Source: an uncultured Thermoleophilia bacterium
GTDB lineage: Bacteria; Actinomycetota; Thermoleophilia; UBA2241
DNA length: 64,000 nucleotides
Assembly: GCA_963798285.1 (NCBI GenBank)
Contig: CAWCSR010000003.1
Coordinates: 500 to 64,499, forward strand
Reading direction: 5' to 3'
Shown: piece by piece, positions 1 through 64,000 of the stretch
How the letters are laid out: each line of letters starts with the position of its first letter
Position numbering within the stretch: the first letter of the stretch is position 1
Program-made: the position numbers and the translations under genes
Notes under the pieces: generated by a model
Told to the model about the DNA's origin: nothing
The model's database searches: none
Seen by the model: only the letters and a program-made list of their open reading frames with translations

Positions 1-212
1 GGCACGCACGGCGCAGTCCGGGCCTCGGGCAGCGGCCGTGCATGAGGCCCCGGCCGGGTCGGTAGAAGTCGATGCTCGCGCCTTTCCTCGAGCGAGATCG
101 CCACGTCGCACTTGCAGCAGAAGACCGAGCTGGCTGGGTCCAAGCCGCAGAGGGCACGCTGTTCGTCGGTGGCGGCGTCGGGGCGGTCGACGGTACGGGG
201 CGGACTGATCAT
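1..212 (-). CDS. Small Cys/His-rich protein (3'-partial, one apparent frameshift); paralog of 3366..3614
   Basis: The ATG at 212 overlaps the stop of the upstream rep gene (ATGA). Manual translation gives ...VFCCKCDVAISLEER / ASIDFYRPGRGLMHGRCPRPG, matching VYCAACDQAISLEERALLGWYRPGRGLVHGRCPRPG of 3366..3614. Confidence 0.65.
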   Translation of the reverse strand, partial: MISPPRTVDRPDAATDEQRALCGLDPASSVFCCKCDVAISLEERREHRLLPTRPGPHARPLPEARTAPCV

Positions 213-874
213 GCGGACTCCTTCGCCGAACTCGCGGCGTAACGGGTGCTAGCGCGCTCCATCGCGGCGCGCAGCTTCGGATCACGAGTGGCGGCGATCA
301 CGTCGCCAATCGGGCGAGGGTCGCCACTGCCACTGCGTTCCCAGCGTCTAGCGCCCGGGCCGCGCTCTTCAGCGGCGCGCGGACCGGGCGCGCTGTCAGG
401 GAATGTTCAAAGACTGTTCAAGACACTGTTCGGCGGCACCGGTGACCGGGGTGCGAGGCCCTGGGTGTCCGGGGCGGCGGACACGAGTGTCCGGGTTGGA
501 GGACACGGGTGTCCGGGGTGGTGGCCGCCGACGTCGTACCCCGGTCATCGGTGTCCGGGGCTCTCGGGCGGAAGAGGTGTTTCAGAAAGTAGGTGTTGCT
601 GGCGACTCCCCGCCGTCGCGACCTCCACGAGCCCCCAGCTCTCGAGGTCCCGGATCGCACGCGACCGTGCGCGCGGTGCACCCGGCCTGGCGGCGATCTT
701 CTCCTCACCAGGGAAGCAGATGCCCGATCGGTCGGCATGGAGGTAGAGGATGTCGATGACCGCCCGATGGCTGGCTCGCGCGTTGTGGCGCTTCAGCGTT
801 TTGAACACCGACGCCGGGATGAACGCGGTCTGCTCAAACTCGGGTTGCGGCACCCCTCGGCGCTCGCTGGACAC
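209..874 (-). CDS. Phage-type replication initiator with N-terminal winged HTH (HTH_36-like), frameshifted
   Basis: ORF 545..874 has LYLHADRSGICFPGEEKIA...SRAIRDLESWGLV (HTH_36-like). It continues in other frames through a Pro/Thr-rich repeat stretch and EQCLEQSLN to a stop at 209-211. Confidence 0.6.
465..559. repeat. Iteron-like repeats (GTGTCCGGG x4; GGACAC-N2-GTGTCC palindrome x2), putative origin
   Basis: GTGTCC starts at 465, 487, 509 (22-bp period) and 551. Palindromes lie at 479-492 and 501-514. All are inside the initiator gene. Confidence 0.55.
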
Positions 875-878
875 CGCG

Positions 879-1106
879 TCAGCTGGCTGCGACGCGGCCG
901 GCGGCGAACGCCTCGATGTCGACGCGCCGGTACAGGTTGCGCCTGATGCCGCCTGGCAGGTCGACCGGGCGGATCGCGCCGGCGGCGACCCACTTGCGGA
1001 ACGTCACCTGGCTGACGGAGCAGAGCTCGGACGCGACCTTCTCGGAGACGAGGATCCGCTCCGACGTCGGGACCTTCTCGGGGGATTGGGCGTGTGCTAC
1101 GGTCAT
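879..1106 (-). CDS. Excisionase/AlpA-like HTH protein (element 1)
   Basis: SEKVASELCSVSQVTFRKWVAAGAIRPVDL...LYRRVDIEAF is an HTH_17/MerR-like Xis pattern; GAGGAG RBS upstream. Confidence 0.75.
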   Translation of the reverse strand: MTVAHAQSPEKVPTSERILVSEKVASELCSVSQVTFRKWVAAGAIRPVDLPGGIRRNLYRRVDIEAFAAGRVAAS

Positions 1107-1362
1107 GCGGCACTCCTCGGGGTGTCGGGGCCGTCTTACTTCCAGGCAGGGCGGCCCTGTTACATGGTCTGTGACGCCACTATAGGCAGTGGTCTGGCGA
1201 TGGGAAAGTGGCTGCTCATGGCGGGCCCAATGATTGGCCCTAAATGAGCTCCCATGAGCGCAAGAGGACTGGACCATGGGGCCACCAGGAACGACGACGC
1301 GGCGTCCTGTCGATGGCCTCTCCTGAATATCTGCTCAACATGGATGACGCGCCAGGGCACGG

Positions 1363-1398
1363 AAAAGGCCCCAGGTGGTCGATCCACCCCGGGGCCTT
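1363..1398 (-). terminator. Probable intrinsic terminator
   Basis: AAGGCCCC...GGGGCCTT stem followed by a T-run on the minus strand, just after ORF 1418..1582. Confidence 0.55.
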
Positions 1399-1417
1399 GT
1401 TCCGACCGACTCGGCTG

Positions 1418-1582
1418 CTACGCGCGCCCGTGGCTCTCCACGTCCGCGACGAGGGCCGCCAGGGCCTCGGGGTCGTCAGGATCTCGGCCCTCGCCTTCGG
1501 CCTTCAGGCACCGTCGCAGCAGGTAGCTGCACTCCGCGTCCTTGTCCTTGGCGGTCTGCTCCCACGTCGGCTGCTTCGTCAT
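1418..1582 (-). CDS. Small hypothetical protein (54 aa)
   Basis: MTKQPTWEQ..., AAGGAG RBS, directly downstream of the integrase and followed by the terminator. Confidence 0.5.
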   Translation of the reverse strand: MTKQPTWEQTAKDKDAECSYLLRRCLKAEGEGRDPDDPEALAALVADVESHGRA

Positions 1583-1620
1583 GGATGTGCTCCTTCGGAT
1601 GTTGATCAAAGGAACGGTGT

Positions 1621-2873
1621 TCACAGGAGGCCGTCGGCGACGTCGACGCCCTCCCGTTGCTCGGTCGTCAGCACATGGCTGTAGACCCTGAGGGTGACGA
1701 GGCTCGAGCTGTGCCCCAGGCGGCGACTGACGACCTCGACGCGCACCCCGCCAGCAAGCAGATCCGGTCGCGAAGGCATGACGGTGCGCATGGATGCCGT
1801 GATTCCACGGCGGCTCGAAGTCCTCGACCTTGCCGCCGCGCAAGAACGTACTCGGTCAGGGCAACCTCGTTGGCGTGATGGACACCGCGTCGCCACGTCT
1901 TCTGGAAGGAGTCGGGCGCCCACCAGCGGCCGGCCGGCAGAAGGTCGCCGTCGTGCGTGAACGAAACGTGGAGGGTCGGGAAGACCCAGTGCTCGTCCTG
2001 TTCCACAGCGACCCACCAGCCGTCCTTCTGGAGCCGCATACGAGCCTCGGCGATCATGCGCTTCTGCTGCCTGAAGACGGCGGCGACGTTTGCGTCAAAG
2101 GGAACGTCCCGCCGGCTGCGCTTGGTCTTGAGCGCCGTGCGCTCGATCACACCGTCGACCTGCTCGAGCTTCCCTCTGACGCGCAGCGTCCCGGCCTCGA
2201 AGTCCACGTCCTCCCACTTGAGGCCGAGAAGCTCGGAGATGCGCAGGCCGGTCCCCAGGGCGATCGCGGAGATCGTCTCGATGCTGGTCCCCTTCGCCGC
2301 TGCCACGAATCTCCGTGCGGACTCGGGGTCGATGCCCGGCTCCTCGTCTTCGAGCGACTCCACCGCGTCATCCTTGGGCACCTTGGCGACCGTGCAGGGG
2401 TTGATCCGCACGAGCCCGTCGACGCTGGCGCGCTTGAGCACCATCGACAAGACGCGATGCACACCCCGGATCGTCTCCACGCTGATCGGCTCGCCGACAG
2501 AACCGCGCTCGCGCAGGTCGGCATAGAAGCCGGTGATGGCGGTCACGTCGACGTCGCGGACCTTCATCTTGCCGATGTCGTGGCGCCCCACGTATCGCGT
2601 CAGAACACGCCGGTACGAGGCAAGCGTTGCCCGGCTAACCTCACTGCGCCTCGTCTCCAGCCACCGCGTCGCGTAGCCGTTCAGGTCCTCAGCGTGGACG
2701 ACGAGCAAGCCCTCGTCCCTGAGCTTGAGCAGATCGCGCTCGACCTTCTCCGCCGCGCGCTGGCCCTTGACCCGCTTGGTGATCTTCTCCGGCTTCTGGC
2801 CGCGCGTCTTCACCCGGTCGTACACACAGACGTCGTACCAGCCGGGTCGGTTTTTGAGTTCAGTAACGGACAC
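1621..2873 (-). CDS. Tyrosine recombinase/integrase of element 1 (frameshifts near ~1845 and ~1765)
   Basis: TGLRISELLGL (catalytic R) and LKT (K); after the frame changes, GIHAHRH (HxxR), LGH and VYSH (Y). Adjacent to the tRNA-Arg 3' end. Confidence 0.9.
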
Positions 2874-2908
2874 GAGGAGCCCTCCTTCGAACGACGCCTG
2901 ACCTCGCT

Positions 2909-2930
2909 AGTATCCGACCAAGTATCCGAC
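2909..2930. repeat. Direct repeat AGTATCCGAC x2, probable integrase arm-type sites
   Basis: Copies at 2909-2918 and 2921-2930 (12-bp period), between the tRNA-Arg end and the integrase start. Confidence 0.5.
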
Positions 2931-2985
2931 GGTGCAAGGGATCAGAATATGGTTATCAGGAAAGGTGCCGATTAGCGGGGAAGTT

Positions 2986-3062
2986 TGGCGCGCCCGGCAG
3001 GATTCGAACCTGCGACCTGAAGATTAGAAGTCTCCTGCTCTATCCAGCTGAGCTACGGGCGC
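2986..3062 (-). tRNA. tRNA-Arg(TCT)
   Basis: GCGCCCGTAGCTCAGCTGGATAGAGC...CT-TCT-AA...GGTTCGAATCC...CCA, 77 nt cloverleaf. Confidence 0.96.
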
Positions 3063-3109
3063 CCGGGAAGGCAAGTATATGAGGCGGGAGTCCCCGGCAC
3101 GAGAACAAA

Positions 3110-3185
3110 TGGAGCGGGAGACGGGTTTCGAACCCGCGACCCTCAGCTTGGAAGGCTGATGCTCTACCAACTGAGCTACTCCCGC
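3110..3185 (-). tRNA. tRNA-Gly(TCC)
   Basis: GCGGGAGTAGCTCAGTTGGTAGAGC...CT-TCC-AA...GGTTCGAAACCC...CCA, 76 nt. Confidence 0.96.
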
Positions 3186-3196
3186 TCGAGAGAAGC

Positions 3197-3241
3197 TGGT
3201 CGGGACGGCGAGATTTGAACTCGCGACCCCCTGCTCCCAAA
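3197..3241 (-). repeat. att site: duplicated 3' 45 nt of tRNA-Pro
   Basis: Identical to 11959-12003 (TGGTCGGGACGGCGAGATTTGAACTCGCGACCCCCTGCTCCCAAA). Identity ends at the anticodon loop. Confidence 0.95.
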
Positions 3242-3326
3242 CTAGTAGCGGACAGTCACCTACGCTCGTCTCGACTCATCACGGAGACTCTACCACGGCT
3301 GACCCGGTGAATCCGAGGCGGCGCAT

Positions 3327-3346
3327 TTGCGCCAGCACTTGCGCCG
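3327..3346. repeat. Arm-type site pair TTGCGCC(A/G) x2 near the left att
   Basis: Copies at 3327 and 3339 (12-bp period). The same pair with the same spacing occurs at 11882 and 11894 near the right att. Confidence 0.6.
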
Positions 3347-3365
3347 ACCCGCGCGCCGGCCGGGA

Positions 3366-3614
3366 TCACGAAGCCAGTCTGTGGCGAGCCTCGGCCCTTG
3401 CATACTGCGCGACACGGGCGGCGCGCTCCCTCTCGGGCAGACGGGGCGCGGATCCCGGCCGCGGGCACCGGCCATGAACGAGTCCCCGACCAGGACGATA
3501 CCAGCCGAGGAGCGCGCGCTCCTCGAGGCTGATCGCCTGGTCACAGGCGGCGCAGTAAACCGGGTCGGCCCCATAGATCTCGAGCTGGTCGTCGTTGAGT
3601 GCGCACCGGCTCAT
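3366..3614 (-). CDS. Small Cys/His-rich (CxxC...HGRC) protein
   Basis: 82 aa, ATGA-coupled to the primase-ATPase stop; homolog at 1..212. Confidence 0.7.
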   Translation of the reverse strand: MSRCALNDDQLEIYGADPVYCAACDQAISLEERALLGWYRPGRGLVHGRCPRPGSAPRLPERERAARVAQYARAEARHRLAS

Positions 3615-5830
3615 GCCGCGCTCCCCGAGGGTTCGAGCCGCGCGTCGATCAGGCGGCGGGCCGCCTCCTCGTCCACGAGCACCAGGCGCGACTTGCCACC
3701 GTTCGGGCCGACCACGCCAGCAACCTCGAGCAGGTCCAACACCTGCTCCGCCTCGGCCTCATAGAGCCCGAGGCGCTTCTGCAGCAGCGACGAGGAGGCG
3801 GCGCCGACGGCGATGACGAGGTTGGCGGCGTCCCTGATGACAGGGATGGAGGAGTCAGCGGGCGCGGGCGTCGCGGTCTGGGCGACCGCGGGCACGAACT
3901 CTTCCGTCACCTCGGCGACGGCGGGTTCGTCGTCGCCGAGAAGACACCCGGGGCTATTGCCACCGGTGAAGGCTGAAACGGTGGAACACCCTATCTGTTC
4001 GGGCGTCGGCAGGCCGCAGTCAGACGGCAGCGGCTCGCCGACACGAAGCTTCGCCGGGCGTCCCTTGGCGGTCTCATCGTCGACGAGCCACCCGCCGCGC
4101 TTGGCCGTGGAAACGCGCCTGGAAACGGCCGCTTTTGAGAGGTTCAGGGCACGCATGATGTCGGTCTGTGAGGCATGCACGTGGCCGGCGGCGATATGGT
4201 CGGCGACGGCCTGGACGACCTCCCGCACCTTCTGCCCGGCACCGGTGTTCGACGCCTTGTAGACCTCCCCCACCAGATGGAACACCTCGGCGTAGTCCTC
4301 CGGAACAGCTACCCAGCGACCGGCGCGGTCGCGCTCGCGGCGAGGATGCCGAAGAACTGTGACCGCTTTGACCAGACTGAGCAGGCGGGCGAAGTCTCGC
4401 ACCACCCGCGTGTCGGCCGGCTGCGCCGCGAGGTGCTGAGCGATCGCACCGGCGAAGGGCACCACGACGTCCCACGGAGCCAGCTCCTGCAGATACCCCT
4501 GGTAGGCGACCAGCGCAGGGTCCGGGTCAGGACTGCCGCCCGCAAGCTCGAGCGATGCCTGGGCACGCAAGGCATGGCCTAGCTGAGCGTGGTCGTCGGG
4601 CACTTCGAGGATGAACACCCTGGTATCGAGCTGCGGGCCGAGGCGCCGGGTTGAGGTCGTCACCATCGTCGTCGGTCCGGGCTTGGAAATCTCGCGCACC
4701 GTGAAGTCGCCCGTCACCGGGTCGCGCACCGTGACCGCGTAGTGCAGGCGGTGGTCTGCCAACATGTTCCGGACGGCCGACGCCGCGGGGTTGTCCTCGC
4801 CGGCGGGCAGCGAGTCGGCCTCACCGAACACGGCCACGCGGTGCTCGAGCTCGGCGTCGTCATAGATCAGCGTCCGCGGCGAGCCGGCGTCGATCAGGTG
4901 ATACGCCGCCTCGGGGAGGTGGACGAGCGCGACGCCGAGGGCGTAGGACTTGCCGGCGGAGGCGGGCCCGAGGATCAGCAGGTGCACCGGCATCGCGCCC
5001 GTCCGCATGGCCAACACACGGCCGGTCAAGGCGAGCAGCACGACCGTCGGCGCGCCCAGGTCGCCGCCATATCCTTGACCGCGGATGGAGTCACGGAAGA
5101 GGGCGAGCGGGTCAGGGTGTTCGAGCACCGTCTTGGCCGCGGCGCGCAGCTCAGGGAGGCGGACCTCGTGCCGCCGGGCGACTATCTCGCTGAGCGGGAG
5201 GGCCGTGGCGCGCAGCTCGTCGACGAGCGCGGCCACGTCCCGGCCGTCCACGTGAGCATCGGAGATGTCTTTGACGCCTTCGGGAGCGACGATCACGCGG
5301 AGGTCCGGCAGGTCGCGTCCGATGCGCTCCGGAAAGTCCTCCGCATCGGGTTCCTGCCACACGTACACCTCAAGGCTCGCCAGATGTTCGGCCATGCCGG
5401 GCTGCCAGCTGGACTTGCCGGGCACGCCGACGACGGGGAGGCCGTAGTGCCAGCCGGCCCAGCAGTCGGACTCACCCTCGACGACGAGCACCCAGCCGGC
5501 GGCGCGGGCCGCGTCCAGACGGGTGAGGCCGTAGAGGTGAACCGCCTTGTCACCAGAGCGCCAGCGAAAGCGGTCATCGGCTCCGTCGGGGTTCTTGCAC
5601 AGGGCGTTCCGGAACCGCACCGCCAGTGTTCCCCCATCGGCGGCGTGGTATGGGATAGCGACGACGCTCCTGCCGCTGCGCATCCGCTGCGTGCAACCAT
5701 GCTCCACGAGCTCGGATTGGGGCAGCCGCTTGAGGTCCGCCAGCGACTCGAGCGTCACGCCCTGGTCTGGGTGTTCCACCGTTTCATCGTTTCCCGGTGA
5801 GAATGGCGAGGGTTCTTTTCCGGCGGTCAT
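3611..5830 (-). CDS. Toprim primase + P-loop ATPase/helicase + wHTH + C-terminal FtsK-gamma-like domain
   Basis: VLVVEGESD and VKDISD (Toprim); GPASAGKS (Walker A); SQTDIMRALNLSKAAVSRRV (HTH); AANLVIAVGAASSSLLQKRL...LEVAGVVGPNGGKSRLVL (FtsK-gamma pattern). Confidence 0.85.
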   Translation of the reverse strand: MTAGKEPSPFSPGNDETVEHPDQGVTLESLADLKRLPQSELVEHGCTQRMRSGRSVVAIPYHAADGGTLAVRFRNALCKNPDGADDRFRWRSGDKAVHLYGLTRLDAARAAGWVLVVEGESDCWAGWHYGLPVVGVPGKSSWQPGMAEHLASLEVYVWQEPDAEDFPERIGRDLPDLRVIVAPEGVKDISDAHVDGRDVAALVDELRATALPLSEIVARRHEVRLPELRAAAKTVLEHPDPLALFRDSIRGQGYGGDLGAPTVVLLALTGRVLAMRTGAMPVHLLILGPASAGKSYALGVALVHLPEAAYHLIDAGSPRTLIYDDAELEHRVAVFGEADSLPAGEDNPAASAVRNMLADHRLHYAVTVRDPVTGDFTVREISKPGPTTMVTTSTRRLGPQLDTRVFILEVPDDHAQLGHALRAQASLELAGGSPDPDPALVAYQGYLQELAPWDVVVPFAGAIAQHLAAQPADTRVVRDFARLLSLVKAVTVLRHPRRERDRAGRWVAVPEDYAEVFHLVGEVYKASNTGAGQKVREVVQAVADHIAAGHVHASQTDIMRALNLSKAAVSRRVSTAKRGGWLVDDETAKGRPAKLRVGEPLPSDCGLPTPEQIGCSTVSAFTGGNSPGCLLGDDEPAVAEVTEEFVPAVAQTATPAPADSSIPVIRDAANLVIAVGAASSSLLQKRLGLYEAEAEQVLDLLEVAGVVGPNGGKSRLVLVDEEAARRLIDARLEPSGSAA

Positions 5831-6075
5831 CTGCGCCCCCGTGAACTCCGTCTGCGAGGGAAGAGGTCGCGCCACTCCAAGCCGAGAGCGCCGAGCACGG
5901 CGCTCGTCTCGCACCCCGCCCAGCAGCGCAGCAGCACAGTGCCGTCGCCAGCCTCTCGAATGCCGAGCGAGGGCGTGCGATCCTTGTGGGCTGGGCACGC
6001 GGCCAGGTACTTGCCCTCGCCGCACCTCTTCACGTGCTCGAGTCGCTCAAGAAGGAGGTCGATAGGCGCGCTCAT
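5827..6075 (-). CDS. Stand-alone primase zinc-binding domain (CHC2-like)
   Basis: ACPAHKDRTPSL...LLRCWAGC; ATGA-coupled to the Toprim gene. Confidence 0.85.
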   Translation of the reverse strand: MSAPIDLLLERLEHVKRCGEGKYLAACPAHKDRTPSLGIREAGDGTVLLRCWAGCETSAVLGALGLEWRDLFPRRRSSRGRR

Positions 6076-6089
6076 CGTGGTGACCACCG

Positions 6090-6317
6090 TCAGGAGGCGT
6101 CGCGGCGGCACGCGCGTTCTGTGACAACCTCGTCGATCTCGTCGGCGGCGAAGAGCACGCGCCGCAGTTCGAAGAGGTTGACCGGGTGTAGGACTCCCTG
6201 CTTGGTCCAGCGGTCGATCGTGACCACGCTGACCCCGAGGCGACCCGCGACCTGTTCGCGGGTCAGCAGCCGGGCGTCGGGCGCGGCCGGCTTCCGAGAG
6301 CTCATCTTGCGTGCCAT
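6090..6317 (-). CDS. AlpA/excisionase-like HTH protein
   Basis: LLTREQVAGRLGVSVVTIDRWTKQGVL; GGAGG RBS. Confidence 0.85.
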   Translation of the reverse strand: MARKMSSRKPAAPDARLLTREQVAGRLGVSVVTIDRWTKQGVLHPVNLFELRRVLFAADEIDEVVTERACRRDAS

Positions 6318-6611
6318 GCGGTCCTCCAGACTCGTTTGCTGTTGTCACGAGTCTGCCGTGACCGTCACTCGACCCCCTGCCCTTTCGTGCTTTCTAGCCG
6401 CAAACTAGAGGTTTCTGTTGCGTCAGGCTGGGCGCCGGCCGGCGCGTGCCGCCTCACCAGGGTCCGCACCCGCGTCGTGCGGTACGCGAAGTCCGCCCAC
6501 AGGCGCTGTGTCGAATCTGTGTCAAGGACGGCCTTTCCAGCCTCCGCGCCGGTTTCGGGTGACGGTCGCACGACCATGGAGACGGAACCTGAACCATGAG
6601 TCGAAAGGACC

Positions 6612-7904
6612 GTGAAGATGTTGAAGCGACCGTTTGAGAGCGGCGGGGATCCCCAGCTGCGGAGCCTCCGCGAGCGTCACGAGAGGCTGACCGCCGGCGC
6701 CTCCGAGGCTTGGGCCAACCTGGAGCAGGCGCGCAAGGGCTACGGCGCCGAGCCCACCACGGCGCAGACCCGCGCCCTCGAGACCATGCAGGCCGAGTAC
6801 GACCGCACGGCCGCCGAGTCGACCGGAGCCGAGAGCGAGTACCGGGACGCACTCTCCCGCTACGACGGCTCCGGCACCGGTACGGCCTCCGGTACGGCCT
6901 CCGGCGCACGCCGTATCGGTGAGCTGCGCTCCTACGGCCGTGGTGACGACCTACGCGCGAAGATGCGCGCCGACGGACCGACGCTCGGCGAGATCGTGCG
7001 CTCCATGGTCACCGGCAGGGCCATCTCGGGCTACAGCCTGCTCAGCTCCGGCGTCTCCGGGGCGCTGCCGGACTACGAGGTGCTCGGCATCGTCGGGCAA
7101 GCCCTGCAGGAGTCCGTGATCTTCTCGGCGGGTGCCCGTGTCGTCCCGATGGACGCTCCGTCCGTGAAGCTCGCCCGGGTCACCTCGACGCCGGACATCG
7201 AGATCAAGCCCGAGGCCGACGACCGCGACCTGACCGACCAGGCGATCGGCTTCACGCCGGTGTCGATGGACGCCAACTCCGCGTTCCTGTACGGCACTAC
7301 GACCCTCGAGGCCGTCGAGGACGTGGCGAACCTCGAGGAGACGATCACCGGAATCTTCAGCCGCCAGCTCGCCCGCGCCTGGGACAAGTACGCCCTCGGC
7401 GGCGACGGCAACGGTGAGCCGCTCGGCCTCGGCTACATGTTCGCCGCCGACGGCGTCAGCGAGGTCGACGCCGACGCCGAGGCTCCGCTCGCGAGCTACG
7501 CCAAGCTCATCGAGGCGGTCGGCCGCGTGCGGGCCCAGCACCACAACCCCACGGCCGTCGTCCTGGACGTGCCGAGCTGGGCCACCTTGGCGATGCTGAC
7601 CGCGACCGACGACCAGCCGCTCGTGCCACCGAAGGCGTACAGCGACCTCGGCGAGTACGTCAGCGACTTCGTCTCGCTGGGCGCCGGCAGCACGTCGAAC
7701 GCCGTCGTGGGCGACTTCAGCCGGCTCCTGGTCGGTGTGCGCACCAACGTGCAGGTTGAGGTCAACACCACCGGTCCCGAGTTCAAGCAGGGCAAGGTCG
7801 CGATCAGGGCCCGGATGCGCTGGGGCTCGTTCGTCGACGATCCGTCAGCCTTCGCCGTCGTCCGTAACCTGCACGCCGTCTCGCTGGCTCCCGACGAGTC
7901 CTGA
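6612..7904 (+). CDS. HK97-family major capsid protein with N-terminal coiled-coil (delta/scaffold-like) region
   Basis: N-terminal ~100 aa helical region, then ...LARAWDKYALGGDGNGEPLGL...AVVGDFSRLLVGVR...FKQGKVAIRARMRW...DPSAFAVV. Confidence 0.9.
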   Translation: MKMLKRPFESGGDPQLRSLRERHERLTAGASEAWANLEQARKGYGAEPTTAQTRALETMQAEYDRTAAESTGAESEYRDALSRYDGSGTGTASGTASGARRIGELRSYGRGDDLRAKMRADGPTLGEIVRSMVTGRAISGYSLLSSGVSGALPDYEVLGIVGQALQESVIFSAGARVVPMDAPSVKLARVTSTPDIEIKPEADDRDLTDQAIGFTPVSMDANSAFLYGTTTLEAVEDVANLEETITGIFSRQLARAWDKYALGGDGNGEPLGLGYMFAADGVSEVDADAEAPLASYAKLIEAVGRVRAQHHNPTAVVLDVPSWATLAMLTATDDQPLVPPKAYSDLGEYVSDFVSLGAGSTSNAVVGDFSRLLVGVRTNVQVEVNTTGPEFKQGKVAIRARMRWGSFVDDPSAFAVVRNLHAVSLAPDES

Positions 7905-7908
7905 CGCC

Positions 7909-8400
7909 ATGCGGACCCACGAGACGGTCACCTACTCCCAGGCGCCTCCCGGCGCCGCGGTCGCGGCCGACGCCGCCGGCCGGGTGAGCGGCCTCGCCAT
8001 CGTGTGGGACGTGCCCTCGCTCGACCGCGGCGGCTACCGCGACGTGTTCGCGCGTGGCTGCCTGCAGATCGGTCCCGACGTTACGGCGCTGCTCAGTCAC
8101 GACGCATCTGTGATCCTCGGCCGCACAACCGCCGGCACGCTCAGGCTCGATGACCAGGCCGACGGCGTTCACTTCAACCTCGACTTGCCGGACACGCAGG
8201 CGGGCCGCGACCTGCTCACGTCGCTGAAGCGTGGCGACGTGAGCCAGTGCTCTTTCTCGGCCCTGATCCTCGAGGAGGACTGGGACTACAACCGCATACT
8301 GCAGACTCCAGTTCGCACGATCCTGTCCGCAGAGCTCCTCGAGATATCCGTCGTACCGATGCCGGCCTTCCCGGCGACGACCGCCCAGGTGGTGGAGTGA
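7909..8400 (+). CDS. HK97-family prohead (maturation) protease
   Basis: GLAIVWD, LLSHD (His), LGRTTAGTLRL, LPDTQAGRDL, SQCSFS (Ser), EISVVPMPAFP. Confidence 0.92.
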   Translation: MRTHETVTYSQAPPGAAVAADAAGRVSGLAIVWDVPSLDRGGYRDVFARGCLQIGPDVTALLSHDASVILGRTTAGTLRLDDQADGVHFNLDLPDTQAGRDLLTSLKRGDVSQCSFSALILEEDWDYNRILQTPVRTILSAELLEISVVPMPAFPATTAQVVE

Positions 8401-8738
8401 TGGCCGACCGCACAACGCACTGCCGCTACTGTGGCCGTGCTCTCACGAATGCCGAGACGGGCAGGCCGCTGCTCTTCTGCAACGACGTGCACCGCAAGTG
8501 GTACGCCAAGGCGACCGCCGACCAGGTGCAGGCGTTCCTGGACGACGTGGCCGCCACCCGCACCGTGAGTGAAGTACGCGACCTGCAGCACGATCTGCTG
8601 GCGCTGCGGGCCTCCTGCCAGCGCCTCGCCCACCGCCTCGAGGCCGCGGGCGACGGCGTGACGCATGCCCGCATCGCCGCTGTCGCCGCCGAGCTCGGGC
8701 GCACGCTCGCCCGCCACTTCGGCAGGCAGGAGGAGTGA
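8400..8738 (+). CDS. Zn-finger (CxxC...CxxxH) plus helical protein, paralog 1
   Basis: HCRYCGRAL...GRPLLFCNDVHRKWY; TGATG-coupled to the protease. Confidence 0.7.
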   Translation: MADRTTHCRYCGRALTNAETGRPLLFCNDVHRKWYAKATADQVQAFLDDVAATRTVSEVRDLQHDLLALRASCQRLAHRLEAAGDGVTHARIAAVAAELGRTLARHFGRQEE

Positions 8739-8752
8739 TGAGCCGCGCCGCT

Positions 8753-8836
8753 GGGGGTAGGGGGTTGAATCACGAACGGCGACAGACGCAGACCCTGCCT
8801 ACCCCCGTCCGCGCGCAATCCTCAAACTGGAGTTTT
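8753..8836 (+). other. Putative cos-like packaging site
   Basis: G-rich GGGGGTAGGGGG, 9-bp inverted repeat (8753-8761/8798-8806), then CGCGCGCAA. Resembles cos regions of HK97-like phages (recalled pattern, not searched). Confidence 0.4.
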
Positions 8837-8846
8837 GGTCACGATA

Positions 8847-9239
8847 ATGAATGAGGGTGTGACGAAATGCCCCGAGTGCGGCGTCCCGGTGCACCAGGCG
8901 GGCGGGAGAGGGCGCGCTAGGATCTACTGCTCCGACTCCTGCCGCAAGGCGGCCCACCGGAGCCGCTCGACGTCTTGGGAGTGGCTGCAGGAGAACAGGC
9001 CGCAGGCCTCCAGCTGGTCGAACGAAGGCCTCCCGAACCTCGCCGAGGAGGTGCCGGCGCCGAGCGGCTCCCAGGTGGACCAGGTGGCCGAGAGCATCAT
9101 CGTGGCCAGTGCCCTGGTCGCTGAGTTCCGTCGTCACGCCGTGGCTTCGACTTCACCGCGACTGGCCGCCAGGTGCGGGCGCGTCGCGGATGCGCTCGAC
9201 GCGGCGCTGGCCACCGAGTTCGCCGAGGTGTTCAAGTGA
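8847..9239 (+). CDS. Zn-finger (CxxC...YCSxxC) plus helical protein, paralog 2
   Basis: KCPECGVPV...GRARIYCSDSCRKAAHR; C-terminal helix similar to 8400..8738. Confidence 0.75.
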   Translation: MNEGVTKCPECGVPVHQAGGRGRARIYCSDSCRKAAHRSRSTSWEWLQENRPQASSWSNEGLPNLAEEVPAPSGSQVDQVAESIIVASALVAEFRRHAVASTSPRLAARCGRVADALDAALATEFAEVFK

Positions 9240-9570
9240 CGAGTTTCTGAAGCCCGTGGGCGGCGGCGTCCGATCGGCGTCGGCCTCGTCGTCCTCGGCT
9301 GGGCGGTCGGTCTTCCTCCTTTCCCGACCGTTCGGGAAGCTGAGACCAGCGGTTGTGTCGACCGCCCTCAGCAAAGGCGGCCCCGGGGGGACCACCCCCG
9401 GGGCCGCTGCACAAATGAATCCTCGACTCTTCGTCGTGGGGGGAAAGACAGTCTGCCTTTCGCGCACGCTCAGGCTCGTGATAGCGTCATATACAGAAAG
9501 CGGCTGTCTGCGTCGATGACAAACGCAGACTGTCTAATTGTTGTTATCTGTACTAGACCGTAGACGAAGG

Positions 9571-10512
9571 ATGGGGCCACCAATGGCGCATGATGCTGGG
9601 GCTGGCGACTCGGGCCACGACGCTGAAGCCATGCGGCAACTCCGCAGCCAAGCCCTGGTCACGCCGCCTGCGCAGCTCGGCATCGCTCCCAGCGAGGACT
9701 TCCCAATCGTCTACGGTGCCGTGATGGACTGGCCTGTCGGCGAAGAGACCGCCACAGTCGTGGCGTTCTGCGACGGCAACGTCAGCCTGTACACCACGTC
9801 GACCTTCGGCGTCATCGGCGGAGTCGGCCACGCTGCGGTCCGGGACAGCGCGCTCGTCTTCGTCCGGACTGCTGCGCCACAATACGAGGCTGCGACCCCG
9901 ACGTCGGACCCGCCCTTGCCAAGACCCGACCGTGTCCAGTTCTGCCTGCTCGGCTTCAACGGCGCCAGGCTCGTTGATGCTGACCTGGATGCCGTGTGCG
10001 CAGGGAACGACCGACTCAGCGACCTGTTCGACGCCGGTCAGGCGCTCCTGACTGAGCTGCGGCTTGTGGCTGACCCAGAGTCGGCGAACGAGCCACCCGA
10101 GGAGGCAGGTCGCGAGTCAGCTGCCGGCGCGTACGTGAACTGCCTGCTGACGCTGATGGCGGAGGGAACCGTCCGGTCGGTCGAGATCCGGTCATCAGCT
10201 CCGGTCCCGGACCTCGAGCAGCTCGCCGCGGGCAATGCTGACGCGGGGTGGGTGGCCGATGAGGGGCTGCGCTACGACTCCATCGAGCCGCTGGAGGTGA
10301 TTCTCCTCTTGAGTCGCCTCGCGAAAGTCCCGGGGTCAGCCTTCCTGGCCAGGCGGGGAGAGCTGCGTGCAGACCGTGCATGTCCGGATGGGTCGCGTGT
10401 TCCCTGCCTCTTCGACGTCCGCATCGGCCGTTCCAACCGCTCTGCAACCGTCGTCGTCGCTCCGAGCGATGACCCGAGGGTCGCACCCCAGGGTGGGATG
10501 GCTGCAGGATGA
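9571..10512 (+). CDS. Hypothetical cargo protein
   Basis: Open ORF of about 310 aa with protein-like composition, convergent with the integrase. No family recognised; start uncertain (9571 or 9583). Confidence 0.7.
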   Translation: MGPPMAHDAGAGDSGHDAEAMRQLRSQALVTPPAQLGIAPSEDFPIVYGAVMDWPVGEETATVVAFCDGNVSLYTTSTFGVIGGVGHAAVRDSALVFVRTAAPQYEAATPTSDPPLPRPDRVQFCLLGFNGARLVDADLDAVCAGNDRLSDLFDAGQALLTELRLVADPESANEPPEEAGRESAAGAYVNCLLTLMAEGTVRSVEIRSSAPVPDLEQLAAGNADAGWVADEGLRYDSIEPLEVILLLSRLAKVPGSAFLARRGELRADRACPDGSRVPCLFDVRIGRSNRSATVVVAPSDDPRVAPQGGMAAG

Positions 10513-10660
10513 GCCAGATAACAAGTGCATCAACCTGATGCGCCGGAGCGCCGAGATACACTGTGGGCGCACAGCGCACAGGTTATGCACCAAGCGTTAG
10601 ACGCATCGACCGGAGGCCGGAGATGCCTCCGCTCTTCCCATGGATCTGGAGGCCTCTGGT

Positions 10661-11857
10661 CTAGCCTAGCAGGCCGTCGAGAGCCTTCACCGCTGCCTCC
10701 TGGGAGCCAGGGAGAAGGTGCGCGTATCGGTCGAGAGTCATGGCCGCCGAGGCATGGCCCACCCTCGCACTCACGTCCTTCACGTTGACCCCGGCATGGA
10801 GCAGGTGCGTGATGTGGGTGTGGCGCAGGTCATGGAAACGGAGACCCTCGTAGCCCAGAGCTCTCATCTCACGACGAAAGACGTGCTGCAGGGCCTTCGG
10901 TGAGCGCGGGCGGCCGGCCGGGAAGTCCTTGGGCTCGGCAACGACGTAGTTCGACGTCGGCGTCGTGTCGGGAAACACGAGGTCCTGGTCTTCCCATCTC
11001 CAGCCAAGGCGCAACCGCAACGCATTCTGCCGCCGCCGGTGCTCCTTCAGAATCTGCACCGTGTCGGGATGGAGAGGCACCGTGCGCCGGCTACCCTTGG
11101 TCTTGGGTGCCTTCAGTCTGAGCGTCGTGCCGACCTCCTCCAGCGTATGACGCACGATCAGCGTGCCCTTCTTCAGGTCGACATCGGACCACTTCAGCGC
11201 GAGAATCTCGCCCAGGCGCAGGCCGGTGCTGACAGCGACAGCGACGGGCGCCCACAGTGCACGACGCGCCTTCTGCTTCTTCGGGTCCGCGTCATGGAGC
11301 GCCTGAACAAGCTTCTTCGTCTCCACCGGGGTGAGCACGCGGAACTCCCGGGCCTCATGGCGCGGCAGCTTGAGCCGCGCAGCGGGGTTGCGCGGCATGT
11401 AGCCCCAGTCGACGGCCTGGTTGAGCGCCACCCGGAGGGTACGGTGGATGTGGTGGACCATGCTCACGGAGACCTGTTTGCCGAGGAGGCTCCCGTAGTA
11501 CCCCTGCACGTCCTGCGGACGGATCCGCTCCACCTTCAGCGCCGATAGGGGCGACTGCTTCAGGTAGTTCTTGCAGATCATCTCGTATAGCTCGTGGGTG
11601 CGCGCGGAGCGGTTCGGCTTGATGACGCCGGCGAGCCAGTCGTCCAGAAACTCCGACAGGCTCCCGGGCCGCTCGATTGTGAGCTCGCCGCTGCGCTTCT
11701 CCTGGTTGAGCGTGAGGAGCTTGTCGTGCGCCTCGTCCTCGGTCGCACAGGTGAAACTCTGACGATGGTACCGGCCATCCTTGCCGCGGCCGGTGGAGAT
11801 CGTCACCTGCCAGGTCTCGCCCCTCTGGCGAACACTTCCCTGTAGTCGTCTCGGCAC
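10661..11857 (-). CDS. Tyrosine integrase of element 2 (intact)
   Basis: TGLRLGEILAL, APKT, FHDLRH, VGH and RY catalytic set; N-terminal arm-binding-like region. Confidence 0.96.
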   Translation of the reverse strand: MPRRLQGSVRQRGETWQVTISTGRGKDGRYHRQSFTCATEDEAHDKLLTLNQEKRSGELTIERPGSLSEFLDDWLAGVIKPNRSARTHELYEMICKNYLKQSPLSALKVERIRPQDVQGYYGSLLGKQVSVSMVHHIHRTLRVALNQAVDWGYMPRNPAARLKLPRHEAREFRVLTPVETKKLVQALHDADPKKQKARRALWAPVAVAVSTGLRLGEILALKWSDVDLKKGTLIVRHTLEEVGTTLRLKAPKTKGSRRTVPLHPDTVQILKEHRRRQNALRLRLGWRWEDQDLVFPDTTPTSNYVVAEPKDFPAGRPRSPKALQHVFRREMRALGYEGLRFHDLRHTHITHLLHAGVNVKDVSARVGHASAAMTLDRYAHLLPGSQEAAVKALDGLLG

Positions 11858-11881
11858 ATCTCCCCCCGTCTGAGGCTATCT

Positions 11882-11901
11882 TTGCGCCAAATCTTGCGCC
11901 A
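11882..11901. repeat. Arm-type site pair TTGCGCCA x2 near the right att
   Basis: Copies at 11882 and 11894, matching 3327/3339. Confidence 0.6.
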
Positions 11902-11958
11902 CGCTGTCGCGACAGTCAACGAGGAGTCCAAGGAAAGTGCCATTTTGCAGGAGAATTA

Positions 11959-12035
11959 TGGTCGGGACGGCGAGATTTGAACTCGCGACCCCCTGCTCCC
12001 AAAGCAGGTGCGCTACCAGGCTGCGCCACGTCCCG
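11959..12035 (-). tRNA. tRNA-Pro(TGG), intact copy at the integration junction
   Basis: CGGGACGTGGCGCAGCCTGGTAGCGC...TT-TGG-GA...AGTTCAAATCTC...CCA, 77 nt; TATACT -10 at 12047-12052. Confidence 0.96.
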
Positions 12036-12090
12036 GACGCCGCGCCAGTATACCCCATGACCCGTGAGCGGAGCCCGCGCTCCGGCGGCG

Positions 12091-12486
12091 CTACTCCCCG
12101 AGGTACGGAAGCGTGAGGCCCTGCCCGGGCTGGAGTCCCGAGCCACCGAGGTGGTTGGCCTCCTTGATGGCGTACACGGCCTTGCGCAGGTCTGCGCCGC
12201 CGCCGTACTGGCCGGAGGCGATGGTCCAGAGGTCGTCGCCCGCGTGCACGGTGTAGTGGTGACCTGTGTACACGGCACCGTCGACGCTGGCGTGGGCGAC
12301 GCGCACGCCGGCCCACACGGCCACGAAGATCAGGAGGAGGAACACGGCGAAGCGGATGAGGCCGGCCACACGGCGCCTGCGCCGCTGGCGCCGGCCGACC
12401 CTGCCGAGAGACCGCGAGGCCGGCGTCGCCGAGCGCCGAGCGACCCTCGTGCCGGGGACGGTGCGCAGGCGAGCGTGCTCGCTCAC
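12091..12486 (-). CDS. Membrane-anchored LysM protein (YneA/ChiZ-like SOS cell-division inhibitor)
   Basis: Basic N-terminus, one TM helix, then YTVHAGDDLWTIA...IKEANHLGGSGLQPGQGLTLP; last gene of the lexA operon. Confidence 0.8.
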   Translation of the reverse strand: MSEHARLRTVPGTRVARRSATPASRSLGRVGRRQRRRRRVAGLIRFAVFLLLIFVAVWAGVRVAHASVDGAVYTGHHYTVHAGDDLWTIASGQYGGGADLRKAVYAIKEANHLGGSGLQPGQGLTLPYLGE

Positions 12487-12713
12487 CTGGGGACCTCGCG
12501 CAGGCGGCGCGGCACCACACCGCTCATCTCGCTGCCGCACCGGGAGCAGGAGACGGTGACTGCGCCGCTCCACAGATCCGCGGCCGCGACGACCGCGTGG
12601 CCTCCGCACCACAGGCAGGACACTTCGCGCCCGGCGAGCGCGGCGGCGAGTGACTCGTCGACGGCGTCGGCGAGCGTTGGCTGGACTGCTGTGGCGAGAG
12701 GCACGGTACTCAT
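12483..12713 (-). CDS. Small zinc-ribbon protein
   Basis: CLWCG...CSRCG; overlaps both the lexA stop and the LysM start. Confidence 0.65.
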   Translation of the reverse strand: MSTVPLATAVQPTLADAVDESLAAALAGREVSCLWCGGHAVVAAADLWSGAVTVSCSRCGSEMSGVVPRRLREVPR

Positions 12714-13321
12714 AGCTGGCGAAGGACCCCCACGACTCGGCCGACGAGTTCCACCTGGTCGGCGTTGACGATGATCGGCTCGTAGTTGTCGTTCTCGGCG
12801 ACGAGCCGCACGTGGGCTCCGTCGCGGTAGAAGCGTTTGGCGGTCGCCTCGTCGTCCCCGACGCCGGCGACCCTGGCGACGACGATCTCCCCGTCCCGAG
12901 CCTCCGGCTGCGGGTGGACGACGATGAGGTCGGCGTCGAAGATCCCGGCGCCGACCATGGAGTCGCCGCGGACGCGAAGCACGAAGTCTCCGTCGTCGCG
13001 CCGCAGGAAGCCGGGGACGTCGACGAGCTCCTCCACGTTGTCCTCGGCGAGGATCGGCGCGCCGGCGGCGACGCGGCCGACCAGCGGCAGCGGACGCGGC
13101 GGGCGCAGGTCCTGGACGACGTCGAGGGCACGAGGCTTGGTGGGATCGCGCCTGATGAGGCCCAGGCGCTCGAGGTTGGCGAGGTGCGCGTGGACGGTCG
13201 ACGGCGAGGACAGATCGAGCCCCGCGCAGATCTCCCGCACGGTCGGCGGATAGCCGTTGGCGCGCACGCTTTCGCGGATGAACTCCAGTACCTGCTCCTG
13301 CCGCGGTGTGAGACCTTCCAC
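12710..13321 (-). CDS. lexA: SOS repressor LexA
   Basis: LTPRQEQVLEFI...GYPPTVREI, VAAG cleavage site, GDSM (Ser), ATAK (Lys); GTG start with GGAGGAGG RBS. Confidence 0.97.
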   Translation of the reverse strand: MEGLTPRQEQVLEFIRESVRANGYPPTVREICAGLDLSSPSTVHAHLANLERLGLIRRDPTKPRALDVVQDLRPPRPLPLVGRVAAGAPILAEDNVEELVDVPGFLRRDDGDFVLRVRGDSMVGAGIFDADLIVVHPQPEARDGEIVVARVAGVGDDEATAKRFYRDGAHVRLVAENDNYEPIIVNADQVELVGRVVGVLRQL

Positions 13322-13338
13322 CGTTCCTCCTCCTGTGG

Positions 13339-13386
13339 CGAACATGTGTTCGTGTGGAGCCTAGAGCGAACCCGTGTTCGTGTCAA
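13339..13386 (-). promoter_or_regulatory. lexA promoter (TTGACA-N17-TAGGCT) with two SOS boxes
   Basis: CGAAC-N4-GTTCG at 13339-13352 and 13367-13380; -35 at 13381-13386 and -10 at 13358-13363. Confidence 0.9.
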
Positions 13387-13539
13387 GATGCATGATAGGA
13401 ACGGCCTCGGACGGATGTTTGCGCACCTGCCTCGCGCCGAGGCACAGGACGCGAGGGGCGCCGTCACCCTGCGGTGGCGGCGCCCCTCGGCGCAGTGCTG
13501 GACGCCGCGCCCGGAGCGGGCCGGCGGTGATCCTTGCGA

Positions 13540-14193
13540 CTACTTCTTGTACGGGCCGATCGGCAGCACGACGCGGCCGTAGAGCTCGTTCCACACCTGG
13601 GCGATCGAACCGTAGACGGCGGAGAAGCCCACGAAGATGCCCTCCCAGCCGGCGATCTTGGTGATGGTCGCGTTGCCCGTCCACTCACCCAGAGCGAGCA
13701 GGATGAACAGGATCGTCAGGCTGAGGAACACCGTCTGCAGCGAGCGGTTGATGCGTAGCGTGCCGACGAACATGAGGACGGTGAACAGGCCCCACGCGAT
13801 GAGGTAGTAGCCGAGCGCCGTGCTCGTGGCGCCGAGGTCGAGACCCGCGCTGCCCATCCACTTGGGGAAGGCGAAGATACCCACGAACGAGAGCCAGAAG
13901 AGGCCGTAGGAGAGGAACGCCGTCATGCCGAACGTGCTGTTCTTCTTCCACTCCATGATGCCGGCGATGACCTGGGCGATGCCGCCGTAGAACACGCCCA
14001 TCGCCAGGATGATGCCGCTGAGCGGGATGAGGCCGGCGTTGTGGACGTTGAGCAGGATGGTGGTCATGCCGAACGCCATGAGGCCGAGCGGGCCGGGGTT
14101 GCCGGTCGCGTCGCGCAGCGTGGCGGTGATGGTGCCGCGCTCGCCCATCGGGCCCGTCGCGCTGGCGAGCGGCGTCTTGGGTTGGTCACTCAT
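13540..14193 (-). CDS. satP: Acetate uptake transporter, GPR1/FUN34/YaaH (SatP) family
   Basis: [27 protein letters not shown] motifs; 6 TM helices. Confidence 0.92.
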
Positions 14194-14372
14194 CTATGGA
14201 AGCCTCCACTCTTGGTAGATCGTCGGGGATGGATCGTCCGCGGACGCCGCCCCCGGGTCGCGCCTTTTCGACGTCGCAAACTCGCGGAGTTCTATCACGA
14301 AGCGACGCGCAGGCCAAGTTCCGGCGTGCACAAGGAGCCTGAGTGAGGCGGATCGCTGCGGCGGCGCCGAGC

Positions 14373-15719
14373 TCAGCGGGTGACGGTCGTACGCCTGACG
14401 AGCGAGTACTCGGGGCCTCTGTCATGGTCACCGGGCCACCAGGCGCGCCAGCTGGTCGTCTTTCGCACGCGGACGCGGGCGCGCCACGAGCCGTTGGCGG
14501 CCGTGCGCACGATGCGAGCGGTCAGCCACCGGCCGCCGGTCTTCCGCTGGATCTTGACCGGGGTGCCGGCGGTGGCCCAGGAGACGAGGGCCCCGGGCGT
14601 CGCTGCGGCGGGCACGGCAAGCGTGCCCTTCAGCGTCGCGACACCGCCCCGGCGCACCCTGCGCGTGGCCGACGCCAGGCGCAGGTTCTGCGGGATCAGC
14701 AGGGTCGCCTTGTACCCCACCGTCCGCAGCCCGGTCGCCGGCGGTCCCGGCTGCGCCGGCGCGACGGCGAAGGGCTGGGCGGCGGCCAGCCAGAGGACCG
14801 GCACGTAGTGATACGCCTGCTGCGGGACCCACGGTCCCGCGGCCTGCACGGCGAAGCCGCCCTGCAGGCCGTACCAGTCGTCTCCCGTCAGCGGCGCCGC
14901 CGCGTGCCGTTGCCGGCCGAAGAGGTCCCAGTGCGAGTAGTCGGTCGGCTGGCTGACGGGGACGGCGTCACCCTGCGGGTCCCAGAGGGGTGGATAGACG
15001 TACTGTTCGAAGCTCGCGGCCAAGGCACCGGAGGCCGGCGTCACCGTGCGCCTGGCCACGTTGGCAGGGTACTGCAGGCGGCACTCCACCTGACCCTGCG
15101 AAGTCGGCGTCAGGTCAAAGGGGCCGCCGTACGGCGCTCCGGCCACCTTCAGCGTGGCGCCGGCAGCGGCCGGCGCCCGGAAGGACCGCCGCGTGAATGT
15201 GGCGGCGGAGGTCGTGTCCGTACTGCCGGCGGCGACTCGCGGCAGGTACCCGGTCAGGCTGATGCGAGACACGGCGTTGGCGGCCTGCACGACAACGTAG
15301 TACGCGTCCCCGCGCACGCCGTCGTCGACGGGGTCCTGGTCGAGCACGTCCGACACCGCGTAGTCGACGACCTCACGGCCCGGCTCCAGCGAAAGGAAAC
15401 CCTGAGGGTACGTGCCCGGACACACCTGCCACTCCTGCGACCCCTTGGCCACCGGGCCGAGAAGATAGACGAAGCAGTCGCCGTCCGCGGGCGCGTAGGT
15501 GAGCTGCACGTGGATGTCGCCGGTGTGGGTGACGTTCGCGGGAAGCCGGTAGACGCAGACCTGGTCCCGGCCCCAGATGGTGCGCTCGGTGAGTCCGGGG
15601 ACGGTCTGCCGCTCGGTCCACGAAGCGACGGCTGCGGCCGCCGCCGCACCTCCGGCGCACATGCCGAGCCACGCCACGATCATGCCCAGGACCAGCGTCC
15701 CGACGAGTGCCTTGCGCAC
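14373..15719 (-). CDS. Secreted hypothetical protein
   Basis: Signal peptide VRKALVGTLVLGMIVAWL...AAA; basic beta-rich C-terminal domain. Confidence 0.75.
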   Translation of the reverse strand: MRKALVGTLVLGMIVAWLGMCAGGAAAAAAVASWTERQTVPGLTERTIWGRDQVCVYRLPANVTHTGDIHVQLTYAPADGDCFVYLLGPVAKGSQEWQVCPGTYPQGFLSLEPGREVVDYAVSDVLDQDPVDDGVRGDAYYVVVQAANAVSRISLTGYLPRVAAGSTDTTSAATFTRRSFRAPAAAGATLKVAGAPYGGPFDLTPTSQGQVECRLQYPANVARRTVTPASGALAASFEQYVYPPLWDPQGDAVPVSQPTDYSHWDLFGRQRHAAAPLTGDDWYGLQGGFAVQAAGPWVPQQAYHYVPVLWLAAAQPFAVAPAQPGPPATGLRTVGYKATLLIPQNLRLASATRRVRRGGVATLKGTLAVPAAATPGALVSWATAGTPVKIQRKTGGRWLTARIVRTAANGSWRARVRVRKTTSWRAWWPGDHDRGPEYSLVRRTTVTR

Positions 15720-15795
15720 GTGGGTCCTCCTCCCGCCCGCGGATTCACTATACTGTCGGCGGCTCGGCCACTTCCCTGAAGAGAATCCCCTGTCA

Positions 15796-17404
15796 ATGCT
15801 CGCAGCGCCAAGACGCATAGAGAATCCAGACCGCCGCCACGGCTACGCGCTCGCGGTGGCGCTCATCCTGCTGGTCTCGGCGGCCGTCCGCCTGTGGCAG
15901 CTCAGCACGCCGGCCGACATGATGTTCGACGAGATCTACTACGCCAAGGACGCCAAGGCCATCGTCGACGGTCGTGTGGGCACCCACGGCCCGTACCGTT
16001 GGGCGGCCGGCGACGAGGTCTCCTGGCCGCATCCGGAGATGGGCAAGTTCGCCATCGCCCTCGGCATCCTGCTGTTCGGCGACCGCTCGTTCGGCTGGCG
16101 CCTTCCGGCGGTGATCGCCGGCCTCGGCCTGCTCGCCTGCGTCTACCCGCTCGGACGGAGATTGGGTCTTCCGCCCCCCTGGGCCATCCTGGCGCTGCTC
16201 TTCGCGGCCGCCGACCCATTAGGCATCGCGCAGTCGCGCATCGCGACACTGGACATCTTCATCGCCGTCTGGACGGTGGTCTGCATCCTCTTCGCCCTGC
16301 GCTACGTGCAGGACGGCTGGCGCACGCGATGGCTCTTCGCGAGCGGCGCCGCGGGCGGCATGGCCGTGGCCACAAAGTGGTCCGGCGGCCTGGCCATCAT
16401 CGCCGCGGCGCTCATCATCGCCGCCGCGTGGGTACTGCAGCGGCGCGAGGTCAGAGCAGGCGGCGGCCGGAGTGGCGGACGACGGCACTCCCCAGCCGGC
16501 ACAGCCGCGGCACGTGAGCCCGCTCGGCGTGCCGCCGCATGCCGAAGCCGTCCCGGCGCCCGCCCCCCAGGGGTCCGCCGGCCGGCGCATCGCGCTGGTC
16601 GTCACGGCGCTCGTCGCCGTGCCCATCGCCGTCTACATGCTCAGCTTCACGCAGTACTTCCTGCACGGGCACACGATCGCCGACTTCATCGAGCTCACCC
16701 GGCAGGCGATCTACTTCAACCTCCACCTGCACGCCACGCACACGTACGCGTCGCTGGCGCCCACGTGGATCATCGACTATCGCCCGGTCTGGTACTACTT
16801 CGAGGGCACGACCACGTACCACGGCGTCATCGCCATCGGGAACCCGCTCCTCTGGTGGCTCGCGTGCGTGTCCCTCGTGGCGGCCGTCGTGCTGGCGCTC
16901 CTGCGCCGCTCGTACGCACTCCTCCCCGCGGCGGCCGTCATCGCCGTGCTGTACGCGCCGTGGTTCCTCACGACGCGCACCTCGTTCCTGTACTACATGA
17001 CGCCGGTGGCGCCGTTCATGGCCATCCTGGCCGCGGCGGCGCTCTGCCTGTTCGCCGGCGGCATGGTGCCGCGCCGGGGCTGGCTGACGGCCGGCGCCGC
17101 GGCGCTCGCCGCAGCCGTCCTGTGGCAGCCCATCGGGATCGGCGCCGACTGGCTCTTCTGGACCCTCCCGCGCCGCGCCGGCGCCTCGCTCGGCTACGTG
17201 GGGGTCACCGTGGGCGTCCTGCTGGCGCTCGCGGTGGTGATCCTCGTGCTGTCGCCGCAGATGCGACGCTACCGGCCGTGGACGGCCATGGTCGTCGCGG
17301 GCCTCGTGATCGGCATCGTCGTGGCGTTCATCCCCATCGTGCTCGCGCTGCCCATCTCACCCACGTACTTCAGCCACATCATGTGGTTCCCCAACTGGAT
17401 CTGA
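15796..17404 (+). CDS. Protein O-mannosyltransferase (PMT/GT39), frameshift near 16460
   Basis: MFDEIYYAKDA, HPEMGK, FGWR, SRIATLD, ATKWSG; C-terminal HTYAS..W..YRPVWYY, GNPLLWW, FLYY. Confidence 0.88.
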
Positions 17405-17514
17405 GCGCAGGAGAAGGGGGCGGGGCGGCGGCCGCTGCGGCCTCCGCCCCGCCCCCTCTGCGTCTGTGCTCACCGGCGCCGGAGACGGGAGTCTCCGCCG
17501 GCGCCTCTTCCCTC

Positions 17515-18478
17515 TCAGGCGATGACCGCCGCCATGATCGCCTTCTGCGCGTGCAGGCGGTTCTCGGCCTGGTCGAAGACCACCGAGTTGGGCGAGTACA
17601 GCACCTCTTCGGTGATCTCCTCGCCCCAGTGCGCCGGCAGGCAGTGCATGACCTTGACCTGCGGACCCGCCAGCTTGAGCATCGCGGCGTTCACCTGGTA
17701 GTCCCTGAGCGCCGCCAGGCGGACGTCGTGCTCCGCCTCCTGGCCCATGCTCGTGAAGGTGTCCGTGTAGATCACGTCGGCGCCCTTCACGGCGGCCGGC
17801 GACGTCGCTGGTGAGCTCGACGGAGCCGCCGGTCGCCTTCGCGTCCTCCTGCGCCCGGGCGATGATGTCCATGTCGGGCCGGTAGTCGTCCGGCGTGCAG
17901 GCGACGACGTGCATGCCGGTCTTGGCGCCGACCTCGGCGAGCGAATGCGTGACGTTGTTGCCGTCGCCGATGTAGACGAGCTTGACGCCGGCGAGCCGGC
18001 CGACGTGCTCGCGGATGGTCAGCGCGTCGGCCATGCCCTGGCACGGGTGGTGCGTGTCGGTGAGCCCGTTGATCACCGGGATCTGACCATACCTGGCGAG
18101 GTCCTCCACGTCCGCCTGGGCGAAGGTGCGGATCATGATGCAGTCCACGTAGCGGCTCATCACGTTGGCGGTGTCCCTGATGGTCTCGCCGACGCGCAGC
18201 TGGATGTCGCCCGCATTGAGGAACATCGGCTGGGCGCCGAGCTGCTCGATGCCGACCTCGAAGCTCATGCGCGTGCGCGTCGAGGTCTTCATGAAGATCA
18301 TCGCGACGGCGCGGCCGGCGAGCACGGCGTGCGGCTCGCGCGCCTTCTGCGCGGCCTTGAGCTCGGACGCAAGGTCGAGCAAGGCGGTGACTTCCGCCGG
18401 CGTGAAGTCGTGGATGGTGAGGAAGCTGCGGCCGGTGAGGTCGAGCTCGGAGAGCCGGTTCTTGAGGGCCTCGGTCAT
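17515..18478 (-). CDS. argF: Ornithine carbamoyltransferase (frameshift near 17795)
   Basis: STRTR, HPCQ, GDGNN, SMG, HCLP, QAENR motifs. Context suggests catabolic (ArcB-type) use. Confidence 0.93.
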
Positions 18479-18531
18479 GGGACCTCCTCGAGGAGACTGT
18501 TGACTGCTGCAGTATGGCGCCGGGGCGGAGA

Positions 18532-18574
18532 CACGGCGGGGACCGGACGCAGCACGCGTGCGGTCCCCGCCGTG
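18532..18574. terminator. Strong intergenic hairpin between the arcE-like gene and OTC
   Basis: CACGGCGGGGACCG ... CGGTCCCCGCCGTG 14-bp stem without a U-tract. Confidence 0.45.
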
Positions 18575-18601
18575 GTCACGCCCTGACGCCGGAAGAGGCT
18601 A

Positions 18602-19926
18602 TCAGATGAACTTGTGCTCGCGGAGGACGTCCTCGAGCGTCGGGCTGCCGATCTCCTGCAGGTCGTAGCCGACCTGCACGGCCGGCAGCTTGATGTCGAT
18701 GATGCGGCGCAGGTCCATCGGCGTGCCGATGACGACGACGTCGGCGCCGGAGGCGTTGATGGTCGTCTCCAGGTCCTTGAGCTGCTGCTCCGAGTAGCCC
18801 ATGGCCGGCAGCAGGACGCCGACGTTCGGGTACTTGTCGAACGTCGCCTTGATCTCGCCGACGGCGAACGGACGCGGGTCGATGAACTCGGCGGCGCCGT
18901 ACTGCCTGGCGGCCACGGTGCCGGCGCCGTACTTCATCTCGCCGTGCGTGAGCGTCGGGCCGTCCTCGACCACGAGGACGCGCTTGCCCTTGATCATCTC
19001 GGGCTTGTCCACGGTGACCGGCGAGCGCGCCCATGATGATCTGCGCGGTCGGGTTCACCGAGCGCACGGCGTCGAGCTCGGCCTCGATGCCGGCGCGGTC
19101 GGCCGAGTCGATCTTGTTGAGCACGACGACGTCGGCGAGCCGCAGGTTGACCTCGCCGGGGTAGTACACCAGGCCGTTGCCGGGACGGTGCGGGTCGGCG
19201 ACGGTGATGTACAGGTCGGCGGCGTAGAAGCTGAAGTCGTTGTTGCCGCCGTCCCAGAGGATGACGTCGGCTTCCTTCTCGGCCTCGCGCACGATGGCCT
19301 CGTAGTCGACGCCGGCGTAGATGACGTTGCCGGCCTTGACGTGCGGCTCGTACTCTTCCATCTCCTCGATGGTGCACTCGTACTTGGCGAGGTCCTCGAC
19401 GGTGGCGTAGCGCTGCACGCGCTGGGCGACGAGGTCGCCGTACGGCATGGGGTGACGGATGCTGACGACCTTCTTGCCGGCCTCGCGCAGCATGGTCTGG
19501 ATCTTGCGCGTGGTCTGGCTCTTGCCGGCGCCGGTGCGCACGGCGCAGACGGCGATCACCGGCTTGGTGCTCTTGACCATCACCTTGTCCGGGCCCATGA
19601 GCATGAAGTCGGCGCCGAGCGCGTTCACCAGCGCCGAACGGTGCATGACGTACTCGTAGGGCACGTCGGAGTAGGCGAACACGACCAGCTCGACGCCGTG
19701 CTTCTTGACCAGCTCGGGCATCTCGGACTCGTCGTGGATCGGGATGCCGTCCGGGTAGTAGCTGGCCGGCGAGCTCGGCCGGGTACTTGCGGTCGTTGAT
19801 GTACGGGATCTGCGTGGCGGTGAAGGCCACGATCTCGTACTCCTGTCGCTCGCGGAAGTAGGTGTTGAAGTTGTGGAAGTCGCGGCCCGCGGCCCCCATG
19901 ATCAGGACTTTCGTTCTCTCGGCCAT
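18602..19926 (-). CDS. Arginine synthetase ArcE-like protein (cyclic 2,3-diphosphoglycerate synthase-like GTPase family), frameshifted
   Basis: KVLIMGAAGRDFHNFN, VAFTATQIP, AVRTGAGKSQ, RHPMPYGDL, WDGGNND, VEDGPTLTHG, LPAMGY; immediately upstream of OTC. Confidence 0.85.
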
Positions 19927-19972
19927 GCTCACTCCTGTGGTTGTCAGGTCCCTCCGCGCCACGATCCTTGTG

Positions 19973-21043
19973 TCAGGCCGGCGGAGTGAACACTTTGTGG
20001 ACGTACGGTGACGTGAACAGCTGCAGCGTCGCAGCGTAGGTGGGCACGAATGTGAGGGCCTCGCCCAGCGCCGGCGGCCGGTCCAGGGCGTCGACGTCGA
20101 GGATGAGGTGGTCGCTGGAGGCGCCGAGCACCTCGACGCGAGGATCGACCGGCGTGAGGCCCTCGGGCGGCGCGTCCTGGCGCCCGAGGGCGCAGATGGC
20201 GCGCCGCCGCTCCCCGCGGTCGGTGAATGTCGGGAAGTTGCCGAACGCATCCTGCGCGCTCGTGCCCCGCGGCAGCGACGGCTTCACGAAGCACTCGATC
20301 ACCGGCGCCGAGACGGTGACGGCATCCAGGTGCAGGCCGAGCGTCGGCTCGCGCGTGAGCGTGTCGACGCCGAGCAGGATGGTCTCGCCGACGCGCAGCG
20401 TGTCGACGGCCTTCGGCATGCGGCCGGAGACGACCATGCCGATGGACCCCGAGTTGCCGCCGGAGACAAGGAGCGGGCGGCCGAGCTGCTTCTCGCTCCG
20501 CTCGGCCAGCTCGGCCAGCCGGCCGAGGTTGTCCTCGTCGGGGACGATCGCGCCGTAGCAGGTGAGATTGACGCCGATGCCGGCGATGTCGATGTGGTCC
20601 ATCGCGTTGACGCGCTCGAGGAAGGCGGGCAGCGCGTCCGGCAGCATGCCCTCACGCAGGTCGCCGAGGTCGACCATGGCGACGACGGCGTGCCGCCGCC
20701 CCGCAGCGGCGGCGGCGTTCTCGAGCGCGACCACCGTCTCGAGCTCGCTCTCCAGCGAGACGTCGGTGAGCTGGACGGTCTCGCCGGCAAGCTCCGGCGG
20801 CGGCGCTCGCAGCAGCCAGATGGGCGCCGTGAGGCCGGCGTCGCGAAGCCGCTGGGCGTTCTCCAGGCGTGACTCGCCCAGCGCCCTGGCCCCACCGGCC
20901 AGCATCGCCCGTCCTACCTGTGGTGAGCCGCAGGTGACCTTGGTGACGGCGACGACGGAGATGCCGGGCAGGCGCTCGACGACGGTCCGCGCGTTCTCGC
21001 GCACCTTCCCGAGATCGACGGTGAGAGTGGGTCTGGCGGGCAT
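19973..21043 (-). CDS. orr: Ornithine racemase (alanine-racemase family, PLP)
   Basis: AVTKVTCG, ESRLEN, MVDLGDLREG, NLTCYGAIVP, SGGNS, LRVGE, KPSLP.G, GASSDH. Confidence 0.88.
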   Translation of the reverse strand: MPARPTLTVDLGKVRENARTVVERLPGISVVAVTKVTCGSPQVGRAMLAGGARALGESRLENAQRLRDAGLTAPIWLLRAPPPELAGETVQLTDVSLESELETVVALENAAAAAGRRHAVVAMVDLGDLREGMLPDALPAFLERVNAMDHIDIAGIGVNLTCYGAIVPDEDNLGRLAELAERSEKQLGRPLLVSGGNSGSIGMVVSGRMPKAVDTLRVGETILLGVDTLTREPTLGLHLDAVTVSAPVIECFVKPSLPRGTSAQDAFGNFPTFTDRGERRRAICALGRQDAPPEGLTPVDPRVEVLGASSDHLILDVDALDRPPALGEALTFVPTYAATLQLFTSPYVHKVFTPPA

Positions 21044-21053
21044 GGTCCTCCGA

Positions 21054-21070
21054 TGCATAAGACGTATACA
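21054..21070. promoter_or_regulatory. Palindromic operator TGCATA-N5-TATACA upstream of orr
   Basis: Near-identical palindrome upstream of ord (37137-37153). Confidence 0.55.
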
Positions 21071-21243
21071 TGAGAGTATCGGTCCCAAGGCCTCCCGCGC
21101 AAGCCAGGCGGCGTTCGACCCCGGAGCCTCTGCCGTGGACGACTCTCAGCGGGCTCTCAGCAGGCGCTCAGGGGGCGGTCAGCCGCCGCCGGTAGGTTGG
21201 CTCACGGAAGAAGGCACTGTCACCTGACGCGAGGCGGGACCGG

Positions 21244-22125
21244 ATGAAGAAGGCAACGCTCAACTACTGGGTCGACATGATGACCGGGGCGGCGCTCCTG
21301 GTGTGCGCAGCGACGGGTATCGTGCGCATGTTCCCCGAGGCGACGAGCATCTCGTCGGGCAGCGCGACCATCCTCGGCGTGAGCTCCGCGCTCTGGGCGA
21401 CCGTCCACGACTGGAGCGGCGTCGTCATGGCCTCCGGGGTGGCCCTGCACACGGTCCTGCATCTGCGCTGGCTCGTGCACATGACGCGCAAGACCTTCGG
21501 CAGGGACGCCCGCACGCGTTCCCACGAGCGGACGCCCGCGGCCGCCGGCGCGCGCGCGGCCGTGCGGCCCGGGCCGGCGCACGGCATGGCGGGACGGGCC
21601 GCGTCGCCGCAGGCGGCCGCGGCCGCCGCGCTCTCCCGGCTCGACGCTATGGGTGGCGGCGCGCAGGCCGAGGAACCCCGCAGACTGAGTCGCAAGGCGT
21701 TCCTGACCAGCGCCGCCGCGCTCGGCGGAGTCGCCGTCCTCGCTGGCGCCGGCCTCCTCGCCCGCAGCGAGATCCAGGCCGTGGCGGTGGCGAGCACCTC
21801 CGCCGCCGGCACGACCTCCACCGGTACTTCGTCCGTTGCGTCCACGGCGTCCGGGACCACTTCCACGTCCGATTCCGGCGCCACGGCCGGCACCCAGGAT
21901 GCTTCGTCCGGATCGTCCGCGACCGCGGCCAACGCCGGCGCGACCGCGCGGGTCGCCGTCGACTCGGGCGCCTGTGTCGGCTGTGGCCACTGCCTGCAGA
22001 CTTGTCCGCAGGGCGTGTTCACGCTGGACGGCGGCAAGGCCACGGCGGCCGACGGCGGCTCGTGCACGCTCTGCGGCCGCTGCGTGCAGGTCTGCCAGCC
22101 GCAGGCGATCACGCTGAACGGCTGA
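21244..22125 (+). CDS. DUF4405-type membrane domain fused to a Tat-like segment, S/T linker and 2[4Fe-4S] ferredoxin
   Basis: W..VHDWSG..M...LHTVLHLRW; RRLSRKAFL plus hydrophobic helix; CVGCGHCLQTCP and CTLCGRCVQVC. Confidence 0.85.
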   Translation: MKKATLNYWVDMMTGAALLVCAATGIVRMFPEATSISSGSATILGVSSALWATVHDWSGVVMASGVALHTVLHLRWLVHMTRKTFGRDARTRSHERTPAAAGARAAVRPGPAHGMAGRAASPQAAAAAALSRLDAMGGGAQAEEPRRLSRKAFLTSAAALGGVAVLAGAGLLARSEIQAVAVASTSAAGTTSTGTSSVASTASGTTSTSDSGATAGTQDASSGSSATAANAGATARVAVDSGACVGCGHCLQTCPQGVFTLDGGKATAADGGSCTLCGRCVQVCQPQAITLNG

Positions 22126-22210
22126 GCGACGCCACCACCCGCGGCGCGGCTACCGGGATCGGGCGCCCGCGCCGGCCCCAGTCCCTGCAGACCGCGTTCC
22201 AGTCATCCAG

Positions 22211-22996
22211 TCAGTGCTGGCAGACGGGGCACCAGTACGTGGTGCGGTTGTCGTCGCCCTGGCCTCGCGCCCGGATGAGCGCCGGGGCGCCACAGCGCGG
22301 GCACGGCGCTCCTGCCTTGCCGTAGATCGTCCGGAAGGCGCTCTGGATCCCATTCTCGGCGGACCGCTGCATCAGCGGCCTGATACCGAGCACCACCGCC
22401 AGGGCCTCCTCGTCGGTCACCTCGCCGAGCCGTCGCCACGGGTCGACCTGCGCGAGCCAGCAGCCCTCCGACTTCCAGAAGTTGCCGATGCCGGCGACGT
22501 TGTGCTGGTCGAGGAGCGCGTCGCCCAAGGTCCGGCTGGGGTCGTCCTCGCGCAGGCGCCGCAGGAACTTGTCCTCGTCGAACGACTGCGGCGCGACGAG
22601 GTCCGGTCCGAGGCCGGCAAGGCGCGGATCGCTGCGCACGCGCGCGGCCGTCATCAGCTCGAGCACGGGGCCGTCGAACTGCACGACCTCGTCCTGGCCG
22701 TGCCGCAACACGAGCCAGGCCGAGCGCGGCGTCCGCGGCCAGCGCTCGCCGCGCCGCAGCACGCGCCAGGCGCCGGTCATGCGCAGGTGCGAATGGACGA
22801 CGAGGCCGCCCTCGAACCGCAGCAGCAGGTGTTTACCCATCGCGTCGACGGCCTCGACGGTCCGCCCCGCCAGGCGCTCGGGCCAGCGGTCGCGACCGAA
22901 GCGCGGATGCGGCGTCGCGATCGCGTCGGGCACGCGCCCGGCCAGCACCGCGCGAATGCGTCGCGCGGCGTGGTGAATAGTGTCGCCTTCAGGCAT
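22211..22996 (-). CDS. nei: Fpg/Nei family DNA glycosylase
   Basis: MPEGDT, GKHL, HLRMTG, LLDQ..VAGIGN, C-terminal CPRC...CPVCQ zinc finger. Confidence 0.93.
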   Translation of the reverse strand: MPEGDTIHHAARRIRAVLAGRVPDAIATPHPRFGRDRWPERLAGRTVEAVDAMGKHLLLRFEGGLVVHSHLRMTGAWRVLRRGERWPRTPRSAWLVLRHGQDEVVQFDGPVLELMTAARVRSDPRLAGLGPDLVAPQSFDEDKFLRRLREDDPSRTLGDALLDQHNVAGIGNFWKSEGCWLAQVDPWRRLGEVTDEEALAVVLGIRPLMQRSAENGIQSAFRTIYGKAGAPCPRCGAPALIRARGQGDDNRTTYWCPVCQH

Positions 22997-25900
22997 CGCC
23001 GGGTGTCAGGACGAAGTCGTGGAGGCCCTGCCGAAAGCCGAGCGCCAGGAGCCGTTCTCCCAGCGGATTGCCCAGAGCCGGCTCGCCGTCGACGCGCTCC
23101 ACGGCGAGCCGGCGCAGACGACCGTCCCGGACGGCGGCGACCAGAGCGTCCAGCGCCGGAGCGACGTCCTCGGGGCGGCCGAGGATGCGCAGGGAGCGGC
23201 CGCCAGCGTGCACCGAGAGCGCCGGAACGCCGGCCACCGTCACAAGGTACGCGCCCGGCCGGCGCGACGGCGGCTTGACCTCCGCGTCCGGCCAGCGCAG
23301 GCCGGCGCCGTAGAGCTGCGCCGGGTCGGCGGCGGCGAGGAACAGCGCCGTCCGAGGCGCCTCCACCTGCGAGCGGAGCCGCTCGACGGCGCCGGGCAGC
23401 GCGAACTGGGCGCCGCCGAGGCCCTCGACGAAGTAGCCGCGGCGGGCGACGCCCGAGGTCTCGAGCGCGGACAGCGCCGGGTAGAGGGCCGAGAAGCCGC
23501 CCGGGTAGCCCTCGGCGCGCACCAGCTCGCGCGTGAGCACGCCGTGGCGCTCGAGCAGCAGCTCGGCCCACGCCCGGCGCCGCGCCTCAGGGTCGGCCGC
23601 CGCGGCGCCGAACACGGCGGCGGCAAGCGACCAGCGGCCCTGCAGCGGCGGCGCGCCGCGCGTGCGGCGGCGAAAGCGTCCGGCGGCTGGGCGCCGGGAG
23701 TGCCCGGCGGCGCCCGCCGGGTGCCTGGCGGCGCGCGAGCGCAGCGGCGCGAACGCGTCGTTGGTCGCCTCGCCGGCCCAGGCCAGGTCCCAGAGCGCCT
23801 CGCGCAGCTCCTCGGCCGCCGGCGCCGGATACTCCACCAGCAGGTCGGAGAAGAAGCAGGCGCCGCGCGCCAGCCGCGCGCGGAGAAGCTCGTGGAGCTC
23901 GCCGTCCGGCGGCTCGGCCGCCGCGGGCGGCGGGCCCAGCAAGGGCGCGTCGTCGCGGAAGTAGAGCGCGACGCGCCCCGTGCGCCCGCCGAGCGGCCCG
24001 GCGCCGACCCACACGACCTCGCCGCTGGCGCAGAGCTCGTCCAGCCAGTACGGCGAGTACGTGCCCAGGCGGCGCGGGAGGACGTCCTTCTCCCAGAGCT
24101 CGGGCGCCAGCGGCAGGCCCTGGAGCGGCGCCAGGACGTCGCGCAGGCGGTCGGCTCCGGCGCCGGCCGGCGCGTACCGGTCGACTCCCTGCCACGCCGG
24201 CGCGAAGCGTGCCAGCGCGGCCTGGCCGACCGGCTCGATCTCCTTGCGCAGTATGGCCAGAGAAGCTCGCCGCAGACGACGGAGCACCTCGGGGTCGCAC
24301 CACTCACGCTGCGGTGCCCAGAGGGCGCAGCTCGCCGCGCACGAGCTCGCCGGCCCGCTCGAGCTCCGCGAGCGCCGGGCCGGCGTCGACACCGTAGCGC
24401 GCCCGCACCTCCCCGGTCTCGAACGGCCCGTGCGTGCGCGCGTACCGGCGCAGCAGCCCGAGCATCGCGTCCGGCACGTCCTCGAGGAACGCGTCCGGCA
24501 GGCCGCCGGGCGGCACGACGCCGAGGGCGTCGCGGAACAGCCCGGCGTCCTCCGCGGCAAGCCAGCGCTCTTCGCCGCCGAGCCGGGCGCGGAACGCGCG
24601 GCGCTCGGCGGCGAGCCGCTCCAGCCAGGCGTCCCGGCCTCGTCCGGCGACTCGAGCCGCTCGGACACCTCCGTCAGCGTGAGATCGCCGACGCGCCGAA
24701 GCACTTCGTGCAGCGCGTCGGCGTCGCGCGCCCTCAGGTGCTCCGAGCGGTGCTGCAGGTCGTCCTCCACCTGCTCGAGCGCGCCCGGGTCGATGAGGTC
24801 GCGCAGCTCCTCCTGCCCCAGCAACTCGCGCAGCAGGTCGCGGTCCAGCGCAAGCGCCACCGCGCGACGCTCGGCGGCCGGCGTGTCGCCCTCGTACATG
24901 TAGGAGGCCACGTAGTCGAAGAGCAGCGAGGAGGCGAAGGGCGACGCCGTGCGCGTCTCCACCTCGACCAGCGCAAGCTCCCGGGTGTGCAGCTTGCGCA
25001 GGAGGTCCAGCAGGCCGGGGACGTCGAGGACGTCGCGCAGGCACTCGCGGTAGGTCTCGAGGATCACCGGGAACTGCGGATAGCGCCGCGCCACCTCGAG
25101 CAGCGACTGCGCCTTGAGGCGCTGCTGCCAGAGCGGCGTGCGGCGCCCGGGGTAGGCGCGCGGGATGAGCAGGGAGCGCGCGGCGTTCTCCCGGAAGCGC
25201 GCGCCGAACAGCGCGCTGGCGCCGAGCTCCGCGACCACCAGGTCCTCCGCCTCGTCCGGCTCGACGAGCACCAGCTCGGCCCCGGGCGGGTCGTCGGCGT
25301 CGGGCAGGTGGACGATGATGCCGTCGTCCGACCAGATCGCGTCGGCCTCCAGGCCGAAGGCGTCCCGGATGCGCGCCGAGAGCGCCAGCGCCCACGCCGC
25401 GTGGACGCGCCCGCCGTAAGGGGAGAGGACCACCAGCCGCCAGTCGCCGATCTCGTCACGGAACCGCTCCACGACCAGGGTGCGGTCCGACGGCAGCACG
25501 CCGGTCGCGGCCTCCTGCTCGCGCAGGAACGCGAGCAGGTTGGACGCGGCGCGGCGGTCGAGGTCGTAGTCGCGCTCGAGGACGGCTTCGTCCTGGCGCA
25601 CGGCCCAGCGGGAGAACGCGCCGATAGCCTCGCCGAGCTCGCGCGGCCTGCCCACGCCCTCGCCGTGCCAGAAGGGGACCGCGCCCGGCACGCCGGGAGC
25701 CGGCGTGACGACCACGCGGTCCCGCGTGATCTGCTCGATGCGCCAGGACGTCGCTCCGAGCAGGAACGTCTGGCCGGCGCGCGCCTCGTAGACCATCTCC
25801 TCGTCGAGCTCTCCGACGCGCCGCCCGTCCGGCAGGTTGACGCTGAAGAGGCCACGGTCCGGGATCGTGCCGGCGTTGGCCACCGCCAGCGAACGCGCGC

Positions 25901-27415
25901 CCGGTGCGGGCCCTGATGGTGCCGGCCACGCGGTCCCAGACGATGCGCGGCCGCAGCTCGCCGAACTCCTGCGAGGGATAGCGGCCGTCGAGCATGTCGA
26001 GCACGTTCTCCAGCTGGCGCCGTTCGAGGTCGGCGTAGGTCCAGGTGCGCCGCACCAGGGCGTGGAGCTCGTCGACCGCCACGCCCTCCTCCCCGGCGCT
26101 CGCGGCGATGGCGACGACCTGCTGCGCCAGCACGTCGAGCGGGTTGCGCGGTACCACCGTGGTCTCGATGAGCCCCTCGCGCATGCGCCGCGCCACGACG
26201 GCGCACTCGAGCAGGTCGGCGCGGAACTTGGGGAAGATGCGGCCGCGCGACACCTCGCCCACGCCGTGTCCGGCGCGGCCGATGCGCTGCAGGCCGCGGG
26301 TCACCGACTTGGGCGACTCGACCTGCACGACGAGGTCGACCGCGCCCATGTCGATGCCCAGTTCCAGCGACGAGGTGGCCACCAGACACGGCAGCGTGCC
26401 CGCCTTGAGCAGGTCCTCGATGACGACGCGTTCTTCGCGCGCGAGCGAGCCGTGGTGCGCGCGAGCGATCTCGTGCACCGGCCGGCCGAGCGATTCCGCC
26501 TCCTGGGCGGCGAGGCCGTTGAGCCTCAGCGCGATACGTTCGGCAGCGCGCCGGTTGTTGACGAACACCAGCGTGGAGTGGTGCTCGCGCACCAGGCTCA
26601 GCAGCTCGGGGTAGATCGCCGGCCAGATGCTGCGCCGCGTCGCCTCACCGCCGGGCACGGCGTCGAGCTCGAGAGCAACGTCCGGCTCGACCATCGACTC
26701 CACCGGGACGTGGATGCGCAGGTCGAGCGGCTTGCTCACCCCGGCGTCGACCACGGTGCACTGCCGGCCGGGGCCGACGAGGTACCGGGCCACCTCGTCC
26801 AGCGGCCGCTGGGTCGCCGAGAGGCCGATGCGCTGGACGTCGCGGCCCGCCTGCTACGGCCAGCCGCTCCAGCGTGAGCGCCAGGTGCGAGCCGCGCTTG
26901 GTCTGGGCCACGGCGTGGATCTCGTCGACGATGACCCACTGCGTGGCGTTGAACAGCTCACGCGCCTGGGAGGTGAGCATGAGGTAGAGCGACTCCGGCG
27001 TGGTGATCAGGATGTCCGGCGGGGTGCGGAGCATCTCCCGCCGCTCACGCTGCGGCGTGTCGCCGGTGCGCACCGCGACGCGTACGTCGGCGCCGATGCC
27101 GCGCAGCGGCGCCCGCAGGTTGCGCTCGACGTCGTAACCGAGCGCCTTGAGCGGCGAGATGTAGACCAGCCGCAGCGTCCGCTCACGCGGGTCCGGCGGC
27201 GGCGGGTCGGCCACGAAGCGGTCGAGCGCCCACAGAAAGGCGGCAAGCGTCTTGCCGGATCCCGTGGGCGCCGAGACGAGCGCGTGGGCGCCGGCGGAGA
27301 TCGCCGGCCAGGCCTTCACCTGCGCCGGCGTGGGCTCCGCGAAGGCGCGCGCGAACCACTCGCGCACTTGCGGCGTGAACGGTGCGAGGGCGGGATGTGT
27401 GGCCGAAGTCGTCAT
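22989..27415 (-). CDS. lhr: Lhr-family ATP-dependent helicase (long form), several frameshifts
   Basis: APTGSGKT, YISPLKAL, TTPESL, DEIH, HHGSL, ATSSLELGIDMG, QRIGRAGH, GELDEEMVYE, RRGYFVEGLGGAQFA, AADPA..YG. Confidence 0.93.
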
Positions 27416-27488
27416 GTGGTGTGTGGATGCCCGCGGGTAGCAAGCATCACACGACGCGAGGACGGACGCAGCCGCACGGCGCCATCGG

Positions 27489-30113
27489 TCAGTGGCGCGC
27501 CTTCTTGACGACCAGCAGTCGCTCGCAACTGGCGGAGGACCAGCGGTTGCCCGCCAGGTCCCTCGTGGAGCCGGCGACCTTGACCGTGTAGGCGCCCGCC
27601 GGCCAGTCGCACGTGACGCGGGCGGTGAAGCGGTGCTCCGGATCCCACCAGACCATGTCCGCGCTGGGAAAGGCCTTCAGGCGCTTGACGCAGACGAGAC
27701 GTCCGGTGCCGGCGGAGCGGACCACCAGCCGGGCGTCGCGCACGTACCAGGACAGGTCTTCGACGCGGAAGCGGACCAGCGCGTGGTCGCCGCGGCGCAC
27801 CTTGCTCTCGGGGCCCCACGCCTGCGTGACGGGGCCCTGGGTATCGATGCGGACCTCCGCCGTCCGGTAGTCGCTCGTGTTGCCGGCCACGTCGACCGCG
27901 CGGTAGCGGATGAAGTGGTAACCGTCGTTGCTGTGGTCCGCCGGCGCGTCCACGGTGAACTGCGAGGCCTCCTGCCAGGTGTCCCCACCGTCGTGGCTGA
28001 GCTCGATGCGCGCCACGCCGCTGCCGTCGGGGCCGTCGCCGGCGACGACCTCGCCGGTCACCGGCCGGTTGTGCCACCTGTCTCCGAAGTGTGGAACGCG
28101 TACGTCGGGTGGCGTGATGTCCACGCCCCGGGGCGCGACCTCGTAGGAGAAGCTGTAGAGCTGCGGCGCCAGGCTCCACGCGTCCCCGTAGCCGATCTGG
28201 AGGTGGTAGGTGGCATCCTTCTCGGCCGTGAACTCGAGGGTCGGGGATTCGGCCGGGACCCACCTGGACACGAACCGCCCGTGCCCCCGCCCGCTGAACA
28301 CGAGGATGGCGACGGAGCCGGCGGACACGCCGTCGGCGCTGGCTTTGAACGTCTCGCCACGGCGCAGGCGCAGCTTGTAGAGATCGCCGCGAGAGGACGC
28401 CGAGAGGCCGCCCGAGACCGGCGAGGCGGGCAGGGCAACGCCGCTCCTGCCGGCCGCGGCACGAGTCGTGTCGAAGGCGACGCCGAGCCGGCCGGGCTCC
28501 TCCACGTTGCCGGCCTTGTCGGTCGAGCGGTACTCGAGCACCCGGGTGCGGCGCGTCGCCCTGGGCGCCGGGACCACGGCGCTGGAACCGGAGTGCCAGG
28601 CGCCGTCGTCCACGCGCCACTGCGTCCGGGCGACGCCGGAGCCGTCCGGACCGTCCGCGGCGAACAGGGCGACGGGCACGGAAACGTCGAAGGCGCCGCC
28701 CCCGGGTAAGAACGCCGTGGTCACCGGCGGCGTGACGTCGCCGGCGCCGCCGGAGAGACGTACGGCGGCGCCGGCGTCGAGCGTGCCGCCCGTCGCCGTC
28801 TCCTTTGCCAGCGCCTCGACGGGCCGCGCCGAGTCGAGGATGCGCTCGACGCGCTGCGCGGCCGTCTCTCCTGGGTGCGAGGCCGCACACAGCGCGACCG
28901 CCCCGGCGACGAACGGCGCCGCCATCGAGGTGCCCGACCAGCGCTGATAGGCGCCGTCCGGCACGGTGCTCAGGATGTCCTCGCCGGGAGCGCCGATATC
29001 CACGCTGACGCGGCCGTGGTTGGAGAAGGCCGCCAGACGCCCCTTCGGGTCCGTCGCCGCCACGGAGATGATGCTGGGACAATCGAAGCTCGAAGGGTAC
29101 TCAGGATGCAGGTCGTTGTTGGCCGAGTCGTTGCCGGCGGACGCGCAGAAGACGATGCCGGCAGCACCGGCGCGGTTGATGGCGGCGCGCAGGAACGGGT
29201 CTGGTGCGACCCCGCCCCAGGATGCGTTGATGGCGACCACGTTGACGCCGTAGTCGAGCTTCTCACGCACGGCGTAGTCGATGCACTCGATGGCGTCGGC
29301 GTCCGTGCCTCCGCCCCAGTAGCTGATGAACTTGAGCGCCATGATCCTGGTGTGGCCGCCGAGGCCGGCGATGCCGAGGCCGTTGTCGCCCACCGCGGCG
29401 GCGATGCCCGAGGTGTGGGTGCCGTGTCCGTAGTCGTCCACGGGCAGCGTGCTGTCGTAGGCGGGATTGATGCCGTACACGTCGTCGACGTAGCCGTTGC
29501 CGTCGTCGTCGATGCCGTTGCCGGCGATCTCACCCGGGTTGTGCCACATGTTGGCGGCGAGGTCCGGGTGCGTGAAGTCCACGCCGGTGTCGATGTCGGC
29601 GATGACGACGTCGCCGGAGCCCGCGATGGTCTGCCACGCGTCCCCGGCGCGCACGTCCTGGAGCCCCCACTGGCCTGAGAGCCCGGGATCGTCGGGCGGG
29701 ACGGAATCGATGGTGCGCACGTAGTTGGGGCTCACGCTCGCGACCGACGCATCGGCGCCGAAGCGCGCCGCCAGCTGAGGCGTGGTCAGCACCGAGGAGC
29801 TCACGAGCACCAGCGCCCGGCCGGAGGCGCCGGGGCTCGGGCGCAAGCGCCGCGAGACGACCGCTCCGGCCCCGCGGGAGATCGAGCGGAGCGTGGAGCC
29901 GGACACGCCCGACCGGAACTCCACGAGCAGCTGGCCGGGTACGTAGATGCGCGTCCGGCTGGGGGTCAGGCTGGCGGGCGGGGCGAGACTCGTCGCCCCT
30001 GGCAGCTGACGCGGCTGCCAGATGCGGGCGCCGGCTGCGGCGATGCCCGGCGCCGCCAGGGCAACGCAGGCGGCCGTCAGCGACAGGACGATGAAGATGC
30101 GGATGGTGCGCAC
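27489..30113 (-). CDS. Secreted subtilisin-like S8 serine protease with C-terminal Ig-like repeats
   Basis: Signal peptide; DIDTG, HGTH, AGND, SGTSMA catalytic motifs. Confidence 0.93.
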   Translation of the reverse strand: MRTIRIFIVLSLTAACVALAAPGIAAAGARIWQPRQLPGATSLAPPASLTPSRTRIYVPGQLLVEFRSGVSGSTLRSISRGAGAVVSRRLRPSPGASGRALVLVSSSVLTTPQLAARFGADASVASVSPNYVRTIDSVPPDDPGLSGQWGLQDVRAGDAWQTIAGSGDVVIADIDTGVDFTHPDLAANMWHNPGEIAGNGIDDDGNGYVDDVYGINPAYDSTLPVDDYGHGTHTSGIAAAVGDNGLGIAGLGGHTRIMALKFISYWGGGTDADAIECIDYAVREKLDYGVNVVAINASWGGVAPDPFLRAAINRAGAAGIVFCASAGNDSANNDLHPEYPSSFDCPSIISVAATDPKGRLAAFSNHGRVSVDIGAPGEDILSTVPDGAYQRWSGTSMAAPFVAGAVALCAASHPGETAAQRVERILDSARPVEALAKETATGGTLDAGAAVRLSGGAGDVTPPVTTAFLPGGGAFDVSVPVALFAADGPDGSGVARTQWRVDDGAWHSGSSAVVPAPRATRRTRVLEYRSTDKAGNVEEPGRLGVAFDTTRAAAGRSGVALPASPVSGGLSASSRGDLYKLRLRRGETFKASADGVSAGSVAILVFSGRGHGRFVSRWVPAESPTLEFTAEKDATYHLQIGYGDAWSLAPQLYSFSYEVAPRGVDITPPDVRVPHFGDRWHNRPVTGEVVAGDGPDGSGVARIELSHDGGDTWQEASQFTVDAPADHSNDGYHFIRYRAVDVAGNTSDYRTAEVRIDTQGPVTQAWGPESKVRRGDHALVRFRVEDLSWYVRDARLVVRSAGTGRLVCVKRLKAFPSADMVWWDPEHRFTARVTCDWPAGAYTVKVAGSTRDLAGNRWSSASCERLLVVKKARH

Positions 30114-30253
30114 ACTCCCTCCCCTTGGGCCCCGGGGCGCCGTCCAAGGCGCCGCTTCTCGAGTCTACCAGCTGCGCCTCGAGATGAGCGAAACGCTTCG
30201 TTCCAGGAGGACGACCGGCACGCGGCGAGAGGTGCGCGGCGCGAAAGGGAGGG

Positions 30254-31602
30254 TCAGATGCCGGCGCTCGCGCGCATGAGGGCCGTGACGGCCTCCGGCG
30301 CGAAGTGCTGCAGCAGCGCGCCGCAGCAGGCGAAGATGTAGTCGCGGTCGAGGGCGACGCGCGCGTCCGGCGGCGGCAGCAGCCGCTCCCCGCCGGCGCC
30401 CTTGGCGCGCGTGTCCGCGAGCACGGCCTCGCCGCCGGGCAGGCGCGTGAGCGCGCCGCCGGTGCCGATCACCAGCCGGCAGGCGGTGAGGTCGCGCCCG
30501 CGCGCGACCGTCTGCCGGCCCGTCGGCGTGTAGAGGTGCGCGAGCCGGCCGGCGTGCCGCTGCACGCCGGTGACGGCGGCGAAGTGCGTCAGCGTCAGCG
30601 CCGCCGCGATCTCCTCCCGCGTCACCGGCAGCGGCGGCGGCAGGCGCACCGGGCGCTCCTGCTCCGCCAGCATCTCGACCACGTGCTGCGCGCTCACGTA
30701 GGTGCCGAGATCGCCCTCGACGGTCCGTTTGCTGTGCGGCTGCGGCTCGATCATGAGCGCCGCGATCTCGGGGCTGCCGTCGGTGATGGAGTGCACGTCG
30801 GTCGTGGCGCCGCCGACGTCGACGACGACGAGGTCGCCGACCTCCTCGGCCAGCCGCTCGGCGGCGATCAGCACCGCGCCCGGGGTCGGCAGGATCCTGC
30901 CGCTCACGACCTCGCCGATGCGCTCCATGCCGGGCGCATGAGTGATGTGCTCCTCGAACGCGTCGTGGATGACGTGCGCGGGCCGGCACGATGTCGAGCT
31001 CGTCCACAGCCGGATAGACGTTGTTGGTGAGCTTGACCTTGAAGCCGGCCCGCTCCAGCAGCTCCTGGGCGTCGCTGCACACCACGCAGTTGCCGGCGTA
31101 GACGACGATGGGCCGCGCCTGGAGCCTCGCCAGGCGTTCGGCGTTGAAGAGGACGGTGTCGCAGTCGCCGCCCTCCACCCCGCCGGCGAGCAGGATGAGG
31201 TTCGGCTTCACTGCCTCGATCTCGCGCAGGTCGTGGTCGCGCAGACGGCCGGCGGTCTGGTACTTGACGACCGCGCCGGCCCCCAGGGCGGCCTCGCGCG
31301 CCGCCATGGCCGTCATGCGCTGCGTGAGGCCGTGCACGGTCATGCGCAGGCCGCCGGCGGCCGAGCTGGTCGCCAGCGTGAGCTCGGGCTCGAGCGGCCC
31401 GGAAGCCGCCTCCAGCTGCGCCCGGGCGGCGTTCACGCCGACGGTGACGTCGCCGTCGGCGACCGAGGTGGCGGCGACGCCCTGCCCGACGAGGCAGGGC
31501 GTCGCCGCCGGATAGTCGCGCAGCCCGGCGAACGCCGAGACCACGGTGGTCGTCGAGCCGATCTCGGCGACGAGCGCGTCGACGGGGCGGGGCGGCCGTC
31601 AC
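30254..31602 (-). CDS. GlmL/MutL-like reactivating factor for ornithine aminomutase (frameshifted)
   Basis: VAEIGSTTT, TSSAAGGL, LAGGVEGG, PTPGAV, VDVGGATTDVHS, KRTVEGDLG; follows oraE. Confidence 0.87.
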
Positions 31603-31642
31603 CGGCTCTCCCCCGCCCCCGGCTGTCAGCGAGCGCGTCACG

Positions 31643-33893
31643 TCACATCCCGCGTTCGCGCATCGCCTTGACGACGAACGACGCGACGCCGATGCCCTTG
31701 GCGCCGCGCCCGAAGCCGGCGTCCATGCCCCAGCTGCGGGCGAGCTCGTCGGTCACCTGGGTGCCGCCGGAGATGAGCAGCAGCTTGTCGCGCACGCCCT
31801 TCTCCACCGCCAGGTCGGCGAGCTTCTCCATGTTGTTCCGGTGCATGTCGCCGTGCGTGATGATGGTGCTGATGAGGACGACCTGCGCCGCGTGCTCGAT
31901 GGCCGCGTCCAGCACCTTCTCGACCGGCACCGAGGTGCCCAGGTACTCGCACGAGAAGCCCCACTTCTCGAGGCCGCCGTGCTTGATGTCGATGATCTCG
32001 CGCATGCCGACGGAGTGCTCGTCCTCGCCGACGGTGGCGGCGACGCACTTGAGGCCCTTCTCGGCGACGAAGGCCTTGATCTCCTCGTCGCTCATCACCT
32101 CGAGCTCGGGCGGGATGACGAGGCGGGCCGGGTCGACGACCACGTCCAGCCGGCCCTTCATCTCGATGTAGCGTGCCCTCGGCCGGGTGCATGACCTGCT
32201 TGTTGATGACCTCGCACTCCTGCAGGTTCATGGCCTTGCCGAACTCGAGCGCCGCGAACTCCGCGACGCGCGGCGCCGCCGGCAGGAACAGCGTGACGAC
32301 GACCCAGCCGTCGGCGGCCCACTCGACCTCCGGCTTGAGGAGGCCCTTCTCGCGGAGCTCCGCCGTCTGCGCGAGCCGCGCAGTGACGTTGTCCTCCGGG
32401 TCGAGCTCGTCGATGAACGGCACCTTGTCGGCGTCGCACAGCGTGCAGCCGCCGATGAGGTCGCAGGGCTTGCGCAGGTCCGAGGCGGCCTCGCCTGCGG
32501 CCGGGCCGCCTTCCGCGTCGTAGCCCTCCGGCAGGTGGTTCTCGCCGAAGTGGTGGCACACCGGCGCGAGGTAGTCGGCGGCGCGAGGCACGATCGTGCC
32601 CGCCGCGACGCCGCCGTCGCTCTTGCGCGCGATGCCGTCGTCGTGCGTCTCCGGGTAGATGCCGGAGTCGACGAAGTACGCCTCCTCGACGGCGCCGAAG
32701 TAGCCGCCGTCCTCGAGCATCGCCTCGAGGAAGAGGACGGCCCGCTCCTTGATCTCGCGCACCTTCTGGTTCAGCTCGGGCGCGTCGCGGTCCAGCTTGA
32801 CCATCTCGCGCAGGCCGTCCATGCCCACGAGGCTCTGCTTGGCCGTGTTCACGGCGGCGATGTTGTTGTAGTGCCAGGGCACGTTGCGGCCCTCGTCGGG
32901 CGTGATCGTGCTCTGGATGTCGGCGCTGGTGAGCCGGCTGATCACGAGGTTCATGACGTGGCTGACGGTGGCGTCGCGCCCGTCGGCCTCCATGTAGCGC
33001 GTGTTCTCCTGGGCGCGCATCTTGTAGTCGCCGAAGAAGTCGCGCAGGGCGACGGCGTACGGCAGGTCCATGCGCATGCACGGCGCCGGAGCGGCGTCCG
33101 GCGGCACCGTGCTCAGGCAGATGTCCTCCTTGGGCATCCCCACGGAAACCGAGTAGGCGCAGTTGATGGCGTGCTGCACGAGCAGCTCCGGCATGACGTT
33201 CCAGGCCTCGACGGCGGTCGCGTTGGCGTTGTGGGCGCCGTCGATCTGCGCCATGCGCACGCTGGCCATGACGTGCTTGGCCACCGCCGCGTCCACGAAG
33301 CTGCGGTACATGTTGATGTTGCGGTAGAGGACGTTGTACTGCGGGTCCTGGTGGGCCCCGTTGACGCCCTCCTCGGCGAACATCACGGCCATCTCGGGGC
33401 CGGCCACGCCGCTGACGTAGCTGTGGAAGTTGATCGGCCGGCCCACCTCGTCCTCGATCAGGTCGAGCGCCTTGCGCGTGGCGCGCACCTGCTTGCGCGT
33501 GACGGCGATGCCGCCGACGCCCTCGGGCGTGCCCTCGAGGAGCCCGTCCATGTGGCTCTGCCCGGCGGTGCGGATGACCATCATGTGGTCGGCGCCGTGC
33601 CAGGCCGCCATGCGCATGCGGCGGATGTCGTCCTCGAAGCGCCCGGAGGCGATCTCGGTGGTCACCACGCAGTCGGGCTGCGGGTCGATGTCGTCGAAGT
33701 AGTGGGCCGCCGGCAGCGGGATGCTGCGCTCGAGGCCCTTCGACGTCTCCTTGTAGACGAACTTGTGCAGCCGCTGGTCCGGCACCAGCTCGCGCCAGTG
33801 CCAGCCCTTGCGCCGCGGGCGGTAGTGCTCGAGGTCCTCGAGCAGGGCCTCGACGTCGAGCTTCTCGTTGGGGTCGAGGGGCGGCATGCTCAT
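31643..33893 (-). CDS. oraE: D-ornithine 4,5-aminomutase beta subunit (AdoCbl/PLP), frameshift near 32172
   Basis: EIASGRFEDDIRRMRMAAWHGADH, HSYVSG, DGAHNAN, TVGEDEHSVG, IKHGG. Confidence 0.95.
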
Positions 33894-34252
33894 CGCGCCC
33901 CTCCCCACTTCTGCTCCACGACGTCCCAGCCGTCGCCGGCGGCCAGCTTGCGCGCGGCCTCAGGCATGGCGCAGCCCCACGTGGTGGCGCAGTGCAGCAC
34001 CACGTGGCCGGCGCCGTGCCCCAGCAGGCCGCGCTTCTCGCACTCGCCGACCACGGCCATGCAGGTCGGCGAGTCGACGCCCATGCGCATCAGCACCGAG
34101 CGCTCGATGCTCGGCGAGGTGTGCGTGCGGGCGAGCTCGACCATCGGGTCGACGACCCGCTGCGCGAGCTCCCAGAACCGCGCCTCGAGCTCCTCGTCGG
34201 TGAGCTCGGCGAGGTGCCCGCGGATCTCCAGGTAGGTGTCCTCGCGGGCCAT
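33890..34252 (-). CDS. oraS: D-ornithine 4,5-aminomutase alpha subunit
   Basis: HLAELTDEELEARFWEL, HTSPSIERSVLMRMG, GLLGHGAGH. Confidence 0.93.
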   Translation of the reverse strand: MAREDTYLEIRGHLAELTDEELEARFWELAQRVVDPMVELARTHTSPSIERSVLMRMGVDSPTCMAVVGECEKRGLLGHGAGHVVLHCATTWGCAMPEAARKLAAGDGWDVVEQKWGGAR

Positions 34253-34253
34253 C

Positions 34254-35668
34254 TCAGGCCTCCGCGAGCTCGGCCAGCGTGGCCTGCACGGTTTCCGGGT
34301 CGGACTTCGTGTCGGCGGCCAGGAACTCGATGTCGTCGGACGTGGGCACGTAGCCCTCGGGCGCGTTCTTGAGTGCGTTGCGGATGTAGCTCTTGCGCAT
34401 GCGCGCCACGTCGAAGTCCTTGGCGCTGGATCTGCTCGACGCCCTCGGGGATGACGATGACCTTGCCGGGGACGTTGTCCGGCCGGGTCGCCGGCGCGCA
34501 CCTCGACGCCCATCTCCCTGGCGAAGTTGAGCTGGCTCCAGTGGTGCTTGCCGGCGCCGGTGTACTCGGTCTCCTGCACGACGACGGTGGCGTCGCGCGG
34601 CAGGTCGCGGGCGAGGCTCACGGCCGCGGTCATGGCGGTGTTGCCCGCCGGGCCGCGCTCGAGGCCCTCGAGCTTGGCCATGGCCTCGGTGATGTAGAAC
34701 ACCTCGCCCTGAGTGACCGTCAGGTAGCGGTCGATGTAGCGCAGCGGGCGGGCCGCGTTGCGCGGCACGTCGGCGCGGTCCGGCCAGGTGGCGAACGGCA
34801 CGCCGAAGCCGGTGTGGCCGGTGGTGAAGCTCTTGCGGTTGAAGTCGTTGTCGCTGGCCATGTGCAGGCCGCTCAGGTCGACGGAGGCGCAGACGATCTG
34901 GGTCTCGGTCGCGCCGGCACGTTCGAGGCCGCGGGCCGTGCCGGTGGTGTTGCCGCCGCCGGCGTGGGTGACCACGACGTGCGTCGGGTACGCGCCGGTG
35001 AGCGCTTCCATCTCGCGGGCGATCTCGAGGCCGAGGGTCTCGATGCCGCTCACGCCGAACGAGCTGTAGAGCGAGGCGGCGAAGTAGCCGGTCACGTCGA
35101 GCAGTTCGACCATGTGGAAGAACAGCTCCGGCCCGACGGTCAGCTGCACGACCTCGGCGCCGTAGGCCTCGCAGATGCGGCCCTTCTCGACGATCTCCGG
35201 CTGGCCGACGTGGCGGCTGTCGAACGTCTCCTGGACGATGATGCACTTGAGGTCGTTGCGCGCCGCCTGGCTGGCGACGGCGGCGCCGTAGTTGCCCGAG
35301 GTCGCGGCGATGACGCCCTCGTAGCCCTTCTCCTTGGCCACGTGGATGCTGACGCTGGCGCGGCGGTCCTTGAAGGCGCCGGCGAGGTTGGCGGCCTCGT
35401 CCTTGACGAAGATGCGCGCGCCCTTGCCGGGCTCGCTCACGCTGCGCACGAGGTCGGTGAGGTTCCTGAGCTCGAGCAGCGGCGTGCTGCCCACGCCGGC
35501 GAGCCTCTGGATGGCGACGATCTCGTCCAGGCTGTAGCCGTGGGCGGTCATCATGCGCTCGTAGTCGAAGGCGACGGGGCTCAGCTCGAACTCGCTGTAG
35601 TCCATGCCCAGCGCCTTGCGCATGATCTCGCCGCGGCGCGCCATGATGGCGTCGAACTTGGTGGCCAT
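34254..35668 (-). CDS. ortB: 2-amino-4-ketopentanoate thiolase beta subunit (PLP), frameshifted near the C-terminus
   Basis: KDEAAN..GAFKDRRA, ATSGNYG, GLHMASD.DFNRKSFTTGHTGFG, ERGPAGN, QETEYTGAGKH. Confidence 0.93.
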
Positions 35669-36000
35669 CAGCGCTCACCGCCTTCGGCCGCGCGGTAGGC
35701 CGCGAGCCGGGCACGCAGGTCGCGGCCCACGTGCGTCAGCTCCGGGATCGGATTGCCGTAGGTGATGAAGTAGCCGGGGTTCACGGCCGAGAGCGCACCG
35801 GTGACCTTGCGGCCGGTGATCGTCTCGATGGTGAGCTCTTCGCCCTTGGCGGCTTCGCCCAGGGCGAACCCCTTGACCCACATCATGAGCGGCTTCTCCG
35901 CCGTCTCCGGCGGAAGGTTCTTGCTGCGGTCGGCCGGGTCGAGCAGCTTGCACTCGACCTCGACCCAGTCGCCCTCGCGGGCGCTGATCTCGTCGGTCAC
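35668..36000 (-). CDS. ortA: 2-amino-4-ketopentanoate thiolase alpha subunit
   Basis: GDWVE, PPET..KPLMMWVKG, TITGR...G....VNP.Y...YG.PIPEL. Confidence 0.92.
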   Translation of the reverse strand: MTDEISAREGDWVEVECKLLDPADRSKNLPPETAEKPLMMWVKGFALGEAAKGEELTIETITGRKVTGALSAVNPGYFITYGNPIPELTHVGRDLRARLAAYRAAEGGER

Positions 36001-36073
36001 TCGGGTCACCCCTTTCAGGTGCTCGGGGATGCGCCGGCCGTGCGGCCGGCGCATCCCGTCCCGTAGGTCGGGG

Positions 36074-37085
36074 TCAGACGGTCGGCGTCCAGAAGCGCGG
36101 CAGCGGCATGTCCACCACGGTGAGCATGCCGGGCTTCGCGTCCTTCATGAGCGGGATGTAGTTGCCGGTGCTGGCGTAGGTGCCCTTGCCGCCCGGGATC
36201 TCGGGCGAGTTCGACCATGTTCACGTTGGGGTCGCCGGTGATCTTGATGTAGTCGCCCGTGCCCTGGTTCGCCATCTCGGGGTGGATCTGCTGCGGGTGG
36301 ATGAGGTGGATCTTGAGCTCGCCGTTGACGTAGCCCTTGCCGACCTGCTTGCAGCCTGCGACCCAGCCCGCGGGCACGTGTACGTGAGGCGTGGAGCGCT
36401 CGACCTCGGTGACGATCGGCTCGCGCGTCTCGACGATCTCGTCGATCTTCCAGCCCAGCGCCTTGGCGATGAGCTCGATGGACTCGGGGAAGCCGATGTG
36501 GCCGACGATGCTGCCGTCGGCGACGCCCTTCTCGAACTGCTCCACGGTGGTGCCGACGCCCTGGCCGATCATGACGGTGGGGCCGAACGGCGAGAGGTCG
36601 TTGACGCGGGAGGCCTCGATGGAGTCGACGCGCAGGCAGATGGAGCTCCACATGACGATGAGGGCGTCGAGGACGAAGCCGGGGTTGATGCCGGTGCCCA
36701 GGATGCTGACGCCGTTCTCCTTGGCGACGCGGTCGAACAGGTCGGCACGCTCCGGGTCGCTGGCCCACGGGTAGGACAGCTTCTCGGCGATGCAGATGAC
36801 GTTGCAGCCGGCCTTGAGCGCCGGAAGGATCTGCGGCTCGACCTCGTCGAGGTTGCTCTGCGTGTTGATGCAGACCACGTCCGGCTTCTTGGCGAGCACG
36901 GCCTCGAAGTCGGTGGTCATCTTGACGTCGCACGGGCGGTCCAGCAGCTCGCCGACCGTCTTCCCTTCTTTGGCCGGGTTGGTGACGATGACGCCGACGA
37001 GGTCGATGTCCTTCGGGCGGTCGAGGATGTAGCCCAGAAGGCCCTGGCCCATCATGCCGGTGCCCCACTCAGCGACCTTGATCAT
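36074..37085 (-). CDS. ord: 2,4-diaminopentanoate dehydrogenase (frameshift near 36210)
   Basis: [59 protein letters not shown]. Confidence 0.93.
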
Positions 37086-37136
37086 GTCTCGCTCCTGTCC
37101 ACGTGATTGGCGCCTCGCGGCGCTTGTTCTCACTCA

Positions 37137-37174
37137 TGCATACGGAATATGCAACGCTGGGCGAGACTCTACCA
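37137..37174 (-). promoter_or_regulatory. ord promoter: extended -10 (TGG-TAGAGT) plus palindromic operator TGCATA-N5-TATGCA
   Basis: Perfect 6-5-6 palindrome at 37137-37153, just downstream of the -10 at 37166-37174. Confidence 0.55.
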
Positions 37175-37460
37175 TGCCAAAGACCCGGGGTGACGGAGTC
37201 CGGCAACGACGACCAGACGGCACGCGTTGACGAGCCCGTGCATGGATGAATCCGCCCGGACTGCGGGCGGGGATGCGCCGGAGCCGCGTCCCTGAGGGGG
37301 ACGCTCAGCCGGCGCTCAGCCGCAGGTGGCTGGAGGAGGCTGGTCGACCGTGTCGTGCGCGAGGATGGAAAGCTCTTTGCCCATCTCTCCCCCTTGCCGG
37401 TCGACTCCCACCGGCGGGCGCCGGCGGCTGCCCACAGGGTACGTGGGGCGGCCGAGGGGG

Positions 37461-38105
37461 TCAACCGTCGCCGAAGAGTTCCTCATTGGCGTAGGCGACG
37501 GCATAGATGCGGTCGCGGTCGGCGACGGGCCTGCGGCGCGCGCCGACGGTGGCGCCGGCCAGGAACTTCTCGTGTGTGACCACCGCCAGCGTGGCGACGC
37601 GCACAGACTGCCGCCGCGCCGCCGCGCTCGGCAGGCACGCCGGCTGCTCGCGGACGAAGCGCGCCGCCGCGAGCACCGCTTCGTGCAGCTCGCGATCCTC
37701 GGCGGTGGCGTAGCTGAAGCGCCAGCGCCGCACCTGGCCGGCGATGTCGGCCCTGTCGGGCTCCACGCCGGTCGCCGCGTAGATGCGGCAGTCGTACGTG
37801 CGACACACGAGCGGCCGGTCCTCGTAGATGGTGCACCGGCCTCCGACCAGCACCGGGCAGGCCCCCTCCTCCGTGTACCCCAGCAGGACATAGCCCGGCG
37901 GCAGGCCCGGGGCCGGGGAGAGGAACTCCTTGGGCAGCCGCTTGCGTGCCCGCTTCTCGCCCGGGCGGAGATGGATCTGGTGGAAGGTGCGGCAGCAGGC
38001 GTTGCAGCTGCCGCATGGCACGTCCGCGGGCACGTCCTTCTGGAGCGTGGCGATCGTCGCCCGCAGCCACGCGGTGAAGGGGACCGCCGGCGGCTCAGCG
38101 CTCAT
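37461..38105 (-). CDS. YkgJ-family cysteine-cluster (Fe-S/Zn) protein, copy 1
   Basis: PCGSCNACC...CPVL...CTIYEDRPLVCRTYDC. Confidence 0.85.
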   Translation of the reverse strand: MSAEPPAVPFTAWLRATIATLQKDVPADVPCGSCNACCRTFHQIHLRPGEKRARKRLPKEFLSPAPGLPPGYVLLGYTEEGACPVLVGGRCTIYEDRPLVCRTYDCRIYAATGVEPDRADIAGQVRRWRFSYATAEDRELHEAVLAAARFVREQPACLPSAAARRQSVRVATLAVVTHEKFLAGATVGARRRPVADRDRIYAVAYANEELFGDG

Positions 38106-38115
38106 GAGCCGGCGG

Positions 38116-39513
38116 TCACATCCCCCGCCGCCACTCGAACGCGCCGCCGATGCTGATGCCGTCACCGGTGATGGTGAACTCGCGCATCACCGGGTCGTGA
38201 CTGCTCGCCCTGGTCTTCACGACCGCGATCGCTCGTTTGACCTCGGTGTCCTCGCGCACGTAGCTGAGCAGGACGACGTTGTCCGACATGTGGCTGATGC
38301 CGAAGCGCGTGTACAGCGTGGTCGAGAACAGGTCGCTGATCTCGTGCGTCATGAGCGTCGAAACGCCGTTCACGGCGAGATGCTGGGTGAGCGCGTAGAT
38401 GAAGTCCCGGAAGCGCTCCTCGTCGCCCGCCGCCGCGAGGTCGTTGAGGCTGTCGATCATGACGCGCTGGGTCCCCTCGCTCAGCGCGGTCTTGTTCAGC
38501 CGCCCGACCAGCTCGTCGATGTACGTCCCGACGGGCGACATGTAGAGCAGCGTCAGCATGCCGGCGTCGATGGCCTCCTGGAGGTCCCAGCCGAAGCCGG
38601 CGACGATGCGCTGCAACTGCGTGGGGTTCTCCTGCATGGTCGCGATGAGCCCCTTCTCGCCGCGCTCGATGCCCTTGAAGATGAAGTGGAGCCCGAGCAG
38701 CGTCTTGCCGCTGCCGGGCGGCCCGAAGATGATCGTCGAGCTGCCCTTCCACAGGCCGTCCGAGAGCATGACGTCGAGGGCCTCCACGCCGGTCGAAGAC
38801 CGTGAGGTGGCCAGTTCGTAGCTGATGGGCGTCTCGGGAGTGGTAAGGCGCGGGAAGAGCTCGAGTCCGTCCTCGTCGATGCGGAACGCGTGCTCGCCCA
38901 CGGCGAACCCACTGCCGCGCAGCTTGCTGACGCGCAGGTAGCGCACGTCGGTGGTGCCCTGCTTCTTGAGCACGAGCTCGACGATGCTGTCCACGACCGC
39001 GAATTCCGGCAGCGTTGCGATCTCGTCCGACGCGTACTCGCCGACGAAGAACGAGGTGATCGCCAGCGACGAGAGCACTCCGGCCAGCAGCGAGAGCGCT
39101 GTGCGGAACTCCGTCACCGACGACGAGAACGCGTGCAGCGCCTTGAAGCTGTCGATGACCAGCATCCCGGGCCGCTGCTCTTTGATCATGTCGACGATCC
39201 GGTCGATGGTGGCCTGCAGGCCGAGAGTGCGGAGCGTCTCGCTGAGATCCTCGTAGATCAGCGCCTCACCCACCTTCTCGACGTCGCAGAAGCTGAACGC
39301 CTGCACGTACCGCAGCATGCGGTCGAGGGGCTCGGAGACCGTGGAGAGGAACAGCGCCGGCCGTTCCGGAGTGGCGTTGTGAAAGGCGATGCCCTGGGCC
39401 AGCACCGTCTTGCCGGTGCCGGGAAGGCCCATGATCAGGTTGGTCGAGTTGAGGTGGTAGCCGCCGCCGAGGATCCGGTCGAGAGCCTCATTGCCGCTGC
39501 CGATGCGCTCCAT
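38116..39513 (-). CDS. KaiC-like double-domain RecA-fold ATPase
   Basis: Two Walker A motifs (GLPGTGKT, GPPGSGKT), LVIDS/VMIDS, KLRGS and KTRAS arginine-finger motifs. Confidence 0.9.
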   Translation of the reverse strand: MERIGSGNEALDRILGGGYHLNSTNLIMGLPGTGKTVLAQGIAFHNATPERPALFLSTVSEPLDRMLRYVQAFSFCDVEKVGEALIYEDLSETLRTLGLQATIDRIVDMIKEQRPGMLVIDSFKALHAFSSSVTEFRTALSLLAGVLSSLAITSFFVGEYASDEIATLPEFAVVDSIVELVLKKQGTTDVRYLRVSKLRGSGFAVGEHAFRIDEDGLELFPRLTTPETPISYELATSRSSTGVEALDVMLSDGLWKGSSTIIFGPPGSGKTLLGLHFIFKGIERGEKGLIATMQENPTQLQRIVAGFGWDLQEAIDAGMLTLLYMSPVGTYIDELVGRLNKTALSEGTQRVMIDSLNDLAAAGDEERFRDFIYALTQHLAVNGVSTLMTHEISDLFSTTLYTRFGISHMSDNVVLLSYVREDTEVKRAIAVVKTRASSHDPVMREFTITGDGISIGGAFEWRRGM

Positions 39514-40190
39514 CACACAGCTCCCTTCTTCGGCGGACCCGCCGACGGCGTTCTCGCCAGGGTGGCCCTGACGAGGTCGATCAGCGCCGGCTGCTCCAGC
39601 GGCCGGAGGAGAAACGCATCCGCGCCGGCCGCGAGTGCCCGCTCACGCACGTCCAGCATGCTGAACACCACGATGGGGATGACGGCCGTCCGGGGGTCCG
39701 CCTTGAGTTGCCGGCACACCTGCAGGCCGCTCACCCCGGGCAGGATGATGTCGGTGATGATGAGGTCCGGAAGCAGCTCGACCGCCTTCTGGACGGCGGT
39801 GCGGCCGTCGAGCACCACGTGCACCTCGTAGCCTTCGCTGCGCAGGAAGTAGCTCTCGAGCTCGGCGGTGATGGGATCGTGTTCCGTCACCATGATCATG
39901 ACGGCGCCGCGCCGCTCGGCCTCGCGGGCGGCCTCCCCGATCCGGCCCTGTTCCCGCTGAAGCAGGCGATGGGCGACGCTCGGCTGGACGCCCTCGTCGA
40001 TCTTCGCCTTGAGCCAGCGCAGCCGCGCAATGTCGTCCTGGCTGTAGAGCCTGTGGCCACCTTCGGTGCGGTAGGGACGCACGACACCGAAGGTCTTCTC
40101 CCACGAACGCAGTGTGGTCACGGGGATGCCGGTCATCTCGCTGGCGGCAGCGATCGCGTAGATGCCGACTTCGGACTCGGACTGTTCCAC
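39513..40190 (-). CDS. MerR-type HTH fused to a receiver (REC) domain
   Basis: TLRSWE..YRTEGGHRLYSQDDI; PDLIITDIILPGVSG...AGADAFL. Confidence 0.88.
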   Translation of the reverse strand: MEQSESEVGIYAIAAASEMTGIPVTTLRSWEKTFGVVRPYRTEGGHRLYSQDDIARLRWLKAKIDEGVQPSVAHRLLQREQGRIGEAAREAERRGAVMIMVTEHDPITAELESYFLRSEGYEVHVVLDGRTAVQKAVELLPDLIITDIILPGVSGLQVCRQLKADPRTAVIPIVVFSMLDVRERALAAGADAFLLRPLEQPALIDLVRATLARTPSAGPPKKGAV

Positions 40191-40326
40191 GCCTCACCTC
40201 ACAGTGAACGGGCTGGCTCGACAGTGGCTTGAGAAACCTGCAGCGACCTCCAGCTAGTCTAGACAGAACCTCGAGAGACTCGCAAGAGTAATCCTCGCGA
40301 TGAGGCGCACGGACGCGGCCAGGGCG

Positions 40327-41001
40327 TCAGGAGCCGGCGAGGTCGCCTGCGTTTTCGCCCTCGGCGGCGGCGCGGACGATCGCCGCCGCCACCGCCGCGT
40401 CGCCCTTCTTCTCCGCGGCCGCGCCGCCGGGCAGAAAGACGGCGGCCACCTTGACCGCCAGGACGGCGAGCTGGGCCGGGTCGTCCGGCACGGCGCCGCC
40501 GGGGAACGCGGCCGCGTGCCCGCGGATCCAGTGCGCCGCGGCCCGGACGGCGGCGAGCCCGTCGCGGTCGTGCGGCGCCGGGCAGTCGAAGCGCCAGCGC
40601 CACGCCCGCCGCGAGATCTGCTCGCGGTCGGCGTCGACGCCGGCCGCGGCGAACACGCGGCAGTCGTAGGTGCGGCAGGTGAGCGGCCGGTGTTCGTAGA
40701 TGGTGCACCGGCCGCCGTCGTCCAGCATCGGGCAGCGGCCGCGCCGGTCGTAGCCCAGCACGACGTGGCCCGCCGGCATGCCCGGAGCGGGGAACCGCAG
40801 GTCCGGCGGGATGTGCGCGAGCGCGTCCGCCTCCAGAGGACCGACGTGCACGAAGTGCGCCGTGGCGCAGCACGCACAGCAGTCGCCGCAGGGCACGTCG
40901 GCGTCCGCCTCGTGCCGCAGCGCCGCCCGCATCTCCTCGAGCCAAGCGCCGCCGGCGCCGGCGGCGAGGTCGTTCGGGCGGCTGTCTCTCGCGTCGCTCA
41001 C
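40327..41001 (-). CDS. YkgJ-family cysteine-cluster protein, copy 2
   Basis: PCGDCCACC...CPML...CTIYEHRPLTCRTYDC; start uncertain. Confidence 0.85.
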   Translation of the reverse strand: MSDARDSRPNDLAAGAGGAWLEEMRAALRHEADADVPCGDCCACCATAHFVHVGPLEADALAHIPPDLRFPAPGMPAGHVVLGYDRRGRCPMLDDGGRCTIYEHRPLTCRTYDCRVFAAAGVDADREQISRRAWRWRFDCPAPHDRDGLAAVRAAAHWIRGHAAAFPGGAVPDDPAQLAVLAVKVAAVFLPGGAAAEKKGDAAVAAAIVRAAAEGENAGDLAGS

Positions 41002-41062
41002 GAAGGTGACGTTGCCGCTGCGGAGGCGGCGCGTCAAGCCGGCGGCGCAGCGCCGGCCGGCT

Positions 41063-41536
41063 TCACTCCCCGTCGTGCGCGCGCTTCAGACCGGCGATGT
41101 CCAGCTTCTTCATCTGGAGCATCGCCTGCATCGTGCGGCCGGCCTTCTCGGCGTCCGGGTCGCTCATGTACTCGCCCAGCTGCCGCGGCACGATCTGCCA
41201 GGAGACGCCGAACCGGTCCTTGAGCCAGCCACACTGCTGGGCTTCCGGCGGTCCGCCTTCGGAGAGCCGGTCCCAGTACCGGTCGACCTCCTCCTGCGTG
41301 TCGCAGTCCACCACGAACGAGACGGCCGGAGTGAAAGAGTACTCGGGCCCGCCGTTCAGGGCAGTGAAGCGCTGCCCGGCGAGCGTGAACTCCACGACGA
41401 GGGGATCGCCGTCGGGGGTGCGGCCGACGTGGCCGATCTCCGCGTCCTCGAAGATCGAGGTGTACAGACGCGCCGCCTCTTCGGCGTCGCCGTCGAACCA
41501 CAGCATAGGGGTGATCTTCTGCGTGAGCCTGGGCAT
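41063..41536 (-). CDS. VOC/PhnB-like protein
   Basis: QKITPMLWFDGDAEEA, ALNGGP, CGWLKDRFGVSWQIVP. Confidence 0.92.
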   Translation of the reverse strand: MPRLTQKITPMLWFDGDAEEAARLYTSIFEDAEIGHVGRTPDGDPLVVEFTLAGQRFTALNGGPEYSFTPAVSFVVDCDTQEEVDRYWDRLSEGGPPEAQQCGWLKDRFGVSWQIVPRQLGEYMSDPDAEKAGRTMQAMLQMKKLDIAGLKRAHDGE

Positions 41537-41597
41537 GGAGCCTCCTGAAGTCGCTGCCGTGGTTGTTCCACGGAAGGCGGCGGGACAGGCATCCCGC

Positions 41598-42239
41598 CTA
41601 CGACCCGCGCACCCGCGGTGCGTCGAGTTGAAGCCTGAGGACGGCGTCACGCAACTGCGTGGCCATGGCTGCGTAGGCAGCCTTCCCGCGCGGCGCGCCG
41701 TCCCAGACGAGGGGCGCGCCGATAGCGACGAAGATCCAAGGCCAGTGGAGACGTCCGCCGGCCCACAGCTGCTCCGCACCGGAGATGGCCACCGGCACCA
41801 CCGGTGCTCCACTGTGGGCGGCGAGAAAGGCCACGCCGGAGCGGAAGGCGAGCGGTGCTTCCTGGCGATAGAGGTCCCCTTCCCCGAACAGCACGACGAC
41901 GCCGCCCGCGGCCAGGACGGCGAGGGCCTTCTCGAGCGCCGCCCTGTCGGGCGATCCCTTGTGGACGGGGATGGCCGCCAGACGCTCGATGACCGGGCCG
42001 ACGAAGCCCCTGCGGAACTGCACGACGTCCGCCAGGAAGTGAAGCGTGCGCGGGATCGTGACGCCGAGCAGGATCGGGTCGACGTCGCTGGGGTGGTTGG
42101 ACACGACGATGGCCGGCCCGGCCGCGGGCACATGGCCGGCCCCACGCACGCGGACGCGCCCGTAGACCGTGACGGCGCTCACGAGCAGGATGCGCGCCAC
42201 GACGTACAGCCACGGGTCCGTTGAGACGCGCAGCTTCAC
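41598..42239 (-). CDS. Lysophospholipid acyltransferase (PlsC family)
   Basis: SNHPSDVDP (NHx4D), FGEG, APVVPVAI. Confidence 0.85.
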   Translation of the reverse strand: MKLRVSTDPWLYVVARILLVSAVTVYGRVRVRGAGHVPAAGPAIVVSNHPSDVDPILLGVTIPRTLHFLADVVQFRRGFVGPVIERLAAIPVHKGSPDRAALEKALAVLAAGGVVVLFGEGDLYRQEAPLAFRSGVAFLAAHSGAPVVPVAISGAEQLWAGGRLHWPWIFVAIGAPLVWDGAPRGKAAYAAMATQLRDAVLRLQLDAPRVRGS

Positions 42240-42302
42240 GCAGGCAGCCCGCCGTCTACCCGGTCATACAATCCGGTCGGGACTCGACACTGGAGGAGAC
42301 CG

Positions 42303-42710
42303 ATGGCACATCGCTTCCTGACCGCCCTGCGGGGCACCCGCTCCGCGGTCGCCGTGAGCGCCGGAGCCACCGTGGCCCTCGTCCTCGCCCTCGCCGTCGT
42401 GAACCAGGCGGTCAACGTCGGCGCGACCGCCTGCTTCGCCGCCTCCGCCCACGCCGAACGCTTCCGCACCTTCCTCTTCTGGCAGGTGATCGGCGGCATC
42501 TTCGGCCTCGGCGTGCAGCTGAGCTTCGCGGGGCTCGTCCGCTTCTGGTCGCTCACGGCCGCCAACGTCATCGGCATCGGGGTGGCCTTCGTCTCGGCAC
42601 AGGTGTTCGCCGCGTACCTCCTCTTCAACGAGTCATTCCAGGCGCCGCAGTGGCTCGGCACGGCGCTCGTCTTCGTCGGCCTCGTGCTCGTCGCCGCCGG
42701 GCATCGCTGA
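42303..42710 (+). CDS. Small 4-TM membrane protein (DMT/SMR-like)
   Basis: Four hydrophobic helices; LFNESF...QWLG..LV..G ending. Confidence 0.7.
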   Translation: MAHRFLTALRGTRSAVAVSAGATVALVLALAVVNQAVNVGATACFAASAHAERFRTFLFWQVIGGIFGLGVQLSFAGLVRFWSLTAANVIGIGVAFVSAQVFAAYLLFNESFQAPQWLGTALVFVGLVLVAAGHR

Positions 42711-44004
42711 GGCGGCGCCCACCGGGTCGCTCGCCATCTCCATACCCATCGATCGCAGAGACGGGACGAACCACGCCCGTGCCACGACCACGGTCAGCAG
42801 CGCGGCGGCGCCGACGAACAGCGCCGTCAGGCTCCAGGACGCGACCGCTCCCGACAAGGCCTGAGACACCGGCACCAGCCCGACCGAGGCGAAGATGATG
42901 AGGCTCATCATGCGTCCCATGAGCCGCTGCGGCGTGCGCGCCTGCACCCAGGTGAAGAACGAGACCGCGAGGTAGCCGGCCGCGAATCCCATGAAGGCGG
43001 CCGGCACCAGGGCCGCGACCAGAGACCGCGCGAATCCGAGGACGACGAGGCCGGCGCCGAAGACGGCGCACACGCCCAGCAGCACGTGCCCCATGAGCGC
43101 CGCCGGAGGACGCCGCCCGGCGCCGGCTACGGCCAGTCCCGCCAGGGAACCGCCTCCGAACGCCGACATGATGGCGCCGTAGTCCTGGGCGCCGCCGGGC
43201 AGCCGCTGGGCCGCCAGCGCCGGTACGCCGACGAGGAGCGGCCCGACGGCCAGGAAGTTGACCGCGAGCACCAGCAGCAGCAGGACGCGGAGCAGCGGGT
43301 CGGCCCACATGTAGGCGAGGCCCTCCTTGATCGACGTCCAGAGGCCGGCGGGCTCACTCACGGCGTCCCCGCCGTCCGGCGCGCCGGCGGCCGGCCCGCG
43401 CTCCGCGCGTCCACGCGCATCAGCGTCAGGAGGGAGATGGAGACCGCGAACGTGACGGCGTCGATGGCCAGAGCGACGCCTATCCCGTCCTGTCCCAAGC
43501 TGCCTGCCGCCGCTTGCGCGATGAGCAGCCCGGCGAGGATCGGGCCGACGAACTGCGCCACCTGGTCGAGCCCCTGGATGAAGGCGTTGGCGCCGGACAG
43601 CTGGTCGGTGGAGGCGAGCTGCGGGACGATGGCCGTCTGCGCCGGATAGAAGAACCCGTCGGCGACCCCGTAGGCGGCGGCCAGGACGAACAGCATCCAG
43701 GTCTGCACCACCCCGCCGAACACGAGGCGTGCCGAGCGTGGTCACGATGGCCAGCCGGGCGACGTTGGAGGCGATCATGACGCGGCGCGGCGAGAAGCGG
43801 TCGGTGACCGCGCCGCCGACCAGCATGAACGCCGCGCGAGGAATGCCCTGGAGGGCGAGCACGACTCCCAGCACGACGGTGCTCGAGGTGAGCTCCAGCA
43901 CCAGCCAGGGGAGCGCGATGAAGTAGAACTGGTCCCCCAGCAGCGAGACTCCCTCGCCGGTGAAGAGCAGCCGAAAGTCGCGTATCTTGAGAACGCTCGA
44001 TCAT
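42633..44004 (-). CDS. MFS transporter (frameshifted; ends approximate)
   Basis: RDFRLLFTGEGVSLLGDQF, GGAVTDRFSPRRVM, FFYPAQTAIVPQL, LMGRMMS. Confidence 0.85.
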
Positions 44005-44070
44005 GCGCGGAGCCACCCGGTCCTCGCGGGCTTTCCGTACTACCTTTCCCCGTGCGACTCTATCGGAGTG

Positions 44071-44775
44071 ATGCGCTTGACCGACATCCGAGAAGTCCGG
44101 GACTTCGTCAGAGCCCTGTCCGCCCACCCGCTGCTCGCGTGGGCGACGGCCTTCTTCGCCGGCGTCGCCGTGCTCGGCGTGCTCTACTTCTTCGCCGCGG
44201 TCTCGGCCGCCGAAGTACTACGGCCCATGTACGACCCCATCCAGCGGACCATCAGCGAACTCTCGGTCGGACGTTACGGGTTCCTGCAGATCTCGGCGTT
44301 CTGCGCCCTGGGGGTCAGCCTGATAGCACTGCCGGTAAGCCTCCGCAAGCGACTCAGAGCGACGCTCACTTCGCGGCTGGGCCTGTTCCTGATCCTGGTC
44401 TGCGGAGTCAGCTCGTTCGTGGCTGCGGCGTTCCCGACCGACCTGCGCAACGCCGTAGCGACTGAGAGCGGCGAGATCCACCAGCTCTCGGCCAGTGTCG
44501 GCTACGGCTGCCTGATCACGGCGATGCTGTTGCTGTCCTGGCACTTCCGCCGGGACAAGCCGTGGCGGTCGTTCCACCTCACGTCGTCGGGACTCACGCT
44601 CGTCGGGCTCGCCATGCTGCTCACGATGGCGGCCACGGGCAACAGCGACATCGCGGGACTGCTGCAGAGGATCATGGCCGTGACCGTGCTCACCTGGGTC
44701 GCGCTGACGGGAGTGCACGGCGGCCGGCTGGCGCTCGCGGCGCGGCCGGCGCGCGAGGCCCGGCGGCAGGACTGA
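44071..44775 (+). CDS. DUF998-like membrane protein
   Basis: YDPIQRTISELS.G, AFPTD, HQLSA, GLLQR. Confidence 0.75.
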   Translation: MRLTDIREVRDFVRALSAHPLLAWATAFFAGVAVLGVLYFFAAVSAAEVLRPMYDPIQRTISELSVGRYGFLQISAFCALGVSLIALPVSLRKRLRATLTSRLGLFLILVCGVSSFVAAAFPTDLRNAVATESGEIHQLSASVGYGCLITAMLLLSWHFRRDKPWRSFHLTSSGLTLVGLAMLLTMAATGNSDIAGLLQRIMAVTVLTWVALTGVHGGRLALAARPAREARRQD

Positions 44776-44778
44776 CTC

Positions 44779-47700
44779 TCAGCCGGGCGCGAGCTCGTCC
44801 GGGCTGAGGGCGCGGCCGGCGGCGGCCGCCGCGCCGATCTCACGACGCGCCTCCGCCCGCAGCTCATCGTCGACCGGCACGGAGACCACGAGGCCGCCGG
44901 CGCGCGCGGCGACGAAGCACACCTCCCGCACACTGCCCTCGCCGAGGACGGCCTCGGCGGCGAGCGCGTAGGCGGCGCCCTGCGGCCGGTAGCGGCTCAG
45001 CAGCACGCCGGGCTCTGCGGCGCGGTCGGTCTTGTAGTCGACCACGACCCAGGCGTCGCCGCTGCGAAACAGCAGGTCGATGGCGCCCGAGACGATCACC
45101 TCGTCCACGAGAAAGCCGACCTGGATCTCGCGGTACACCGCTTGCGGCCGAGCGGCCGCGTCGGCGGCGGCCCGCACGGGTGCGGCCCGCCAGCAGGCCA
45201 GCGCCAGCTCGGCCGCCTCGCCGGCGAGGTCGGGTCGCTCCAGCTCGGCGGCGACGGCCGCCGCGACGGTGACGACCGAGGCCTCATCCACCAGATCGCA
45301 GAGCTCCATGATGCGGTGGACGGCCGAGCCCAGCGCCAGCGCCCTGGCTCGGCCGGCCGGGGCGCCAGGACCGCCTGCGCTCACCGCCTGGTCCACGTGC
45401 TCGAGGCCGCTCGGGCTGGTCGCCGGAGCCGGACGCTTTGCGCGCTCGATCACCGCGTCCCGCCGCTCGCGCCAGACGCGACGCGCGCCCGCGAGGTCCC
45501 GGTCGTCGGGCGCGCCGTCCTGTTCGTCGAGGGCGGGCGGCACGCGCGCCGGCAACACGAGCAGGCCGTCATCCTCGTACTCCTCGGCGATCGCACCCGG
45601 CGAGGGCAACGCGGCCGCGATGGGACCGAGCAGCACTGCCGCGGGCGATCCGTCTTTGTTGGTGAGGCGCCCGAAGCACGTGATGACGAGGCGATCGCGG
45701 GCGCGGGTGGCGGCCACGTACAGAAGCCGGCGCGCTTCGCTCGCCTCCATGCGCTTCTCGCGCTCCTTGAGCGCCGTGTACCGCTGCGGCTCGAGGTCAC
45801 GCGCCGGCGCCCCGGGAAGCTCGGCCTTGAGCTTGATCGCCAGCCGCCGCTCCTCCCGGTCCACGATCGGATCGCTGCTCCCCCCGCCCCCTGAGAGCGC
45901 TCCGCCGACGAGGATGACGATGGGGTACTCGAGGCCCTTCGCCTTGTGGATCGTGAGCAGGTGCACCACGTCGCCCTCGTCGTCCACCTGCGACTCCTGC
46001 TCCCCGGCGGCGTCGCCGGCCTCGGCCGCCCAAGCGAGGAACGCCCCGAGGCCGCCCCCGCCCGCTCCGGAGAAGGCGCGGGCGCGGTCGACGAGCTTCT
46101 CCAGGTTGGCGATGGCCTGGGCTCCGCCCGAGCCGGTGGCGGCGAGGAACTCGGAGGCGCGGGCGAGCCGCACGAGCTCGGCGGCGAGCTCATGAGGCTC
46201 GCTCGCCGCGCGGCGCTCGTGCAGCCGGCGGAGCGTCGCGAGCGCCACGCCGACCGCCGCGTGCGCCTGCGGCTGCGCGGCGAAGAGGTCGAACCGTCCG
46301 CCGCCGGCCCAGAAGAGGAACAGCTCGTCGTCGCTGAAGCCGAAGAACGACGAGTGCAGCGCCCCGTACACGGCGGGCCCGTCGCTCGGGTCGTCTACGG
46401 CGCGCAGGCAGAGCAGCGCATCGTCGACCTCGCGCCGGCTGAAGTAGGCCTTGCCGCCGTCCACGCGGTACGGCACGCCGGCCTCGCGGAACGCCTGCTC
46501 GTAGGTCTCGAGGCCGGTGGTCGCGCGGAAGAGCAGGGCGACGTCGCCCCAGTGCGGCGGGCGCGACGGCTCGGCCTCGCCGGCGCCGAGGCTGTCGGCC
46601 GCGCGGTCCTGGACGCCCCAGCGCTCCTGCTCCTCGCCGTGCATGCCCAGCAGGAGCGCGGCCAGCGCCTGCGCCTCGGCCTGCCGCGCCGCGTCCGCAG
46701 CCCCCGCGGCGGAGCCGAAGTCGTCACCCAGGAGCACGGACGACACGCGGACCGTCGGCCCGGGGGCGGAACGGCTCGACCCACTGGTACCCCGGCTGAC
46801 GACCCTCCTCCCGGTCCTCGTCGAACACGTCGGCGAAGACGTTGTTGACCCACTGCACGACCGCCGGGCGTGGTGCGGAAGTTCTGGCGGATGACCTCCA
46901 GCGCCCCGGTCCCTCCGGGCTGGCCGGCGACCTGGCGCTTGACCTGGTCGTACATGCCGATGTCCGCGCGACGGAAGCGGTAGATCGACTGCTTGGGGTC
47001 GCCGACGACGAACAGCTTGCCGGGCTCGAGGACCGTCTTCCGCCAGTCGGCGGCCGCGGGCTCCCGCTCGCAGAGGAGGAAGACGATCTCCGCCTGCAGC
47101 GGGTCGGTGTCCTGGAACTCGTCGACGAGCAGGTAGCGGAAGCGCGCCTGCAGCGCCGCCCGGGCGGCGAGGTCCCGCACCAGCAGGTCGCGCAGGCAGC
47201 CGAGCAGGTCGGTGAAGTCGAGGCGGCCGAGGGCGAGCTGGGTCTCGGCCGCCCAGCGCGAGAACGCGTCGGCGACGGACACGGCGAGCGTGGTGAGGAA
47301 GGCCGACGTAGGCCTCCCTGGCCGCGAGCACCTCGGCGACCGCCTCGCGGTAGCGCGTCTGCAGCTCGTCCTTGCCGCCGTGCGCCTGGCTCCAGTTGCC
47401 TTTGGCGCCGCCGGGGGCGGTGGGCGTCGCCTTGACCGGGAGGGCAAAGAACGCGGCGGCGAGCTGGTCGACGTCGTCCGGAGGACGATCCGCCAGCGTG
47501 CGGCCGGCGTCGACCAGATCCATGGCGGCGACGCAGCCTTTGTCGTCGGGCTTGCTGCACGCGACCGAACAGAAAGACGCCAGCCGGTCCAGGGCCGCGA
47601 CCAGCCCGGGGAGCGCCGACCGGAGGTCCGGCTCGGGCAGCGACGCCGGCTCCGGGTCGAGGTCGTAGCGCTCACCGAAGACCCCCCTGGGGCCCACGGC

Positions 47701-48255
47701 GAGCGTGCGCAGCCACTCGAGCCGCACGCCGGCGCGCAGCAGCCGCGACAGCCCTCGCCGCGTCGCCCCCGCCGCCGGGTCGCCCGCGGCGAGCTCGCCG
47801 AGCCACTCCTCCCACAGCCGGCCCCGCTCGAGGTCCGACCCCAGCGCGTCGAGCTGCTCGAAGGCGGGATCGACCTCGGCCTCGACCGGGAACTCGCGCA
47901 GCAGCCGGCCCGCGAATCCGTGGATGGTGCTGATGGGCGCGTCGTCGAGCGCGTCGAGCGCGCCCTGGATGACGGCTGTCTGCGCGGCGTCACCGGCGGT
48001 GGCGGCGGCCAGCCGCTCGAACTCCTCGCGGACGCGCTGACGGAGCTCTCCGGCGGCCTTCTCGGTGAAGGTGATGGCCGCCACAGTGCGGACGTCGCCC
48101 GTGCCCCGCTCCGGGTCGAGGACGCAGCTCACGTACCGGTCGACGAGCACGCGGGTCTTGCCGGTGCCCGCCCCGGCCTCGAGGAGGAACGTGGTCCCGA
48201 GGTCCGTGGTGACCCGGTCGCGGACGTCCTGGTCGCAGACGCGGCGCTCAGACAT
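44779..48255 (-). CDS. addA: AddA-like UvrD helicase/nuclease (internal frameshifts)
   Basis: EAGAGTGKT, ITFTEKAA, VDEFQDTD, VGDPKQSIYRFR, TIHKAKGLE, LYVAATRA, GAIDL...VDYKT. Confidence 0.88.
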   Translation of the reverse strand: MSERRVCDQDVRDRVTTDLGTTFLLEAGAGTGKTRVLVDRYVSCVLDPERGTGDVRTVAAITFTEKAAGELRQRVREEFERLAAATAGDAAQTAVIQGALDALDDAPISTIHGFAGRLLREFPVEAEVDPAFEQLDALGSDLERGRLWEEWLGELAAGDPAAGATRRGLSRLLRAGVRLEWLRTLAVGPRGVFGERYDLDPEPASLPEPDLRSALPGLVAALDRLASFCSVACSKPDDKGCVAAMDLVDAGRTLADRPPDDVDQLAAAFFALPVKATPTAPGGAKGNWSQAHGGKDELQTRYREAVAEVLAAREAYVGLPHHARRVRRRRVLALGGRDPARPRPPRLHRPARLPARPAGAGPRRPGGAAGALPLPARRRVPGHRPAAGGDRLPPLRAGARGRRLAEDGPRARQAVRRRRPQAVDLPLPSRGHRHVRPGQAPGRRPARRDRGAGGHPPELPHHARRSCSGSTTSSPTCSTRTGRRVVSRGTSGSSRSAPGPTVRVSSVLLGDDFGSAAGAADAARQAEAQALAALLLGMHGEEQERWGVQDRAADSLGAGEAEPSRPPHWGDVALLFRATTGLETYEQAFREAGVPYRVDGGKAYFSRREVDDALLCLRAVDDPSDGPAVYGALHSSFFGFSDDELFLFWAGGGRFDLFAAQPQAHAAVGVALATLRRLHERRAASEPHELAAELVRLARASEFLAATGSGGAQAIANLEKLVDRARAFSGAGGGGLGAFLAWAAEAGDAAGEQESQVDDEGDVVHLLTIHKAKGLEYPIVILVGGALSGGGGSSDPIVDREERRLAIKLKAELPGAPARDLEPQRYTALKEREKRMEASEARRLLYVAATRARDRLVITCFGRLTNKDGSPAAVLLGPIAAALPSPGAIAEEYEDDGLLVLPARVPPALDEQDGAPDDRDLAGARRVWRERRDAVIERAKRPAPATSPSGLEHVDQAVSAGGPGAPAGRARALALGSAVHRIMELCDLVDEASVVTVAAAVAAELERPDLAGEAAELALACWRAAPVRAAADAAARPQAVYREIQVGFLVDEVIVSGAIDLLFRSGDAWVVVDYKTDRAAEPGVLLSRYRPQGAAYALAAEAVLGEGSVREVCFVAARAGGLVVSVPVDDELRAEARREIGAAAAAGRALSPDELAPG

Positions 48256-51200
48256 CCGGATCCTCCGCGGCGGCCGGAGACTGCAGCTCGCAGACGGGGT
48301 CGAGCAGCTCGTGCTCGCGCTTGCGCGCCCTGGCCCAGCCGGAAACGCCGCAAGCGTACCGGACGTCGCAGTATTCGCAGCGCTGACGCGTAGTGCGCGG
48401 GAACATGCCGGCGTCGACCAGGGCGACGGCGGTGGCCACCAGGGCCCTCAGCCGCCTCGTGGACGCGACCTCGTCCTGCGGCAGAACGAGGTCCTCGAAG
48501 CCGCCGCGGCGCGTGACCAGCCGGTAGAGGCAGGTGATGGACGCGTGATCGCCCCCGCCGGCCTGACGGAAGGCGAGCCGGTAGACCGGAAGCTGGACGC
48601 TGAGGCGCTCCTTGATGTGGTTGCGCTCGGTCCCGCCGCCGCCCGATTTGTAGTCGATGATACGGGGCCCGGACGGCGTGACGTCGACGCGGTCGAGACG
48701 ACCGGCGAACCGGACGGTCCGCCCGTCCGGAAGCTCGAGGGCCACCGGCCTCTCGACGGCCTCGCCGAAGCGCCACTCGACGCCGGCGGGGCGGCCGGTG
48801 GAGTCGGAGAAGACGGGGTCGCGGCGCACGGTCTCGACGAGGTCTTCGCGCAGCAGTTCGCGGCGGACCTCCCAGGAGAGCGCCGCGCCGGTGACGCCGC
48901 GGCCCTCGGCCTCGGCGCAGCAGACCTCCCAGGCGGTGAGGACGGCCGCCGTGGCCCCATCGCGCCGCAGATCGCCGTCGATCACCTGCTGATAAGTCCT
49001 CTGAAGGATGTCGTGGGCCAGCGTCCCGAACTCCCGGGCGTCCATCTCCAGTGAGTCGCCGGGCTCGTCGGGCGCCTGCAGCCCATAGACGTCCCGCAGC
49101 AGGAACGCGAACGGGCAGTTCACGTAACGCTCCAGCCGCGTGGGGTGCATCTCGGCGTCGAACGGGTGCGCGGAGGCCAGCGCGGCGCGCGCATCGGCCC
49201 CGAGCAGGCCGTCCCAAGGGCCCGGCACAGGGCTGCGCGCCGACCGCCAGGCGCCGAGTCGGCGCGCCGCAGTATCACCGTCGCCGAGCACGGAGGCCGC
49301 GTAGGACCGAGCGGCCGCGCGGCGTCCCGCGCTGCCGAGAGCGAGCAGCAGCGCGGTGTCTCGCTCACGCTCGTCGACCCATACGACGTCGTCCGAGTAT
49401 GCAGTCGAACCGGCGAGCCGGCGCCAGACCGGCCCGAGCGGCTCGCCGTCAAGGAACTCGTCAAGGCCTACCGGATGACCGGCGGCCAGGGACGCCAGCC
49501 GGAGCAGCAGCCTCGACGGCAGCCTCGGCCGCCCGTCGGCGGCGCTGGAGCGAGGCGCGAGCAGGACGAGACGTTCGCGAGCCGCCTCGCAGGCGAAGGC
49601 GAACAGCAGGAGCGACTCCGCGTCGCGCTGCTCCGCGAGTGGCAGCCGGACGCCGAGCGCCGAGCCGACGCGACGGCGCTCGGCGTCGCCCAGCAGCGGG
49701 TCGGGCCGGCCACGGGCGGGGAACCCGCCCTCCGCAAGGCCGGTGAAGACGACCGTGTGGAAGCTGAGGCCGCGGAGCTCGAGCGGCGTGAGCACGGCCA
49801 CTCCGTCGCGACCGGTGCGGCCACGCGGCACGCGCGCGCCGGCGAGCAGGTCGCGCAGCACCCCCGCGGCCTCATCCAGGCCGACCTGCTCCTCCAGCAC
49901 CGCCAGCGCCTGCAGGCGGAAGGCCGCATCGCGGGCCTCGGCGGCCGCCCCCTGCTCGAACACGGACGCGATGGCGGCGGCGAAGAACTCGGCCCATACG
50001 CCCCACGGAGCGCGCTCGGGCGATACGCCGCACGCCTGCGTCAGAGCGCCCACGGCGCCCAGCAACCCCCGAGCGGCCGCCAGCCTGCACCGCACGGCCT
50101 CGGCCTTGTCCGAGACCTCGTCGTCCTCCTCACCGGCAGCGGCGCCGCGCGCCTCGAGATCCTCCAGACGCCGCTCCAGGCCGCTGCGGCGGGCCGTCAG
50201 GCGGGTCGTCCACTGACCGAGCCCGGCCACCACCCCGGCCTGCCGGGCCTCGTCCAGCCACAGCGCCGTCTCCCCGGCCTCGCCGCCGCCACGCAGCGGC
50301 CCGGCGGCGAGCAGGTCGATGACCGCCCGCCTCGAGAACGGCTCGCCGGCGGGTGGTGCGAGGCAGTCTGCGAGCTTGACCAGAAGACGCGGACCCGTCG
50401 ACCTGTCCGGCACCCGGCACGCGGCCGGCAGCTCGGCTTCTCGCAGCGCGGCGGCGGCGAGCTCGACCGCATCACCGTGCGCGACGACGAGAGCACAGTC
50501 CCTGGCCGACGCTCCCTCCTCGACGGCGGCGACGACCGCCCGGACCGCCTCCCGGAGCTCGGCCCGCTCGTCGGACACCGACACCACAGTGAGCGAACCG
50601 TCGCCGCCGAACCGAAGCGGCTCGTCGCCGGCGAGAGCCCACAGGGCGCGAAGTCGTTCGTGATCGCGCGCCGCAGGTGGCGGCGCCAGATGGCGCTCGA
50701 CGAGCCCGAGCCTGACGGCGACGTCGAACGTCGTGAGGGCCGAGCGCTCGGCGCCGGCGGGCACCGGAACGAACAAGTCGGCCCCCTGCGCGATCAGCGC
50801 CCCGACCAGCGACTCCTGCGCCTGGTTCAGGTCGTACACCCCGAACAGGATGACGGCGCCCGGGAGCGGTCGCGCCGCCGCGGCCGCCGCGACCTGCACG
50901 CCGGCTGCGTCGGCCAGGCGCCGCGCCTCGAGCTCGGCGCAGAAGGCCTTGTACAGGAGGTCGAGGTCGCGCGCCTTGGCGCCGCTGGTCGCAGCGGCCG
51001 GAGACCCGGCGGAGGCGGCATCGCTCCACACCGAGCCGGGAGGCACGCACGCTTCGCGCAGATCGGTGAGTGTGGCCGCCAGCGCCTGCGCGAAGTGCGG
51101 GCGCTCGACGACGGGCCGGAAGTACTCGAGCTCGCCGGCCCGCTCCGACACGAGGCGCCGCACCAGCCGCTCGCGCGCCAGACCTCCGAGTACCGCCGGC

Positions 51201-51460
51201 GGCGCTTTCTGCTCGGCGGCCACGAGATCCGACGCCAGCCGGCCCAACGTGGAGACGGTGAGGTTGGCGACGGCTCCGAGGCGACGCACCAGGAGGTCGC
51301 CCACGCGCGTGCGCACGGCCGCGGAGCCGACGACGATGGTGAGGGGAGCCAGCGCGTCGTCGCGCTTGAGCTCGGCGACTCGCTCGCAGAGCGCGTCCTC
51401 CAGCTCCGGAAAACGGCCGCTGATGAGCAGCCCCAGGTGTGCGTCGGCTCCCCCGGTCAT
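48248..51460 (-). CDS. addB: AddB-like inactive helicase/PD-(D/E)xK nuclease with Fe-S cysteines
   Basis: PTRLERYVNCPF, GRLDRVD, IIDYKS, QLPVY, CEYC...C. Confidence 0.85.
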   Translation of the reverse strand: MTGGADAHLGLLISGRFPELEDALCERVAELKRDDALAPLTIVVGSAAVRTRVGDLLVRRLGAVANLTVSTLGRLASDLVAAEQKAPPAVLGGLARERLVRRLVSERAGELEYFRPVVERPHFAQALAATLTDLREACVPPGSVWSDAASAGSPAAATSGAKARDLDLLYKAFCAELEARRLADAAGVQVAAAAAARPLPGAVILFGVYDLNQAQESLVGALIAQGADLFVPVPAGAERSALTTFDVAVRLGLVERHLAPPPAARDHERLRALWALAGDEPLRFGGDGSLTVVSVSDERAELREAVRAVVAAVEEGASARDCALVVAHGDAVELAAAALREAELPAACRVPDRSTGPRLLVKLADCLAPPAGEPFSRRAVIDLLAAGPLRGGGEAGETALWLDEARQAGVVAGLGQWTTRLTARRSGLERRLEDLEARGAAAGEEDDEVSDKAEAVRCRLAAARGLLGAVGALTQACGVSPERAPWGVWAEFFAAAIASVFEQGAAAEARDAAFRLQALAVLEEQVGLDEAAGVLRDLLAGARVPRGRTGRDGVAVLTPLELRGLSFHTVVFTGLAEGGFPARGRPDPLLGDAERRRVGSALGVRLPLAEQRDAESLLLFAFACEAARERLVLLAPRSSAADGRPRLPSRLLLRLASLAAGHPVGLDEFLDGEPLGPVWRRLAGSTAYSDDVVWVDERERDTALLLALGSAGRRAAARSYAASVLGDGDTAARRLGAWRSARSPVPGPWDGLLGADARAALASAHPFDAEMHPTRLERYVNCPFAFLLRDVYGLQAPDEPGDSLEMDAREFGTLAHDILQRTYQQVIDGDLRRDGATAAVLTAWEVCCAEAEGRGVTGAALSWEVRRELLREDLVETVRRDPVFSDSTGRPAGVEWRFGEAVERPVALELPDGRTVRFAGRLDRVDVTPSGPRIIDYKSGGGGTERNHIKERLSVQLPVYRLAFRQAGGGDHASITCLYRLVTRRGGFEDLVLPQDEVASTRRLRALVATAVALVDAGMFPRTTRQRCEYCDVRYACGVSGWARARKREHELLDPVCELQSPAAAEDPDV

Positions 51461-51568
51461 GGTCGCGGCGAGCGTATCACGCGGTCCGGACGGGTCCGCG
51501 GCTGCCGAGGAGAACGCAGACCGAACGCGGGCCGCAGGACGCCGGACGGCTGCGGCGCGACCGGCAGA

Positions 51569-52138
51569 TCAGGTCAGTTCGCGGATGAGGTCCGCGTGTT
51601 CGGGGTGCCGGGCGAGCAGCGCGTCCCTGTCCGCGAGCTCGAAGTCGGCGAAGTCGAAGCCGGGAGTGACGACGCAACTGACGAGCGCCCAGGCGCGCTC
51701 GGGCGGCAGGTGCGGGCCGCCCGCGAGGCGGGCGCCCTGCCAGCTGCCGGCCGTCACCAGCGCCTGCGTCTGCCATCCGAGTGAGCCCCCCGGCAGCCCG
51801 GCGGGCGCCCCCGGGGTCGGCTGCGCATCCTGGCTTCGGCCGCGAACGATCTCCTCGAGGTCGCCGAGCACGCGCCGCTCCACGGCACCGTCCGGCGCGA
51901 TCGTCACCAGTTCGAGCGGCAGCCCGCCCTGGTACACCCAGAGCTCATCGCTGCTCAGGCGGTGCAGCCGGCTCGCCGACCCTTCGGTCACGAGGAAGAT
52001 GATGGCGGTGGACGCCGGGCGTTCGCCGCGCGGCGTCTGCAGTGACTGCGCCGCGCGATACGTCTCGAGGTAGTAGCCGCCTTCTGGATGGGGCTCGAGC
52101 CCCAGCGAGGCGGCCATCTGGGTGGCGGTCGGTCTCAT
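51569..52138 (-). CDS. Cupin superfamily protein (DUF985-like)
   Basis: LGLEPHPEGGYY.ET, STAI.FL, HRL.SDE.W, VSCVVTPGFDFADFE. Confidence 0.88.
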   Translation of the reverse strand: MRPTATQMAASLGLEPHPEGGYYLETYRAAQSLQTPRGERPASTAIIFLVTEGSASRLHRLSSDELWVYQGGLPLELVTIAPDGAVERRVLGDLEEIVRGRSQDAQPTPGAPAGLPGGSLGWQTQALVTAGSWQGARLAGGPHLPPERAWALVSCVVTPGFDFADFELADRDALLARHPEHADLIRELT

Positions 52139-52169
52139 CGCGCGAGCATAACCGAGCGGCGGGCGTTGG

Positions 52170-52204
52170 AAAGGCCCCTCGTCCAGCTGGACCGAGGGGC
52201 CTTT
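52170..52204 (-). terminator. Hairpin terminator after rnpB
   Basis: AAAGGCCCCTC...GAGGGGCCTTT inverted repeat. Confidence 0.65.
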
Positions 52205-52207
52205 CTG

Positions 52208-52592
52208 TAGCAAGCCGTAAGCCGGATCCTGTCGTGGGTGACCATCCATCTCGGGCCGTCCGTTGCCGGGCGGCTCATGCGGCCGGAACCCGGGAGTCTC
52301 GGGCGAGCAACCCTCAAACACTCCCCTATTTGGCCTTGCACCGGGCGGGGCTTGCCGAGCCGGCCTGTCACCAGGACCGCTGGTGAGCTCTTACCTCACC
52401 GTTTCACCCTTACCCGCACCCCTCGAAAGGGGCCGCTGGCGGTTTACTCTCTGTTGCGCTTTCCCTCGGGTTTCCCCGGCTGGCCGTTAACCAGCGCCCT
52501 GCTCTGTGGTGTCCGGACTTTCCTCGACGAGGAGCCTGATGGGGCTCCGAAGAGCGCCCTCACGCGACCCCGACGCGGCCACCTGGCTTGCC
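52208..52592 (-). ncRNA. rnpB: RNase P RNA (class A)
   Basis: GAGGAAAGTCCGG...GAAAGCGCAACAGAGAGTAAACCGCC...GGGTGAAACGGTGAGGTAAGAGCTCACC...ACAGGATCCGGCTTA; extended -10 TGG-TACACT at 52598-52606. Confidence 0.96.
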
Positions 52593-52678
52593 CAAGGAGT
52601 GTACCACCGCGGTAGGAAGTTCAGACCGACAGCCGGACCGGCTCTGCCGCGCGACGGACGGCCGGACCGGCGCTGCGC

Positions 52679-52909
52679 TCAGCGCACGATGAGGATGAGG
52701 ATGGCGATGGCCCCGGCGAAGCCGCCGACCCACGCGAGCGCCCACACCCAGGGGTGGCGCTTGTTCTGGGACCCCTCGTTGGCGTCGGCGAACTTGGACG
52801 CCGAGAGGTAGGGCTGCATGCGGCCCCCGCCGACCCACGCTCCCTGGGCGTCGCGAGACTCGGTACCGGCCTCGCCGGGTTCGATGTGCCTCGGGTCCGA
52901 TCCGCTCAT
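52679..52909 (-). CDS. Small protein with a C-terminal TM helix
   Basis: Ends in WVWALAWVGGFAGAIAILILIVR. Confidence 0.5.
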   Translation of the reverse strand: MSGSDPRHIEPGEAGTESRDAQGAWVGGGRMQPYLSASKFADANEGSQNKRHPWVWALAWVGGFAGAIAILILIVR

Positions 52910-53029
52910 GACGACCCCGTTCGTCGGCCGTGCACGGCTCCACGACGTGTCGCGGCTCGGGCGCAAGGCCCGTAGCTGCATAGTAGCACCGCATTGTGAA
53001 TGGCGCGTTGACGCCCATTGCGCCGTGGG

Positions 53030-53392
53030 TCAGCTCTGCCGCGTGCCTTGGCGCCCCGGCTTGAGGTACCCGAGTACATAGATCGTGACGCCGGCCGGCG
53101 CAACGAAGTGCGGCGCCGACTGGTAGCGGCCCTCGCCGGTCGGCTCCATCCGGAACTCCAGCTCACCGGGGCCGTCCCCGGCACCGACGACCTCGTCCAG
53201 CAGGATCCAGCCGATACTCACGTGGTGGCCGGCTTCGCGCTCGTCGGCGGTCGTCCAGATCTCTTCGAAGTCGTCGGGCGTGTAGCGCACCAGCCGCCCG
53301 TCCTCGTCCAGAACGTCGAAGTGGCCGTCGGCGACCCCGCCGACGGGGTCGGCCTGCAGCTTCTTGTGGCGAAACGCGTCGAAAAGGCCCAT
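53030..53392 (-). CDS. Hypothetical protein, paralog of 53392..53685
   Basis: FDVLDEDG..VRYTPDDFEEI...GWILLDE...IYVLGYLK. Confidence 0.7.
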   Translation of the reverse strand: MGLFDAFRHKKLQADPVGGVADGHFDVLDEDGRLVRYTPDDFEEIWTTADEREAGHHVSIGWILLDEVVGAGDGPGELEFRMEPTGEGRYQSAPHFVAPAGVTIYVLGYLKPGRQGTRQS

Positions 53393-53685
53393 CAGACGAC
53401 CTGCTTGCCCTCTTCCCCGTCCTTGAGGCGGCCGAGCACGTAGATCACGATCTCGGGCGCCTGGGCGGGCGGCGTGACCGTCTCCGTCAGCGCCTGCTTC
53501 CAGGCGGCCTCCGGCTTGGGCGCCTCGCCCTCCTCGATCTCCTCGCCGAGGGCCAGCCAGCCCCGCGCGAGCAGCTCATCGTGCTCGGCGTGGGTGCTGA
53601 CGCGCCTGATCTCGGCGAACTGGGCGGCGGTGAACTCCCGCACGGTCCCGTCCGGCCGCAGGACCTCATAGGCATCGGCCATCAT
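53392..53685 (-). CDS. Hypothetical protein, paralog of 53030..53392
   Basis: YEVLRPDGTVREFT..QFAEI...GWLALGE...IYVLGRLK; GAGGAGG RBS. Confidence 0.7.
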   Translation of the reverse strand: MMADAYEVLRPDGTVREFTAAQFAEIRRVSTHAEHDELLARGWLALGEEIEEGEAPKPEAAWKQALTETVTPPAQAPEIVIYVLGRLKDGEEGKQVV

Positions 53686-53754
53686 GTTCCTCCTCTGTGG
53701 CGCCGGCGCTGTGAGCGGCGGCACGCGGGTGCCGCCGTCCGCGCCGACGTGTCT

Positions 53755-54555
53755 TCAGGCGCGCACGTCCGAACTGAGCTCGGCCGCGGCGGCCTCGTCC
53801 AGGAACCACGTGAGCGTGCCGTGCACGGGCGCGACGCCCTGCGCGGGCACCGCGTTGGGCACGCGCAGGCCCTCGAGCACTTCGGCGACCATGCCAGCTT
53901 TGCTGGCGCCGCTCACCAGGAACCAGACGCGGCGCGCGGCGTTGATGACCGGCGCCGTCACGGTGAGCCGCGGCGAACCGTCGGGAGCCTGGGTCGCAGC
54001 CGCGAACTTGTCGTCGACCGCAAGGACGTCGCTGTGCGGGAACAGCGAGGCCGTGTGGCCGTCGGGGCCGAGGCCGAGCAGCACGAGGTCGAAGACCGGG
54101 ACGTCGACCGTCGGGCGCTCCTTGGCGGCCAGGTCGCGCAGCTCCTTGTCGTAGGCCTGCGCGGCCTCCTCCGGCGTGTCCTCGCCGCGCATGCGGTGCA
54201 CGTTCTCCGGCGCGATCGGCACGTGCTTGATGAACGCGTTGCGCGCCATGCCGTAGTTGCTCTGGGCGTCGTCCGGCGGCACGCAACGCTCGTCGCCCCA
54301 GTAGAGCTGGACGCGACGCCACGGGACCTTCTGGCTGAACTGCTGACGCGCCAGCAGCCGGTACAGGGCGCGCGGCGTCTCGCCGCCGCTGAGCGCGACG
54401 GCGAAGCGGCCGCGCGCCGCCGCCGCCTCCTGCGCCGCGAGTGCGAAGAGGTCGGCGGCGCGCAAGGCGAGCGCATCGCCGTCCTTGAGGATCTCGATGC
54501 GGAGCGGTGCCCCTTCGGCGCCCCGCTCGATAGCTCGACTACGTGGGCTATTCAC
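53755..54555 (-). CDS. pgl: 6-phosphogluconolactonase
   Basis: ALSGGETP, WGDERCVP, LLGLGPDGHTASLFP. Confidence 0.94.
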   Translation of the reverse strand: MNSPRSRAIERGAEGAPLRIEILKDGDALALRAADLFALAAQEAAAARGRFAVALSGGETPRALYRLLARQQFSQKVPWRRVQLYWGDERCVPPDDAQSNYGMARNAFIKHVPIAPENVHRMRGEDTPEEAAQAYDKELRDLAAKERPTVDVPVFDLVLLGLGPDGHTASLFPHSDVLAVDDKFAAATQAPDGSPRLTVTAPVINAARRVWFLVSGASKAGMVAEVLEGLRVPNAVPAQGVAPVHGTLTWFLDEAAAAELSSDVRA

Positions 54556-56210
54556 GTCTCGTCCCCCTTCACGGGCCGCCGCCAGGTGTGGCCGTCGCGG
54601 GCGATGAGCGCATCCGCCGCCTCGGGCCCCCAGCTGCCGGCCTCGTAGATCGAGATTTCGCGCTCCGGCCGCCTGGCCCAGGCCTCGAGGACCGGGCCGA
54701 CGATGCGCCAGGCCTCCTCGGCCTGGTCACCGCGCGTGAACAAGGTCATGTCGCCCTCCATGGCGTCCACGAGGACGGTCTCGTAGGCGCTGAAGGGGAG
54801 CTCGTGCAAGGTGGTGCCATAGGAGTAGTCCATGGCCACCGGCTGCAGCGCGACGGCGTGGCCCGGCCGTTTTGACTCGATGCTGAGCGAGAACCCCTCG
54901 TCCGGCTGCACGCGCAGGACGAGGACGTTGGGCTGCACGCCGCCGCCGGCCGCCGCGTCCTGGAACAGCAGCACCGGCGGTCGCTTGAAGTGGATGGCGA
55001 TCTCGGTGACGCGGCGTGCCAGGCGTTTGCCGGTCCGCAGGTAGAACGGCACGCCCTGCCAGCGCCAGTTGTCGATGACGAGCTTGAGCGCCGCGTACGT
55101 CTCCGTGTAGGAGTCCGGCGCCACCCGATCCTCCCCCCGGTAGGCCGGGACGTCTTCTCCGTCGACCCGGCCCTGCACGTACTGCGCGCGGGCCGCCCAA
55201 TCCCCCACGGACTGGGCGGGGATCGGGCGCACCGCGCGCAGCACCTTCATCTTCTCGTCGCGCACGCCGTCGGCGTCGAACGACGCCGGCGGCTCCATCG
55301 CGACCAGCGAGAAGAGCTGGATGAGGTGCGGCGTGATCATGTCGCGCAGCGCGCCCGCCTCTTCGTAGTACGGGCCGCGGTGCTCGACACCGAGCGTCTC
55401 CGCGGCCGTGATCTCCACGAAGTCCACGTAGCGCCGGTTCCACACCGGCTCGAAGATGCCGTTGGCGAAGCGCAGGACCAGCAGATTCTGCACCGTCTCC
55501 TTGGCGAGGTAGTGGTCGATGCGGTAGACCTGCCGCTCGTCGAACACCTGACCGATGACGTGGTCGAGCTCGTGCGCCGTCGTGAGGTCGCGGCCGAACG
55601 GCTTCTCGATGACGACGCGTGTCCAGCCGCGCGCCTCCTCCGGGCCGTGCTCGCCGTCGAACGCGCCGTGCCGGGCGAGCCCGGAGGCGCCGAGCTGCTC
55701 GATCAGCACTTCGAACTGGCTCGGCGGCGTGGCCAGGTAGAACATGCGGTTGCCGCTCGCGCCCTTGCCGTCGAGCTCGTCGAGCAGGGCGGCCAGGCGC
55801 TTGAAGCCCTCCGGGTCGTCGAACTGGCCCTGCACGTAGCGGGGGCTGGCCAGCAACCGGTCGCACATGTCGCCGTCGACGACTTCCACGCCGTAGAAAT
55901 CGTCGATCGCCTGGCGCATGAGGTCGCGGAACTCGTCATCGCTCATCTCCTGGCGGCCGTAGCCGACCAGGGTCGTGCCGAACGGCAGCACGCCGTGGCA
56001 GCCGAGGTCGTAGAGCGCCGGGATCAGCTTGCGGTGCGCGAGGTCTCCGGTGACACCGAACATCACCAGGCTGCAGGGATCCGGGTGGCGCTCGCCGCCG
56101 AACGGCGAGGCCGACCCGGTGGCCTTCGACTTGCCGGTGACCTTGACCCCGCTCTCGTCGCCGTAGTCAGGCTCGTCGTAGGTGAGACGCCCGGCCACGT
56201 CGCCGTCCAC
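54552..56210 (-). CDS. zwf: Glucose-6-phosphate 1-dehydrogenase
   Basis: FGVTGDLA.RKL.PAL, EKPFG, RIDHYLAKE, NWRWQGVPFYLRTGK. Confidence 0.96.
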   Translation of the reverse strand: MDGDVAGRLTYDEPDYGDESGVKVTGKSKATGSASPFGGERHPDPCSLVMFGVTGDLAHRKLIPALYDLGCHGVLPFGTTLVGYGRQEMSDDEFRDLMRQAIDDFYGVEVVDGDMCDRLLASPRYVQGQFDDPEGFKRLAALLDELDGKGASGNRMFYLATPPSQFEVLIEQLGASGLARHGAFDGEHGPEEARGWTRVVIEKPFGRDLTTAHELDHVIGQVFDERQVYRIDHYLAKETVQNLLVLRFANGIFEPVWNRRYVDFVEITAAETLGVEHRGPYYEEAGALRDMITPHLIQLFSLVAMEPPASFDADGVRDEKMKVLRAVRPIPAQSVGDWAARAQYVQGRVDGEDVPAYRGEDRVAPDSYTETYAALKLVIDNWRWQGVPFYLRTGKRLARRVTEIAIHFKRPPVLLFQDAAAGGGVQPNVLVLRVQPDEGFSLSIESKRPGHAVALQPVAMDYSYGTTLHELPFSAYETVLVDAMEGDMTLFTRGDQAEEAWRIVGPVLEAWARRPEREISIYEAGSWGPEAADALIARDGHTWRRPVKGDET

Positions 56211-56212
56211 CG

Positions 56213-57118
<906 letters not shown>

Positions 57119-57151
57119 CTTGTCCTCCTCGTTCCGCCGGCCGGACCGGCG

Positions 57152-58860
57152 TCAGGTCAGCTGTGACAGCGCCTCCGCGACCAGCTCGCCGAGTCGCTTG
57201 ACCCCTGCGAGCACGTCGTCGCCGAGGCAGACGCGCAGCGCGCGGCATCCGTGCGCCCGGAGGGCGCCCAGGTCACCGCGCGCCTGCGCCCGCTTGAGTA
57301 CGCCGAAGCTGTAGGGCTGGCCCGGGATGTCCACGTCCACGGGGTCGTGTCCCAGCAGTTGAAGGAACAGACCCTTGTTCGGCCCGCCCTTGTGGAGCTG
57401 GCCCGTCGAGTGCAGAAAGCGCGGGCCGTAGCCCAGCGTGCGTCGCCAGGCGCGTGCCGTCGCGCAGCTCGAGGCGCAGCGCCTGCAGGTGCTCCCAGAC
57501 CTGCGCGCCCGGCGCGACGTAGGCCTGCAGCGCCACGTAGTCGCCCGGCTGCGCCTGGGCGAAGAACGCGGCGAGCGCCGCGGGCAGGCTCGTCGTCGCC
57601 CACCGGATACGCAAGGCGCCCCTCGCCCTCCGGCAGGTCCTCGAGCAGCTCGCCGCTGGCGATGTAGCCGGCGAGCAGCCGCTTGGTGTTGTCCTTGCTC
57701 TCCTGCACGTTGGGCTGGTCGAAGGGGTCGATGCCGAGCACGCGGCCCGCCGTGGCGACCGCGATCTCCCAGCGCAGGAACTCGCCGCCGAGGCCGTACT
57801 CGTCGGCCAGCTCGTGCCCGACCACCGGATGCCCGGCCTCGGCGAGGTCCATGAGCTCCAGCGCGATGCCGCTCGCGGCGATGCTGTCCAGGCCGACCTT
57901 GGCGAACACGCGGTCGTCACCGTAGCACGGCGGGGTCGCCGAGCGGCTCGAGGTCGACCGGCAGGATGCCCTTGCCGTCCTTGCCGGTGCTCTCGGCGAC
58001 GAGCTGCTCGACCCAGGCGCCGAGCGCGCGCAGGCGGGGCTCGGCGACGATGCGTGAGCTTGTCGCGGCCGCGCGAGCGCCGCCTCGCCCAGCACGGCGC
58101 CGAGCCGCACGGCGGGGTTCTCGCCGCACGGCGACGTCCGGGCCGCAGGCGACGGCGACGGCGCGCACGCCGTCGAGCAGTCGCGCGAGGTCGACGCCCG
58201 ATCAGCGCCGCCGGCACCATGCCGAAGAAGCTGAGGGCCGAGTAGCGGCCGCCGATGTCCGACGGGTTCACGAAGACGGCGCGGAAGTCCTGGTCGAGCG
58301 CCTCCTGCTGGAGCGAGGTGCCCTCGTCGGTGATCGCCACGAAGTGGTGCCCGGCGTGGCCGCCGTCGAGCTCCGCAGAGCAGCTCGTAGAAGTAGGCGT
58401 GGAAGCTGGCCGTCTCGGTGGTGCCGCCGGACTTGCTCGAGACGACGAAGAGCGTCGTGCTCGAGATCGACGGCGGCCTGCACGGCGCAGCACGGCCGCC
58501 GGGTCGGTGGAGTCGAGCACGTGGAGGTCGAGGTAGCCCTCACGCACGCCGAGGACCTCGCGCAGCACCTCGCGGCGCGAGGCTCGAGCCGCCCATGCCG
58601 AGCAGCACCGCGGAGCGGTAGCCCTCGGCACGCACCTCGTAGACGAACTCGGTGAGCCCCTCGACCTGCTCGCGCACGCCCTCGTACACGCTGAGCCAGC
58701 CGAGGGCGTTGCCGATGATCGCCTGGTGCGCCTCGTCCCCAGGCTTCCAGAGAGTCGGGTCGGCCTCCCAGAGCCGCTCCGCGTAGCGGTCGGCCTCCAG
58801 CGCCTCAAGGCGCCTGGCCACGGCTTCGTCCAGCCAGGCCGGCAGCAACCACTCGTCCAT
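57152..58860 (-). CDS. pgi: Glucose-6-phosphate isomerase (type often fused to transaldolase), multiple frameshifts
   Basis: LGMGGSSL, SKSGGT.E, IGGRYSALS.FG, EQLVAESTGK, PFDQPNVQESK, GPRFLHSTGQLHKGGP. Confidence 0.88.
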
Positions 58861-58862
58861 GC

Positions 58863-60024
58863 TCAGCTCCCTTCGCCCGCGAGCAGCTGCGCGCGCTTGT
58901 CTTCCACGATCCGGATCAAGCCGTCGAACGCTTCGACGAACAGGTCGATGCCCTCGTTCTGCAGCTGGGCGCCCACACGCTCCAGGTCGATGCCCCGCCT
59001 GGCTCAGCTCGCGCAGCAGCCGGTGGGCGTCCTCCAGGTGCCTGTCCACCGTGGGCGCCGCCGTGCCGTGCTCCTTGAACGCCTTCCAGGTGGCCTCCGG
59101 CAGCGTGGTCACGGTGTACTCGCCGATGAGCTCGTCCACGTACATCGTGGCCGGGTAGGCCGGATCCTTGACGCCCGTGCTCGCCCAGAGCACGCGCTGC
59201 ACCTTGGCGCCGGAGGCGGCGATGAGCTGCCACTCACGGCTGCTGAGGTAGCTGCGGAAGCGTTCGTAGGCCACCTTGGCGTTGGCCACGGCGGCCCGGC
59301 CTTTGAGGGACTCGAAGCGCCGCCGCTCCGCCGCGTCGGCGGCGGCCTCCGCGCGCTCGTCGAGCATGCTGTCGACGAGCGTGTCGACGCGAGAGACGAA
59401 GAAGCTGGCGACGGACGACGTCGCGCGGATGGTCAAGTCACTGCCAAGACGGTACTCGAGCGCCTCGAGGTACGCGTCGGCCACTGCCTCGTACTGGGTC
59501 AGCGAGAACAGCAGGGTGATGTTGATGTTGAGGCCATCCTTGAGGCACTGGAGGATGGCCGGGACCCCCTCGCGCGTGCCCGGGATCTTGACGAACACGT
59601 TGGGCCGGTCGACGGCGGTGAACAGACGGTGCGCCTCGGCCGCGGAGCCCTCCGTGTCGCGGGCCAGGTGCGGCGAGACCTCGATGCTGACGAAGCCGTC
59701 CTCACCACCGGTCGCCATGTAGACGGGCGCCAGCACGTCGCAGGCGGCGCGCACGTCGTCGATCACCAGCTTGTCGAGGATCTGCGCCGCGTCCAGCCCC
59801 TGACGGCCAAGCGCGAGGATCGCATCGTCGTACTCTCTGCCACCGCCGATGGACTTCTCGAAGATCGCCGGGTTGGTGGTCACGCCTCCCAGACCATCGC
59901 GGTCGACCATCTTCTTGAGGCCGCCGCGCTGGATGAGCGCCCGGTTGATGTAGTCGAACCAGGGGCTCTGGCCCAGACGGTGGAGCTCGGCGAGCCGGCT
60001 CTCGGCAGGGGGCACGGCGATCAC
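58863..60024 (-). CDS. tal: Transaldolase (frameshift near 58995)
   Basis: GQSPWFD, GVTTNPAIF, FVKIPGT, NITLLFS, ASFFVSRVD, LWASTGVK. Confidence 0.93.
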
Positions 60025-60154
60025 TCTCCTTTCGTCGGGCTGCGGCCCGGATGCATCCATTCACGAACGTCACGAGGGCCGCGCGGGTCGCCGGCGTCGC
60101 AACGGCGCCGGCCCTTCGCGCGGCCTCAGCCTAGTCATTTCCCGCAGTACCGCC

Positions 60155-60515
60155 TCAGTAGTCGCCGCCCTCCGGCACGATGCAGACGAAGGACAGCGGC
60201 GCACCGGCTGCGGCGCGGAACTGGTGCTCGTGGTTTGGCGGCACGTAGGCGTACCGAGCCAGCCTCCAGCGGGTGCTCTTCCCCGTCGAGGAACAGCACC
60301 CCGGCCCCGCCGGCCACGAAGTTGATGTGCGGCCAGTCGTGCGAGTGCTTCGGCGTGTGCCCGCCGGGCTCGACGTCGAACAGGCGCATCACCCACCCGT
60401 CCCACCCTTGCTCGGGCGAGACCAGCACGCGTTTGACGACGCCCTCGATGCCGTCGCCGGCCATCTCCGTGGCGGCGACGTCCGCCTTCTTCCCTACCAC
60501 CCAGCGATCGCTCAC
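60155..60515 (-). CDS. Cupin-domain protein (frameshifted)
   Basis: MRLFDVEPGGHTPKHSHDWPH...EHQF...FVCIVP. Confidence 0.8.
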
Positions 60516-60713
60516 GGGTCGCTCCTGTCGGTCGCGGATCATCCTCGGGCGGACTCTACCCGCCACGAGCCTCCCGGGACACACGGACTGCGCGGCGCAC
60601 GCCTCCTGCATCCTTCGAGGAGTCCTTCAACGAACGCGACCCGACTCGTGTGGAAGAGGTGTGCGCCGACGGCCGACCGACGGCGCACCGGGGCTCCGGC
60701 CCCGGGCGGACCG

Positions 60714-62768
60714 TCAGCGCGATGGCTCGTCCGCATGGGCCGCGGTCCCGGCCGGACGGCGGACGTACAGCACGACGGCGAGCCCGAGGAGCATGGCGAC
60801 CAGGATCGCCGCCCACCACCAGGGGTGCCCTGCCCCGGACTCGCTCGCGACGGGCGCCGGCGCAGGCGGCTCGAGCATCCCGCGAGCCACGGTGACCAGC
60901 CGGGCGGCCGAGACGGCGCCGGTGCGCGCGTAGAGGTGGTACGTGACGGTCCCGTCACGCCAGAACACCTGCGCCGGGACGTGCGAGTCGCCGTCCTCCG
61001 AGGAGTCCGCGGGGATCACGCCGGCCCGCGCCACGCCCACGATGCGCCGGTCCAGCGTCGTCACCTCGTAGGGCAGCCGGCGTCCGTCTGCGTAGACCAT
61101 CATGTCCCTCGACTCGGCCAAGAGCTCCGCCAGCACCGAGCTCGACGCGTCTCTGGCTACCCCGGTGTTTACGACCAGCTCGACGCCGGAGTCGTAACGC
61201 ACGTCGTACGTCCGCTTCGAGAGCGAGTCCAAGGCGGTCGGCCTGCCGACGAGGTCCTCGCCCGGCAGGACCGCCGAGGCGCCGTCCGGCGTGCGGATGT
61301 CCGCGAGTGACGCCGGCTGCCGGAACGGAGCATGGTCCGTGGGGAACGCGGCGTACTGGTCGACGCCGATGAGGTCCCCTCCGGCCACGTTCTCGGCGTC
61401 CTGCTGCGCCTGCCATTCGGCCGGCCGGGAGGCAAGAGTGAGCCCGACGCCGGCCGGGCCGGCCCACGCCGGCAGCCGGCCCGTCGCCCTGTCGCTGCTC
61501 AGCAGGTCGGCGAAGCTCGCGTAGCCCGGCGCCGGCGCGCTTCCGAACTCGACCTCGGAGACGGCGACCGCCGGATAATCCGTACCGGGGTAGATGTCGT
61601 CGACCGTCAGACGCACCGTGGTGGTCGTGACGTCCACCGGATACCGCTGGAGAACGGGTGCGTCCTTCAGGTGCAGCGTGACGGTGCTGCCGTCGGAAAA
61701 CGTCGCCGTCAGCGTCTTTGGGCGGCCGTACTTCTTGAACGCCGCGATGTAGGCGTTGTCACCGGAGACGATCCGCAACTCCCGCAGCCGGCGCGGCCGC
61801 AGGAACGTGGCCTGCGCCCACGGGTGATCTCCCTGGGTCAGCGGTCCGGCCACCCAAGCCGAGCTGAGCACGCCGTCCTGCAGGCAGAAGGGGCCGCCGC
61901 TTGCTTCGAACACCGGGGCGCGATCCGATGCGGTCCACTTCGCCGGCTTCGGGCCTCGCCGATAGACGCTGGAGAACCCGAGCACGACGTCCGACCCTTT
62001 CTGCGGCGCCCACCATTCCGCACCGCTGGCGGACGCCGGCTCGAAGTCCACGAACCGCCACTGCCAGGTGTCCGGAAGCGGCCGCGTCCACGCCGGCGTC
62101 GTCACCGGCACGTCCTTCGCGGCCTGTGCGGCGGTCAGGCCGAGGCCGCTCCCCTGGAATGTGTCGGCGAACCGGTATCGCACCACCGCCGTCCCGATCG
62201 GCCCCTTCCACGTCGCTCCGGTGTGCAGCCAGTACTCGTACCAGCTCGCCGTGCCGCTCGCCGTCGCCCCGACTCCCTTCTGGCGGAGCAGAGCCGTCGC
62301 GGACTCCTGGCCGAGGTAGCTCACGGTGATCATGCTTCGTCCGTGCGGAAAGCGCGCCCTGTGCACGAAGTAGCCGCGCGGCGGCCGGCCGGCGCCGAGC
62401 CTCCCGACCGCAACTGCCCGGACGGCCAGTGGCCGGTTGCCCTGCCAGGCCTGGAAGCCGATCGGCCGCTCCGGTCCGCGCTCGCTGGCGACGGTGCTCG
62501 AGAAGGGAAAGCCGAGCCTCACGGTGCGCGCCGGGCCGTCGTTGACGAAGCGGAAGTCCACGCGGTACTCGGCGAAAGACCCGAAGCAGACCGCCTGCAC
62601 GGTCTCGGCGTCGAGGCGGATGTCGCCGGCGGGGACGGCCGAGAGAGTGCCGCCGGTCGCACCGAGAGACGTGTCGTCGGCGCGCGCAGGCCCCGGCGCG
62701 AGAAGCCCGCACAGCCCGGCCAGCACTGCGACCAACCAGACCACGGATGCGAGCTTCGCCTTCTTCAC
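60714..62768 (-). CDS. Secreted, C-terminally anchored protein (DUF4424-like plus discoidin-like domain)
   Basis: Signal peptide; IRLDAETV...F.F.N...GFP; YWLHTGATWKGPIG; DG..SSAW...IYPG..Y...VSEVEF; C-terminal TM helix. Confidence 0.75.
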   Translation of the reverse strand: MKKAKLASVVWLVAVLAGLCGLLAPGPARADDTSLGATGGTLSAVPAGDIRLDAETVQAVCFGSFAEYRVDFRFVNDGPARTVRLGFPFSSTVASERGPERPIGFQAWQGNRPLAVRAVAVGRLGAGRPPRGYFVHRARFPHGRSMITVSYLGQESATALLRQKGVGATASGTASWYEYWLHTGATWKGPIGTAVVRYRFADTFQGSGLGLTAAQAAKDVPVTTPAWTRPLPDTWQWRFVDFEPASASGAEWWAPQKGSDVVLGFSSVYRRGPKPAKWTASDRAPVFEASGGPFCLQDGVLSSAWVAGPLTQGDHPWAQATFLRPRRLRELRIVSGDNAYIAAFKKYGRPKTLTATFSDGSTVTLHLKDAPVLQRYPVDVTTTTVRLTVDDIYPGTDYPAVAVSEVEFGSAPAPGYASFADLLSSDRATGRLPAWAGPAGVGLTLASRPAEWQAQQDAENVAGGDLIGVDQYAAFPTDHAPFRQPASLADIRTPDGASAVLPGEDLVGRPTALDSLSKRTYDVRYDSGVELVVNTGVARDASSSVLAELLAESRDMMVYADGRRLPYEVTTLDRRIVGVARAGVIPADSSEDGDSHVPAQVFWRDGTVTYHLYARTGAVSAARLVTVARGMLEPPAPAPVASESGAGHPWWWAAILVAMLLGLAVVLYVRRPAGTAAHADEPSR

Positions 62769-62975
62769 AGCCCCTCCAGCCGCGCCGAGCCGATGCCGCC
62801 TGTCCGATGTTCACCATACTGCGGGAATCCGCCCGTGGACAGGCCCTGGTCGTTAGACGGACGGCTGCGCGCCGGCCAGCGGCGCACGCCGGTCCGCGGC
62901 GGTCGGCCGCGGCGCGCCGCGCACGAGGTGACCGGCCGCTGCGCGCCGCTCACGAAGCAGGCCGCCCGGATGGAT

Positions 62976-63341
62976 CTACCCGGCTCCCCCGCCGACCTGC
63001 TCGACCCGGTACGCCACCATGCGCCGGATGAGGTCGGCGGGCAGCGGCTGTCCGTACGGGAACTGCACGGTGCCCCTCCCGCCCTTGTACGCCTTGAGCT
63101 CACCGGCGAAGGCGTCCGCCCCGCTGCCGGTCGGAAAGAAGCTCAGGTGATTCTTGAACGCGGCGAAGTGGCAGAGGTGCCTGCCGTGCAGATCGAAGGT
63201 CGGGATGGCGTAGCTGATGGTCTCGTCGGCATCCGGAGCCTCGGCGCGGATGAGCGCGCGGATCTCCTCCAGGACGGCGCGTGTCTCGGGCGGAGACTCG
63301 GCGATGTACTCGTCGATGTTCGCGGCGGTCGATCTGGGCAT
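62976..63341 (-). CDS. DUF1801/YdhG-like protein
   Basis: IDEYI...R.LI...AP.A.ETISYAIPTF...FAAFKNHLSFFP...GTVQFP..QPLP. Confidence 0.88.
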   Translation of the reverse strand: MPRSTAANIDEYIAESPPETRAVLEEIRALIRAEAPDADETISYAIPTFDLHGRHLCHFAAFKNHLSFFPTGSGADAFAGELKAYKGGRGTVQFPYGQPLPADLIRRMVAYRVEQVGGGAG

Positions 63342-63481
63342 GCGCGTCTTCCTCCAGGTCTCAGCATCAACGTGGGCGGTAGTCACTGCTGAGAAGATGC
63401 GCCGCCAGCGGAGGACGTCAAACCGGCCGCGTTCATCCCCCCACGCGCGCAACACCGGGGCCGGTCGTCAGCGCGTTCTGG

Positions 63482-63979
63482 TCACTCCTCACCTTGCTCT
63501 CCCTGCAGCAGGACCGACAGAGGTTCGTCGAACCTGCGCGTGGAGACTCCGGCCAGGCGGAACAAGGTCCTCGCAGCCGCAGCGATATCGGAGTCGCGGT
63601 ACTTGTCGGAGAGGAACACCACCTCGGTGATGCCCGACTGAATGATCGCCTTCGCGCACTCGTTACACGGGAACAGCGTGGTATAGATGGTGCAGCCGGC
63701 GAGGTCGGCGCTGTTGCGGTTGAGGATCGCGTTCAGCTCCGCGTGGCAGACGAACGGGTACTTGGTCTCGAGCGGGGCGCCTTCTCTCGACCAAGGGAGC
63801 TCGTCGTCGGAGCAGCCGGACGGAAACCCGGCGTAGCCGACGCCGACGATGCGCCGGCGCGGGTCGACGATGCAGGCGCCGACCTGGGTGCTCGGGTCCT
63901 TGCTCCGCTGCGCGGAGAGGAGCGCCACCGCCATGAAATACTGCTCCCACGACAGGTATCCCTCACGCTTGCCGCTCAT
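63482..63979 (-). CDS. dCMP deaminase
   Basis: [29 protein letters not shown]. Confidence 0.94.
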
Positions 63980-64000
63980 GCTGCACCTCCGTCGCTGAAG

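What the first reader, a model, noticed from the sequence alone, without database searches (positions are those of the whole stretch)
3197..12003. Complete 8.8-kb satellite with its own HK97 capsid and protease but no portal, terminase, tail or repressor
Seen: both att ends are present, so the gene list is complete: int, cargo, two Zn-finger genes, protease, MCP, AlpA, primase ZnF, Toprim-ATPase and a small Zn protein. Established: cf-PICIs carry MCP, protease, portal, terminase and head-tail genes, whereas SaPIbov5-type PICIs carry a cos site and a single MCP-like size-redirection protein (Ccm). Inference: this element matches neither. It may build or remodel capsids and mature them itself while borrowing portal, terminase and tails from an HK97-like helper. 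MCP precedes the protease (the reverse of HK97), and the capsid module is transcribed divergently from the replication module.
Basis: partly seen in the sequence, partly recalled or inferred. Interest (0 to 1): 0.85.

Follow-up and report, generated by a model that had tools for sequence, protein, structure and literature searches.

The report
Small capsid-encoding phage satellite in tRNA-Pro
An 8.8-kb mobile island in an uncultured actinobacterium carries its own phage capsid protein and capsid protease but no portal, terminase or tail, so it most likely rides on a helper phage, as the small capsid-bearing islands already known from mycobacteria are thought to do.

Summary
A 45-nt exact repeat (3197-3241 / 11959-12003) bounds an 8.76-kb insertion in the 3' end of tRNA-Pro. 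Ten of 11 same-genus loci examined have the empty site. The eleventh, from another species, carries the same element (integrase 398/398 aa identical, flank about 82% identical) with a different cargo gene. Genes: Tyr integrase, cargo, two Zn-ribbon proteins, S78 protease and HK97-type MCP, divergent from excisionase/AlpA-like HTH, primase Zn-finger, Toprim-ATPase and a small ORF. No portal, terminase, tail or lysis gene was found in the element, and no portal or terminase in the 72%-complete genome. It is not a deletion remnant: a second bounded 8.2-kb element has the same MCP-protease-ZnF-ZnF module with a different integrase and replication module. The claim that it matches no known type is overstated. 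Integrase + excisionase + primase + prohead protease + capsid is the published inventory of mycobacterial phiRv1, and SatelliteFinder's PICI model counts a capsid component as core; I find 4 of its 5 core functions here, with TerS missing. New features are the MCP-before-protease order and two conserved Zn-ribbon proteins where relatives carry TerS. Verdict: a new variant of a known kind. No helper, particle or packaging site is shown.

The parts
3197..3241 (.). Distal att copy: the displaced 3' fragment of tRNA-Pro, 45 nt identical to 11959-12003.
3366..3614 (-). 82-aa ORF with CxxC...HxxC and no family. Its ATG overlaps the stop of the Toprim-ATPase gene (ATGA). Coding status is uncertain (GC3 0.65).
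3611..5830 (-). 739-aa replication protein: Toprim primase region (phrog_849, phrog_239), a P-loop ATPase stretch seen by eye in the translation, a winged helix, and a C-terminal FtsK-gamma domain (PF09397, 31.5 bits, cut-off 30.6).
5827..6072 (-). 81-aa CHC2 primase zinc-finger protein. It matches the N-terminus (positions 7-73 of 772) of phrog_6088 DNA primase (E 1.5e-15). It is a separate ORF, coupled by ATGA to the Toprim-ATPase gene.
6090..6317 (-). 75-aa HTH_17/MerR-like protein: excisionase or AlpA-like regulator (PF12728 E 7e-8; phrog_66 E 3e-10).
6318..6611 (.). Divergent intergenic region between the replication operon (-) and the capsid operon (+). It contains short inverted repeats (6327-6335/6347-6355). 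No consensus sigma-70 promoter was found.
6612..7904 (+). HK97-type major capsid protein, 430 aa (428 from the ATG at 6618), with an N-terminal stretch of about 125 aa covered by the full-length TIGR01554 model (delta-domain-like).
7909..8400 (+). S78 (HK97-family) prohead serine protease, 163 aa. The His (LLSHD) and Ser (QCS) columns are kept in all aligned relatives.
8400..8738 (+). ZnF-A, 112 aa: N-terminal Zn ribbon (C8, C11, C27 invariant) plus a helical C-terminal half. Its start overlaps the protease stop. It follows the MCP in every relative that extends that far.
8847..9239 (+). ZnF-B, 130 aa: a Zn ribbon (CxxC...CxxxC) similar only in its N-terminus to ZnF-A (E 6e-4). It is conserved after ZnF-A in L009, L010 and L013.
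9377..9407 (+). Perfect 13-bp GC hairpin after ZnF-B, the likely end of the capsid operon. It has no T tract, so the terminator scan did not call it.
9538..10512 (+). Cargo gene, 324 aa, in a swappable slot (about 9547-10574). It has no family. 97 homologue clusters were found; every source name given is 'hypothetical protein', and the named records come from several phyla.
10661..11857 (-). Tyrosine integrase, 398 aa, next to the intact tRNA-Pro.
11959..12035 (-). tRNA-Pro(tgg). Its 3' 45 nt (11959-12003) are the proximal att copy.

Best explanation
This is an intact, recently mobile, helper-dependent phage satellite of the PICI kind. It is closest in gene inventory to the mycobacterial phiRv1/phiRv2-type islands.

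Shown:
- It is a precise 8.76-kb insertion in tRNA-Pro.
- It has its own integrase, excisionase/AlpA-like HTH and primase-ATPase replication module.
- It has a separate operon of HK97-type MCP (with a delta-like N-terminal domain), S78 prohead protease and two Zn-ribbon proteins.
- No portal, terminase, connector, tail or lysis gene was found.
- It has a swappable cargo slot next to the integrase.

Inferred:
- On infection by, or induction of, an unidentified HK97-like helper phage, the island excises and replicates.
- Its MCP assembles small shells on the helper's portal, and its own protease removes the delta domain.
- The helper's terminase fills these shells with the 8-9-kb island, and the helper's connectors and tails complete them.
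- ZnF-A and ZnF-B always travel with the MCP and sit where more distant relatives carry a P27-type TerS. They are the best candidates for the factor that directs packaging to the island, or that interferes with the helper.

I put about 0.75 on 'helper-dependent satellite' and about 0.45 on 'builds the whole shell itself'.
For: Precise insertion, with the empty site in 10 of 11 same-genus loci examined.

Recent horizontal spread. The eleventh locus (G049, another species) holds the same element at the same tRNA. Its integrase is 398/398 aa identical, and 1544 nt are 98.6% identical. A 2543-nt stretch that is mostly chromosomal flank is 82.6% identical. Contigs 97-100% identical to parts of the element occur in 4 runs from 4 studies: soil, two digesters and wastewater.

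Intact, compact operons with ATGA/TGATG overlaps.

MCP and protease exceed curated cut-offs, and the MCP profile finds HK97 gp5 in the PDB (E 8e-5).

No portal or terminase. All 10 ORFs were scanned against Pfam and PHROGs and 8 against NCBIfam. Six-frame searches of the genome with PF04860, PF05133, PF03354, PF03237 and PF05119 found nothing.

Not a remnant.
- MCP-protease-ZnF-A recurs in 7 of 10 distinct related contigs.
- L009 is a second bounded element (8213 bp, tRNA-Pro(ggg)) with the same four-gene module but a 29%-identical integrase and an unrelated HTH plus IstB/DnaC-like module.
- Three more distant bounded elements measure 8659, 9221 and 8695 bp. This agrees with the published PICI median of 9.5 kb (PMC10085698 passage).
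- Two of those three carry a Terminase_4 TerS upstream of the MCP, which is the classical PICI layout.

Cargo swap at 9546: a CPBP/Rce1-like protease in G049 (PF02517 E 4e-17), and contigs of two runs that leave the window sequence there.
Against: No helper is known. The MCP has no tblastn match in 50,697 phage records at E 1e-5 or in IMG/VR by pattern scan. No portal or terminase was found in the genome, which is only 72% complete.

No packaging site or TerS was identified. ZnF-A shows no similarity to the TerS of L032 (hhalign probability 0.2%), and its role is pure inference.

No circular junction was listed among the joints of the four runs (contigs only, 2 joints not shown). No RNA holder was listed. 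There is therefore no direct evidence of excision, expression or particles.

How an MCP would assemble on a foreign portal is unexplained. Capsid-forming PICIs and the Streptomyces satellite Ando carry their own portal (PMC10085698 passage; PMC13587820 passages).

The published view of phiRv1 is that there is no evidence it makes capsids or particles (PMC12268328 passage).
Confidence: 0.7

Rival explanations
1. Ccm-like size redirection. The island's MCP does not build the shell alone. It co-assembles with the helper's MCP, for example at the pentamers, to force small capsids. The island's protease is needed because the helper's protease does not process it.
For: SaPIbov5 Ccm is an MCP homologue with a delta domain. 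It fills only the pentamers of T=4 shells and cannot form capsids alone (PMC8569155 passages). The element lacks a portal, as SaPIbov5 does. More distant 8.7-9.2-kb relatives have an MCP but no detectable protease.
Against: The island carries its own S78 protease, and its MCP aligns over the full length of the TIGR01554 model. SaPIbov5 has no protease. Ccm is 24% identical to its helper's CP, whereas no phage MCP relative of this protein was found.
Confidence: 0.2
2. A decaying or domesticated prophage remnant that no longer moves as a particle. The capsid genes are relics, or are kept only to poison capsid assembly of incoming phages (defence by interference).
For: No portal, terminase or tail. 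No helper was found. phiRv1 has never been shown to form particles. Relatives in G109 and G210 have MCP-portal-protease, so the portal may have been lost in this lineage. The cargo slot carries a CPBP/Abi-type gene in G049.
Against: All genes are intact and tightly coupled. Both att copies are exact. A near-identical element sits in a second species whose flanks are about 82% identical, and it occurs in four studies. The same four-gene module sits in a second bounded element with different integration and replication modules. Five bounded elements fall within 8.2-9.2 kb. This pattern fits selection for transfer, not decay. Transfer by another route is not excluded.
Confidence: 0.1
3. An encapsulin-like or otherwise non-viral protein compartment carried by an integrative element.
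For: HK97-fold shells without portals exist (encapsulins; recalled). No portal is present here.
Against: The window's MCP does not match Linocin_M18/encapsulin in Pfam. It matches the phage model TIGR01554 over its full length, is followed by a prohead protease, and sits in an island with PICI layout.
Confidence: 0.03

Closest known systems
phiRv1 / phiRv2 and the candidate PICIs of Mycobacterium (PMC12268328 passage; PMC10654092 passages; PMC10085698 passages)
   Same: Host phylum Actinomycetota. About 9-10 kb. The inventory is integrase + excisionase + primase + prohead protease + capsid protein. No tail or lysis genes. Some mycobacterial members use Tyr integrases at tRNA genes. No helper is known.
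   Different: phiRv1 uses a large serine integrase (title of a reference listed) and sits in the biotin operon. It has an annotated terminase (Rv1578c), which this element lacks. Here two Zn-ribbon proteins follow the protease. From the gene numbers and the c suffix, the phiRv1 order is terminase-protease-capsid (my reading); here it is capsid-protease. I did not test sequence homology to the phiRv proteins because none of their sequences was at hand.
PICI as defined by SatelliteFinder (PMC10085698 passages)
   Same: Integrase, AlpA/MerR-type regulator, primase-replicase and a capsid-type component. None of the forbidden portal, connector, tail or holin genes. Size is near the 9.5-kb median. 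The accessory slot lies beside the integrase.
   Different: No TerS was detected (4 of 5 core functions, which would be Type B). The paper says a serine protease and HNH are only occasionally found in PICI. The tool itself was not run.
Capsid-forming PICI (cf-PICI) (PMC10085698 passages; preprint 10.1101/2022.09.08.507074, seen only as the start of its abstract in the search listing)
   Same: Own MCP and own prohead protease. Tails would be taken from a helper.
   Different: cf-PICI also carry a portal, TerL, TerS and head-tail adaptor/connector. None of these is present here.
SaPIbov5 with Ccm (PMC8569155 passages)
   Same: A satellite that carries an MCP homologue with a delta domain but no portal or terminase.
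   Different: SaPIbov5 has no protease. Ccm fills only the pentamers and is a recognisable homologue of its helper's CP. Whether a cos site exists here is unknown.
Streptomyces satellites Ando / MulchRoom / MiniFlayer (PMC13587820 passages)
   Same: Actinobacterial satellites that make small capsids of their own and use helper tails.
   Different: Ando has a 13-kb genome with terminase, portal, capsid and scaffold but no replication genes. That is the opposite division of labour from this element.

Membership tests
PICI (SatelliteFinder core model) | Integrase | tested here: met
   PF00589 E 3e-28; phrog_1 E 1e-75
PICI (SatelliteFinder core model) | Regulator of AlpA/MerR/Stl type | tested here: met
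   HTH_17 E 7e-8, MerR_1 at its cut-off, phrog_66 'excisionase and transcriptional regulator' E 3e-10. The Pfam Phage_AlpA model itself was not hit.
PICI (SatelliteFinder core model) | Primase-replicase | tested here: met
   CHC2 Zn-finger ORF (phrog_6088 E 1.5e-15) plus the Toprim/ATPase protein (phrog_849, phrog_239). SatelliteFinder's own profiles were not run.
PICI (SatelliteFinder core model) | Capsid or capsid-modification component | tested here: inconclusive
   An MCP is present (PF05065, TIGR01554). Whether SatelliteFinder's 'capsid/capsidPE' profiles hit it could not be tested.
PICI (SatelliteFinder core model) | Small terminase | tested here: not met
   No TerS by Pfam or PHROGs on any ORF. 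PF05119 six-frame search of the genome was negative. ZnF-A against the L032 TerS gave hhalign probability 0.2%. The model accepts 4 of 5 as Type B.
PICI (SatelliteFinder core model) | No portal, connector, tail or holin | tested here: met
PICI (biological definition) | Induction, packaging and transfer by a helper phage | not testable with these tools
   No helper was identified. No circular junction was listed in the contigs of 4 runs.
cf-PICI | Own portal, TerL and head-tail adaptor/connector | tested here: not met
   None was found in the element or the genome.
cf-PICI | Own MCP and prohead protease | tested here: met
phiRv1/phiRv2-like elements | Inventory of integrase, excisionase, primase, prohead protease and capsid in about 10 kb | tested here: met
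   searches compared with the PMC12268328 passage
phiRv1/phiRv2-like elements | Terminase gene (Rv1578c-like) | tested here: not met
   No terminase family was hit.
phiRv1/phiRv2-like elements | Sequence homology of MCP, protease and primase to the phiRv proteins | not tested
HK97-type MCP | Full-length match including the N-terminal delta region | tested here: met
   TIGR01554 residues 32-417 on model positions 10-383 of 385, 79 bits against a cut-off of 27.5. The MCP profile hits HK97 gp5 chains at E 8e-5.
HK97-type MCP | Chainmail cross-link Asn (HK97 N356; numbering recalled) | tested here: not met
   In the profile-to-HK97 alignment the Asn of FVKN aligns with a Gly that is invariant in the family. 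The alignment is weak, so confidence is low.
Encapsulin | Linocin_M18-type shell protein without protease | tested here: not met
   No PF04454 hit for the window's MCP. A prohead protease follows it.

The most novel reading that the evidence does not exclude
The element and its relatives define a third capsid strategy for satellites, between Ccm-type PICIs and cf-PICIs: a 'shell-only' satellite. It encodes a complete self-assembling HK97-type MCP with a delta domain and its own maturation protease. It builds a small shell sized for 8-9 kb on a borrowed portal. A pair of lineage-specific Zn-ribbon proteins (ZnF-A and ZnF-B) replaces TerS and directs the helper's terminase to the island.
Probability: 0.3. 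Interest if true: 0.7.

Novelty: new variant of a known kind. Interest (0 to 1): 0.5.

Why it matters
Small actinobacterial islands with a capsid gene (phiRv1/phiRv2 and the mycobacterial candidate PICIs) have been known since 1999, yet none has a known helper or a demonstrated particle. This element gives that class a clean, demonstrably mobile example outside Mycobacterium, in an uncultured digester and wastewater actinobacterium.

Several features make it a tractable case:
- exact att sites, with empty sites in sister species;
- a near-identical copy in a second species;
- a swappable cargo slot;
- a conserved four-gene head module that can be expressed heterologously.

It poses a precise question: can an HK97-type MCP and protease from a satellite assemble on a foreign portal, and what replaces TerS? 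The narrow size range of five bounded elements (8.2-9.2 kb) suggests a capsid-imposed genome size that could be measured.

Tried and rejected
Portal or TerL hidden among the unassigned ORFs: rejected. ZnF-A (112 aa), ZnF-B (130 aa) and the 82-aa ORF are too small. The 324-aa cargo has no hit in Pfam, PHROGs or PADLOC and only a sub-threshold TonB_C hit in NCBIfam. It is absent from L009 and replaced in G049.

Deletion remnant: rejected for the close family. It remains possible as evolutionary origin, because the G109 and G210 loci have MCP-portal-protease.

ZnF proteins as HNH or TerS: no support.
- The only HNH signal is the Zn ribbon of phrog_1271.
- hhalign against the L032 TerS found nothing.
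- The PDB profile search found nothing below E 0.08.
- tblastn against phages found nothing at E 0.05.

Searches with thin or no result:
- A conserved non-coding packaging site downstream of ZnF-B: the alignment of 5 loci showed conservation only between the window and G049.
- Promoter and terminator scan: one promoter-like and one terminator-like site, no more than in shuffles.
- The search for related loci with the single MCP in genome contigs found none. With the profile in IMG/VR it found none. In genome contigs the profile found one 1952-nt contig.
- PDB phmmer with the MCP, the Toprim-ATPase protein and the L037 493-aa protein found nothing significant.

Sequencing runs:
- No RNA holder was listed.
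- The joints 3185->11959 (X5, side 27) and 3187->11986 (X4, side 30) could be empty sites. They are short and lie in tRNA genes, so I do not count them.
- A part without cover, or a circular junction that is not listed, is no evidence either way.

Attachment repeats were not found in L035-L039.

I did not use complex prediction: I claim no binding, and neighbouring genes alone are not reason enough.

Supplements of PMC10085698 (Figure S5 and the lists of actinobacterial PICIs) and of PMC10654092 (Data sets S4 and S5) were not seen. They may already list elements like this one.

Searches behind 'not in print'. None returned a paper describing an MCP + protease + Zn-ribbon module or this family.

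Full report
WHAT IS THERE. The window is high-GC DNA (about 63-73% in 500-nt windows). A related contig's record title reads 'MAG: Actinomycetota bacterium'. Runs that hold the stretch are labelled anaerobic digester, wastewater and soil metagenomes.

A direct repeat of 54 nt (93% identical) has its first 45 nt identical: 3197-3241 and 11959-12003. The right copy is the 3' part of tRNA-Pro(tgg), 11959-12035 on the minus strand. The left copy lies 11 nt from tRNA-Gly (3110-3185), which is followed by tRNA-Arg (2986-3062).

GENES. ORF listing, a GC3 frame analysis and four HMM libraries give ten genes. Coordinates and scores are in the parts list.

The minus-strand operon holds:
- an HTH_17 excisionase/AlpA-like protein (6090-6317);
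- a CHC2 primase zinc-finger protein (5827-6072);
- a 739-aa Toprim / P-loop ATPase / winged-helix / FtsK-gamma protein (3611-5830);
- an 82-aa ORF (3366-3614).
The last three are chained by ATGA overlaps that I read directly.

The plus-strand operon starts across a 294-nt spacer and holds:
- the MCP (6612-7904);
- the S78 protease (7909-8400);
- ZnF-A (8400-8738, with a TGATG overlap);
- ZnF-B (8847-9239).
These junctions were read. The operon ends at a perfect 13-bp GC hairpin, 9377-9407.

A 324-aa cargo gene (9538-10512) follows. Last comes a tyrosine integrase (10661-11857, minus strand) next to the tRNA.

The MCP passes PF05065 and matches the equivalog model TIGR01554 over residues 32-417, so the N-terminal delta region is included. 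A profile of 12 homologues finds HK97 gp5 chains in the PDB at E 8e-5. The protease passes PF04586 and TIGR01543. Its His and Ser columns are kept in five aligned relatives; that these two residues are the catalytic pair is my recollection of HK97 gp4. In the weak alignment to HK97, the cross-linking Asn aligns with an invariant Gly. Covalent chainmail is therefore unlikely.

IT IS AN INSERTION, AND IT MOVES. I searched the 53 other genomes of the genus with the right flank and looked at the 11 best loci. In 10 of 11, tRNA-Pro, tRNA-Gly and tRNA-Arg are contiguous, with 8-15 nt between Pro and Gly. That is the empty site.

In the eleventh (G049) the tRNA-Pro is followed by an integrase identical to the window's in 398 of 398 residues.
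- 1544 nt there are 98.6% identical to window 12117-10575.
- A 2543-nt alignment that is mostly chromosomal flank is 82.6% identical.
- The next 1375 nt do not match the window and replace 9547-10574.
- After that, 328 nt are 97% identical to 9546-9219, where the contig ends.
- The other end of the element (att, tRNA-Gly, tRNA-Arg) opens another contig of that genome.

The replacement segment encodes an Rce1-like/CPBP membrane protease (PF02517, E 4e-17) and a 135-aa ORF with no family.

Contigs of four public runs from four studies were laid on the stretch. They cover most of the element at 97-100% identity. Two of them (X2 record 15 and X4 record 23) leave the window sequence at 9546.

So the element has spread recently between species, and the slot between the head operon and the integrase exchanges cargo.

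The window's own cargo belongs to a family of 97 clusters. Every name that a source gives is 'hypothetical protein', and the named records are MAGs labelled Planctomycetes, Verrucomicrobiota and Bacteroidota.

WHAT IS MISSING. No ORF of the element matches a portal, large or small terminase, connector, tail or lysis family in Pfam or PHROGs.

Six-frame family searches of the whole assembly (3.94 Mb, 7 contigs, 72.4% complete) gave:
- no Phage_portal, SPP1_portal, TerL_ATPase, Terminase_6N or Terminase_4;
- only this one Phage_capsid and this one Peptidase_S78.
So no resident helper is visible. In a 72%-complete assembly that is not proof of absence.

THE FAMILY. The MCP has 18 homologue clusters among 5.8 billion proteins. 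It has no tblastn match at E 1e-5 in 50,697 phage records. It occurs in 2 of 88 other genomes of its order.

Among 10 distinct related contigs with an MCP at least 44% identical (L004 and L006 counted once, L005 as part of L055):
- 7 show MCP, then protease, then ZnF-A (L006, L007, L008, L009, L010, L013, L018);
- ZnF-B follows in those that reach far enough (L006 start only, L009, L010, L013);
- L055 has ZnF-A directly after the MCP and no protease;
- L011 and L012 show the MCP only.

L009 lies in an 80-kb contig. There a 54-nt repeat (98% identical) derived from tRNA-Pro(ggg) bounds 8213 bp. The bounded segment holds, in order:
- an integrase only 29% identical to the window's;
- an unknown 173-aa ORF;
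- a Cro-type HTH;
- an unknown 352-aa ORF;
- an IstB/DnaC-like ATPase;
- the same four-gene head module;
- one more unknown ORF.
The head module is therefore a cassette that travels with different integration and replication modules. That is the opposite of what a random deletion remnant would show.

ZnF-A is a very small family: 7 clusters among 1.84 billion representatives. It has invariant C8, C11 and C27 and a helical C-terminal half. All 8 members hit phrog_2308, which has no known function.

THE WIDER CLASS. The MCP profile found 9 of 400 other sampled Actinomycetota genomes at E 1e-15 or better. I fetched 8 loci from 7 of them.

Three loci are bounded by tRNA-derived repeats: 8659 bp (tRNA-Glu), 9221 bp (tRNA-Ala) and 8695 bp (tRNA-Pro).
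- L032 reads integrase, unknown, HTH_3, HTH_17/AlpA, D5_N primase, DnaG-type Zn-ribbon protein, Terminase_4 TerS (27.4 bits, over its cut-off), two unknowns, MCP, two unknowns. That is the textbook PICI order.
- L033 has integrase, DnaB-like helicase, Phage_rep_O, a weak Terminase_4 hit and an MCP.
- L034 has an integrase, an HTH_36 protein, a 542-aa MCP and an unknown 669-aa protein.
- None of the three has an S78 protease, either by my HMM or by Pfam on the ORFs scanned.

Three other loci (two in G109, one in G210) read MCP, then portal, then S78 protease, then a conserved unknown protein of 470-695 aa. Some distant relatives do therefore carry a portal, and the window's lineage may have lost one.

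Two loci (L035, L039) could not be delimited.

Of the five genomes searched genome-wide, three (G234, G096, G278) have neither PF04860 nor PF03354. G149 has both, on a contig other than the one with the island.

The five bounded elements measure 8762, 8213, 8659, 9221 and 8695 bp.

HOW IT PROBABLY WORKS. Only the anatomy and the mobility are shown. The rest is inference from the PICI paradigm.

The inferred cycle is this. A helper phage supplies portal, terminase, connectors, tails and lysis. The island excises (integrase plus the HTH_17 protein) and replicates (primase-ATPase). It then expresses the head operon.

A full-length MCP with a delta region and its own protease suggest that the island makes and matures its own shell. 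In SaPIbov5, by contrast, Ccm fills only the pentamers and no island protease exists (PMC8569155 passages).

The narrow size range fits a capsid-imposed genome length. I scaled capacity as T to the power 1.5 from HK97 (T=7, about 40 kb; recalled). That gives roughly 11 kb for T=3 and 17 kb for T=4. This is my rough inference, not a result.

The two Zn-ribbon proteins are the only conserved members of the head operon without a role. They stand where relatives have TerS, which makes them candidates for packaging specificity.

COMPARISON WITH WHAT IS KNOWN.
- phiRv1 is described as a 10-kb element with integrase, excisionase, primase, terminase, prohead protease and capsid, with no evidence of particles (PMC12268328 passage).
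- Abad and colleagues define candidate Mycobacterium PICIs as small integrated regions with an integrase and an MCP. Some of these sit at tRNA genes with Tyr integrases and some carry replication genes. The phiRv elements are placed among them (PMC10654092 passages).
- De Sousa and colleagues find PICI in 66% of mycobacterial genomes and equate those of M. tuberculosis with phiRv1/phiRv2. Their PICI model counts a capsid component among five core functions and forbids portal, connector, tail and holin. They note that a serine protease and HNH occur occasionally in PICI (PMC10085698 passages).

By function, the window's element has four of the five core components and none of the forbidden ones. 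It fails the cf-PICI definition because it has no portal, TerL or connectors. It is unlike the Streptomyces satellites, which carry terminase, portal, capsid and scaffold but no replication genes (PMC13587820 passages).

What I did not find in print (searches; supplements not seen) is the MCP-before-protease order with the ZnF-A/ZnF-B pair and no TerS.

VERDICT. It is wrong that no known type fits.

Noticed in passing
L014, L015, L016, L017 (metagenome contigs of 6.8-7.7 kb, 53-55% GC): These small contigs carry a Tyr integrase (PF00589) and an HK97-type MCP (PF05065 E 1e-49, 31-34% identical to the window's), plus unknown ORFs and no detectable protease. L015 begins and ends inside the MCP gene, and L014 is a permutation of it. 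They look like circular, perhaps excised, elements of about 7 kb from a lower-GC host.
   Followed up: partly
L036 8100-11107, L037 3182-8060, L038 760-5253: Three loci in two genomes of another actinobacterial family have the unusual order MCP, portal (PF04860), S78 protease, then a conserved protein of 470-695 aa with no Pfam or PDB match. In L036 an integrase and a 737-aa replication-type protein lie nearby. No PF03354 TerL was found in G109; G210 was not searched for it. This may be a portal-bearing sister type.
   Followed up: partly
L054 1544-2918 (G049): The sister copy of the element carries an Rce1-like/CPBP (Abi-type) membrane protease and a 135-aa hydrophobic ORF in place of the window's 324-aa cargo.
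   Followed up: partly
L055 5310-7083 (G026, 7.1-kb contig): A same-genus element at tRNA-Arg(cct) has ZnF-A directly after the MCP with no protease between them. ZnF-A, not the protease, is therefore the MCP's most constant neighbour.
   Followed up: partly
window 12792 joined to 6128 (runs X2, X4, X5): Contigs of three runs join a place in the right chromosomal flank to a place inside the HTH_17 gene, with 18 other letters between them (table 5c). I have no explanation; it may be a related HTH gene in another context.
   Followed up: no
L033 12726-12806: Four tandem copies of a 21-nt repeat, spaced 18-24 nt, lie within the Phage_rep_O-like gene of the 9.2-kb element of G149. They look like iterons of an origin.
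   Followed up: no
window 52202-52594 (-): Bacterial RNase P RNA class A (265 bits). This is an ordinary chromosomal gene.
   Followed up: no
G149 contig C73 94073-96846: A portal (E 2e-104) and a TerL ATPase (E 5e-31) lie on a contig other than the one carrying the 9.2-kb MCP island of the same genome. This could be a resident helper prophage for that island.
   Followed up: no
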